Assembly: GCA_000182565.2 (NCBI GenBank)
Contig: KQ257458.1
Reading direction: 5' to 3' (one strand)
From: Spizellomyces punctatus DAOM BR117
Lineage: Eukaryota
Length of the DNA: 64,000 nucleotides
The notes beneath the pieces are model-generated. The model saw only the letters and a list, made by a program, of their open reading frames with translations. It was not told where the DNA came from and searched no databases. Shown here piece by piece: positions 1-64,000 of this stretch. Position numbers and translations under genes: made by a program. Every line of letters begins with the position of its first letter. The first letter of the stretch is position 1.

Positions 1-1179
1 CGTCTTACTTTTGGCATCCTCGTAATCGAAGGAGTAAGTAAATATGTTAAACATACTGTGCAACCCACAAGCACTGACTCGCATTTATTCGTAGATTTTG
101 TTGGCGATCTGGCTTAATGTGGACCCTCCTCAGCCCCAGATCCTTTCCGTGACCATGGAGAGACGTTACTGGGAATGCGCTATGGGTGGCACCACTGCGC
201 GCAACGTCCTCAGTGCTATCACAGTGGCCTTTAATGCAGCCATTCTCATTCTAACCACGTACATCGCGTACTCGGTAGGTTTATTGGTCGATGTAATTCC
301 ACAGTGCATATCCTTCCAACCCATTTTATGTGCTCTTAGATTCGCAATATTGCGGCACGGTACAATGAGTCCAAGTTGATCGGCCTTGCTGTGTATAACA
401 TCGTAAGTGTCGAAGTACTAGACAAAGTTGATATATGCGTACAGATTTCTAAAATGTTCCATCCTCTTTCTTGCTAAAACAGGTCGTTTTGGTTACGATC
501 ATTCCGGTATGCTCTCCTTGTGTGCCTCCCAAGTTTGTAGGAAGCTAATCTCCTTTCTCTATTCGTCTTGCAGATCATCTCGGCAACAACCGGAAATCCC
601 GTTGTCATTCCTGTCGGCATTTTAGTTCTAACGTCAGTTGTCTACGCCATCTACTTCCTCCCCAAAGTAATCACCCTCATTACTGGCCTCGAAATCGGTG
701 GCGGCCAAGGCGAGAACAAACACTCACCAAGCAGTTACACTGGCGACTCGGAATCCGGCCATACCGGAACAGATTCTACTGCTAAAGCCGAGAAGAGAGA
801 AATGATCGAGGGCTACGCCGACATTCGCATTGCACGTTCCAAGTTCTTGCTCGGCACCAGCAGATGGGTTCGTCGTCAGATTGTGCTCGTGCCTATGCAA
901 AGCATCATTGCCGAAATTCCAATGGACGAAGCATCCGAGTTTAGAGGCACCACGGTGCTTGTGGAAGAGCTCAAGGTTCTTAATGTGGTGAAGAATGCCC
1001 AGCAAGGGTTCTCTGTCACCATCCAAATCAACAACAAACTCTTTTGGGAAGTCCAGACTGGAAGTGCCGAAACGATTGATCAATGGGTTAATCACTTCAA
1101 GGCCGTACGAGGGTCCCGGAAGATGGTTGATACGTTGTCTCCGCTGCCGTCAAAAGGGACTAGGACAATGTCACAGTGA
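1..1179 (+). CDS. 3' part of a class C-like (7tm_3) GPCR with a C-terminal PH-like cytoplasmic domain; truncated at the window edge
   Basis: Spliced exon 340-402 reads IRNIAARYNESKLIGLAVYNI, the class C GPCR 'FNE(S/A)K.IG' motif. Hydrophobic helices flank it. The C-terminus has WVRRQIVL...WEVQTGSAETIDQWVNHF, which is PH-like. Confidence 0.7.
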
Positions 1180-1918
1180 GCGGATATTTTGTGGGGAACG
1201 CACTTGGATGTTTAGTTTCGTTCATGTTCGGTGTTCATGTAATGTCCTAGAGATGCTTGGCCGTCATCAATTCACCAAATTGAACGTAAAGAGTTGTTTT
1301 GTTATTGTACTTGCTGTGTGTTCTTTAGCATCTCGAAGGCCTCTTTCCCAAGTGTGGCTTGTGTGTGCTTACGATAAGCAGTACGCCAACGTGTTTGATG
1401 ACAAGCTTTTATGTCCGACTGAGCGGGATTATATCTAAGGTTAAGTTAACCCAAGCCATAAGATATTTAATTATATCCTTAGTTAAGTTAACCCTAAGTT
1501 ATTACAAGCGATTAGACATTTACCCACAATGTGACTCTTCGCAGATGCATAGCAAGTTGAGGAGACCTCCTATCATATTTCGATCTAGCTCCATCTCTCA
1601 AAAGATCTTCAGCAATGCACCTTGTCACTTGAACATTACCAAATTGTTTGGTAGCGATATTGAGTTTTGATGGGGCTTGTATGACGATGATGCGAGTTCC
1701 AAGAGGCTCGAGTATCTCCTCCATTTGCCAACTTAGGGTTAGGGATCAAGGAATCTTATTGGGAGAATGCAACTATACAATATACTAAAACTCTACGCTA
1801 AACATAACTATATGCAATATATCTCAACTGAGGAAGATCAGCGAACGGCACTCACCATCTGGGGTAAGCGAGTGGGTGAAACGGCCTTAGTGGGTAGGAG
1901 GCGAGGGAAGAGATATCG

Positions 1919-3139
1919 TTGACAATCCCTGAAGAGAGTGAATTGTTGTGCGTTGAGCAGTGTATCAACAATATTGTAACTGCCCAGACTCAAACCGTCT
2001 GCCATCAGCAAAGAGATGTCATCGGCATAACTCTCCCACCATTCTTCAAGGCCGGGGAATCCCTCGGACATTTCGCAGTCACAGATGCAGCGGCGAGTCC
2101 TAATAGAACCGCAAGCGCTGCAATGCTCAATATAAGGGAGCCAATTCGTTTGCCATTGGACAGCCAGTCGTCGGATGTGTGGGTCAGAAATCTGAAGAGC
2201 GATATCCGGTATAGCATAGCCGAAACGGGGGACCGGGAAGATGTAGTTCTGAGGGATTGGTGTTGTATCTGTCTTCTGCCATCACATTTGTTCGCGAAGC
2301 CTTCGTTTGAATCCACAAACTCTTGGGCAGCCGGCAATCTGCCGTGTGTGCTGGAGGTTGTTGAAGAGCTTTGGGAAGAAATCCTGGATCGGAGAGATAC
2401 CAATGGTCTTGCAGAGATTGCGCTTAACTGCCGGGCTGTTGTCTATGCATTAAGAGATCAGGTTACGGAAGCAACGGAATGTTATGTCACTGGATTCCCA
2501 GCTTTGCAGATTATTCCGTTAAAGGTGGATCTACACATCATCAACTATGAAGCAGATCTTGTCCACATTCAAGCGCGTCTTAATTTCATGCATCAACTAA
2601 AGAAGTCCATTGAGACTATAGAACGACTCATCCCTACGACATTTCAGCCTTCAGACTTTGCCATGTGGTTAGCATATCATCTGGTCCTATTTGGTGCGGA
2701 TACCCTGCTCACGAGAGGACGGATAGAAACTGTCGGCAAAGATTCGATTGTACGAATGCTCCGAAAGTTCACCAAGGCAATGAGGAGCCTTACAGCCGTA
2801 AGCTTCACTAGGGTTCCAGTGAATGCAGGAGAAGGATATCTCAACATGTTGGCGGGACGTGTTTCTGCCGTGACTGATTGCTGGAAACGGGCCGCTTATA
2901 ATGGTAGCATACCAATGCTTTTGCTGCAAGGTCTATTGAAATCCCGCATACTCATGTATGGCCCGGAAGCGTCATATAGTCCCTCGTTACAGGAGGTCAA
3001 GATGGAGCTTGCATCATTAGGTATCGAAAATGAGATTGCTATCGTGGAAGGCTATTTGCACAGAGCGTCTCACCAAATCACGGTTCATGCGACTAATAGT
3101 GCGCTGCCTTCTTCATGTCTTCCCGGCCCAGACTCGTAA
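1919..3139 (+). CDS. Hypothetical protein, long uninterrupted ORF (~406 aa); 5' exons uncertain
   Basis: 1.2-kb open frame with no recognisable motif. Its 3' end overlaps the 3' end of the AAA gene by 47 bp. Confidence 0.55.
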   Translation: MTIPEESELLCVEQCINNIVTAQTQTVCHQQRDVIGITLPPFFKAGESLGHFAVTDAAASPNRTASAAMLNIREPIRLPLDSQSSDVWVRNLKSDIRYSIAETGDREDVVLRDWCCICLLPSHLFAKPSFESTNSWAAGNLPCVLEVVEELWEEILDRRDTNGLAEIALNCRAVVYALRDQVTEATECYVTGFPALQIIPLKVDLHIINYEADLVHIQARLNFMHQLKKSIETIERLIPTTFQPSDFAMWLAYHLVLFGADTLLTRGRIETVGKDSIVRMLRKFTKAMRSLTAVSFTRVPVNAGEGYLNMLAGRVSAVTDCWKRAAYNGSIPMLLLQGLLKSRILMYGPEASYSPSLQEVKMELASLGIENEIAIVEGYLHRASHQITVHATNSALPSSCLPGPDS

Positions 3140-5090
3140 TCTCGATGGTCCGGTCTATATGAGCCTGGCTTAGCGGCAAATGATCATCCTTGGCTAGAAC
3201 AGCGGCGAGGCGCACCGCGTTCTTGATCTGGCGACCGTTCATTTCATGTTTGCCGAGGGAGTCAAAGTCGAGGTTGTTTTCGCAAGGGATATTGAGGCGA
3301 CCGATGAGGTTCTTCCATACCTTGGCTCGAGCCGCGGGAGTGAGCCCATCGTAGCGTAACGCTACGGTCACCCTGCTCTCGAAAGCTGGGTCAAATTCGC
3401 GCACGCGGTTTGTCGTCAGGAACAGGATACCCTGATGGTACTCCAGCAAGCGGAGCATCACGCAAACCATGGCATTGCGAAGGACATCGGATGTCGCACG
3501 CTTCTCCAAAAAGACATCGGCTTCATCAATGATGGTCAGGGCGTTCCAACCGGCACACAGGTCCAGCACATCAGCCAGGCGGCGTTCCATCTCTTCGGGA
3601 GTCGTTCCCAGCTCTCCCATTGTGACGTAGTAGAGGGGACGGTGCAGCGCTTCTGCGATAGCCTCGGCCGTCAGTGTTTTGCCGACACCAGGCGGTCCAT
3701 GCAGCAGGAAGATGGAGCCGCCACTCTTGCCGCCGATAATGTCCTGAAAGTCGTCGTCGCCGCCATAGGTCACTAAAGCGCGGATGAGACGCTTCCGCTC
3801 TTCGGGCAGCACCAGTTGATCAAAAGCGCGGTCGTTGAACTGAATGTTTTCCACGCCGTCCACCAGGACATGACCCCAAGCTTTGAGATTGAAGCTGAAG
3901 GCAACCAAAGCCGGCCAACAGAAAGCGAGCAGCTCGTTCGGAATCTCCGTCATGATGTGCAAGTTCTCGGTCGTAGAACCTTTGCTACCCGAACGCTGCT
4001 CATTCACCCATCGTCGGTACCGAGTGGACAATTGCGTCAGAGCATTTGTTGGTTCGTCAAAGCCCTGGGAGGCGTGGTGGCCGAGCTGGGCGCCGCGCGA
4101 CGCATCAATGATCATCCGGCCCGAGCCGTGGGATTGCGAGCCGGCGGGCCGCGACATGCTGCCTGCTTTGCCTCCGACGGTGTGCATGAAGAAGCTCCCG
4201 GGTTTGTAGTGTAGAAACCTCGCACCGCCCACACCAAATTCATAATATTTAGCTCCGCGTTGGCGAAATAGTGAGAGGTCATCTGCCGCAACGGGGTAGT
4301 AGTTGAGGTCGGTGATGGGACGCGCACGGACGCCCATCCAGCTGCTGAATGTCTCCTCGAACCGGACCACGCCAAAGTGATCCCCGAGGGAGGCGAGGTA
4401 CTCCAGGGAGAGGTGGAAGGTGCGTTCCGTTCCCATGAGCGTCCGCTTTTCCTCAAAGTAGCCCTCCACTACCTTATAGCAGCCCGCGGAGCCGGCGAGG
4501 TTTGTCGTGCCATGGACGGCCCGATCCGGCCGGAAGAGCTCGCCAAAGGCTTCATACACCACGGTCCCGCCGGCGATCATGTCGCGGAAGGTTCGTATTT
4601 CCTCTTGGAAAATCTTCTCTATTTGCTCGATGAGTTCCGACAGTCCGGGAACCTGAATGAGAGCGACCTCCGCGGCGATCTGGAAGCCGAAGACGGAAAG
4701 CTGATCCAGGGTGCGTCGCTTCACGTAGTTGAGAAAGTAGAGCTGTTGAGAGCGATCCGCGTTGCTGGTCATCGTCCGTACGCCATCATTGTATTCCAAC
4801 AAGAGGTAAGACAAACTTCGGAGACGACCAAGGATGTTGTAGAGCTGCGCGGAGGGGATCTCGGTGGAGCGTGTTCCGCCCAAGTATTGGCGTACAATGT
4901 TCTTCAGGGAGATGGCTTTGGCAGCGGCCTCGGTACTCACGTCCGGGAAGCTGAAGACAATGCCCTCCGGCCGTCCGCCCTCGCCCTTGATGAGAAAGGG
5001 CGCCTGTGCGGTGGCTTTGTGCGACACGACGTTTGCGGCAGCTGCAGCGGCCGGCGGAGGCGGCGGTGAGGGAGCTGTTTGCTTCTGCAT
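3093..5090 (-). CDS. AAA+ ATPase (single AAA domain, fungal/protist 'AAA family ATPase' type), apparently intronless
   Basis: Walker A GPPGVGKT, Walker B IIDEADVF, sensor TTNR and SRH FDPAFESR. Probable start ATG at 5090 (MQKQTAP); the ORF extends to 5189. Confidence 0.9.
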   Translation of the reverse strand: MQKQTAPSPPPPPAAAAAANVVSHKATAQAPFLIKGEGGRPEGIVFSFPDVSTEAAAKAISLKNIVRQYLGGTRSTEIPSAQLYNILGRLRSLSYLLLEYNDGVRTMTSNADRSQQLYFLNYVKRRTLDQLSVFGFQIAAEVALIQVPGLSELIEQIEKIFQEEIRTFRDMIAGGTVVYEAFGELFRPDRAVHGTTNLAGSAGCYKVVEGYFEEKRTLMGTERTFHLSLEYLASLGDHFGVVRFEETFSSWMGVRARPITDLNYYPVAADDLSLFRQRGAKYYEFGVGGARFLHYKPGSFFMHTVGGKAGSMSRPAGSQSHGSGRMIIDASRGAQLGHHASQGFDEPTNALTQLSTRYRRWVNEQRSGSKGSTTENLHIMTEIPNELLAFCWPALVAFSFNLKAWGHVLVDGVENIQFNDRAFDQLVLPEERKRLIRALVTYGGDDDFQDIIGGKSGGSIFLLHGPPGVGKTLTAEAIAEALHRPLYYVTMGELGTTPEEMERRLADVLDLCAGWNALTIIDEADVFLEKRATSDVLRNAMVCVMLRLLEYHQGILFLTTNRVREFDPAFESRVTVALRYDGLTPAARAKVWKNLIGRLNIPCENNLDFDSLGKHEMNGRQIKNAVRLAAVLAKDDHLPLSQAHIDRTIEITSLGREDMKKAAHY

Positions 5091-5540
5091 AGGAGAGCTG
5101 CGTGACCGCCGTCGGACTGTTCCAAAGCACCGACTTGACGCACGATCTGATCTTGAAGCGTAAGATGGACAATCGAGCGGATACGCCAAGTGTGTACGTA
5201 ATCAACTGGCAAGCTGCGCCACAAGCGGAAACCGTGTTTTCGATCGACAAGCTTTCAGATCTGAACACTTCAAAAAAATAACCCAGTCAGAATACACTTG
5301 TAAGCCTTGTATAATTGTGAAGGGGGACCTGATTGCAAATAACGGCAGTTATTTTTGGTTGCCACTTCAGAGTGTAAGTCAAGATTGGCAAGCAAGTGCG
5401 CAGACCTGAGTCCGCGCATCATATCACGTGGATCTTCGTGTTGAGTCATCAACGTTGATGCCTTTCAGCTTTGGACACACTTGACAATTGCTATAGATCT
5501 TGCTGGGATATCGTGTTTCAGCGGTAAATAAGTGCCCAAG

Positions 5541-7744
5541 ATGTCTGATATGGACGATGACGATTTTATGGTTGGCACTGCGTTCTCCAGGACCAAACAA
5601 TATTCACTAATAACGGCAACTTCAGCATGAAGACGACGAGGAAGAGTTCGATTTCGACTATGAAGATGAGGACGAAGAGGAGCCCGACGTGGACCTAGAA
5701 AACAAGTATTACAATGCAAAAGGTATAAAATTAGTCGGGCGGTGGATGTTAAAAGTATTTTGCGTACGAATTCATGGTTGCTTTTCAAATGATTACTTTG
5801 CAGGTCACAAGGAAGACGACCCGGAAACTGCCATTAAAGAGTTCCAGAAAGTGGTAGATGCAGAAGAGGAGAAGGGCGACTGGTACGTCTTGCTCAAGAG
5901 TTTTGTCGACGTAAGGTTTACATTCTAATTATTGGTCTCGTGCTGCCAGGGGCTTCAAAGCCCTGAAGCAGATGGTTAAATTGTCATTTGGTCAAAACGA
6001 TTATCAAGCGGTACGAAGCAGCCTGCAATGCGCAAATTATCAATGTCTACTTACTGCTTATCACGCAGACTCTGAGATATTACGAGGAGCTTATTACATA
6101 TGTGAAGAGTGCCGTCACACGCAATTACAGCGAGAAGAGCATAAACAATATTTTGGACTTTGTTTCATCATCACCGGATATGAAATTTCTAGAGGACTTC
6201 TATTCGGTAACCCTTCGGGCATTGGAGGAGGCAAAGAACGAGGTACTGTCTACGGCGACTACCACTCGGCAACCCCAACATCGTGCCTTAATGGTTTACT
6301 GTAGCGGCTATGGACAAAGACGAATCTGAAACTTGCTAAACTATGGCTTGACCGACATGAGTATGCGAGATTGAATAAGGTCGGTTCAGTCGCCTTCGTC
6401 ACCTGCTGAAAGATCGCATGTTCATTGCTGGTGTGATAGATCCTTCGACAGCTGCACCAATCCTGTCAGAACGATGATGGAACTGATGATCAAAAAAAAG
6501 GAACGCTTCTCCTGGAAATTTTCGCATTGGAGATTCAGATGTATACTGAGACCAAGAACAACAAGAAGTTGAAGGTTGCTCATCCTGACAGCTCCGACGT
6601 CAATGCACTATCTCATTGCCACATCACCAAGCATAGGCCCTGTACCAACAATGTCTGCACGTTAAATCAGCCATCCCTCATCCGCGTATTATGGGTATGT
6701 AATGAATAGTCTCACTCTGCCGCCTTCCGGTTGTATGCAACTCACTCCGCTTGTTGTCACACAGGTGTAATTCGCGAGTGCGGTGGCAAAATGCATATGG
6801 GTGAAAGCAAGTATTTTCTAGCACATTATGGAACAGGGGATATGACCGGACTAATCAAGACATGCCGGACCATTGCAGAGGAGTGGGAGAAAGCTCAAAT
6901 AGACTTTTTCGAAGCCTTCAAAAACTATGATGAAGCTGGCGACCCCCAACGTATTCAATGCCTCAAGTCAGTTACAGGTGTTTAGTCGTTTCCATACGCA
7001 GGGATTAACATCTCCATTTAACCCTTTAGATATCTTGTCCTTGCGAATATGTTGATGGAATCACAGATAAACCCTTTTGACTCTCAGGAGACCAAGCCGT
7101 AAGTATCCACATTCATGTAGAGTTGGCTTTCACCGGTACTCATCGATGACTTTGCAAATTTGCGTACTTCCCTTCATAGCTATAAGAACGATCCTCAGAT
7201 CGTCGCCATGACTGATATGGTGAATGCGTACCAAAGAAAAGAGCTCTGGGAAGTCGAAAAAATCCTTCGCAATAATAAAGCAACTATATTGGGTGATCCC
7301 TTCATCCGAACCTACATTGACGATGTCCTCAAGAACATCCGAACGCAAGTTCTTATTAAGCTGATCAAACCTTACACCCGAATCGAGATACCTTTTGTGT
7401 CTAAGGTGAGACAATCCATTGGCAGCTTAAGCTGAGAGTTGTATATTCAGGTTCCTTTCTGGTAGCAATTGAATATATCGACGAGTGAAGTGGAGGACCT
7501 TCTCGTGGGCCTGATATTGGATAACAAAGTTGATGGACGGATAGATCAAGTCAATCAACGCTTAGAGTTACATTCACAGTACGTGATACGGATATGGAAT
7601 GCCAGCATCCCGGGGTACATGCTAACTATAGACCTTTTTCCTCGCAGCTCGACAGACACGCTGCATTATAATGCTCTGGATAAGTGGTCAACCAATATTG
7701 GTGCGCTATATAAATCTTGTATCCACAAAATGAGTGCGGGATAG
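5541..7744 (+). CDS. CSN2: COP9 signalosome subunit 2 (PCI domain), many exons
   Basis: [48 protein letters not shown] and [15 protein letters not shown] are typical CSN2 segments. One GC-AG intron at 6807-6878. Confidence 0.95.
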
Positions 7745-7819
7745 TTTCTGGCTTCAGGCGAATGGGTGGTCTGCTCAATAAAAGCCGGTGCATCGTAACG
7801 ACCTTGTGGATGAGCGGTT

Positions 7820-8387
7820 TCATTTTGAGCTCAAGCTGTCAATCAAGGCTTCCTGCTCATGTTGCACTTTGACGAGAGAGTCCACCTGCACTGTGAGCCT
7901 GCATCGGTGGTGGCTTTAGTTTTGTGTATAAGGGCCTAAGCGCCGAGATGATACGCACCTGTCTAATTCAGCTTGACGCTCCTTGATTAAGGATTGCAGC
8001 TGCTTCTGTGTACCCTTTCTATTCTCCATCTGTTGTTCTGCTCGGTTTCGTAGCCCTATCGCCTGAGGGGGTGTGGATGTTAGGGCAATTATTCATCTTG
8101 TAAAAAAGTCAAAGTATACAACTTTAAGCTTCTCGGATTCGATCTGCTCGGCCTTCTCTTCCATCATTTTGAGGAACATTTCCACAATTTCGTTGAAATT
8201 GCTCACTCCTTCGAAGTCTAATTCAACGGCGTACTATGAAAGAGTCCTCGATCGTATTCAACCTACTTTGCGTAAAATCTTTGCATTCCTCTTTCAGCTT
8301 CTCAGATGTCTCAAATTGAACTGGATCTAGGATGCGTAGCTTAGAAAACTCGTCAAAAATGACGAGGGGGGAAGTGGAGGAAGCCAT
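7820..8387 (-). CDS. IFT20: Intraflagellar transport protein 20
   Basis: Hand-spliced: MASSTSPLVIFDEFSKLRILDPVQFETSEKLKEECKDFTQ / ..NFNEIVEMFLKMMEEKAEQIESEKLK / AIGLRNRAEQQMENRK..QLQSLIKERQAELDR / LTVQVDSLVKVQHEQEALIDSL. This matches the IFT20 pattern (FDE..KLR.LDP, LKEECKDF, EK.KAIG.RN). Confidence 0.92.
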
Positions 8388-8585
8388 ATCGGCTCTCCAT
8401 GGAGAAGAGTTGCCGTCCGCGTCGAGTGCACCATCTATGCTTACATAATCTGTCTGAGCGTAAGCGTGGCTTAGGCTGGTGACTGGATCTTGACATCATT
8501 GCCTTTAGTACACCGATTAAAGTATCCTGTGCAGTTCCCATCTCAATCACAAAAGACGCCAGAAATCACCATACAATAAGCGGAA

Positions 8586-9199
8586 ATGACAGTGCAATCA
8601 TACCGTCCACTTTACACCCTTGTGCTTCGACCGATATCAAGGGGGTTCTATAGCTCACCATGTACCAGGACCCAAAATGGATTCAAAAAGCAATGGGCTT
8701 CTGCCTTTGAATCATCCAAGGAGGAAGACAAGCAACGAGGACGCCATGAGCGAGCACATGCAGTAGACAGAGGTGAGCTTTTGGCTTGGGGAAGCCATAC
8801 GAAAGAAACATTAAATTGAGCCTAATTCCTCTTGTGATGTAATAGCCATTTCTGGAAACACTGGCGATGGCTACAGGTATGCATCTTTTTGCTTCATAGC
8901 GGTTAGTGCTTATTTGTATTAACTTCGCATGATTTCTCTTTTCCAGCGATCTTGCTCGGAAAGGAATGGAAGCAAAAAACATCGATGGACCGGAAGCCAA
9001 TCAGCCTGCCACTAAAACCGACTCTAGCTACATTTCCGAATCCGCCCCCAGTACGTAGGTCGTTGTAAGGCACTGCGAGAGAGGTGGCTAACATGACATG
9101 TCTATGTTAGAACCGGTCATCGGTCTGGAGGACGAACGAGGAGGCTTCAAGAGGTCCAAGGAAGGTCGAGACTTTAGAAAGTCTCCGGAGCGCAAATAG
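8586..9199 (+). CDS. Small hypothetical protein, probably mitochondrial; 4 exons
   Basis: Arg/Ser-rich N-terminus resembling a presequence. Canonical splice sites join in frame to ...APKPVIGLEDERGGFKRSKEGRDFRKSPERK*. Confidence 0.6.
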
Positions 9200-9683
9200 C
9201 TTTACTTTTTACAGCAGATCTCAAATATCATATGGTTGGAATAAGAGCTGTTTTGATGGATTGCCATTCTAGGAGCCGCTTTTACACATTCTGCAGTAGG
9301 TATTGGCAGTGGCGAGGTCTCTGCACTCATGGATAATGCCTTAGAATCCACCTTGAAGGAGTATGTCAACCTTCATTGGTAGGATTTTGAGGATTTTGAC
9401 GTGACAGTTAAGAGAAGCTACGCAGTCTTTTAATATATTTCCATAGTAGATAATGATCCTACCTGATCGGGTGCAAATGTTGATAGATAAATAACTATCT
9501 TGTCTATTCTGCCGTAGCAGATTCATGGTACATCTCTATTTGGCTACTTATGATGGGGTGAGAGTATGACCTTGCTTCTAGGGACCCGAAGGGGCTTCCA
9601 CCGTAATGGTTGTGGACAATCTACTATATGGTTTGAGCCGTTAGCGTTCTTCTCCTGTCGCTACGTATCCAGGCCGAGGTAAA

Positions 9684-10354
9684 TCAGTCGATTTCTTCCA
9701 CTTGATACATCAATCGTATTTGTAACGAACAGCTGTCGCAGGTGACAGTTTGCACTTGCTGCTCTAGTTGTGATTCGCTCACAGTGTACGACCCACCGCA
9801 TCGACATAGGGTGTGGAAAGAAGCCTTTCCTACCAAATCCATCGGGTGAGTAGAATAGTTCAATAGTCCTTCTCAGTGCGCACGGGCTTTTAACCTTCAT
9901 CATACTCCATGTCGTCCAGATCGACTTCTGCATGAATGGGACCGATATTAGCGGTTCTTCTCGCTGTGGCATGATACGAGGGAGTGTCGAGTGGGTACAG
10001 AGAGAAAGGGCATTGCTCAGCAATGTGAAGCTAACTCCAATGCTGTTCACTCCATACCCGATAGTTCAGCGTCATACTGCCTCCGCTTGCATTCGTCGTT
10101 CAGGATCTCCCAGGCTGCTACCACCTCTTGGAAGCGTTTTGCACATTCTTCGGGCCCCGTTTGAACGTTGCCGGATTTCGGTGAATTAACGGTCTGAGCG
10201 AGTTTGTCGGGATGGTACTAGAAACTGGTGAGTCAACCACCAGATAGTAGCAGTTGCAGGATGGTACCTGTAGGACAAGCTTTTGATACTGCTTCCTGAT
10301 TTCTTCTATGGAGGCTGTCTGTGGAACGCCGAGAATTTCATAATGTGTGGGCAT
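9684..10354 (-). CDS. DPH4: Diphthamide biosynthesis protein 4 (J domain + CSL zinc finger)
   Basis: MPTHYEILGV..YQKLVLQ/YHPDK J domain; C-terminal CRCGGSYTVSESQL..VTCDSCSLQIRL CSL zinc finger. Confidence 0.92.
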
Positions 10355-10462
10355 TGCTCGCGAACCTTGTCGGTTGCGTAACAGCAGCCCATTCCACCGC
10401 GTTGCTACCTTCGTAAAGCCGACAGATTTTGCCAACATCATATCCTCTCTCCCAAGTTCATA

Positions 10463-10749
10463 ATGGCTTACAATGTCAGCAAAACCTTGACATTCCTGGC
10501 GCTAGTGGGAGGAATGATGGCAGGTAGGCTCATACGGTACCACCACCAGTAATTTATTATTCATACCCGATCTCATCCTGTAGGAAGCACCGCAGTGCAC
10601 AGATGGCTCAAACCAGATATGGTGAGGACAAAGCCTTGGGATTGCCCGAAATAAGGGCGCTGAAAGGTTACTGATATTGGTTATGTCAGTCTATTCCTGA
10701 CCTTCTAGGGGACCAACCACGACAGTCTGTCAAGCAGCCGCCAAAGTAA
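10463..10749 (+). CDS. 52-aa single-TM microprotein, BRAWNIN/UQCC6 (DUF4516)-like
   Basis: Exons 10463-10523, 10584-10621 and 10690-10749 have canonical GT-AG sites. They give MAYNVSKTLTFLALVGGMMAGSTAVHRWLKPDMSIPDLLGDQPRQSVKQPPK, resembling BRAWNIN 'AM.AGA..VHRYYRPDLTIP'. Confidence 0.72.
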
Positions 10750-11014
10750 ACCCGAGCAGTATCTAATAAGCAATCGAAGCACTTCACGCTCGGGCAGTGT
10801 GCCATGTAAAGTAACTTCACCCTTACGAGACATAATGAAATGCTGGAAACCATTCTGAGCAACTGTCAGGCCATCAGGAAGCAACACAGTCTGTGAAAGA
10901 TACTGGGAATAGATAGTTATCGTGAAACAGGAAGACACACTGCATTTCGTTTACAGAGTATCTAGAAGCAACGGAGAATGACTAAAAGTGTACAGCTGGT
11001 TCTATGTTTATTGC

Positions 11015-13504
<2,490 letters not shown>

Positions 13505-13833
13505 GAAAGACAGGTTGGGGTTTGCAATGAGTGGCATGATGGAAGAAAGGTTTAAGAACTGATCTGCGATATATCAACGAATACACTTGATAAACAGATT
13601 CCCGGCATGGGCGCCGACGTCATGTAACCTTTTATGGAAGGTATAGCATAAGCAAGCTTCCCGTCACACACGTGAGCCTCATGTGATCACTTGCAAAGAG
13701 TAGGAAGACAACGCTTTCGCCAACGACATATCTGTCCTCCAGTCGCCCAATTTCCGAAGAGTCGTTGCAGAAAGGCACGTTCGGGAGGGTCCATCAACGT
13801 CCATCTATCCATCCATCCATCACAAATATCGCA

Positions 13834-14373
13834 ATGGCCCCTGCGCAAAAGAAGACCAAGAAGAGCATCGGTATGAACAGGCAGACGCTTCGTTGAGATA
13901 TTGTCGCTCTGTTGAACCATGTTGACATTGTGGCGATCATTTTCAGAGTCCATCAACTCGAGGCTCGCTCTCGTGATGAAGAGTGGAAAGTACACCCTCG
14001 GTTACAAGTCCACCTTGAAGACTCTTCGTCAGGGAAAGAGCAAGCTCATCATCATCGCTGGTAACTGCCCGCCCTTGAGGAAGAGCGAACTCGAGTACTA
14101 CGCCATGTTGTCCAAGACTGGTGTGCACCACTACTCTGGCAGTACGTATTGACGCAACTGTAGTTTCGCTTTTGTTTTCAACTCATTTGAGATGGGAACC
14201 ATGGTCCGGCCCCATTGAACTATGAGTGTGGACCCCCAACTGGGTCTAACCTGATTCTTCCGCTTTTAGACAACATTGATCTCGGAACTGCCTGCGGTAA
14301 ATACTTCCGCGTTGGCGTTCTGTCCATCATCGATGCCGGCGACTCTGACATTATTGCCAAGCCTTCGGCCTAA
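13834..14373 (+). CDS. RPL30: 60S ribosomal protein L30 (eL30), 3 exons
   Basis: [60 protein letters not shown]. Confidence 0.98.
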
Positions 14374-14837
14374 GCACCGGTTTTATCGACCTGGCTGTAT
14401 CATAATGTCATCTGGTTAAATATATTTAAAACCCTACTGCCGTGCCTGCATCCTGATCTGTTTATCCACCTCTGATGTTGCATATCGTCGTGGCTTCTAT
14501 GTGTAATGTTTTTCTCTATTACTTCAATAAGCGCAGAGGATATCTATCCATGCTTGATCCGATGCTGATGAGGTCAAGAGCCCGTCAAAACGAACATTTG
14601 CCCCACACTTTTGGTAGATTTGGATGTCTTCCCTCTTGCATGATGATGATGTTTGACATTCTTAAAACAACGGTTTTAATCGCTTGCATTTGCCCATGAA
14701 TGTGGCTGGTACTGGCAGCATAGTCGGCGAAAAACGGGACCTTCTGAGTGGACACGTGATATTCTAGTGATCTTTCACCGACTTCCATCAGCTGCAAACA
14801 GGACTGTTTTTGGTACAGCATCAGAGCACTACAGACC

Positions 14838-16500
14838 ATGTTCTCACGAGGAATCACCAAGTTTAGTTCATGCGCACGGCCGCTATTGACTCGCAAGTCT
14901 ATCGCCCGTTCGGTAGGCTGGGTTTGGCTGGTTTCTTCACAGGATGTCAATTTTAAAATGGGCGTAATTTTTAGGTTACCTACCGTGGGTTTGCTAGCGA
15001 GGCTGCTCCAGGAATTGGCTTCGGTTTGACGGACGAGCAAAAGGAATTGCAGGAGCTGGCTCGCAAGTTCACGGCGAATGAAATCATTCCAAATGTGGGC
15101 ACTCCTTCCACTATGTTTAAGTGCTGCTAGCGGGAATGCTAATTCCAAAGGTTGATTGCAGGCGGCTCACCACGACCGTACCGGCGAGTATCCCACTGAG
15201 ATCTTGAAGAAGGCGTGGGAGGTTGGTTTGCTCAACTTGCACGTTCCCGCTGAGAACGGTGGTCTGGGTCTGGGTGTGCTGGACTGTGCTATTGTGTCCG
15301 AAGAGTTGGCCTATGGTTGCACTGGGATTCAGACGGCTGCCGAGGCCAACGGACTGGCAGAAGCGCCTGTCATTATTGCTGGCAATGCTGCACAGAAGCA
15401 GAAGTACCTTGGTCGTATGACTGAAGAGCCCTTGATGTGCGCCTATTGCGTAACTGAGCCAGGAGCGGGTTCAGACGTTGCCGGGCTTCAGACCCGTGCG
15501 GTCAAGAAAGGTGACAAGTGGGTGATCAATGGTAAGTGGACAACTCCCTTTCAATTTTTGTAATCTTGAAGCTTACCGTCGTGGAAGGCAGCAAGATGTG
15601 GATCACCAATGGTGGAAAGGCGAACTGGTACTTTGTCCTTGCCCGAACCGATGACAAGGCCTCCACTGGAAAAGCATTCACTGGCTTTATAGTTGATGCT
15701 GATACTCCTGGTATTACTGTTGGGAAGAAGGAAATCAACATGGGCCAACGTGCGTCGGACACTCGTGGTATCACCTTTGAGGAGGTTGTCGTCCCAGAAG
15801 AGAACGTCCTTGGTGAGGTTGGCGCTGGGTTCAAAATTGCAATGGGTGCGTTTGACATTACGAGGCCACTCGTGGCCGCCGCGGCCGTTGGCTTGGCGCG
15901 CCGGGCTATGGACGAAGCGGCGAAGTACTCTCTTGGTATGTCACGGCAGCTAGGATTGTCATTTCGTCGAATTGAACTCACAATTCTGCATGTCTAGAAC
16001 GTAAGACCATGGGACAGCCTATTGCTAATCACCAGGCTGTTGCGTTCATGTTGGCGGACATGGCGATTGGTACCGATGCTGCCCGAAACCTGGTGTGGAA
16101 GGCTGCATGGCTTCGCGATCAAGGAAAACGAAACACCTACTACGCATCAATGGCGAAAGCCTTTGCGTCTGAAATTGCAAACAAAAATGCAGCTGATGCA
16201 GTTCAGATCTTTGGTGGAAATGGTGAGCTCTGTTGATGGCGTACCTAGGGTTTTCCTTTTCATTTGTATTGAAAATACATGACATTCCATTAGGTTTCAA
16301 CTCTGAATATCCAGTGGAGAAGTTGATGCGGTAAGGAACTGATAAGGCCACGATATTACGTTGTGTCGTAGATTGATTCGCCCATTTTCCTTTGCAGAGA
16401 TGCCAAGATTTTCATGATTTATGAAGGAACTTCCCAGGTTCAGAGACTGGTCATTTCCCGAGGAGTCCTGGACATGGCGAAGGCTGGGTATGTGTACTAA
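14838..16500 (+). CDS. ACADM: Medium-chain acyl-CoA dehydrogenase, mitochondrial
   Basis: [64 protein letters not shown] and [18 protein letters not shown]. Confidence 0.95.
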
Positions 16501-16667
16501 GCAGAGAATGGCAGGATAGCTTAAAATTGTTATTATATGTAATGAATAGATGCCTCTTTCTCTAACGTCGACGGACAGTAGCAAACTGGCCTGATCAACA
16601 GGATGCTGCTATGGGCGAACTTCCTTTTCTTGAGACTACAATTTGTTCTTACGGGTTTGATGACGCT

Positions 16668-17972
16668 TTACTCCAACAGGTTAATCAGCGATCCACTGTG
16701 AGCCTGAGTGGCGGTGTGTCCACGCGCCTTTGAAACCTTTGCTTCTCTTAGCCCGGCCAGCTGCCCTTCGCTCTCCAACAGCCGTGCTGCCGCGTGCTGG
16801 AATGAAATATTATGGCCTAAATCAAGCACATACCGGTCCAACGAGCCGTGGCCTTACCTTCAAGATTTGAAGAGATTGCTCAACAACATGCAGATGGTCA
16901 TCCACATAGTGCTGGCTTACACTTCGCAGGCGGGACGTCAGAGGATTATTTGGGAAACTGGACCATAGAGATCAAGTGAATAGAGCGAAGACATACTCAG
17001 GGCATTGCACAATTACGCACCACGCTGTTGGAGATGCGTTTGGGATAAACCATTCGTGCTGAATTTGGGAGCTTTCAACCATATTGGAAATGACCACAGG
17101 AAGCCTGCAGAATTCACTGTACATTCGCACGTAAGGTCATTGCAAAACGCGGTAGAAGGCTACCGACAACTAACCTCGACCCGGGCTGACAGTGGAAGAA
17201 CGCGAAGTCCAAAGTTAACGTAGCAGGATCATCATTAGATGAAGTGAATATGCCAAAGATTTGATGCTGATTCGGGGAGACTGCACACAGAGAATGGTAT
17301 ACCGCTGCTTCTCTTAGGGACATGGCAAGCTGCCCTCAATGAGAAAGGACCGCCGAAGCTGAGATGGACATATCGCTTACTTTTGTATTACGCCGCCACT
17401 TGAACATGCCAATAATAGACTAGAGGTAAGGCACGGCATTAGATCAGCTACAACGCTGCCGATTCACGTTCGGTTCACAAAACACAAAACCCACACTCGA
17501 TTTTTGGCACGTTACCCGTGCCAAGCGATGCGAAAGAATCTCTCCTGCCGATGTATACAAACGGTTTTCTGGGTCAATTCGTTCGAACGAGGATAAAATG
17601 ATTTGCGTCTCCTCCTGCGAGTCGTCGCTTGCTAGGTCCGTTGTCTTAGTCCACCGTTAAGTACAATCTCGACCGTGAGTCCTCTTCAGTGCTCTCGGCT
17701 ACCGCCCACCTTGGCACGGGTAGTTCTGCGAACAGTTCCAAACTAAAACGGGAGCTAAACGCTTTAGCTCTTTGTGTATACCATTAAACTGTGCAAACAG
17801 ATATTACCAGAACTCCTTCCACATTTCCCTGCGTAGATGAATTGAGCATTTCTGCAACAGGAACACTGTTAGCGCCGTTACTGTGGTAGAACAGAAGCAC
17901 TTTGACTTTACCATGTTGCAGCAGAGACAGAAGAACCCCCGGTATATGAACAGATGTCCCTGAATCTGTCAT
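16668..17972 (-). CDS. Abraxas/ABRO1 (FAM175)-like MPN-minus scaffold of the BRCA1-A/BRISC complexes; many small exons
   Basis: Hand-spliced: MTDSGTSVHIPGVLLSLLQH / EMLNSSTQGNVEGVL / FGTVRRTTRAK / ..ENRLYTSAGEI.. / IIGMFKWRRNTK / LAMSLREAAVYHSL..QIFGIFTSS..ATLTLDFAFF / RLPVVISNMVESSQ / ..HAAARLLESEGQL..SLINLLE*. The order is colinear with Abraxas motifs (EGFLLG, FYNSSGEV, VVGWYKFRR, MTFRER.LH, RVPLVVANL). Confidence 0.75.
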
Positions 17973-18113
17973 CGTTCCTCTACGGGCAGCCCCACAGAAG
18001 CCAAGATGGCCTCACGCGTCCGGATTTGGGGACGCGAATGAATCATAGTGCCCAACTAGCAGGGTAACCTGCAAGGTAACGGAATTTCTTTACGCTCTTA
18101 CTCGCTAGAGTCT

Positions 18114-19190
18114 ATGGCCTCATCGATAGGTTGGCCATCACTAGATCAGGCAATACGATATTGTGACAATGGCTAACGTTGTGGAGTAGATCCAGGGTCG
18201 GATACACATGGGAAACCAGCTGAGACGGTAACTGCCATCCCGTGCGATATTTTGGAACTTGACCCAGAGGAAAGGAAGGTATTACGACCAAGAACATTCG
18301 GGTCTGGATAAATCCCTTTATAACAAAAAAACTTTAGGTTTTGAAGCAACAAGCATGCGACCACAAGACTGCCGGGAACGAGCTATTTAAAGCAAAGGAG
18401 TTTGAAGACGCAATTCGAAGGTAGCGCTGGAGGCGGGCAATACCAAATGCTTAGTTCCATGAATCTTCTCTCACAATATCTAGGTATGAGGAAGCCTTGG
18501 CCATCTGCCCTGAGGACGAGAATGAGGATCGAGCGGTCTTTTATTCGAATATTGCGGCATGCCACATGCAACTGGTGGGCTGATATTTTCGCCTCACCAC
18601 TTGGAACGTACTAATAATCAGGGGTTGTTTTCGAACGTAGAAAGAGTATGAAAAAGCAGTAGAACAATGCACACAAGGTATCATCACGTTCGGATGCAGG
18701 AAGTTGAAGAGTAGAACCCTAATGTCCCGCAAGCGTTGAAATGCAACCAGAACTACGTCAGAGCGCTGTCACGACGAGCTAAGGCGAACGAATGCATCGG
18801 TTCATGGTCGTCATTGAGCGACGCATTGCGAGGTGGGTTGTGTGTACCGTTCCGAAGCAAGGGACGACCCTAATTTTGCGTGTAGACTACAGGGCGGTTC
18901 TGAAACTATCACCTGGCGATGAACAAGCACAGAAAGCGGTGAACATACTACCCAAACGGATAGAAGAGCAGCAAGAAAAAGAAAAAGCCGAAATGATAGG
19001 TACGCTAAGGACGGAAACGACAATCACGTATGGCGCCTACTAACAATGATTTTATCACGTCGTGGGGCTGGTAGGTAAACTGAAGAACCTTGGTAACAGC
19101 TTCCTTGGTAATTTCGGACTTTCGTTGGACAACTTTGCAATGGATCGAGATCCGGTCACTGGTGGATATAGTGTAAATATGACCAAATAA
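18114..19190 (+). CDS. TTC1: Tetratricopeptide repeat protein 1-like
   Basis: GNELFKAKEFEDA..YSNIAACHMQL..YVRALSRRAKANE; C-terminal [44 protein letters not shown] is characteristic of TTC1. Confidence 0.9.
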
Positions 19191-19249
19191 ACCGGTCTCT
19201 CTTTACTAGTACAACTGGCACCGCACTTGTTCACCGTCACCCTGTCCTG

Positions 19250-22200
19250 GACACTATGTGTGATGTGTAGAAGCTTCATTTGCACGAGCCACATGTGGAA
19301 TTTGTGGCCGCATTTTAACAGCTGGAACAGCTTGTTTGATTTGGGAAAATGGCATTACCAATTCCAAGGGATGAATTAGCTTTCTGTGTGGGCCCCTGGA
19401 TCCTGCGATGTCATCCAAATAAGCCAATATTCTAGACTGAACAATGTCCACTACCAGCTAGTCTGTCCGTCACCTCACTGCTCTGACGGCTTTTGTAAAC
19501 AGTCCTAGCAATGTCGTAAAAATTTGCCAGTGGCATAAGTGTGCTTCACTTGTGGTACTTGACTGTAGGTCTGGTTCCCACTTCTGGCCAATTGGGAACG
19601 GACTTGCTTGCTGAAAGCGGCTGTATGGCTTGATACACCTCATGGCGGATTCTCTGTCAGCGAACCATAGCGGCAAGTCTCACGACAAATAACGGTATGG
19701 AGGCGATGTCAAAATTTCTGCCCCGACAAGCATCCAGACGTTCCTGGATTGCCGTAAGCTCTGTACAGTCATGATGCCTCAGGGCTCCGATTTGATACCA
19801 AAGATTGAATACAGTTCTCGCGGGATGGATAGCAGGTAGCTGTTTAAGAACAACTGGGGCATAGCGTCACAGCCGCTCATTCCCGTAGGATTGAATTTGG
19901 AAGTGAGACTGCGTGTATTTCCTTGCAGACATATCTGTTAGTCCGTAGGCGATTACTAGCCGTCTTGACGACGTGTGACATCCGATGTCGTACACTGTCG
20001 ATAGTTATCGATCTCTATCGGTTGCAGATATCCGGCGACATTTTTGGTATGGATGATGTGTTAGCCGAGGTTGTCGTGAAATGTAAGCGAATTTCAGCTC
20101 ACACCTGTAGTGGGACACATCGATCCAGACAAGGATCAAGTTGATATACGTATGAATAAATAACTTTAAGCATTTAAGCTGGAAGAATGACTTGTACTTG
20201 TTGTAGAGTCCAGGCCTATGATTAGATATGTCCATTAAGTTCAAGTATAGAGATGCCCTAACCCTGACGCCAAGTTCTTACTTCAGATTCAGAAACCTCT
20301 TGCCTAATAGTTAGCCCTGCCGTGGACCCGCGCCATGCTGTCTCCCATGTCTCCATATCCTCGAAATCACAAAAAGAGATACGCAACTGGTTAGAAGTTC
20401 CTTTCTTCACATGTATTCCCTCATGGGCCCTCCTGAGGTAGTCCCTTTCCGCTACTGTGAATCCGTGATTTCCTAGGGCAGGAAGCAGACCATATAATGA
20501 TGCGGGCACCACCTATGATCGGACAAGTGCACCACTCAATGTTGCCATGCGTGCGTAGGGTGGTGCTCAATGTACTTTGTACGCTCGGTATTTGTATGTC
20601 CATTAGTGACTGGAAGATGGGAGAGGCGACGCATGGGTCGCTGCGAATACATAAACCAAAAGATCCTGCTCGCCAGTGGTTTACCCAGAACACAACTTCT
20701 ATCGACCTATTTCACCATGCAAGCTGAGCACTGGTTTGATTTCAATTATGCTTCCATAGGATATAAGTAGCTATAAACTGCATATTTTGTTTTTCTTCAG
20801 ATCTTTTCTTAAGTGCGTTGCATACATGGGTTCACACTACTAGTAGTGACATATATGACCAGTATTTAAACCTCCAGTCAGAGTGTTTACTTATCAGACA
20901 GCGCAGAAACAAAGCAGAACCACACCATCGTTGGCGTTAACCAGGTTTTAATCCCGCCATAGTAACAGCTATAAAATGGCGAGTTAAAGAATGCAACAAC
21001 AACAATGCACAAATGGAAGAAACTGCTTGGAACAGTCGGATTTTGTTCAGGGGCACACAACAAATGAATAGACTACCACATATTCATCATTTGAATACAT
21101 CAAATTCAAGCTACTGCTATGTTTCTGATCAGTAAACACTTCGATACGTCGTACTGTCCTGCTTCCATGGCCACTACATACTCTCCCAATCTGAAGAAGT
21201 CTCGGTGGATTCCTCTTGACTCTTTTCTTTCATATAATGTGCGAATTTAGCACTCTTCTCATCTAATTTCATCGCTCTTTAAACTAGATGTTATTGATTT
21301 TGTCATTGCGGATAGATTTGCCGGTCAGTCATACCTGATAAAATCGTTCCAAGAGGAGTGCTCCATGAAAGCGTTGGCTTTTTCGCGGAACTGTTCAGCT
21401 TCTGTGATGAAAACATCACATGTCCCGCCAAGAAAGCAGATAGCTTTAGCAAATTCAAAAGAGCCATATGACAAAAACACTTTGTCTGTAAAATCGAAAT
21501 CGGGTTCACAGATTGCGAGCAGGCGCAAGAACAGAGCGCACGGTATGTCAGTTTTCGCCTATACAACGTAAGTTGACAGTCAGCTTGGTGCGTGTAGGTC
21601 ATGGTGAATTTACGGATGGGTTACCTTCCCAATGCCTGACAAAATCATATAGGGGTGGCAATCTGTATCAACCCCCTCAAAGCGATCCATCTGCTGTTTC
21701 CAGCCTTTCAATCGGCTACCGGTGTAAATTGTCACAAGGCCGGTACTTTCGAGATTGTGCTTGGCCGAATTGACCCAGTAGTATACTTGGCCGGGGTTTT
21801 TCTCGTTGATCGCGGTGTATTCCACAGGGCCAGAACAGGCCTGAAAAACGGTCTTTAGCGACAGATCCTCACGAAAAATGCCCCTGCCAACTTACCACAT
21901 ACATTGGGGGAGCGCCTTTGATTTCCGCGCTATTTGTCTTGGAGACTAGCTCCAATGCGCTTTCGATGCGATTTGAACCAAGAATATCATCATGGTTGTC
22001 TATAAAGACCCCCACGTATCGGTCCGTTTTTCGCCCAATTAAACCGTCGAATTCGTCTCAACGGTACACTTTAATCTTTCCTGGTGTCACGCTTGCCGAC
22101 AAGCGGACTTTTCCCTTGGATGATACGCTTACTCCCTTTTGTTGTTTTATCCAATCCGAGTCGAAGGCATCGTCATTCATTTCATTTTTAATGGCAGTCC

Positions 22201-22700
22201 ACATTTAACGAAGAGGAAGAGGGAACTTTCCTAGAGAGAAGTCGAGGTTTCGTCGTCTTGCATGAAATAGGGGGCATAGCTGTATATTCACGACGGTATC
22301 TGATCGTCTTTGATCCCCCAACTTTTGTTCTTGAGATTAAAGTAGACATCCTTGGCCTCAAAAATCTAAGAATTTCACCTTTAAAAATGAATAATAATGC
22401 CTCCAAACTATCCCTATAACTCATTACTTTCGTCCTGTAGACCAACAAAATAGAACCAAAGTCCTATTCTAGTATTCCATGCTACTGTATTCAAACATAG
22501 GCCTGCTTCAAACACTGTAATCTTTTAGACCAGCATACTCTTCATTGTTTCTTTTACTGGAATAACTGGCACTAGAATAACTTGCTGTTCGGGTGTCCGA
22601 TGCTGGATGTTGATGACTCAGCAACAGTCCGGATCCCGTGATATTTTGAACGAGGTAAGTGATATCCTCAGTCGATTTGCTTCTTGCGTCCATGTTAGCA
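19250..22700 (-). pseudogene. Decayed coding relic(s) with in-frame stops, frameshifts and residual splice sites; part resembles an amino-methyltransferase fold
   Basis: 3.5-kb gap in an otherwise gene-packed region. Minus-strand frames are broken by TGA/TAG (e.g. 22058-22060) and a frameshift near 22025, yet GTAAGT/GTAACC donors and AG acceptors remain at about 21895-21840 and 21625-21560. Confidence 0.5.
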
Positions 22701-22837
22701 GCGTCGTATGAAATTTATTATGCACCATTTGTGGGCCAGGACGTCAACGTTTTATCCAATTCGAAGACGAGAGCTCCGTAAGGAAAGAGGACGCGAGTAG
22801 AGGCGTAGAATACAACGAGATCTGACGGAGTGCGGTT

Positions 22838-24672
22838 ATGAGGGTGGGTGTTGAGCACCGCTGACCTCCAATTACCTCCTTAGATAGCTAACGCTCGTGC
22901 AGACAGCCAAAGGGAAAAGAGGACAATATAGCGCTGTAAGCAATCCGCGAAAAGTCAAGCTATCAAAGCCAAAACAGACATTCTCTGATGAGGGCTCGGC
23001 AAGCCAAATAGCGAAGGATGTATACCCACAAGAACCTACCCAGGTCCGTGGTCGTCAACCAGTAGACCTTGCTTCCGTAGACGGAGGCTTGTTACGAGAA
23101 AAATTGGGAAATTCAGCGACCACAGTCACGACATATAGTCCAGCTTCAATGCAGTTTTTGGCTGAGATATTCCCGGAGACCTTAAAAGAGAACCTTGAGG
23201 AGGCACTACTCATTTGCGAGGGCAACGTTGAAAAGGCAGTGGATTCCTTGTTGTCCGATGCGAATGACTTATTAGATGACGTGTGTTCCACCTGTTCCAG
23301 CTCCGAGCTTTCATCAAATGGAGAAATTTCGAGATTTGATGATGCTGCGTCCTCAGGTTCTCTTTCTTCGTCTACGAGCAAGGGAACGGCTTCATCGTCT
23401 GAGAGCCACTGTCTTGGACGCAAAGATAATACCAATGCGAATGGGCCAGAACTTGCGACTCTGTCTGCCATGTTTCCGGACCATGATCAAAGAACTATCT
23501 TATCAGCTCTGAATACCCATCAGTTTGATATGGATCGAGCGGCAGACACGTTGCTGCGGTTGACACTTGATGAAATTCCAGATAATAGAGTGTGCAAAGA
23601 GGATGAGGTACTTGCTGCGTTGATGGAGATTTTTCCCGAACAACCTTTAGATATTCTGCGTATCACTCTCCGACGCTGTGGCGGACTTGACGCTACTGTA
23701 CAGGAATTGACTAAAGATATCAAGACCGCGTGGGGGAGGAAGTGTGATGGGCGTTGTAGTGCCATGGGACATCCTTGTGTTTACCATCGATCTGAGAAAC
23801 CCATTGACATGGAGATGACAGCAGATAGAAGGCTCCGAAGAGCAGACTCTGCTTCCATGTCATCTCGCTCAGGTCCCATCTTCACCTTGAGCGCACGAGG
23901 CTCATCGTTGCCAGTTTCGTCTCGGATCCAAAATGTGGCGAATGATGTACGTTGGTTGCACGTCTATCTTGCATTATAGGTCTATGGTTGACTCTCTCAA
24001 TGACTTTGTGTGTAGGTGGAACAAACTGGTGGTACCAGTTCCGCACATGCAAATCCAAGTGAGATCAATTTTCTGGACCCTGGAGAGTGTCGGCAAGTTG
24101 CTCAGAGCTTTCGTGAGAAGCGCGATGAAGCGTTCCGCAGAGCAGCGAAAGCTTTCAGGAAGGGAGACCTTACTGGCAAGGGTTCCGCTGGATACTTCAG
24201 TCAAGAGGTGCGTTGGGGCTTGTCGATGAGCTTAATTGGATAGGTTGGAAATGACTCATTGCATCATAGGGTCGGGACTTGACAGAGCAAATGATGAAGT
24301 GGAACAGCCGTGCAGCGCAGGCGACCATCCAACGCAATAAGTACGAACTGTATCTATCAGATGATTTCTCTACTTTCGCAATTGCTTATAGTATACACAA
24401 GAGCGCGCTTCCAGGGCGATCCATTTGTCATAGATCTACACGGCTTGACCGTCAATGAGGCAGTGAAGTATGTGGACGAAGCAGTTAATGAGTGGTATTC
24501 AGGAAACGGTGCACACGCGAAACCTCAGAAACCGCTGCAAATTATAACTGGCTCTGGACAACATTCGTCGCATGGGATTCGAAAGCTGTATCCCGTGATA
24601 TATAAACGCTTATCCGCAAAAGGGTGGACCGTCCGTCCGGGCGGAAGCGGTTGGTTTTTTGTTAAGCCGTAA
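22838..24672 (+). CDS. CUE-domain (x3) plus Smr endonuclease domain protein (Cue2/N4BP2-like)
   Basis: CUE motifs FLAEIFP..AVDSLL, LSAMFP..AADTLL and LMEIFP; DUF1771-like RDEAFRRAAKAFRKG; Smr motifs IDLHGLTVNEA..IITGSGQHS. Confidence 0.9.
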
Positions 24673-24829
24673 TAGCACGTCCTATAGGGACGCTTTTTTA
24701 TAGAAACGAATGACCAAATGTATAGAGGTTTGAATGGAGGAGGTGGTTGGTTCTTTATTAAGCCGTAGGAGTAAGTCTTCGGGGACGCTTTTTATGGAAA
24801 CGTGTGACCACATGTATATAGGTTTGAAT
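24640..24829 (+). repeat. Imperfect tandem duplication (~95 bp x2) of the Smr gene's last codons and 3' UTR
   Basis: Copy 1 at 24640-24735 and copy 2 at 24736-24829. Shared GGTTGGTT(T/C)TTT(G/A)TTAAGCCGTA, GGGACGCTTTTT and AGGTTTGAAT. Confidence 0.9.
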
Positions 24830-24844
24830 TTTGCCTGTATTTAC

Positions 24845-26134
<1,290 letters not shown>

Positions 26135-26758
26135 ATTATCTATCCTTCGTGTGTCTGAAGTACTCTCCTCTGCCGATACGTTAAAGATGCCTTGTTAGCT
26201 TCCCAATAGACGAGCGCAAGATGAAATAGCCAGGTAACAGAACGCGAATGTTGAGGTACTTCTGGTTGAGAGCCAGAAACATGACTGTGCACGTAGTGGT
26301 GGCCATGGAAACACTTACGCGTCATCTAAGCAGGTAAAGGGCTGCAGCGATGCCAATTGGGTGCATGAAGTTGCATCGTACGCAACGTTGACTATAAAAG
26401 TTGAGGCAGGAAAGTCGCTGTATCATCCTATAGATGTAGAATAATTGAGCTTTAGAAGAAGGAATATAGCAGAAATTTGCCTGGAGAGCGTTTATTGAAC
26501 CACCAGAGTTTTCAACGTTTCTGCCATTAACATAAAGATGATTTGAAGATTGCTGAATTCTCAATAATGACCATCAAAGTAAATCAGCAGGATATCAACC
26601 ACATCCGCTGCGAGTCCATCAGGCTATTTTCCTAACGTAGTTTTTAAATATAACATGAATTGCAAGTTTGGAACGCGGACCACCGATGACTCATTCAGCA
26701 GTTGGCTAACCTCCATCCAAGCGGCTGCCATTCGGATCTTCGCCTCAAGCGGGGAACG

Positions 26759-29700
26759 ATGACCGTGGTCCAATGGCGCCAGTTCACTTTTTTCGAGCGC
26801 AACGAGGTGGTGGATAACGAAGACAGCAGTCAGTCACCACAATGGCTACAAGTATGATATCGGTGTTTGGCAGCATTTTCCACCTTATGACACACAATAA
26901 TGCGGTTCAAAGGACCTGGAGATCACAGCAAGCACGAACGGAAGGGGCCATCTGTTCTTTGGAGATATCCTTTAGGAGATTTTCTGCTCATTCTAGCTTT
27001 TTTGTCCCACTAATGACGCTATTATCCTTGACTCATTCATTTCCTTCCAATACACGCGACTGGAGCTATCATCATCCTCAACCATGCGCTTTCGGTGGTC
27101 TTCTCTTTTCAAGCGCATGATCGACGTGTTACACACTTGAAGCACATGAAGTACAGAAATCAACTCGTCTCCATTGGGGTGAATTAGTGCCGTTTTTACC
27201 ACGATGCTTTTCGACGGTCCTAACTGTTCACCATGTATTGCAGGAGGATGAGAGCGGTATACCAATTGTAAAGGTGTGGAATCTGGACAAGCCGGACAAA
27301 GCTGCCAAAACGCCAATCCTGCAGCGTAGCAGTAAAATCCAATATGGCCACAAGGTCTTTCCGGTGGGTGCCCATATATTGGCAGGTTTTAAGATATCAC
27401 AGCAGTTCCTGATAAGATATATATATATAAAGGTCACAGCGCTAGCTGTATTGGAGAACATGACCCAAGTAGCCATTGGATTAGAGAATGGAGTAGTAGT
27501 ACTGATACGAGGTGACATATCAAGAGACCGGTTTACAAAGTCGAAAATAATACATGAAGGAAGCGAAATGATTACTGGTGCGGCTTACGCGACCTTGACT
27601 ACGTGGTAGAAGATCTCTGATTAAAGCAAAGCGTTACCAATCGCCGGCAGGTCTTGGTTTCTGTGAGGACGGCAAAAGCACTCGGTTGTACATTGTGACC
27701 CTTGCGCGAATCTTAACGTGTGACACTTCGAACAAAGACCTAAAGGTACGCTTGTTGTGGCTTGAATTTATAGAGAGAGACATTAAAGTTTTACCCCTTA
27801 GCAAGCACTAGACGACCAAGGAGGCGAGATAGGAGCCGTTATTCTTACAGCGCAGGAGACCAACCAAGAGATTGTTATTGGGCGACAAGAGGTTGGCTGC
27901 AATGATATAATGCGCGTCAGCAGAATACTCACTTTCATCGAAGGCAGTATATTTTTACGGGCTGGATGGGCGGGGACCATGCTTTGTGATCGATGGTATG
28001 TCTGAACCCTAACTACCAACCCGCTGATAAGAAGGGACGGGACTTACTCAAGTCATATTTTAGGGGAAAAAACATCGTTAAGTTGGTTTCGAAACTACTT
28101 GGTTGTTGTGACACGCGAATCCCGGAATGCTACGGCGCCAACGTCAGCTTTAGCGGACTACATGGGAGGAACCGGAAACGACGCCGACACAATTATACAT
28201 GCATCTCCATCTGAGACAACACCAGGGACAGTGCTGACCTTGTATGACCTTAAGAACAAATATGTGGCCTTTACCGGGACCTTGAGCGGGAGCGGATACC
28301 GTGGACAACCGATTCGGGCTGTTCTGGGCGAGTGGGGAGAGCTTTTTATAGTGACGGAAGACCGAAAGGTAGGAATTCCGTGCCATTTGATTCATCACGC
28401 CGAAGCTGAATTTGCATGCAGATGTATCGCCTGCAGGAAAAAGACATGGACACCAAGCTGGACATCTTATTTAAGAAGAATATGTACACTCTTGCAATCA
28501 ACCTGGTTATGTCAACTCAAAGTATGACCTCTGCTGATGCCACTGACGAGGATCCAGCATCCGTAACGAAGGCCACGACGAACTCGGAATATGATTTTGG
28601 AACGGTTGTAGAGATATACAAGCGTTACGGAGATTGGTTGTACTCCAAGGGGGATTACGATGCCGCAATCCAGCAATACCTTCACACCATCGGCCAGTTG
28701 GAACCTTCTTATGTCATTAGAAAATTTCTGGACGCTCAACGGATTCACAATTTGACATCGTACTTGCAAGCATTGCATGAGCAGAATCTTGCCAATGCCG
28801 ACCACACCACCCTGCTACTGAACTGCTACACAAAGTTGAAGGATGTCCAGCGGTTAGATGAGTTTGTCAAAACAGATCGAGAGCTAAAGTTCGATGTGGA
28901 AACAGCCATTCGTGTGTGCCGGCAGGGTGGTTACCACGAGCACGCATTGTGGCTGGCCAAGAAGTTTGGCGAGCACGAATGGTATATGCGAATCCAGTTA
29001 GAGGATCTGAAGCAGTACTCTGAAACTGTTGAATACCTATCGGAACTGGAGCCACGGGAGGCGGTGCGCAGTTTGGGTCGATACGGATACATCCTGGTTA
29101 CTGAAAAGCCTTCAGAAATGACCGAGGTCCTGCTAAAATTGTGTTCAGAACCACTCGCGTCCGGAGCTCAAGAGCAAAAGACGGCAGCGTTACCAGAAGA
29201 CGTAATTCATCTCTATGTCAACAGGGCTGAATGGTGTGTCCGCTTCCTGGAGCGAATATTAGAAAGGCGATGGGGTGTGATCATCGGTGGGAAAGGGAAA
29301 GGACCGGCCACTGATACGCCAGATAAAGTCCAACTGGATTCCTCACAGGACGTAATGGATAAAGATGCTGAGAGCAAGCGAATTGTCTGCAATACACTGT
29401 TAGAGCTGTACCTAGGAGCGGGGCAGCAGTCAACGTTGACGGTAACTGACGAGGTTGGTAAAAGCCACATTGACGAGTCTGCAGGATTGGTCGCAGTGGA
29501 ATTCCCGTCGAAGTTTGCTTACATGTCGTGTACCAGAATTCTGCCAATGAACAAGCGCAGATGGAGAGTGTGGACGAGACGACAAGGTTGCGCTGGCGAA
29601 ATCATGCGTTTGATCTGCTGCGTAGTCCAAGTGTAAGCGCTCTCCTCGAAGCATGATTACGTTCTACCCAAGACAGCCAATTTGTCCACACGTTTCTTGT

Positions 29701-30862
29701 AGGCAACCTACGATCTAGATCATGCACTAGTCCTTTGCAAGATGCATTCCTTTGGGGAGGGCATTCTCTACGTTTATGAGCGACTAGCACTGTGAGTTCC
29801 AGTTCAAAAGTGGTACCAATTCCGTTGACTAGTCCAAGCTCACCTAAATGCATAGCCATAAGGACATCTTGCAACAGCATATGGATGCTGAGGATTATTC
29901 TAGTATAATTGCGACTTGCAAGACCTACGGGTGAGTTTAGGGACTTGAGTTTTTCCGTGCTTTATTATGTTTTAAATCCCAGGATCTTTGTAGGGATCAA
30001 GATCCTAGTTTGTGGACACATGCCTTAGCCTATTTTGCCGAGAAGGGGACTGGTCTTGGAGGGCCGAATCCACAGGAAGACCTGTTGGAGGTTTTGGACA
30101 ACATTGATCGGCGCAATCTCCTTCCTCCATTGCAAGTAATTCAGGTGTTGGCACGGAATTCTGCCGTGACAATCGAGATGGTGCGGGACTACATTGTGAG
30201 AAGAGTGGAAGCGGAAAAAAAGGCCATTGATGAGGTTTGTACTGCCCTCCTCACTTGCATTCAATTTCGCCCACCTGTTCTTAATGTGAACGACAGTCAC
30301 AGAAATTGATCGCCAGTTACCGAGAGGAAACTGAACGTATGCGCGGGCAAATTGAGGAGTTGAAGACAAGGTGGCTACTAGCGAAATGAGAATTATGAGG
30401 CGCTTCCACCATCTACTAAGATCTGATATCTGCAAAGCCCGATTGTTTTCCAGGTGACCAAGTGTGAGCTCTGCCGACATTCACTTGAACTGCCGACGGT
30501 TCATTTTCTATGCAAACATTCGTATCACCAAAGGTTGGTTTGTGGGTGTCAACGGTCCATCCATTTACGTGAATTCAACATGCCGGTGTTTCACTACAGA
30601 TGTCTTGGAGATGCAGATCAAGAGTGCCCGCGATGTGCTCCAGAGCATCGGATGATTCAAGATTTGGTGCGCAGCCAGGAAGCGAATGCGGGACGACATG
30701 AGATATTCATGCATAAGGTGATATTTATTACTACTGCCGTGAATGAACTAGCACATCTAAACATCATCCTTTCCAAAGCTTGAAGCATCGGACGACCGAT
30801 TTGCTATTATTGCCGAATGGTTCAGCAAAAATGCATTCGCCACCGCTCGATTAACAGACTAG
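26759..30862 (+). CDS. VPS11: Vacuolar protein sorting 11 (HOPS/CORVET; beta-propeller, CHCR repeat, RING)
   Basis: QWRQFTFF N-terminus, EPSYVIRKFLDAQRIHNLTSYL, HTTLLLNCYTKLKD and RING CELC..LPTVHFLCKHSYHQRC..ECPRC. Confidence 0.97.
26965..27053 (+). other. U12-type (minor spliceosome) AT-AC intron in VPS11
   Basis: 5' splice site ATATCCTTT at 26965, branch site TCCTTGAC at 27025-27032, 3' terminal AC at 27052-27053. Removal restores GRGHLFFG-D-ATGAIIIL in frame. Confidence 0.88.
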
Positions 30863-31030
30863 AATCAACTAGTCAAAATCCCAGGAGCGGTCCAGTTCCA
30901 CGGTAGGTTGCAATTCTACCGTAGACGGAGATGGCCGCTTGTGTTGACCACGAGCTCCTTCAACGTGCAGAAACAAGCAATGGCCAAGTCATTCTCCATT
31001 TATGCGAGCATTTGAAGGTTGAAGGAAGAT

Positions 31031-31841
31031 CTATTGCGCACTCTGCATAGCTTCCTGTCGCTCCTTGTGCAGCTCCGCCACCCATCTCTTTACTGTGGGA
31101 TGCTTAAACTTTCCATCTGTTGACTTGAAAAATGAATCCAATCGCTTTCCTTCATGCCCTGTACAATAATTAGGCCTGAGTACAACGTTAACATGAGGCT
31201 CAGTGCCATTCATATCTTACGTTTTTCATACTCGACCGCTTGGACAATCATTTCAAACTTGTCCAGATCCTTAACGTACAGTGCCTCGGGACTCTCACCC
31301 GCCTCATACTCTTCCCAGAGCGCTTTGATTTCTAGTGCTTCCTTTGAGTGTCCCAATAACGTGACTAGTTCGTCCATAGCTTCCAGTTCGAGTCTATATT
31401 TCTCTTCCTTCGACACGCCACTATGAGGCGTGATGTCTCCCGCAATTGCTTCGGCAAGATCGTGGACAATGGCCATTTTAATGGCCCTCGTTCTGTCTAA
31501 GGACGGATCGTCTATAAGAAGCGCGAGGACTCCCTAATGACGAGGTAATATCAACGACCATTCGTTCAAGATCGGTTGAAGTAGGGCCAATGTAGTACCA
31601 TTCTGTGCATGTGGTCCGCAATTGACTCTGCATCGGGTATTTGCTGGTCAACCCAACCTGTTCGCTTGGTCCTCTAAGAGTTTCATGAAGGAGTATTAAA
31701 GTATGGACTACCGTAAGACGGTTTAGGACGGCCACCAACGGTCGTTTGAATAATGAATGCAAACGGCAGAAGCGAACCTCAACGTGCCTTCAAGTTTTCA
31801 ATGGTATGGAGAAAGCGCAGAACTCCTCTCGGATCAGACAT
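31031..31841 (-). CDS. HD-domain 5'-deoxynucleotidase (HDDC2/YGK1-like)
   Basis: LK/RTKRTGW, ESIADHMHRM, AIVHDLAEAIAGDITP and VKDLDKFEMIVQAVEYE. The first intron appears to use a GC donor at 31787. Confidence 0.93.
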
Positions 31842-32122
31842 GATGGAGTGCAGCGGTGTCGGTTCACAAAAAAGGACTGGCAAGCAATCGCCTACCGATG
31901 CCCGCTGGCAAAGTTCCCAAGAGACGACGATCGGAAGGTGGCTTAGCCGTTCATTAATTAAATGCCATATGCTATTAGTCGGCTGCTTGAGCACACAACG
32001 ATTAAGACTGCTGATGATTAGGAACGAATACAATTATATTTACAATAAAATTGGTTGAGAATAATAAAAATGTACAATGTAGTTACGACAACGTTCCCGT
32101 GAGTGAGTTCCATGCAAGGTTG

Positions 32123-33694
32123 CTATTTTACGTGCTCTTCCTTGAGAGCTTCATTTCGCAATTTTGGGGCCCTGACTTTACGCTGCGGTCCAGCGCCGTG
32201 ATTTGGGGTCCAAGCTCCCAACGAGTCTCTTGCGTAAAAGTCCATTGGATATCTCTGCTGCCACTCGACGCACTTCAAGACCACAGCCGCCTCGTAAGGC
32301 GTCAAGAGAGGTTTGGCGAATGCATAACCCCAGTCGATCGAAAGTCGTGGACATGCGACCTGGATCCACGCATCGATATTTCGAAATTGCTCTAGTTTTG
32401 ATGGAAATATCTCGGAAAGTAAAACGATGGTATAGGGTATCGATCGGGAATCAAATTCTGCCATTAGGTACTATCAAGACGTGAGACGACAGTGAGCACG
32501 CAGTGTCTGCATCTATAGCCTACAAACACCTGATCTGAAAGACACTCACTTTTAAAACTTTAGGACTTCCTTGTCTCCCTAGCGTCCCCATGATTATCCC
32601 AAAGCTCTTCGCATCTTTTGCTTGCTCGATTGCATGTTTGCGCAAAGCATACATTTCCTCATGTTCATATCGTTCGCGGGTGAATACTTTTGAGTAGGGA
32701 TCGTATCGGAAAGCAGGTAGGTCAGGATTGGCAATCATGATGGCTTCAAGGTGGAAGCGGCCATCTCCCAGATAACTGAGTACCATCAAAGTCAATAACA
32801 CAGTCAGCATGATATGCATGGGTTAAACTTACATCAAAACATCATGCTCTCCAAGACGGGGTGCGGTGCAGCCTAGCACCTCACCAGGCGAAAGTGGTTT
32901 TGCTTGTGGCACAACAACATGATAGTCCTTCTCCAATTCCCTTTTCGCTGCCTGCAGAGCAGTCATAAATTGAACAGTGGCGACTAGCGCGAGCTTCTTG
33001 CCCTGTTCAAAATTGTGCCGGACTGTATCCACAAAATGCGTGGAGTCGATGCCGATATCGACAAACACGTACATAGTTTTAATGGGGGTAACATCTACAG
33101 GCACTAGGCAGCTATGGCCGTAATGTACCATAAAGTCGCATCCAAGACCACGGGCGGTGAAGTCGTCAATGCAGCACGCGCCATATGTTACGTCCCCCAT
33201 CACGAGCGTCTCCACGTTGGCGAATCGTTCCAAAATGTCCACAATAGTGAGGGAAAACATGAGGAGCCCTTCCGGAAATTGCAGGGCAACCTTTTTCGCC
33301 TCTTGTCTTCTGATCTGCCATACTGTTTTATGGATTTCAAAGTTGTAGTTTCTCGGTAGTAGTTGTATAGCCTCAGTGAGCTGTGGATCGTTCAAAATGT
33401 CCTCCGGAATTTGATTCACAATACGAGAGGTTGATGAACTAGTAACAGGAGCTTAAAGTCGGAAATATTTAGGGGCAAGGTTTACGAATTGAACAACAAC
33501 AAAAAAGCCTTACCTTGAATTACGGCTGCTTCTTCTATAGCACCTCCACCATTGGTCGCATCACGCTGCGTTCGCCGTGCCACACCAACAAAGCGTCTAC
33601 GTGCTTGCTCTGTCCGCGAGCCCGGTTGAGGTAATACCTCTTCTATTTCTTCACCTTGACGTTCGCCGTCTGTTCCTGTTGCTCCAGCCGTCAT
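32123..33694 (-). CDS. DPH1: Diphthamide biosynthesis protein 1
   Basis: [49 protein letters not shown] and [12 protein letters not shown]. Confidence 0.97.
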
Positions 33695-34056
33695 TGTCGT
33701 TAAATTGGCCGCCCAACAAAAGTTCAACTCCAAAATCAAAAACAATTCAGGACCCAAATTGCTTCAGTCACATTAGCATTCTGTGACTGTGCCATAACGC
33801 GGATCCCCGCACGGAATGCGCAGCAGGTGCCTTCTCGTCGCCCTTTTGTGGTTCCGATTAATATCCCTCCTGCCTTTGAGGGGATCGTCAAGGCGCAGAA
33901 CATTCCACACCATACCAACACCTCTCGCAAGCTCCTTGCAGCTGTCTGTCGTTGACGTGGACTAGCTTTCCAATTTGGAAAGCTCGTAGCGATAACTGTG
34001 GCCACATTACCAGCCGTTGCATCCCTTTGCATCTGCCAACAAGCTCCTCCGTCAAT

Positions 34057-35524
34057 ATGGGCGGTATGTCTCTATCCTTTTCCGCAATCAACCCCAAACG
34101 ATATTTTTTCTAACTGTTTAAACTTGGTGAATTTCAAGAAGCAGAAAAAACGCTCTATGGCTTCCCGCTCAAATGGGTGTCGCTAGTCACCCTGGTGGTG
34201 CAAAACTCGGCATTGGCGCTCGTCATGTCGTACTCTCGCAAGGCAAAGCCGCCAAACGAACTGTCATACCTTGTTTCAACTGCGGTAGTCATGTCAGAGT
34301 TCATCAAGCTTGTGATTTGCTTTGCTGTATATGCAAAAGAGGAACAAGCGCTGGGTCGTCTATCGCTCCAAAAAGTCTTGAAGGACTTGTTTGGGCGCGA
34401 CAGTCATTGGAAGAAGATGACAGTGCCGGCCGTACTCTACTTTATTCAAAATAATTTGCAGTATGTTGCTGTACAGTATCTTGACCCGGCGACTTTTCAG
34501 GTACGTGTAGGATGTCTAACAGCCGGCACGGACGGAGACTCATCCATGCATATATGCAGGTGACATATCAAATGAAGATCTTGACTACCGCTCTCTTTTC
34601 GGTTTTGATGCTTGGACGCACGTTGTCTCGGCGGAAGTGGACGTCGCTAGTTCTTTTGACCCTTGGAATTGCGTTGGTGCAGATGGATGGAAAGACGACC
34701 GAAGCGAAATCCAGTGGCATGCAGCAGTTTTTGGGCCTATTGGCGGTGACTATTGCCTGTGTTCTTTCGGGCCTCGCTGGGGTCTGGTAGGTACCAAGGA
34801 TCAGACAGGTGGCCCGCTCCCCGTACTCATAAAGAGTCACATGTCTAGGTTCGAGAAGGTGTTGAAAGGAACCCAAGCATCCTTGTTCCTGAGAAACATC
34901 CAATTGAGCGTTTTCAGCTTGATCCCAGGGCTGATTTTTGGTGGTACGATGGGATGGGATGTTCTTACTAAACAAAGCAAGATGCGACATGGGTTGGCTG
35001 ACTGACATCATTTCGTTAGTTTGCCTCATGGACGGGGCTGCTGTTCGGCAAGATGGCTTTTTTCAAGGCTATAACAAGTGGACATGGGGCGCAATATCAT
35101 GTCAAGCGATCGGTGGTCTCATAGTCGCACTCGTTGTAAAGTAAGTCACCACACACTGAATGTTGGATATCACCATATTTGGCTTACCGATCGTTTGGTG
35201 GTCAGGTACGCCGACAATATTTTAAAGGGCTTTGCCACATCGCTATCCATAATTCTCTCCAGTATCGCCTCAATATTCCTCTTCGACTTTAAGATAACTT
35301 TCCTGTTCACTGTCGGGGCAGGGATTGTGTTGTATGCCACACATCTCTATGGTGAGTCATCGTACGGATCTGGCGGAAGGGCTCAACGTTTGACCTTGTC
35401 TCCCGCAGGGCTCCCCGATTCCGTCCCGGAACCCAAAAGACATAACAGCGATACCTCTCTTGCGTATGCTCCCCTGCAACAGGAAGCAACCGAGTTGCCC
35501 AGGTTCAACATGCGAAGCGTGTAG
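34057..35524 (+). CDS. UDP-galactose/nucleotide-sugar transporter (SLC35A/Gms1 family)
   Basis: [60 protein letters not shown]. Confidence 0.93.
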
Positions 35525-35658
35525 GTCCTATTATAACCAGTATATCACCAACTATCTTACGGCGACGGTTGCCTATATTTTTGTGTAAAATATATCTGTG
35601 TATTTAGCAGAATAGATATTTATCTGGCACTGTCGAGAATGTCAGTCAAGATTCATTT

Positions 35659-37533
35659 TCATAGGGTGAGCGCTTTTTGAGCCATTGCTATCGCGCCGTC
35701 CTTTGGATCGAGCATTAGACATTGAGTGACATCGGCGGCGGAAAGCGTTGATGTCTACTCACTTTGGTCTGATTTCCACCAATGAAACCACTTGCATGAA
35801 TGAAAACACATCCTGGGATCCCAGTTAAGTCGCTTAATGCTTGATCGCGAATACCCTATTTTTTGAGGATGCTCAGGATGCGTACAGACGGAGCCGGAAG
35901 TGTTCAAGTTTACACCTACCCTCCAAGGTTCCGGCAACGGCTTTCGGCTAATCGTTCAATTGATAAAATCATTAAAATTCGATTTTCCAGCACCATTGTA
36001 GGGAAAATTTAATGTACCTTTGGAATGAGTCGGGAGTGACGGGCACTGGTCGTGGGAATAAGAATTGTCAGTCTGCTTAAAGAGGCCTTCCAACCCGCCG
36101 TTCCGGTATTTACCTGCTTGAACACGCCATTGTTTTGCAGTTTCGTCCTCATACAAGACGTAAATTGGTCTCTTCTCATCGGGTATCTTCTTCTCCTCCT
36201 CAAGAATATGTCTACGTGACATGGTTGAGCCCATTTGGAATTATTTCGCTGTACCGAATCCCCTACACTTACAAGTGCTCCTTCCAAGGACAAAAGTTAT
36301 TCAGGATAAGAATATGCCCAGTTGAGCTGACTTCGACCCTCTCCTCCAGCGCCTGCTCAACCAGTTCTCGTCCCGGAAGCCACGACAGGCCTATATAGCG
36401 AACCTACAGTCCAGCTGTCAAAAACATGTCTGTCACGACAATCCGCCTGCTTGAAACACGCACCCTTTCCACAAATTCCGCCCCAACCATAGCAACTGGG
36501 TGGACGGTATACGTCATCTATCGAATAAAAGCATTTTGAAGTGACTGACAACTGACCAGCTTTTAAGAACCGCTCCTGGTAGTCTACGTTTTTCTCATTC
36601 CACCAAGGATTCAGCTTCGCCACTCGTGAGCTCGCGTTCGTCGAATCGCGATACTTTGGTTTCACATCAGACGGATATTGGGACACGCCATTGTCAATCC
36701 CATCGAACTGTGATTAAACATTTTAGCTTCTACCGTAACTGTTATTCTAAGAGGTGATACATACTGCAAGCACGAAATCGTCGTACACTTTCTGGTAAAC
36801 CACCGCCAGTTTGGGATCAGTGACCTCCCAACCTAAGACTTGGGCCACCACTTGTCTTCCAAAGTGCTTGTAGACAAGCCCGGCAGATGAAAGTCTTGTG
36901 TGCAAACAGTCATTATCAACTCCCGCTCAGCCATGATAGCAGACCAGTAGCGTACTTAATGTCGTATTGGGGACCAAACGTCTCGGTGAAACCACGTTGA
37001 TGGTGGTCAAATCTGAATTGATCAGGAATATATTCTCCTCCGACATCAACCACGATATCCGCTTTTGCAATGACAGCGGGATCACGGGAACGAACGATTT
37101 CTAAAGCATCCCTGATCACTACCTGAAGATGATAAGATGATAAAGTTCTACCTAGCACACCTGCATCCGCATATTCAGGTATCAGCCTGCAATGGTATCA
37201 TTAGTACCGTAATGGGCATGACGGCAGGTGATCTATCGGTGACAGGTTCGCCTCTCCTTATAGCCTACCTGAGCATGGAAATTGCCAAAGACTCATCGGC
37301 ATGAAAGCTGGTAGAACAACCGATACATGTGAGCATTGTGTGAGAGAAGAGGGGGCTTCCAGTACCAACCTGCCACTATGGGTTGTTATAACTTTCTGTG
37401 CACCAGATCGACATACAGAAAAAGGCCTGGTCAGCTGTCGGGCAGGTAGGCGGAGGCGACGCAACAGAAATGCCCGATTCGAAAGAATTCTAACAGGACC
37501 GAGGGTCCACCCCATTACCTTGACTGTAGACAT
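35659..37533 (-). CDS. MYG1: MYG1 3'-5' exonuclease / metal-dependent hydrolase (UPF0160)
   Basis: THSG..FHADE, VVDVGGEY..FDHHQRGF, LSSAGLVYKHFG, LNPWWNE, WRVQA and CVFIHASGFIGGN. Confidence 0.93.
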
Positions 37534-38101
37534 GCTGTACTCTTGCAATCTTCCAACGCAATGGTCCCAAAAGTCTTTCAAGTTTGGGACTTTTGGACGA
37601 TCTGAATCCATTTGCCCAAATTTGGGCATCAGTCCATAACAGGCAATGTGAATATACCAGCCACCTGCATTGAGTGATTCTGAACTTTTGCAAATCCAAG
37701 TTTCTTGACGCTCAGGCTAGCGATCATCGGTATCTTCTCAGCCTCACCGACTTTATTATAGATAGCAGTTTATGGGTCCTTGACTTGAGGTGTGTTTTAA
37801 TTACGACGTGGGATGTGAGTGATCGTTCAAAGGTCATAGAGCCGCAAATGCACACGATTTATATTTTGGCTATTTGAAAAACGACCATTTATCAAGAGTA
37901 CCTTTAGCCCGTCTCATCCTTTGGATGTACATGGCGAGAAATCAGCTTTCACTTGACCTTACACTCTGAGCTCCTTCTCTGTATGGCTGTTGGCAGCAAC
38001 TTGTCGCAACCCTAACAGTATCGTGGGTTAGTGCAAAAATCTCGACTCCAGAATGGCTGCTCTACCCAGCAGGCATAGCACAAAGCAAACACAGCAACGC
38101 A

Positions 38102-38668
38102 GGAGAGTAGTCGAGTCCTTAGCGACAAAGTTACATGAGCCGTGAGGCTGAATCATCGCAATGTCGGGCTGGTCTCCCGTACTCTCCTAACATCAGTACG
38201 GGGGCATTTCACCCCGCCAGCGGTATGCGACGTCCCCACAGCAACTGAAAACAGCCGATGCGGTGCAGGGCATTCCGACCTCCGGTATGCGACTTCCCCA
38301 CAGCGACTGAAAACCAGTCGGTGCCATGAGGGGCATTCCAGCGCGTGTGGTATGCAACGTCCACGTAGTAGTAGGGCGCTGCGATGCGGGCTGCTGGAGA
38401 GTAGTCGAGTCCTTAGCGACAAAGTTACATGAGCCGTGAGGCTGAATCATGGCAATGCCGGGCTGGTCTCCCGTACTCTCCAAACATCTGTACGGGGGCA
38501 TTCCACCCCGCCAGCGGTATGCGACGTCCCCACAGCGACTGAAAACAGCCGGTGCCATGAGGGGCATTCCGCCTTCGGTATGCGACGTCCCCACAGCGAC
38601 TGAAAACCAGTCGGTGCCGTGAGGGGCATTCCAGTGCGTGTGGTATGCAACGTCCACGTAGTAGTAGG
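38102..38668. repeat. Nested tandem repeat: two ~274-bp units (period 294), each a multi-stem head followed by three hairpin modules
   Basis: Units start at 38102 and 38396. The module core GGTATGC recurs at 38222, 38284, 38349, 38516, 38577 and 38642. Within-unit spacings of 62, 65, 61 and 65 are not multiples of 3. Confidence 0.95.
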
Positions 38669-39007
38669 AGCCCATGCTCACCCGCTGGGTATATCGGAAA
38701 CTGACCTTTTGCAGAGCGGCTGGCATCATTCCACGTAGGTTTCGGCAACAAGGAGGAGAGAGCTGGCTGGGACCGGAAGTGCACGCGGTGGGTAAAACCG
38801 CGTTTGGCGTTGATAACGCTTAGCATGTGGCTTTATGGATTACGGCATCATGATGCACGGTCGCGTCGATAATAACGCCGTACGAAGTATGCTCAAAGGA
38901 TGAGCAACTTTACTTGAGCAAATTACCTTGTTTCCACCACGTACCCTGCGCACGTTGAAGCCGGTAGACGACAACAAGAAAGCAGTACTAATGGTCTACA
39001 GCTCCAA

Positions 39008-41984
39008 ATGACGGCTCATCCAATGCCCTCCGCGATGACCCTGCTCCACCCCATGCTGCAAAGCAGTTCGCCTAAAGGGATCCGGCAAGACTCAGGTTGG
39101 TAGGGCCGTCAAAAGTGCCTGCTAGTGTTGGGCCAAAACTGGTTGCGCTATTCAAAAGCAGATTGTCAGTGAAGGCATAGTGTCAGTGCGTTAATGGTGG
39201 AATGGTTTGGGTCGAAGCCTTTTGGGTTATCATCCGACGCTTCTGCTTCCGTGGTGCTTAATGTCGACGGAAAGAGCTGTAGATAATGGCTAATTAAGTC
39301 TTCCGCCGCATTTTTCAGCCACTCTTTCTGGATCTCCTCCAGTCATTCCTGAAAGCGCTTCTCCCTTGTCTATATCCGATTCCCTATCCAATGTCTGCTT
39401 GCTCCCATTTGCAGATCAGCTTTCAGACCTGCCGTCGGATCTGCAAAATATTCTATGGAATCTTCCCTTCTTTCCTCGTGATCGAGACGCAAGCGAAATT
39501 GCTGGGATTGATGAGTTTCTCAAGGATATCAGCCAAGTGATGCACATCCGTCACTTCTCACCCGGCGACGTCATGATTCAGGAAGGTGAAAAGGCGCGAG
39601 CAATGTTTTTTGTGATAAAAGGTATGTTTTTCAGTATGTCCTGAACCTTTAGCTTTTGTGCTTTGCCTTGACCAATTATACGGTTCGCCAGGTATCGTTA
39701 AGGTGATAAGCGAAGACGGAGAAATAAATTTCGCGGAACTCAGACCAGGAAGCTACTGTATGTTCTCAAAGGTGTTCCTCCATCTCCTGGCAATCAACGC
39801 AGATGGTATGACACTAAACATATTCTTGTAGTTGGCGAAATTGGGGTTCTTTTTAACATCAACCGGACGGCCACCGTCACTGCGAAAACAAAATGCACAC
39901 TAGCTGTTCTGACCTCTGACGACCTCGATCATAAACTGGTGCGATACCCGCAAATTAATACCATTTTGCGGACTCAAGCAAATGAGCGATATGAGCAACT
40001 CAAACGCGAAATGGAAAAGGCGGGTCGAAGGAGGCGCTCGGAATTGTGTGATAAATCTCACGAGATGCGAAAGGTATGAAGTGGTGATGCTGTAACTTCT
40101 AGGGAAGGATTCCTAACCCAGGAGTTTATAGGAGTCGTCACATGGATCCTTACGCGAGCTTTCAGCGTCTCGAGTAGCCTCGCGGCGAACATCGGAGGAG
40201 ACAAAACTATATAATCAATTACCAGCAGAGGCTATCCCTACACCAGGTCGGACCTCATCTGACGATTTTACAACATCAGCACTAGCGATTTCTGTGGATG
40301 CAGGATCTCCGCCACCCAGTAGTGGCGTGCCGCTTTCTCCCACCTCCGACAGCGCTGGTCTATCTTCCCCTGCAGCAAATTTTGCTGCGCGCCATGGTGG
40401 ACGACGACGTGCATCTGTCGCAGTGTGGTCGGATGACAGGTTGATGCAATTCGCCCAGAGCGCCAGTGAAAAGTACGAACAAGGAAAAGAAAAGCATACG
40501 GTAGCCGTTCCATCCAATCTACATCGTGCTGCGTCGGAGCTAGCCCTAAGAAAGACCTTCACGACCCCGCCAGTTACTGAAATTCGCGAATTCGGTGTGT
40601 TTGGCCGTGATCTCATGGCAAGGATTCTCAGCCATCTCGACTTTCGTCAACGAATGCGCGTTCGACTTTGCAGCATGCACATTCTCAGACTTCTCCTGGA
40701 CCCGCGAATGATGCTTACCACGGTCGTAGACCTTAGCCCGTGGCATAAGCGCATTGATGACAAGGTTATATCGGACATTGTCTGCTTCTGCGGTCAGACG
40801 GTGCGGAGTTTGAGCTTGCGCAACTGCTGGGGAGTGACGGACAAAGGGTTGGCTGCGATAGCTCATTACGCAGCAGATGGCCTGGAAACATTGTGTTTAG
40901 CCAGTGTGTGGGATATTACCGACGGGGGGATCGCGAGTATGGCAAGAATGTGCTCGCATCTTAAGGATCTTGATCTCAGCAACTGCCGGAAATTGAGTGA
41001 TGCAGGGATATCGAGCATGCTGGATGCCTGCAGCAATATAGACACTCTCACGCTTTCTTATTGTAAGAACCTTACCGATGCAATTTTGGGACATTCTCGG
41101 TGGAAAACAGTAAGAAGGGTGAATATGCAACGATGGTAAGCTGGCAGCGGACAACATCCGCGGACGACTTGGTTCTTACGTTTCTTGTGCACGCAAACAA
41201 TAGCACCGGCATATTTGATGCGGGATTCAGTAGGTGGGCCTCGCAGGCTGCTGAACCCGACCCGGAGCAAGTCTCGACCCAAACTGTCCCCGAGGCTGAT
41301 GAGTTTACAGCGACTCTTGGAGCGGGTCCTGTGACACAGATTGCAGAAGAGATTGAGGAGGAAAGTTATGCTGAAGATGACTTTATGGACATTGATAAGG
41401 GTGATCCATTCTATATAGCTGGCCCGCCAAGAACGCTGTCGTCATCATTTCATCAAGTTACGGCCTCTTCCTTCGCACTGCAAGAGCTCATTCTGAGCGA
41501 CTGCTCGTTCCTAACTGATGCCACTGTAGCTGCCATCGCTGCCAGCTGCCACAATCTTCAAATACTTTCCCTTTCATTTTGCTGTGCTGTGACTGAGGAT
41601 TTTGCTGAGCATCTTTCTGCTGGTTGCCCGCATCTCCGGGCACTGGACATGTCCTTCTGTGGAACGGCGGTCACAGACACAAGCCTCGGTGTCCTAGCAC
41701 GAGGTCTCCGATGTTTGGAGCGATTAAGCATTCGCGGCTGCGTACAGGTGACAGAGAAGGGAATTACCTATCTAGCAAGGTACGCACGTCGTCTACGGAT
41801 GCTGAACGTTAGCCAGTGCAAAAATGTAAATGAGCAGCTGGTGGAAAAGACTGGGAGAGGGTGGAGGTTATTGACCTGCCAAGGGTTGGTGGAGGTGGAT
41901 GAGGTGAATTTCCGGCTGAATGGAGGAAAAGTGATTGGGAAGGGTATAGGGAGAAAAGAAAGAGCCAGAGCCTCGACCGCATGA
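39008..41984 (+). CDS. Cyclic nucleotide-binding domain + F-box + leucine-rich repeat protein
   Basis: cNMP domain FSPGDVMIQEGEKARAMFFV..FGEIGVLFNINRTATV; F-box-like ARILSHLDFRQRMRVRLCS; many LRR-CC repeats (LSLRNCWGVTD, LDLSNCRKLSD, LDMSFCGTAVTD). Confidence 0.88.
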
Positions 41985-42343
41985 TATTCTCATTTTTCAA
42001 ATTCCAATCAATATTTCCAATCAATATTTTACATAAAGCGTAATTCCGCTGCATTTTAAGATCCATGAGTCTGCTATCTTTGCAAGTCACAAAGCAGATT
42101 ATTTGGACCTGTTCAAAGCTTGCCTGTGCGTATTCTTCGCTTACTTCAAGGTCGGCGTTTGCGGGAGTGTGCTTTGTTTACGATCAATGATCCTTGCAAA
42201 TGCCCGACGCGTTCGACCGGCAATTTTACGTAGAGGGGCGGAGTAAACAAACTTGACGGCTCGTGGTGTTCAACTCTGCAGCTTGCAAACGGTTGATCCA
42301 CCGCAGGGACATCTCGACTGCCACGTAACCGACAGGCACCACG

Positions 42344-45011
42344 ATGGAGAGATCTGTGAATAAGCTGACTTCTAAAAAGGTCAAGCCGCTTAAACCAAAG
42401 CATGTGCAGAGTAAGTTGCCTACACGAGTGTTTGCAAATCAGTCGACCGGTGGAATTCATATGGTTGAAAAACGAGAGCACATTTTATGATGTATTCCGT
42501 AGCTTGGGAGGGTTACGCTGGTTGCCTGACTGTGGTGCTCCTCCTGCGGTTATGTGAAAGCACTTACTAACGCGGTGCACTCTCTCGCTGCATTTTCGTT
42601 CAACAGTCCTCACCGGCGCCTCATGGCAGCGAGAGATACCAATTTCCGAGCTATTTCGTTGCATCAATCACAGATTGAGGGAAAACCACTGGGTGGTGAG
42701 TTGCTCAAACGTTTCCCCTTCTCTGATCGTTTGCGATATTATGGTATCGTAAAAATTCTGAGCGTGAAATTTGATCCTGTATGGCAGATTGCGTTTAAAG
42801 CGTTGATCACGGTCCATATACTGATGCGAGAAGGGGCAACAGACCGAGTGATTGGATTCGTTGCTAGCAACCCTGGCATGTTGAATATGTCAAACTTTCG
42901 GGATCGAACAAATTCTCCAGTTGGTATGTACCGCTTACCTTCACGGTTTCCCAAACACACTCACCCGAGATCTATAGGATATCAGCAATCTAAGAATCTT
43001 CGCGCATATGCATTGTATCTTGAAGAGAAGGTTGTTGGATATCGAGAGATCAAAGTGGACTTTGTCCGATCGAAGCCAGAAATCATTGCGCGTCTTCGCT
43101 CCTTGCCGGTTGAAGAGGGCCTGCTCAAAGAAGTGGAGCTGCTCCAAAGGCAAATCAATGCCTTGTTAAGCTGTACAGTAAGCATATGCAAATTCGTTAA
43201 GCGCAAACCCCATTTAAGAGGCTGATTTGTCAATTCTCCTTTTAGTTTTATTTGGAAGAGATCGACAATGTCGTGACACTTCAGGCGTTCAGGCTACTTA
43301 TCGGTGATATGATGGCTTTGTTCCATCTGCTGAACGAAGCTGTTATTCGCATACTAAGTATGCGCGAGCCTCTAGATTCACTGCAAGGTTTTAGTTGATT
43401 AACTCTCCTCTGGTGCTAGGTGAATATTTTGAGATGTCAAAATCCGATGCTACTCGAGCATTGCAGATCTATAAAAACTTTGCCACTCAAACCACGAAAA
43501 CTGTCGAGTTTTTTGACATTGCCAGAAGATTGAGACATGCGCTTGGCCTGGAAGTCCCGGATTTCAAGCATGTAAGACTCTCAGCTTTCCCTTACTTGGC
43601 GGTATATTCAACGTATGACTGATAAAATTCTTGATAGGCACCGATTTCTTTGGCAGGTGCATTAGAGGAATATTTGAAAGCACCGGACTTTGAAGCCCAG
43701 CGTCTAGCATATAAGGAGAAGAAGGCAAATAAAAATTCAGATACATCTAAGCCCGCAGGTAATCTTTTCCATGCCTAAAAAAAGCGCTGCATCAGTCGTA
43801 ACCACTTGTTTCATGTCGGAAGGGACAAGGGAGCCGCAAAACACAGTCGCTCCCAAAAAGCAGGAAGAACCCGGAATCGACTTCTTTTCGAGCTTAGATG
43901 AGGAGCTAAATGCCCTCAATTCGCCATCAGTCCAAGCACAGTATGATACTTCGGATGCATTCGGGTCCTTTTGGGTACCAAATAGCGCGAGCAACCCGTT
44001 TGCACCTGGGGGACATCATGACACCAACCCCTTTGCGGTCAAACAACAGGAACTTCAAAAGCAAACACAGGACATCAATAATCAGCTGGCCCTCTTACAA
44101 GCGGGCCTTTCGACGCTTACACAGCCAGCTCCATCTAATCAGTTGGTACTGGGGAATCAATCTTTCCCATTGCTACAGTCCAGCGCTTCCCCCTTTGGGG
44201 CATCTCAGTCGCAACAAGCAGACGACAACGCGTTCACAGTGGAAAATGTATTTGGGAACCCGAATGTGTTTGCTAATACCGGAATGGGACAATCCAGTCA
44301 GGGTCTGGGTAGCGCGTTCGGCGCTGCACAAACATCTCAACCCAACCGGAGCAGTTCCGACCCATTTGCTAGTCTTACGGTCATTCAGCAAAAGTCTCAA
44401 AATCCAACCCTCGATCCCTTCAATCTGAGCCGTCCAGTCGGCATCATCAGTCAGACTTCCCCGCACAACCCGTTCGGTCCGCCATCGTCCACAATGGGCA
44501 GTTTGCAGCAACCGACCGTGAGACCAGCGTTACTCCAACCGCAGTTGAGCAATCCCGTACTAGGGCAGTCCAATTACGTAGCAACCACCAGCATGCCTGG
44601 GTCTATTAATATGTTTGGAAACAGTGGCAGCAATCTACTCTCAACATCTGCCGCGACACAAAAGAGTTCTTACCCGATTGGCGGAAGTACAACTGGAGCG
44701 GTGGGAATGGGTGCTCTCGGGAATGTTGGCGTGATAGGGAACCCAAGTTTTAGCACTAGCACGCCGGCGTTCAATCCATTTACGCAAACTGGTGCACCTC
44801 TGGGTTCGACATCAGCACAAACTCGACCTGCTTTCAATCCTTTCGCTCCAACAGGGAGTGGAGGAATGGATAACTCATTTGGTGGATACCAGCCTACTCC
44901 CAACCAGCAGCAGGTTAGAGGCAGCAAACTTGAAACATCCCATCACTTCATACTGACTGGATATTTGCTTATTAACAGACGGTTTTCAATCGCAACTCAT
45001 CGCTCATCTGA
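42344..45011 (+). CDS. ANTH-domain clathrin adaptor (AP180/Yap1801-like)
   Basis: K.KHV, WVIAFKALITVHILMREG, YALYLEEK and YFEMSKSDA; low-complexity tail with multiple NPF/DPF motifs. Confidence 0.93.
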
Positions 45012-45227
45012 ATCCGATTATTAAGTACTCCCTTGGTATATTTCCTGCGCGTTGGCGTGGAGCCTCATTCATTATTTGTAATGCAGACAATATATTTCTA
45101 CTGCACCTTGAGGTTACTCTCTCTCGGTGTTATAATGGCTAAATAACCACAAATAGGCGCACACGTGTTTTGCAACCATATTTCAAAAAATACATGTATA
45201 GATATAACAGCGACAAAGCAATCAGTT

Positions 45228-46768
45228 TCAGAATTCTTGTAGGAGCATTCCCGTCAAGTCAGGAGGCATTAGAAGCGGGTAATCCACTTGCATCTGGAAG
45301 GTTTCCAGCATTGCTTTTCGAAAGATGACGTATTTCGGGTCGTCAAATTCTGGAAAACCGCAGACGTTCATATGCTGTGTGGTATTACAATATGCTTTGG
45401 CGCACCACGTACCTTCACTGTCCCAATCAAAATCTGTAGGAAACAGGCCACTTGAAGAGCTTGGAAAACATGTTACCGTAAGATCTGTACACATGTCATC
45501 TGTTGCTTTATCGATGTCCTTTTTAGGTTGGCGGAGATCAGGGAGGGAGCCCGATGGCCTTCGCGAAGTCATCTTGGGTGACTCGAATGAACGGACGGTA
45601 GATGATGGGGACAAGGAGGAAACTTTGGGCGTGGAGGAGGACCGAGTCATGGGATTATGAGCGGTTGTGGTGGCGGCCGACGAAGAGAAGAGATTGAGCA
45701 GCGTATCGGATGGTGGCGTCATAGATGCTATAGTACATTATAATGTATTAGTCTCAGGCGTGGACGCAGTAAGTTTTTACGGTAATATACCTGATGACGC
45801 TGCTCGACGTCTGCTTTCAACCAGTCCCTGTGCTGCGGCTGCGCTCATCGGCTTTGCTGGTCGTTGACCTGGTGCTAGAGCGGGTACTATAGTTCATGCA
45901 CATATTAGTGCATTTCTGGACAAGTGCAGGCCACCGATGATACGCATACCAACTGTATCCCTCCCAGGCCCGGTTGCACCTTGCATGACAGGAGCTGTCC
46001 GTACGGCGTCTGATGTATTCGATACGACAACTGCTTGCCTTACGCCGGTTGCATTAGCTTGTTGTACCCCTACTGCACTAGGTACTGCATGCCTAACTAA
46101 TGTTTTTGGCTGAACCACAACCATCCGCTGAGGTTGATCCTGCGGTAGGGGTGTGACCTGTCGGAGCAGTGGTGGTGCAGGGGAAGGTTTATTTTCCCCG
46201 AAAAATATTCGAGCCGCTTCAATAGGACTTTGGACGACCTCTTCTTGCTTTCGCGGAAAAGGAGAACGGGGTGAATTCCCTTCGCTGGGGATACTCGTAT
46301 CAAACGGTGACGTTGGGGATACACTGCTGCATTTGTCAAATGGAGAGCGAGGACTTGCTGCATTTGCAATTGATCTTGTATTATCATCTAGCGCCTGTAT
46401 CCGAGGTGGAAGACCGGAGTTTGAACGAGGTATTCCAATACGTAGCTCAGTGGATGTCCCCATGGACGCCCAAGGCGGCGGTCTCGGCGGCTCCCCTTTG
46501 AAATCACCTTCAGAACCAATAGAAGGGTTCCTTGAGAATGATGGAATAGTCGGAGGGGCTGCCGTTTGATTACTACTTCGTGCGAATGGGGAAATTGGTT
46601 TAGGAGCGCTTGTGTTGGGCTCGAGAGCAGTAACGCCAACCGGCACTGGTGGTGCCCCCCACACGTTTCCTTTCTAAGAAAAAAGTACGGGAGATATATC
46701 AACGACCTTTGAGTCTCTTTGCCTCTTGTCTATTACTATTAATTTCACACCTGTGGATCGTTCATCAT
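45228..46768 (-). CDS. Pro/Ser-rich hypothetical protein with a short globular Cys-containing C-terminus; start uncertain
   Basis: Long ORFs 45894-46664 and 45228-45722 are joined by canonical introns. No family recognised. Confidence 0.6.
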
Positions 46769-47007
46769 CCAATTTGCTTCGTCGCCAGTCCTTCACTGTG
46801 AGGTGCGAACAGGTACAGGAAGACCGCTTACTTGATGAGCTTTGGTAAGCAACGCACGTGACTAACGCGCTCACCTGACATGAATGATCGTCATCAGCGC
46901 GAGTTCCTCGCCTCCCATAAACTCCCCACCGCCTCACCGCACACCATCAACACTAGCGCCAGTTTAGTTCGTTCACTTTCTTCGTGCCAAACAGTATTGG
47001 AAGACCA

Positions 47008-47921
47008 ATGAGCGACACGGTACCTTTTGATTCTGAGAAAGAGGTTGCAGCAGAGGTATACGATGCTGCCCTTCGCTTGCTTCGGCAATACACAGACTTC
47101 TTGAACGCACTTGCAGCGGAAAACTTGCGGTCGTATACGGCTATATCAACATACGTGCCGGGATCAACAATTGGCAAGGTAGAGTCTTTTGCGATCGTAC
47201 GATATAAGTAGGCACAAAAGCTAACGACTGGCTTGTAGCATGTTCGACATGTTCTCGATCATTTCCGGATACTGTTGACAGAGACGAGTAATCAAGCGGA
47301 AGCTGTACGTCAAGTCAAGCAAGCACAGGGCATACATGATGGTGACTCACCGGAGAATGGAACGGAAATAGTGGACGGCGCCCGGGGTGCTATAAAGGTG
47401 AACTACGATGAACGACAACGCGACGTAAGTGATCATGTCGACAACATGCTACTGGATCCAGGATGAATAGCAGTTTTAGCCCCAAGTGGAACAGGATCCG
47501 TATGCAGCCCTTGCCTCTATTGAAGAAATACGGCAATCACTACTTCGAGTAGCCGCTTCCAAAATGCGCCTGGACACACATATTGCCCTGGAAGCAACGC
47601 TGAATCCACGCAAGCACGACGTTCCTTTCAGCTCCAGTTTTGGGCGAGAGCTCTGGTTTGTACGTATCAGGACGGCACCGTTCTGGTCATTGCCAGTAGC
47701 TTATGCTAATTTGTACTGCAGGTTTGCCACCACGCTATACATCACGCAGCCTTGCAACGTGCCATTTGCGTCGAAGTAAGTCAACGAAAGTCCAGCGCTT
47801 TGAAGCGTGTGCTTCGCTAACGTATTGTCCCGCTCAGTATAACATCCCAGTCTCGGATGATTTTGGTGTCGCGCCATCAACTGTCAAGCATCACTTGCAA
47901 CACGAAAAAGCCGGACAATAG
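47008..47921 (+). CDS. DinB/YfiT-like four-helix metalloenzyme
   Basis: STIGK/HVRHVLDHF, VNYDERQRD, SSFGRELWF/VCHHAIHH and FGVAPST. Confidence 0.85.
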
Positions 47922-47990
47922 GTTATTGTCATAGGGTGAAAGGCTGAATGGACATGTTTATTTGGCATTGTGTGCTATATACAAATTCAC

Positions 47991-49246
47991 CTAGGTCTCG
48001 TCCATTGCATCTTCTCCCTCATCTGTGTCATCTAGAATACCCTCCTTCCATTTATTACTTTCTGCCAAGTTTGCTGATGGCTCGACGGACAGAACTCCGC
48101 GATTCGTTTGCCTTCTCGTGGCTAGCAACAGAAGTCAGTTTATGCACAGCCACTATATCCAGGAGCCAGCCGCATACCGGATCGATATAGAACTGCACGG
48201 CAATTTGCGCTAATGCTGTTCTTGGCTAACGCTTGATTCAAGCTGAAGATAGATGCGCTGAGATGCAGCAGTGGAAAGTTAATGTCCAATTTCAGATGTG
48301 GGTGTCTCGCAGGCCAACCTACAGATTTATCACATCATACGGCCCGCGCAATTCCAAATCTTTCTGTGCTTCGCTCGTTATTATCACGTTCTTCCCCTTT
48401 GTTGCGCGGATAAGAGATGCTGCGTTCCGAATCAAGTGTCGTCGCGCGCTGGCATCTACAAATTATACTCTGGCATCAGCCGATCCTCAGTGTTCCTCTT
48501 AATTCCCGTGGAATATCGTAATCACCCCGAATGGCGCCGCCATATGATATTTCGAAAAACAGTCCACGTTGTAGTGCCAGGTTAACCATCGGTTGTTTTA
48601 TGTAGAATGGGAGTCGACTGCCCATATCAAGGCTTATAATATCAATTTCCAACGAACTACATGCAGCAAGAAATAGTTTTTCGTTCGTGGGCTGTACAGC
48701 AATCAGATCGTATGAGGCGACATTGGGATTATTAACAGTCTGGGATACATCATGAGATGTCAGCTAGAACACGACTTTTGGATCACAAATATTAAGCTCA
48801 CCAGTTGGTAATTTGCGCTGATGTCCTCCAAAATAACAGTTAACCGAGACAACTGCTGAAATTCCTTTGCAGTAGTTCGACTAGCGGATAAAACGGAAGG
48901 CAAGTCTGATGCTGAATTCTTCACCCCGCCGTGTCCACCAAGTTCCGAGAGATCGAGAATCTTTATTGGGTTGGTCTTCACCGGAGGGTTAGTTTGAGCT
49001 TTGTGATGGGACCAGAAGCACTGGAGGTCACCTTGTTGGCTGCTTCTTTTCCAGAGGCCATAAAATTGTAAGCTACCCCCTGGTATCCCACTGACGACAG
49101 TGCATGTTAGAAGAACCAACATACACAATACACAATGACCAGCGACATTCTGACAACTCACGCTCGCGCAACAGGCTGACGGTTTTCTTCAGCTCTGCGA
49201 GGTCGCCTCCATGGCTAGGGTAAGGGACGTTGAGGTCCAAGAACAT
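47991..49246 (-). CDS. RPP1: RNase P/MRP subunit p30
   Basis: MFLDLNVP..GYQGVAYN, QLSRLTVILED, YDLIAVQPTNEKLFLAACSSLEIDIISLD, RGLFFEISY and GKNVIITSEAQKDLELRGPYDVINL. Confidence 0.92.
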
Positions 49247-49367
49247 GCTCTTTTGAAATGAAGAGATCGCCTCCTCCCAGCAAAAACGCGACTCGAATTA
49301 TTTAGAAGTCCTCGATCGTGGCTTTCAGGGCTCCGCTTCCCTGAACTTTTTTCGTTCAGAGCCGGAC

Positions 49368-51397
49368 ATGGGTGCGCTAAACAAGCATAAGCTTAACCTT
49401 GCACGCATCTAATTATCAGGCTGAACAGGTAACATCCCTTCTCGCGTGAGGGGTGCACCGCACAAAACTCCGAAACAAGAAGCCAGCCACATTGCGGGAT
49501 CTCCAAGTCCAACTCTGGTGGCCGAAGCACTTGCACTTTCCAACGCAATGTCTCCCAACGAGAGCCCGATCGGCGATTCTGCAACTGCTCCGTTCAAGGT
49601 CATTTGTTTAACTGGAGGTATGCGTTGTTCCAGTTAGTGCTGCTGAACTCCCAGTGCTCATTGTTATTTCAAAGGACCTTGCGGCGGCAAGACTTCCTCA
49701 CTTGCGGTATGCTATCTCTGGCTTTTTCAACTTGGTGGCTCTGTTGCTCACTGCTCTGCTCCTTCTGCGCCGTATATTTAGATACTTGGGGAGTAAGTAT
49801 GTTTTCCCTGGGGATCCTTCATGGTCGCCAGAAGTGACTTAACCGTGGAACGCTCCATTTCTCTCTTCATAGTTTGTTCCAGAGCCTTGGATGGAAAGTC
49901 TTTCGTGTCCCAGAAACTGCGACGACGTTGCTGAACGGTGGCGTGCAGTTTAGTGAATTGAACGACGCTCAAGCGTACAGCTTTCAAAAGAGTCTCCTCC
50001 AAACAATGCTTACAATCGAGAATACATACATTGAAGTATGGCTCCGGGATTGCATCATTCAGTTTTGCTTTCGGTAGCGTTACTCAACCTGTCTTCATAG
50101 CTTGCCAAACTGAACGGGGAACGCGGGCAGAAGACTGTTGTTATCTGTGGTATGCTTTGGGAACAACTTTGTTGTCGGAAGCTGTAGCTGATGAGTTTTA
50201 GATCGAGGTGCAATGGATCCTTCCGCATACATGTCGCGGACAGCGTGGCTGCAAATGCTGAAGGAACTGAATTTGGATGAAGTGGCCATACGAGATAATC
50301 GCTATGACTGTGTCATTCATCTTGTTTCCGCCGCGAAAGGTGCAGAGGCTTTCTACACGTTGGAGAATAACCGGGCGAGGTCCGAAGGGCTGGATGCTGC
50401 CCGTGAATTGGATGCTACTGTCATGAATGCGTGGCTAGGTTGGTTACCGTCTCGGTGGTCCAGCGTCATATGCTGACTCTCCCGTTATCCGTTAGGACAT
50501 GCGTCCCTTCAGGTTATTGACAATACGTCCGTCAGCAACTTTGCGGAAAAGTGCGATCGGGTGGTTCAAGCAGTGCTAACCCGGTTAGGGCTGGTGGCAG
50601 ATGTTGGCCGCTACGGGAAACATGTTCGAAAGCACAAGTTTCTGGTCAATAATTTTGCCTTGGATGAGCCATTTCCTGTGTCCTACCGTGACTTCAATGT
50701 GGAGCGTACGTACACAATGTCCTGCTGAAAGCATTGCGATGGCATTATTCATTTATTCGGATTCGTGCACCATTAGATATCTACTTGGTGAATACTTCGG
50801 GAGACGGGATGCAGATTCGAATACGAAGGTATACTGCTAGGTCGACCGCCGGCTAAACTCCATTGGCTAAAGCGTACGATGTTCCCTTTGGAAACACCTT
50901 AGACGCGAGGAAATTGGGTCCAACGAAGTGCACCTGAGCATGACCATCCGCCATCCAGAGGTACCACACATGTTGAGATCGATATTAGGTTCCTTGATTA
51001 ACAGTACCATGTCAAGGTCGATGGGCAGCGAGTCGAGACGCGACGAAACTTGACACCTCGAGAGTACGAGGCTCTTCGGGCTCAAGCCGATCCGAGCCGA
51101 GCAATCATATCAAAGAAGCGCCGCTGTTTCCTCCACAACGACCGTTACTTTCAGCTCGACGTATACCTACATCCTGGTTCTGGAATTACCCTTCTTGAAA
51201 CGTATCTAGACTTTGACTTCCATGGGCCATCTGCGTCTACTTCTTCAGATGCAATTAAGGATCGATTGCCGGACTGGTTGGACATGGAAGAGGTGACCGA
51301 TGACAAGAAGTACTCCATGTTCACCATTGCCGAATCTGTTCCGCTCGATGCGAAGCTTGCAAAAAAGCTGTCCCGATACGACCTTGGTAACCGATAG
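49368..51397 (+). CDS. TTD14-like P-loop (AAA_28/NadR) NTPase with C-terminal CYTH-like domain
   Basis: [47 protein letters not shown], and C-terminal [23 protein letters not shown]. Confidence 0.82.
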
Positions 51398-51533
51398 AAT
51401 ACAGCTGGGCGCCAACCCAGCCGATAGAAATGTTGGATATGTAAAGTCGATGCCTCATGAGGTTTCCTGTTTATGAGCCTAGGGTACACATCTAGAGCTT
51501 GCCAGCCACATAAAATTATCTTTATTTTCAAAT

Positions 51534-54500
51534 TCATACGTTCGGGAAAAGACTTAATCCTGCTCGCCCTATCTCTAAATTTTTATATGTCGAAGACGAT
51601 GCAGGAATGCTACCTTCCCTTTCACGTAAACGGCCGCTGCGCGGCCTGCGTTTTTCCTCCTAGGACGCAAATCAATCAGTGACCCAGCCGGCTTGGAAGT
51701 AACGGGACCATTCGTCAAGTTCAAATCCAGTGTCCCTTACCCTCTTCAGGAAGGACAAGATGATGTCGCTTTCATCTCCGTTGCACTTCCTACGTTCACG
51801 GGCCGCTTGCAATTCCGCGAGACCTTTGAGGCGAGCCTCGTTCCTTTGTTCTACTATTTCTACTTGACTTGCTGGATCATCGTCATTTATACCTTTGGGT
51901 TCATTTAGATTGGCCCGCTATCCATCTTTCTGCAAGAGGTAAAACACTTACCAAGTCTGTTATCGTTTCTTCTCAATGTCACGAGGGGTTAGATATCACC
52001 ACTGCTATACAAGCGGGACATACAGAATACATACGAGACACCAAACTCTGCGCGGGACTGTATCGTCACGTCTTTTTGTAATTTACTGTTCTGCTGATCT
52101 ATCGGCCCGTTCCTTTTGACGAGTCCAAGTTCGTATCAGCCAATTGGTGTTGTACATCCAAGCTCAACATGAAAACCTACCGGCCACCGTTCCGTAGAAA
52201 CACGAGTTTGCTATCTGACTGCAAAGCGTTGTCCTAAATATCACAATGAGATCGAGATGCATTGGCTATACCACGAGGTTGATCCATTGGCATCAAATGA
52301 ACTTACAATGTCGGCAGAATACGTTCGATCATCTGCTTTCCTTGCTCTTGTTCGTCTGTGAATCGGTGGTTAAAACGCATGCTAACGTCTTCCGTTGGTC
52401 GATGGTATATAACTCACCGCTCATCGGCTTCTCCGTCTCTGAGAAACTGTTCGATCATCAGCTTCCTCCGCTCTCGATCAGCAGCGGTACTCACGACCAA
52501 ATTGTCAGCTTCCGTTCCTTTTTGCTCTACTGTTGGTGACATTTCACGAGCTGAGTTTTCATTCACTAAGAATGCGTTTTGGCCCTCTCGGAGTCGCCGC
52601 AACTCTTTATCCTGTTGTTCCAAGTATGCTCGTTGTTGGGCTAGGATACTATCGGGTAAAAAAAAGGCTTAAAATCCACGCTAACAGATGACTTTCCCGA
52701 AAGCTTTTCACCCACGATGGTTTGGCAAACATTTGCCCGTCGTCTCGTGATGAAGGTCTCTTATCCTGAAACGAGTCGAAGCGCTGACTTTTGTTTCGCG
52801 TATGGATTTTACTTGCACTATTTCGCCGCGATGCTTGATGTCGTGAGAGGTTATCCTCACTCTTCGCAGGTGGTATGGAATCCGAGGCGGAGTATTCTGG
52901 GAACACATGGCAATACCTAAGTATTCGAACGACAGGGAATTATAAGCAGTCTTACCTGGAGTTTGCGTAGTTCTCAAGGATGAAGTTATGCCATGTCCTG
53001 TGGGCAAATCTTGCGATACTGTTTGCTTGGTATTATCTATGCTGAACACCTGATCTGATGAATGGAGCTGAGACTGGATAGCTCGGTCTTCACGTTCTAG
53101 TTCCTATTTGTTTATGCATCAACCAGTAGTCAATACGCTGAGACCAACTCTAGGTATAATGTTAGTTACAACCTGCTGAATGGCAATCAGTTGGTCCAAG
53201 ACAGCTTTAGTCTCCGAAGTTTCGTTTTGCACCACCAGCTTGAATATAAAATATCTCAGTCAATGGTCTATTCCGCTACCATCATCCTAATGATATCACT
53301 TTCGGCGTCTAGCATTGAGCGATTCTACCTTCTCTTTCTCCTTTCCACCACTTTTCGTTCTGGGTTGTCTTTCCGTTTTGGGAGCCCATACCATCTGTTG
53401 GTCTGGTTCCTGTGCTACTGGTGTGGTGGCTGGCGGGCCGATCGAATGGATTGATTCTTCCGCCATGTTTGATGCTGTTGCGTGACCTCGTAAAGTGGGT
53501 ATCGGGGGAGAGTTCGTACGAAAAGTCGGAGGCGGTTCGGCTGGTTCCGCAGGCACTGCGCTTACATTGTCCGGATTGGATCCAAACCCCTTATTGCGGA
53601 GAGTTGGTATGGGAGGAGACTCTGAGCGAACTGGGGCTGCTGATACTCTATTGGATGCTATTTGCAAAAGGACCTTGGTGAGGCACGAAAAATATCTGTG
53701 GTGTAATTGGGCGGTTGCGCGACTAACTTTCTGGAGTTGGCACAGGGCTCTTCATTGTTCTTTTTCCTACTTTACTGGCTTGAGCGGCTAAATGAGCTTC
53801 CTTAAAAGCTCGCTCCCTTCGTTCCTGCTCAGCCGCCCGTTCAGCCGCTTTTTTCTCGTTCTCTAAACGTGCTTCCTCCTAGTGATAGGATGTTACAGCA
53901 TCTTGAAAACAAGACAATTGAAACGGACGCGCGTCACTACCTCTTTCTTTCGAGCTTCTTCCTGCTCCTTGGCATACCTCAGCTTCAGCTCCTCCTGTTC
54001 CTTAAGAATACGTGCTTGTTCCCGCTCTTCCTCCGCCTTCCGCTCTGCTGCTTGCCTCGCTTTCTCTGCGTCTCGCTCTGCCACCTGTCGTCGCAGCGCC
54101 TCCTTGATAGGTGTTTGCATTAATTGCTGCCAATTACCTTTACTCATACTATTGGACCATACCTGATGATTCTGCTGAATTTGTTGCTTACGTATCAGCT
54201 CCTCTCTTTCCGTGGCTGACATTCCCTCTATGTTGCGCTGACCTCTTTGGAAGCTCTTCTCTAAGGTTTACGACATAGACGGTTACAACAGTGTCTAAAG
54301 CCACATACACCGATAGACCAAGATCTAACCTTTACCAGGAATAGGCGGCAGGGGAGATTGCTGACTTGCAAATAACGGCGGCCTTGGAGTTAAAGAGTCA
54401 GTGAAATTGGACATGCAGTCAGGCTCATAGCAGGCTGATAACTACCCGGTCGATGGATTCGCGGCGAATCCAACGGTCGTGCTTTTTCCGGGATCCAGAA

Positions 54501-56475
54501 ATGTATTCCCACCCTCTTGTAGCACATGTGAAGCTCCCAAGCCATTTTGTAGCTGCACTAGCTGGCGTTGTTGAAATCCGCTGGTACCCAATTGACCCTA
54601 TGACAAGCACGCATAAACAGCTGCATTCACTTGGCCAAACGGCGGCGCATATTACCAGTCGCTCATCAACCACAACATCTGGTTTCCTCAATGGAGCTCC
54701 GGCCCCAGCACGGCCCCACGGATTGTATTCTGCAATTTCTCGATCTTTCTAGCTTCCGTGGAGAGAAGGCAGGGCTTGAGATCCCTGTTATTGACCCCAA
54801 ATGTGGTACAATTGTACCTTTTCATCCTGGGATTTCCAAAATGTCTTTTCCGATTCAAGCCTGTCTCTCTTCTGTTGTATCTGATTTTCTTGTAGGACAG
54901 AATTTCATGAGGATATAATGTGAGATCCTTGAAAACCTTGAGTACAGCGTGCGCAACCAACCTAGGTCTCGTAGGTACTCAGATTTCTTAAAACGGCAGC
55001 TTTTTCAGATTCCAGTACGTATCAAATCCTCTTCACAGCTGTAACCTACCGATGTTCTCCTTTGTCGGGTGCTCTGGTCCGGCGGTTGAGCAGAAGCAGG
55101 TGGCAACGGGTTCCCTAACCCTCGGGCACGTACACCGACAGAGGAGGTGGTATGCTCTCCAATGAGTGGGTTGCCCTAGATAGCCAAAACTTTAGGACAG
55201 CGCACAGTATTTACGCTACTACTGTACACTTACCCCTAAGCTATAGCCGGGTTGACGTCGAAATGCTCGCTCCTGGTCTTCAGCATGTCTCCTTTCCGCC
55301 ATCTGGCGTTCTGGATATATTCAAGTTAAGGATGCCTGGTATCGTGTGGCAACAAAAGCTGGGCTGTACCTAAAGCAGCAGCGTATTGATTTGATTTTGA
55401 GTCCATTTGTGTGGAAAATCCCCTTTTTTGCTGCTCTCTCGGATCCAATCTCGGTTGTGGGTTCCTTTGCTAAGGGCAATGGATGATTCATGGGTGAGAA
55501 TGCTCGCAAGTCAGAACTCTACATCTTTGTACCTCAGGTTGAAAGCCATTCTGTGGTGGGCCCGCCTTTGAGAGATACACGTCATTACACCACGGATTTA
55601 CTAGGAATGATATCTTAAACTTACGTTGAGGTAGCCGAGTCCCCGCATATCACCGTACCCATTCCGTTCATACGGGTTAACTGGGGGCATGAGTCTCAAA
55701 TCGGGTCCATAGCCACTAGATGGTGCATATATGTTATTGCCGCGATAGAACTCATCATAGTAAGGCCGCTCGAAATGCATCCGAGAATCTGGCCATGGAG
55801 CATTCCAGCGTGGGGGATTCTCGGGTATTGGGGGTATCGGTGTACTATATGCGTACGGTCCGGAAGGACCAAATGGTAGTATTGAAGGTTGGTTGCTAGA
55901 AAAGGAAATCAGCTTCAACAAATTGTCTACACTAATTTTACCAGCGAAACTACCTTGGCCACATCCCGTTCGGGAACGTGGTTGAGTGCATGTTTGGCAA
56001 ATGACTATTCCCCTGACTCTCTCGCAGCTCTTGCTCATGTCCTTGTGTTGCTGCTTTGACCGCGTTAGTTCGTTACCGATCAAACACGTGCATAAACGAC
56101 GAAATCCTCACAGTGATATGGTAGACGCTCTCGTTGATTGTCCCTCGCATGAGAAACCCCCGTATTTTCAGCAGATTCCACTTGATGATTCGCCTGGCTC
56201 CTTCCGGCACCTCCGCGTGTTGCATCGATTATGGACGTAGTCACCTCGCTTTGTCTTCTTCTCAGACGCCGAAGCCGCGGGTTTTCTTGAGCCTGGGCTG
56301 CCAGAAAGCTTTGCATGTCATTTTGCAGTTCCTGTCGGAAGCGCTGTCGACGAACATCTTCTTGCTCCGAGGTTCCCAGAGGACCTGGTCCTAGCTTGGC
56401 TGCAGGAAAGTGTAATGCTGCAGCCATATTGTCATGCTCAATTCTAGAGTCTCGCATGCCTGGATACACGTTCAC
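51534..56475 (-). CDS. Large coiled-coil centrosome/cilium protein, CSPP1/CCDC66-like; many exons, ends approximate
   Basis: EALRRQVAERDAEKARQAAERKAEEEREQARILKEQEELK coiled coil; repeated SPPIPTLR; C-terminal VEQRNEARLKGL..SDIILSFL resembling the CSPP1 C-terminus. Confidence 0.6.
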
Positions 56476-56645
56476 GATCGCGCGTAAGGTTTGCTAATCA
56501 ACAAATCGCGGGGGTGCCCGTGCCTTTCAGCCATATTTGGCACAGTCGCCCGCCTCCTATCGCCATCTTGCATTGTCATCGCTTTCATCAACGGTCTTTT
56601 TTTACTTGTTTTTATTAACCACCTTCTTTCAACGAGAGTAACACG

Positions 56646-57598
56646 ATGGCGAATTGGAGCGAACGTCCACTTTCCAACACCTTGGTTCTTTTTGACGTGG
56701 ATGGGACGTTAACCCCTGCCCGCAAGGTTTGCGCGACATGAAATGCTGCGATAACTCGCCCATGCACGATATTCATAGTGTCCTTTTCAATGTAGACCAT
56801 TTCCCCAGAGATGAAGCAACTCCTTGCTGACTTGCGAAAGAAAGTGGTCATCGGGTTCGTTGGCGGCTCTGACTTGAGCAAGCAGAAGGAACAGCTCGGG
56901 GACGATTGTAAGTTGGGATTCACAAGATGGGAGAGGAGCTCGCACGCACTGTTGATTCATTAGCATTCTCTTCTAGGCCTAGAAAACTTTGACTTTTGCT
57001 TTTCCGAGAATGGCCTGACTGCATACCGTAGTGGCCAGCAATTGGCGTCTCAAAGCTTTATTAACTGGATTGGCGAGGAACCATACAAGAAGCTAGTCAA
57101 CTTCATTCTCAAGTACATTGCCGAGCTCGACATTCCAAAAAAGCGGTTAGTACCCATCTTTCTCCTGGTTTCCCTCAGGTTGTCTTACCTTATCCCCGCA
57201 GCGGCACGTTCGTCGAGTTCCGTAACGGCATGATCAATGTTTCTCCCATCGGGCGTAACTGCTCCCATGCTGAGCGCGATGAATACGAGGTCTATGACAA
57301 GCAACACAAGATCCGCGAGAAATTTGTCGAAGCGTTGAAGACAAACTTTTCGAACCTGAGCTTGACATACTCTATTGGGGGGCAAATCTCTTTCGACGTG
57401 TTCCCTACCGGATGGGATAAGACCTACTGCCTCAACCATCTGAAAAATGAGAAATTCGCCTCGATTCACTTTTTCGGTGACAAGACATTCCAGGGCGGTA
57501 ATGATTATGAAATCTACACTCATAATGACATTACTGGACATAGCGTCACTTCACCGGAAGATACAGCGCGTATTTTGAAAGAATTGTTCTTTCAGTAA
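56646..57598 (+). CDS. SEC53: Phosphomannomutase (HAD family)
   Basis: [50 protein letters not shown] and [15 protein letters not shown]. Confidence 0.98.
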
Positions 57599-57782
57599 GT
57601 TAGAAACTAGAACATATTCACCCTAGACGTACTGTAGCCACTATTGAGCAAAACTATGTTCAATATATTACAATATATAATTTGAAGACTCAGCTACAGT
57701 TAGCAATGAGAGACTTTTTTCATTTCTTTGTGCACATTCACATGTAATTAGAATTAGGTCGCAATATCCAATAGTAGCGCCT

Positions 57783-58543
57783 TTAAAATAGCGCTGTCAT
57801 CGCAGCAAGTGCAATGGTTGCAATGCCTCCAAATAGAGTCCACTGAGGAACAGCTGAGTAACCAGCACTTCCAGGAAGCGCAAGCGGGTTGCCTCCTGGG
57901 GTTTGGGTAGCGCCTCCCGCAGGCGCAGTAGCCGTAGCCTCGGGAGCGGGAAGTGCACAGTTCGGCGCGCCAGCGATGGCGTTCTGAGGGAACTTGGCCA
58001 AGGAATTGGCAAGGGTTTGCAGGTTTTGAGGACTGTATGGGATACCTCCACCGCACGGATTGAACACAGTGAAGATGGGCAAGCCACCTTGAGGTACACT
58101 GCTCGCCACGTAAATGAAGAAGATGGACGAGTTGTTAGGGATGGCGTCAGCACCCATGTTGTTGGGGCACTTTTGATTAGGGTTACCGAAGCCGGTCACG
58201 GTAATTTGCTGGCCAACAAAACCTCCCTGGCCGCGGTTATTACCAAAGGAAGCGTAAATACATTGAACGGCGATGGTCGCATTGTAATTCTGCGCCGAGC
58301 CTGGTGGGGTGTTGGCGTTATTGCCAACGACGGTACCGAGAATAGTGTACTGAGCTGTTCAAAAAGTCACCAACGTCAGCAAGTGTCCTTGACGTATCGC
58401 TTTGCGGGTGCAAACATACCTTGCGTCATGAAACACGGCAGGTCATTTGGCAAGCAATTTGGGACCGTTGGAGGAGGGGGCTGCGCTACGACAGCGCTCC
58501 CCAACAGGGCCACTATGAGAGTCAGAGCTGCAGAGATTTGCAT
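57783..58543 (-). CDS. Secreted, probably GPI-anchored protein with an NtA/TIMP-like OB-fold domain
   Basis: Signal peptide MQISAALTLIVALLGSAVVA; Cys-containing domain; Thr/Pro/Ala linker; GSAG omega-like site followed by a hydrophobic C-terminal tail. One intron (~58355-58419). Confidence 0.8.
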
Positions 58544-58771
58544 AATTTTGAGCGACGGCGATGGTAGGCGATGGTAGGCGATGGACAGAGTGTGCAAGAA
58601 GGTCCTTTTTCTTGGGATGAGGAAGTTCAAAGAGTCGCGAGTTTCAACAATGCCCGTGGCGGCTCGTGAAACTGGGTTACTGTGCCACATGATGCCATGG
58701 CAACAACATTACAGATGCAAACCGTCATTGATCGGCAGTAAGTTGGCTCAACAAATACCACCCAACCGACA

Positions 58772-59440
58772 ATGAACCCATCAAGAAACCTCTTCCGCCT
58801 GTCGTCTCGCGTGACTGCTTTCTCTCCAATTCGCACGCAGGCGCCAATTGTATGGAGACGCAACTTGTCCGATGAACTCAAGAGTAAGATCGACAAGGTA
58901 CGTGGGTTCCCTTTGTCGCAACTGATATCGACACTGAAGGTGCTGGCTATCAACATTAGGCCGTCAAGGAGCATGATGTGCTAGTTTTTATGAAGGGCAA
59001 CAAGGAAGCGCCACAGGTTAGAATACTTGCTTTTTGATAGCTTGTAAAAGTGGTTTATTTTCGTCTAAAACTGCTCCTGGGATCTTCTATTAGTGTGGCT
59101 TCAGTAGAGCAGTAGTACAAGTGCTGCAGATTCAGGGAGTCCAGGACTTTAAAACCGTTAACGTACTCGCTGACGATGAGGTTCGAGCAGGAATCAAGGA
59201 ATATACGTAAATATTAGTGTGCGTCAAGAAAAAGTTCTGCTCGAGGTCACTAACGTTGTCGTTTACGCTCATTCTCACAGATCCTGGCCAACGATTCCAC
59301 AAGTTTTTGTCAAAGGTGAATTCGTGGGCGGATGTGATATTATGATCAACATGCATCAGAGCGGAGAGCTGGACCAATTGTTGAGAGACAAGGGCGTCAT
59401 CAAGGCGGAACAGGGTGAGCAGGGGACAGAGGCGGCCTAA
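58772..59440 (+). CDS. GRX5: Mitochondrial monothiol glutaredoxin
   Basis: Presequence; [37 protein letters not shown]. Confidence 0.96.
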
Positions 59441-59551
59441 TTGTAGCTCGTGGAGAGTCAGAATGTAGGTTAGGAACATAGCGCAATTGAACAGCATCAT
59501 AGACTGGCAAGGTTGTCCTTTAGCGATAGCGGGCCCACTCATATTAAGATT

Positions 59552-61293
59552 TCACTTCCATATAAATTTCACAGACGGTTCTGTTTTCAATATTTCGTCC
59601 AACTCGCGCGCATTGCATCCCAGGATGGTACATAACTCATCATAATGTCTTCTTCCGTCAAGATAACGCTTCAACTGTCGATTGGGCGAGTCGCCAAGAT
59701 GCTCTCCGGGTCGTGCAAGCCAAACAGGATACTTGTGCACTCTGTACACGAAACCCTTGATAACACCATACAATATAAATCTCCTATATAATAGCTCAGT
59801 CAGCTTTGATTCACCGGAGCGCAAGACCAAATGCATTACCGAACATCGATATTTAAAGCCCACATATGGTTCTCCTCAGTCCACTCCCGGATAGACAATC
59901 CAGGTTTCAAAGCACAGTACAACGAAAATAATAGCGCAAAAGCTGGAGGACTTGATTCGGGCTGAGCGACAAACTGAACGCATTCTGCCTGTGATTCAGG
60001 AGAACGAAGCAGATAGCTGATGGATGGACGGATAGCGTATACATTGCCAAACTAGTGTGGTAACAAAGAATCAATGAATTGTTAACAGCTCTTACGATTC
60101 CGTCCCCCCATCCAATCGCTTTTACATCGCAGTAAGATCAATGAGATAATGCTTCATACCTGGAAAATATCAACAAGCTTGACGCAGCCGTAATACCTTC
60201 ACAATCATAGAAATCAATAAGAATGGCACTGTTCGCGAATATATCGAGTACCTACAACAAATGCTGAATCGCTATCCGAACGAGTGTCACGTCTACGTCG
60301 GCAATCTCTGCGATTTTTCTTACAAAATGTACGCCATTTATATGCGGTACTATCTGGAATTCTTTGGTCATCAAGGCGCCAATCTCTCGGTAAGAACAAG
60401 CAGTACTTACTCGTCGCATAGTCATATCCCAATACTTGTCCATCACCTTTTCGAGGTCAACAATGAGGACAGGGACCTGATAGTCGTGAACTGGAGGTGG
60501 GTCTGGATACTTTGGGAATAGCTTAATATTGATCATATTGGCATCGTCTACAAGACATAAGCCAAACGGTGTTTGCCGTGATATCCTCATGGACATGAAT
60601 GGACTGCAGAGTACACCATACTTATCGGTATTTGACACTCGGAGTATGAGTTCAAGTCCTCCAGCAGCTGTTCCATAATGTTCAATATCGCCCCCTTCGT
60701 ATTCGCATTGGACAGGAACTCGCTTTCCACCTTTCAGCATGAGCCGAGTTGGAAGGTGTTAGAATGAGCCTGCTTTTGTCTTAGTGTCGTCCTGCGCGAC
60801 GATCTTGGGTACACACCTCCAAAGACTTTAACACCCTCGCCATCTTCCGAACCACTTGTTCATAACTGATCGTGTTTGCGTCTTTCTCAAACACAAAGCA
60901 TAGATTAAAGAGTAATGCGTTTCGCTCGTACTTTTGGTCTTTAATGGATACGGGATAACCCATTAACTTGTAATACGGCGTAGATATGGTGACGAGTCGG
61001 TTACAAAGCTCTGGTTTTGGGATGATGTATTCTGATATGGAGTCAAAGTCAAGGATGGGTTCAGGTGCGCTGGGCTGAGACATTAGTGTTGCGGGCGGAA
61101 GTGATGGGGAGGAGTTGGAGGTTTGGGCTGACTGAAGACTGATAGCCGTAGACGCTCCATGGGAGGTGGAGGAGGCAGATGCTGAAGTCACAAAGTTTTC
61201 GGGAACTTCAAAGGTGACTTTGGGCCCTTGAGTTGGGTGAAATTCACTGTAGAATATGGCTAGAAGCAGAGGAAACCCTTGAAATGAGTCCAT
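59552..61293 (-). CDS. NPR2: GATOR1/SEACIT subunit NPR2 (NPRL2)
   Basis: IFYSEFHPTQGPKV, ISEYIIPKPELC, KYERNALLFNLCFVF, INIKLFP and RRFILYGVIKGFVYRVHKYP. Confidence 0.96.
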
Positions 61294-61393
61294 ATTTTTG
61301 AGATGGGGGATTGCATCGCGAGCACTTGGAAGATGACAAGCTACCGCGCCCACGTGAACGCGATGACAAGCTGAGTCACCTGACTGTAAGCTC

Positions 61394-61408
61394 TGTGTGT
61401 GTGTGTGT
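61394..61408. repeat. (TG)n microsatellite in the NPR2/NYN divergent intergenic region
   Basis: TGTGTGTGTGTGTGT, with shorter TG runs nearby (61430-61457). Confidence 0.8.
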
Positions 61409-61604
61409 TTTGACTTCCGGTCCTCGGCCGTGTGTTTGGGGCGTATGATGTGTGTGTGGGTTTGGAAGGAAGAAAGGCGCAATCGCAATCTTGTCCATAA
61501 AAGAAGGGAAGCGCAAGCGTCCTCGTTCGTCTGGACTGAATAAGAAGAAGCAAAGGATAAATACGAAGCGGAACACTTGCACATAGGGAGCTGCATTTGC
61601 CATT

Positions 61605-62953
61605 ATGTTTGGAATAGGGTCGTTTCAGCCCTTCAGGAATGAACCGTCGGTTCTACAATTCTCTCGTCCGCCTTCGGAACATGGGCGAGGTCAGGCGGCT
61701 ACAGCTCAAGGCTCCCGTCAAGGCTCCCCAGTGGCCGTTTTCTGGGACTTTGAGGTGAAGTAGTGCGTAGGCCTGAACTTCTACCTAAGCAGCGTTACCT
61801 ATTATCTCTGTTGCAGAACTGTCCGCCTCCTCGGTAGGCGTCGGTTCCATGTAATTTCCCTGCCTGACAGGGCTGACATTAATAACTTTAAACAGTGGGC
61901 TTTCTGGGTATGATATTGCGGAGAGTTTAAGAAGAGTTGCTCATACTTGTGGACCTCTCACATCTTGCAAGGTACTTGAGTCTCTATCTCTATTGCGCGT
62001 GGATAGATTTCGAATTGCTTTTTGTTGATGGAGTAGGCATATATCGAAGGATTTGAGAAGCATATGCCGAACAAGAGCCTACGTACGGAACTGCAAAGCT
62101 CTGGCATTTCCCTCATAGACTGCCCTGCCAACGGTGGGAAAAATGTAGGTATGTCAGCCTTTTTGGTACAAGCACATTTTAACGTGAAAGTCTTCACATT
62201 TCAAAATTTGCAATAGCGGACCAGATGATGATAGTTGACATGATGGCGTTTGCGCTGGACAATAGGCCGCCGGCCACCGTTATCCTGATTTCAGGAGATA
62301 GAGACTTTGCCTATGCACTCTCTACGCTCCGGAATAGGCAGTACCATATCATTCTCCTCACTGGGAAGCAAGGGGCTCACTTGTCACTAAAGGCACAAGC
62401 CCATGAAGTCTTGGACTGCAGGGTAGATGTCTTGAAGATGGGTGATATGGCCATGGACGATGCTAGCACTGGCAATGCTGGAAAGCAAAAGGGCCTGGAC
62501 GGGCAACAGTCTGGTGAGAGTCCAATATCCGACGACCATGCTAAAAATGCTGCGAACCCGAAGGTGATCCCCAGAAGCGCTTTTGATCTGCCGGTGCAGT
62601 CCACTTGTGACGGGCAAAGTGGCACTGTGGTTGCATCATCTTTTGTGGCATCACAAAGTGCCTGGAGGCAACATGACGATACTATTTCCACTATTGCAAA
62701 AGTAGCCTTCCCCCTGGGTTCCGTCCCTGCGTCCGTGCACCTTCTCGTCAAAATTCTCAATGAATTTAAATATCGAGGGGACCGACGGCCCCTGCGGTCC
62801 AAAGTTGGACTTGCCATCCTGGACAGAGATCCACTGATCTATATCGGTGAGGTGAAGAACTTTACGGGTCTCGCAATGAATGCGGAAAAGTTGGGACTCG
62901 TCCAATTGGGGGGTGAGGATGGGCATGCATGGATTTCTTTACGTGGAGCCTAA
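61605..62953 (+). CDS. NYN (PIN-like) ribonuclease domain protein with C-terminal wHTH/LOTUS-like domain (MARF1/limkain-like)
   Basis: VAVFWDFE/NCPPP (micro-exon), LRTELQSSGISLIDCP, DQMMIVDM and LISGDRDFAYALSTLR. Confidence 0.9.
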
Positions 62954-63124
62954 GTCGTGACCAGATATAGCGCTCCACAAAGTCCATCTCCAGAAGACTG
63001 TTACTGCTCAATTTAGAGCAATGCTTGCCTGTCTGAGGAAAAACACTTCACTTGTATATGTTGCTGTAAATCATCGTGGTGATTATATGCTCATTTGTAA
63101 ATCATAGACTCACCCAATTCAAAT

Positions 63125-63170
63125 AATATGTATAGCTTCCTCAGGTGAATATGTATAGCTTCCCAAAGTG
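63125..63170 (+). repeat. 23-bp tandem duplication
   Basis: AATATGTATAGCTTCC(TCAG/CAAA)GTG at 63125 and 63148. Confidence 0.75.
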
Positions 63171-63312
63171 CTGAGCCTATTCACGTAGCCTGCCGCATTT
63201 GACATAGGTACCCCCGGCTACAGCTGACCTTCCTTTCGCTTCGTCTATCCAGAGTCCATTACCACAACGTTCCAAAAAGTCTTTGTCTCAAAAACACCGT
63301 GACTTACAAGAT

Positions 63313-63846
63313 ATGGCATTAAGAAATGACGGTAACAGCCAGCCTGCTCACAGCTTTGCTTTACAGCGCAGGCGACGGACACGACGCAAGAAAGGCGTCC
63401 ACGCAGATCGTTTACAGGTTCGTTCACAGATTTGATTCCTATCTTCACCTATGGATGGTCGGCCTAATTGATGGGATTTTGTTCCGAAAAAGCCGTATGA
63501 AGGCTACAAGTTTACATCTGAATCGGAGGCACTCCTTCAAGCACTCGTCACGATGAACGGCAACCAGTGGATCAAAACTGCTAAAATCTTCAACCGGCTT
63601 CACCGCGTGCTAGCAAAAGATGTGCGTAGGCAGTGCGAGTACCGATTTGTGGAGCCAGCCAATTGGCCTGCTCATTTTAGCTTTCCGGTACCGTTTTCCC
63701 CTGAGGACCATGCACTCATTGACATTTTGGTGATGATTCATGGCACTGATTGGCGAAAGGTTGCTAAAAAGTTCAATGAGGTCCATTGGGTCCCCGCAGC
63801 GACCCTTCGAACTCACTGGAAGCTAACCAGGCATAGGGACGAATAA
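63313..63846 (+). CDS. Small two-repeat Myb/SANT-like protein
   Basis: FTSESEALLQALVTMNGNQWIKTAKIF and FSPEDHALIDILVMIHGTDWRKVAKKF..LRTHW. Basic N-terminal exon RRRRTRRKK; putative intron 63418-63492. Confidence 0.65.
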
Positions 63847-64000
63847 CTTGCGCTCCAAATCACAAAACCTGCCACCGCAAATTGGACAAGTGCTGGACAA
63901 TGTTTACAATATATCGTTTTTCGCGGTTTGCAATATTTCCGTTGTACATACGTGTAATGCATCAATACATCACCTGTCAGGGATAGGGTGTTTAAGTCCA

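Follow-up and report, generated by a model that had tools for sequence, protein, structure and literature searches.

What is the array of hairpin-rich repeats that separates the MYG1-exonuclease gene (SPPG_05382 of Spizellomyces punctatus, 100% identity) from its divergently oriented neighbour, and does it give rise to an RNA of its own? We addressed this question within a window of 64,000 nt from strain DAOM BR117 (contig KQ257458.1), the whole stretch of DNA that was analysed. A previous sequence-only reading had placed the array in a 1.5-kb intergenic gap and had proposed that selection acts on its secondary structure, most likely in a minus-strand RNA. The explanation that we prefer, at a probability of roughly 0.45, is that the array is a fast-evolving, locus-specific tandem duplication in the first (leader) intron of MYG1 and is spliced out. 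No description of the array was found in the open-access papers on Spizellomyces that were searched.

The array consists of two tandem 294-bp units, each with one 88-nt hairpin and three modules of ~62 nt. Repeat search and pairwise alignment placed unit 1 at 38099–38392 and unit 2 at 38393–38686 (both minus strand), with cores that are 92–96% identical. Direct copies at 38099–38282 and 38393–38576 share 92% identity and those at 38279–38375 and 38572–38668 share 96% (spacings 294/293 bp in the repeat search). The homologous core stops at 38375 in unit 1 and at 38668 in unit 2, leaving divergent tails of 17–18 nt (17 nt in unit 1) that align poorly between units. A small inversion of these tails was considered and rejected (score of 11 in reverse-complement alignment; mean of shuffles 11.4), as was the idea that the 5' 88-nt domain arose from a module copied in inverted orientation, a profile of the four full modules finding no minus-strand copy there. 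The module sequence GGTATGCRACKTCCMC has six matches, every one within the array (38222, 38284, 38349, 38516, 38577, and 38642), compared to a chance expectation of 0.11, and six matches were reached in 0 of 100 shuffles. Module spacings are 62 and 65 nt in unit 1 and 61 and 65 nt in unit 2, and the output of TRF contained just a 61-nt period at 38508–38632. Repeat search and motif counts confirmed the two 294-period units with three module copies each that had been described from the sequence. The five loop sequences quoted at that time occur exactly as stated and the CGACTG/CAGTCG hairpin is indeed absent from the third module of both units; the 88-nt hairpin at the start of each unit had not been singled out.

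The two 88-nt imperfect hairpins, detected as inverted repeats and by folding, lie at 38101–38188 (unit 1) and 38395–38482 (unit 2) on the minus strand. Four constant blocks follow, likewise on the minus strand: 38222–38277 (56 nt, unit 1 copy 1, the most degenerate), 38284–38340 (57 nt, unit 1 copy 2, a 20-bp irregular hairpin), 38516–38571 (56 nt, unit 2 copy 1, with a fold that matches the other blocks), and 38577–38633 (57 nt, unit 2 copy 2, with a minus-strand fold). A shorter hairpin, hairpin A, has the form GCATT(T/C)C, variable 6–11 nt, GGTATGC and was tabulated pair by pair on both strands; its six minus-strand copies are at 38204–38228, 38270–38290, 38333–38355, 38498–38522, 38564–38583, and 38626–38648. 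Module-type blocks within one unit differ at 3 of ~49 aligned constant columns (~94% alike), whereas the 6–11-nt segments between blocks are of unequal lengths and unalignable. Had module and linker simply been duplicated together, recently and neutrally, this contrast would not have arisen; it requires either conversion limited to the blocks or constraint, and the uneven divergence counts against the duplication view. The motif GACGTC occurs in three of the six modules and ACGTCC in five. A coding function was rejected, as no Pfam family was matched (E up to 0.01) by the stop-free frames of 208, 135, and 97 aa that cross the array, and the 61–65-nt module spacings break any reading frame.

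The region is transcribed and the array is not intergenic, which overturns the placement in a 1.5-kb gap. RNA evidence derives from raw RNA reads (X20) and from two runs whose contigs are spliced and cDNA-like (X7 and X10), while a further data set (X21) comprises raw genomic (ChIP) reads. A 694-nt spliceosomal intron on the minus strand (38012–38705), supported by spliced RNA reads and a contig, encloses the whole array, which makes up 588 nt of it. Its borders are GT..AG, and both a branch motif and an RNA-supported junction were found: it has a GTCAGT 5' splice site, a CACTAAC motif with the branch A 17 nt from the intron 3' end, and a TTAG end, and the splice joint 38010>38705 (CT..AC, cut +1) is present in 6 of 99 X20 RNA reads (five starts) and in one X7 contig. 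As the array sits within a minus-strand GT..AG intron, the minus strand is the transcribed strand. Other introns in the region measure 60–223 nt (60, 82, 62, 123, 223, 70, and 74 nt). The upstream leader exon 1 (38706–38817, minus strand) was delimited by X20 depth, which is 7.15 in the bin 38717–38817 and 0 in the next bin, and its 5' end is not fixed; loose X20 read ends occur at 38732–38753. Transcripts that splice out the array intron start at ~38750–38817. Leader exon 2 (37519–38011, minus strand; X7 contigs 6 and 7 and their joints) runs into the MYG1 coding sequence, which by in-silico splicing and translation probably begins with an ATG at 37533 and a protein start of MSTVK|KVITTHSGSFHADE..., and Pfam MYG1_exonuc (PF03690) was matched on the exons downstream. 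On the other side, the first exon of the divergent plus-strand gene (38907–39095) joins 39319, with a joint at 39091>39315 (GT..AG, cut +4) in X7 contig 9; Pfam cNMP_binding and LRR_6 were matched in this gene, and by inspection an ATG at 39008 appears to be in frame, the frame having been deduced by hand.

Folding was compared with shuffled sequences on both strands. The 88-nt hairpin of unit 1 reaches -32.0 kcal/mol on the minus strand (z -3.38, 0 of 200 shuffles as stable) and z -3.06 on the plus strand, and the corresponding values for the hairpin of unit 2 are z -3.00 (minus) and -2.58 (plus). The constant blocks on the minus strand have z -1.24 (unit 1 copy 1, -19.7 kcal/mol, compared to z +0.75 on the plus strand), -2.07 (unit 1 copy 2), -1.53 (unit 2 copy 1), and -2.50 (unit 2 copy 2), while on the plus strand they scatter from z +0.75 to -2.78. 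A fold common to all four complete blocks exists on the minus strand only; the outer stem of the consensus is missing from the first block of unit 1. The minus-strand consensus fold of the two units has -100.25 kcal/mol compared to -84.1 +/- 5.4 in 300 column shuffles (z ~-3.0), the best of which reached -100.35 kcal/mol; the plus-strand consensus has z ~-1.3. Whole units fold with z of only -1.0 to -1.74 and the whole array with z -1.76 (minus) and -1.42 (plus). As controls, the window's remaining tandem repeat and two segments from the flanks were each folded on both strands; these six folds gave z -0.39 to +1.10. The hairpins are thus more stable than shuffles, and more consistently so on the transcribed minus strand. 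Both the z of ~-3.0 of the minus-strand consensus and the z of -3.0 to -3.4 of the 88-nt hairpins next to near-zero controls count against the duplication view. A "zipper" role, in which the hairpins would bring the 5' splice site closer to the branch point, is not supported, the native MFE path being longer than in most shuffles (27 compared to 15.4 +/- 7.6, with 57 of 60 array shuffles as short or shorter).

Evidence for selection on structure is weak. The consensus of the two units contains one compensatory pair on the minus strand and two on the plus strand, and at least one such pair arose in 196 and at least two in 70 of 300 column shuffles; with just two units and six modules, covariation is not significant. 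One compensatory change, A-T in unit 1 and T-A in unit 2, is located at the foot of the 88-nt hairpin (columns 206/293). The plus-strand consensus also hinted at long-range pairing of the 88-nt domain with the M1–M2 spacer and at two compensated pairs, which we discounted because two compensated pairs occur in 70 of the 300 shuffles. In a substitution test on the two units, four pairs are broken on the minus strand where ~7.0 were expected (P 0.076–0.082), while the plus-strand result shifts with the choice of reference unit. The proposal that selection acts on secondary structure was not borne out. The proposed minus-strand RNA fared better in part: the minus strand is transcribed and the blocks fold alike in 4/4 cases, but selection was not demonstrated. 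As claimed from the sequence, the loop-closing pair does vary, being G.U, G-C, and A-U on the minus strand and A.C, G-C, and A-U on the plus strand in module types 1, 2, and 3. The accompanying asymmetry, by which A.C mismatches on the plus strand become G.U wobbles on the transcribed strand, amounts to ~6–7 events to 1 by hand count but is not significant. Transcription-biased C>U and A>G mutation also accounts for such an asymmetry. Hairpin A is disrupted on the minus strand where this position reads A.C, as in module 1 of unit 1; X10 has this state at 38503 too.

RNA coverage of the array differs among data sets. X20 depth is 0–0.35 over 38212–38615 compared to 7–14 on the leader exons. Within the array lie one X7 contig of 209 nt and one X10 contig of 181 nt, with depths of 4.4 compared to 6.25 on neighbouring exon contigs in X7 and 11.2 compared to 8–13 in X10, the depth of Logan-assembly contigs being a poor gauge of RNA level. 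The 87-nt non-repeat part of the intron has almost zero depth, and the X7 array contig spans the unit junction. Because all X10 contigs are 179–203 nt long, each may represent very few molecules. The single X10 contig over 38409–38587 carries five substitutions and two indels in 181 nt, while the X10 exon contigs (203, 179, and 190 nt; 572 nt in total) show no differences. Mapped manually onto the fold, the four X10-private changes fall in a bulge, a loop, or a linker, or convert G.U to A-U. The G.U asymmetry, the X7 and X10 array contigs, and the stem-sparing X10 changes count against the duplication view as well.

At 90% identity or above, no second locus with the array was found, an indirect result in that genome-wide copy number was judged from X21 read depth. 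Of 6900 X21 DNA reads placed on the locus, 6611 were at least 99% alike; depth is 55–83 over the array, 42–46 on the immediate flanks, and 62–81 on the MYG1 body, and no variant letters in at least 10% of reads occur anywhere across the 3-kb stretch. Motif and profile searches found no further array copy in the 64-kb window. In X21, depth over the array is ~1.6x the value for the immediate flanks, and in one X7 contig the end of a unit continues into unit-1-type sequence; it is therefore conceivable that the assembly has collapsed a third unit. Inverted-repeat search detected no terminal inverted repeats besides the arms of the 88-nt hairpins, and no flanking direct repeat was seen in the sequence at the array borders. 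Rfam covariance models had no matches at E up to 10 within 38005–38710, an Rfam scan of the 3-kb stretch found none inside the array, and ARAGORN predicted no tRNA genes in the window, in agreement with the earlier statement that the array is not recognisable as tRNA, 5S, SRP, snRNA, or hammerhead or HDV ribozyme. Two scans of viral collections and a search of prokaryotic genomes returned no array matches. A metagenome locus (L001), the sole match to TCCCCACAGCRACTGAAAAC, was rejected as chance, as the match covers no more than these 20 bases and its surroundings are unrelated and GC-rich. Neither strand of the intron contains a RUGAUGA C box, and the minus strand has one D-box motif CUGA, in unit 1 only. 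Motifs of box H/ACA type on the minus strand number four ACA and seven ANANNA, and by inspection none directly follows a hairpin in both units.

Single-locus depth, the lack of other copies in the window, and the lack of matches in the collections lead us to reject the known-RNA readings and the mobile-element readings. A mobile element or relic (MITE, SINE, retrozyme, introner-like, or a Fanzor ghost Spu-1 with omegaRNA) is very improbable. The retrozyme, SINE-like, or hairpin-ended mobile unit suggested from the sequence would fit a hairpin-rich array that is a length outlier inside an otherwise short intron, yet it is contradicted by flank-like X21 depth, the absence of variant letters and of terminal inverted repeats, the lack of a ribozyme or any other Rfam match, and the empty searches of viral and prokaryotic collections. 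According to PMC10432273, S. punctatus has 134 ghost Spu-1 elements that measure ~550 nt and carry structured omegaRNAs; their defining features, common to ~134 loci, are conserved inverted repeats of 30 nt, a CA motif, and an omegaRNA scaffold of 75 nt. The array shares with these the organism, a non-coding length of ~550 nt, and a structured RNA with a constant scaffold beside a variable stretch, but the ghosts have 134 copies and 30-nt inverted repeats, whereas the array is single-copy by read depth and lacks such repeats. In 8 of the 9 Fanzor-paper supplement files that could be searched, neither the locus tags SPPG_05381 to SPPG_05383 nor array 10-mers and 16-mers occur (10-mers were included because GenBank-format files break the sequence every 10 letters), and the printed omegaRNA scaffolds are unlike the array by eye. 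Quite unlikely, too, is that the array is cis-regulatory DNA, i.e., repeated protein-binding sites, for example ACGT-core GACGTC or CCACGT motifs, or positioned-nucleosome DNA. It lies between the main MYG1 promoter (~37700–37900) and the shared upstream/divergent promoter (~38750–38900), 100–700 bp from two transcript starts, and both the frequency of GACGTC and ACGTCC among the modules and the combination of conserved blocks with free linkers would suit binding sites. X21 depth of 12–20 at 37606–37908, compared to 55–83 over the array, fits a nucleosome-free promoter beside occupied, marked chromatin, although a reading of this profile would require the antibody target and an input control. 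Whole 56-nt blocks rather than short motifs are conserved, however, and a strand-asymmetric G.U pattern is meaningless at the DNA level.

A structured RNA derived from the minus-strand leader intron, stable after splicing or during processing, is the main alternative, though we consider it less likely. It could be a long intron fragment, or single hairpins of ~56 or ~88 nt serving as Dicer-type or protein-binding substrates, in which case selection would hold the hairpins constant and leave the short linkers unconstrained. The coincidence of the intron strand with the strand of consistent folding (4/4 blocks), the stability of the 88-nt hairpin and of the two-unit consensus, and the contrast between blocks ~94% alike and unalignable linkers all speak for it, as do the G.U/G-C/A-U series at the loop-closing position, the A-U to U-A swap at the foot of the 88-nt hairpin, the cDNA-like contigs of two runs, that of X7 crossing the unit junction, and the X10-private changes that leave stems intact. 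Against these stand covariation not above shuffles and a substitution test at P ~0.08, the A.C that breaks hairpin A in unit 1 module 1 and in X10, the missing outer stem in the first block of unit 1, the near absence of raw X20 reads over most of the array, contig depths that gauge RNA level poorly and X10 contigs that may be few molecules, the lack of a canonical C box (with one minus-strand CUGA) and of any Rfam match at E up to 10, and the restriction to a single locus. Known stable excised introns are mostly whole short introns, unlike a repeat array within a long one. The array resembles sisRNAs and structured excised linear introns (PMC7518892) in being intron-resident and strongly self-paired, and cDNA-like contigs cover it and not the plain part of the intron. 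With mirtrons, clustered pri-miRNA hairpins, and fungal hairpin small-RNA loci (for which see PMC9757828 and PMC3431481), it shares tandem 56–88-nt hairpins on the intron sense strand and irregular stems of ~20–30 bp, but its hairpins do not abut the splice sites; Drosha and Pasha are absent from fungi according to PMC6206976. Like an intron-hosted snoRNA cluster, it groups a number of small, structured modules within a single intron of an RNA-processing gene (by the Pfam name MYG1_exonuc), but it has no RUGAUGA on either strand, one minus-strand CUGA, no Rfam snoRNA match, and variable segments (6–11 nt) too short as guides. An extended form of this idea strikes us as unlikely: the leader intron of the MYG1 RNA-exonuclease gene would host a polycistronic array of undescribed structured RNAs freed from the spliced intron, with 56-nt scaffolds, free linkers of 6–11 nt, and an 88-nt hairpin capping each unit. 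Such RNAs might be stable hairpins or precursors of small RNAs, or might, as decoys or substrates, exert feedback on the exonuclease that the host gene encodes.

Tandem duplication within the leader intron, our preferred reading, is indicated by head-to-tail 294-bp units with a period-61 sub-repeat and no other copy in the window. Also in its favour are the spliced intron around the array and its excess length over neighbouring introns, the flank-like X21 depth, the X10 differences compared to unchanged exons, compensatory pairs no commoner than in shuffles, modest z-scores of whole units and whole array, the low X20 depth, and the lack of a matching RNA family. We infer that the array grew by two local rounds of duplication. 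The first would have expanded a ~62-nt module to about three copies beside the 88-nt hairpin, and a later one would have doubled the 294-bp block into the two copies that are 92–96% identical today. The array would be transcribed solely within the pre-mRNA and thrown away with the intron. Stems may persist by recent common ancestry, by short-tract conversion between the 56-nt blocks, and because sense-strand C>U and A>G changes turn G-C and A-U into G.U on the transcribed strand. A separate RNA product would be unnecessary to account for the observations. The chief effect of the array would be a longer intron, and its ~590 bp would separate the main MYG1 promoter from the upstream start site. 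In its head-to-tail units with nested sub-repeats at a single locus, its apparently rapid change between isolates (the X10 variant compared to identical exons), and its non-coding sequence that leaves with the intron, the array resembles an intronic minisatellite or VNTR. It differs from one in having just two units, in combining blocks that are ~94% alike with unalignable linkers, and in folding more strongly than the other tandem repeat of the window.

Genetic tools exist for S. punctatus. Small-RNA data for this species are public, under a BioProject given in PMC10432273. Together, these tools and data make the structured-RNA question cheap to settle. If the duplication reading is true, the outcome would mainly be an annotation correction, in which the 1.5-kb intergenic gap becomes a compact divergent promoter and a spliced leader whose intron measures 694 nt, and the array would be another intron inflated by local duplication in a short-intron fungus. 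If instead the intron releases a structured RNA, no intron-hosted hairpin-RNA array would have been described in a chytrid before, and this one would reside in an RNA exonuclease gene.

The array extends over 38099-38686 as two 294-bp units arranged head-to-tail, with 92% identity across the leading 184 nt and 96% across the 97 nt that follow; the final 17-18 nt are almost unalignable in pairwise alignment. In plus-strand order, each unit opens with an 88-nt imperfect inverted repeat identified by repeat search (38101-38188 and 38395-38482), followed by three modules. The module signature GGTATGCRACKTCCMC had six matches, all in the array (chance expectation 0.11; six in none of 100 shuffles), and module-to-module distances were 62, 65, 61, and 65 nt. 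Mismatch-tolerant, whole-window repeat and profile searches found no copy of the module or the 88-nt domain elsewhere in the 64-kb window. Tandem repeats are scarce in the window, with TRF reporting only the array and a second repeat at 24649-24829 (period 94, 1.9 copies, 81% matches). The repeat array of the sequence-only reading, its quoted loops, the shortened third module, and the G.U-versus-A.C asymmetry between strands were all confirmed.

The same reading had placed the array in an untranscribed gap, which proved wrong, as a splice joint in RNA puts it inside a minus-strand intron. Public reads were mapped onto 37000-40000 for transcript structure and depth. The joint 38010>38705, with CT..AC ends (GT..AG on the minus strand), was supported by 6 of 99 placed reads of the RNA run X20 (five distinct starts) and by one contig of run X7, whose spliced contigs mark it as cDNA-like. 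This joint and sequence motifs define a minus-strand spliceosomal intron of 694 nt (38012-38705) with the 5' splice site GTCAGT, the motif CACTAAC, whose branch A lies 17 nt before the 3' end of the intron, and a terminal TTAG. The intron encloses the entire array and would be ~106 nt long without these 588 bp; the seven other introns in the mapped 3 kb measure 60-223 nt. Downstream, exon 37519-38011 runs on into the minus-strand coding sequence of MYG1, whose start codon is probably the ATG at 37533, and the array is located in the first intron of an upstream-start MYG1 isoform. The earlier proposal of a minus-strand RNA agrees with this transcript structure. Ahead of the probable ATG, the leader exon carries several upstream ATGs (37630-38011), of which 37932, 37917, 37888, 37837, 37727, and 37670 open short reading frames; two more ATGs, at 37629 and 37611, share the frame of the MYG1 coding sequence and might extend the protein at its N terminus. 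Some X20 reads carry unmatched letters past 38732 (three reads), 38746 (six), and 38753 (three), which may be adaptor/template-switch sequence at 5' ends or strand-switch artefacts.

Minus-strand exons left of the array matched the Pfam family MYG1_exonuc (PF03690, E 3e-19 and 6e-11), one exon was 100% identical to SPPG_05382 (Spizellomyces punctatus DAOM BR117), and the plus-strand gene to the right had cNMP_binding and LRR matches. X7 contig depth near the MYG1 start increased from 6.25 (37843-38010) to 21.6 (37519-37869), with a step near 37850, and read depth of the ChIP library X21 fell to 12-20 over 37606-37908. This step and dip point to two apparent start regions of MYG1, a main promoter near 37700-37900 and, further upstream, a weaker start around 38750-38817. 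The divergent cNMP/LRR gene has a first exon that is visible from 38907, and together with the upstream MYG1 start this therefore delimits a promoter region of ~100-150 bp common to both genes. An upstream exon of the cNMP/LRR gene is joined at 39095>39319 (GT..AG), and a reading of the frames by hand puts the cNMP-binding exon in one frame with an ATG at 39008; the coding start would therefore lie ~300 nt left of that in the sequence-only reading.

Within the array, two contigs had depths similar to those of exon contigs close by: one X7 contig (38363-38571, 209 nt) had a depth of 4.4 versus 6.25 in a nearby exon contig, and one contig of the cDNA-like run X10 (38409-38587, 181 nt) had a depth of 11.2 versus 8-13 in nearby exon contigs, although contig depth in these runs is a poor gauge of RNA abundance. 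The 87-nt stretch of intron free of repeats had nearly zero depth, and as the X7 contig spans the unit junction, some of the RNA at least is long. These hints of RNA from the array are opposed by the raw X20 reads, which gave a depth of 0-0.35 over 38212-38615 versus 7-14 on the leader exons. The X10 contig differed from unit 2 by five substitutions and two indels, whereas three X10 exon contigs (572 nt in total) were identical to the window, which argues that the array evolves faster than the exons. Three of the seven differences are unit-1 states, of which one restores an A-U pair in the 88-nt hairpin, one recreates an A.C mismatch in hairpin A (the GCATT(T/C)C/GGTATGC stem), and one has an unseen partner. 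Mapped by hand onto the predicted fold, the four private changes comprise one bulge base, one insertion each in a loop and in a linker, and one G.U pair turned into A-U.

Copy number was judged from the 38-nt raw genomic reads of X21, of which 6900 were placed at ≥90% likeness and 6611 were ≥99% alike. Depth per orientation was 55-83 in the array, 42-46 in the adjoining flanks, and 62-81 in the MYG1 body, and no position of the 3 kb had a variant letter in ≥10% of reads. A dispersed family would raise depth by multiples of the genome-wide value and add variant letters; neither was seen, which favours a single locus. ChIP depth of the array was ~1.6x that of the adjoining flanks, and given the ChIP origin of the reads, one additional copy or a third unit collapsed in assembly is possible. 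X7 contig 8 (38363-38571) joins a unit end to sequence with unit-1 letters at all six listed discriminating sites, and either reflects an assembly path via the 55-nt stretch common to both units or is a sign of a third unit. The array had no matches in viral and prokaryotic collections, and a lone metagenome match was a 20-mer by chance and not a relative.

Folding was assessed against shuffled sequences. The 88-nt domain is predicted to be a genuine hairpin, with minus-strand z-scores of -3.38 and -3.00 (matched in stability by none and by one of 200 shuffles) and plus-strand z-scores of -3.06 and -2.58. The modules can also be read in a second phase overlooked by the sequence-only reading, as 56-57-nt constant blocks GGTATGC...GGCATTCC, in which the "variable loops" become plain linkers between constant hairpins. 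On the minus strand all four blocks folded into the same single irregular hairpin of ~20 bp (z -1.24, -2.07, -1.53, and -2.50). The plus-strand fold differed among copies (z +0.75, -2.78, -0.37, and -1.63). The two-unit consensus fold reached -100.25 kcal/mol on the minus strand versus -84.1 +/- 5.4 in 300 column shuffles (z ~ -3.0; best shuffle -100.35), and -89.8 versus -82.6 +/- 5.4 kcal/mol on the plus strand (z ~ -1.3). Whole-array folds had z-scores of -1.76 (minus strand, 4 of 100 shuffles as stable) and -1.42 (plus strand, 8 of 100), single units -1.0 to -1.74, and the minus-strand fold of the complete intron ~ -2.1 (1 of 60). Compared with six equal-length control folds, the other tandem repeat included (z -0.39 to +1.10), the array is moderately more structured than its surroundings, and its predicted folding mildly prefers the transcribed strand. 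The 588-nt segment around the 24649-24829 repeat showed no excess folding (z +1.10 minus, -0.39 plus).

This folding is consistent with a structured RNA derived from the intron, the leading alternative, which we regard as less likely than our preferred reading. The intron had no Rfam match on either strand at E up to 10, and ARAGORN reported no tRNA; the sequence-only reading had likewise not recognised the array as tRNA, 5S, SRP, snRNA, hammerhead, or HDV ribozyme. RUGAUGA was absent from both strands of the intron, CUGA occurred once, on the minus strand, and stop-free frames spanning the array contained no Pfam families. The case made earlier for selection on structure fails with the present data, and two units and six modules are too few for a decision. 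Local helices contain one clean compensatory exchange between units, with A-U replaced by U-A in the basal pair of the 88-nt hairpin, and a long-range plus-strand helix two more, which is no more than shuffled alignments yield (at least one compensatory pair in 196 of 300, at least two in 70). When the 16 between-unit substitutions were mapped onto each unit's own MFE structure, four minus-strand pairs were broken versus ~7.0 expected (P 0.076 and 0.082), and plus-strand P was 0.38 or 0.008, varying with the reference unit. Across module types one position covaries, the closing pair of hairpin A (minus-strand states G.U, G-C, and A-U). By hand count, six to seven stem variants form wobble pairs on the minus strand where the plus strand is mismatched, versus one with the opposite pattern (unit 1 module 1, position 6), a ratio without statistical significance. 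Such G.U asymmetry would arise without selection if transcribed DNA mutates with a C>U and A>G bias on its sense strand. Unit 2 blocks of different module types have three differences in ~49 constant columns, and the 6-11-nt segments between them have unequal lengths and no alignable similarity; by our own arithmetic, a uniform neutral rate predicts ~0.5 changes per linker. This uneven divergence indicates blocks either homogenised by short-tract conversion or constrained. The linkers do not obviously appear hypermutable on a younger timescale, with ~3 changes in ~27 linker positions between units versus 14 substitutions in ~250 other core positions (hand count).

Mobile-element options had also been proposed, and PMC10432273 describes 134 "ghost" Fanzor elements in S. 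punctatus that are ~550 nt long and carry structured omegaRNAs. Array motifs and adjoining locus tags were not found in eight of the nine supplement files of that paper, and by eye the array looks unrelated to the omegaRNA scaffolds as printed there. With no excess depth or variant letters in X21, no terminal inverted repeats in the repeat search, and no Fanzor-element match, the mobile-element reading was ruled out, and a relic of such an element is highly improbable. A regulatory array acting at the DNA level between the two promoters is a further reading, which we consider unlikely. Our preferred reading, at a probability of roughly 45%, is that the array arose by tandem duplication within the intron, is specific to this locus and evolves fast, and would be transcribed and then discarded with the leader intron of MYG1.
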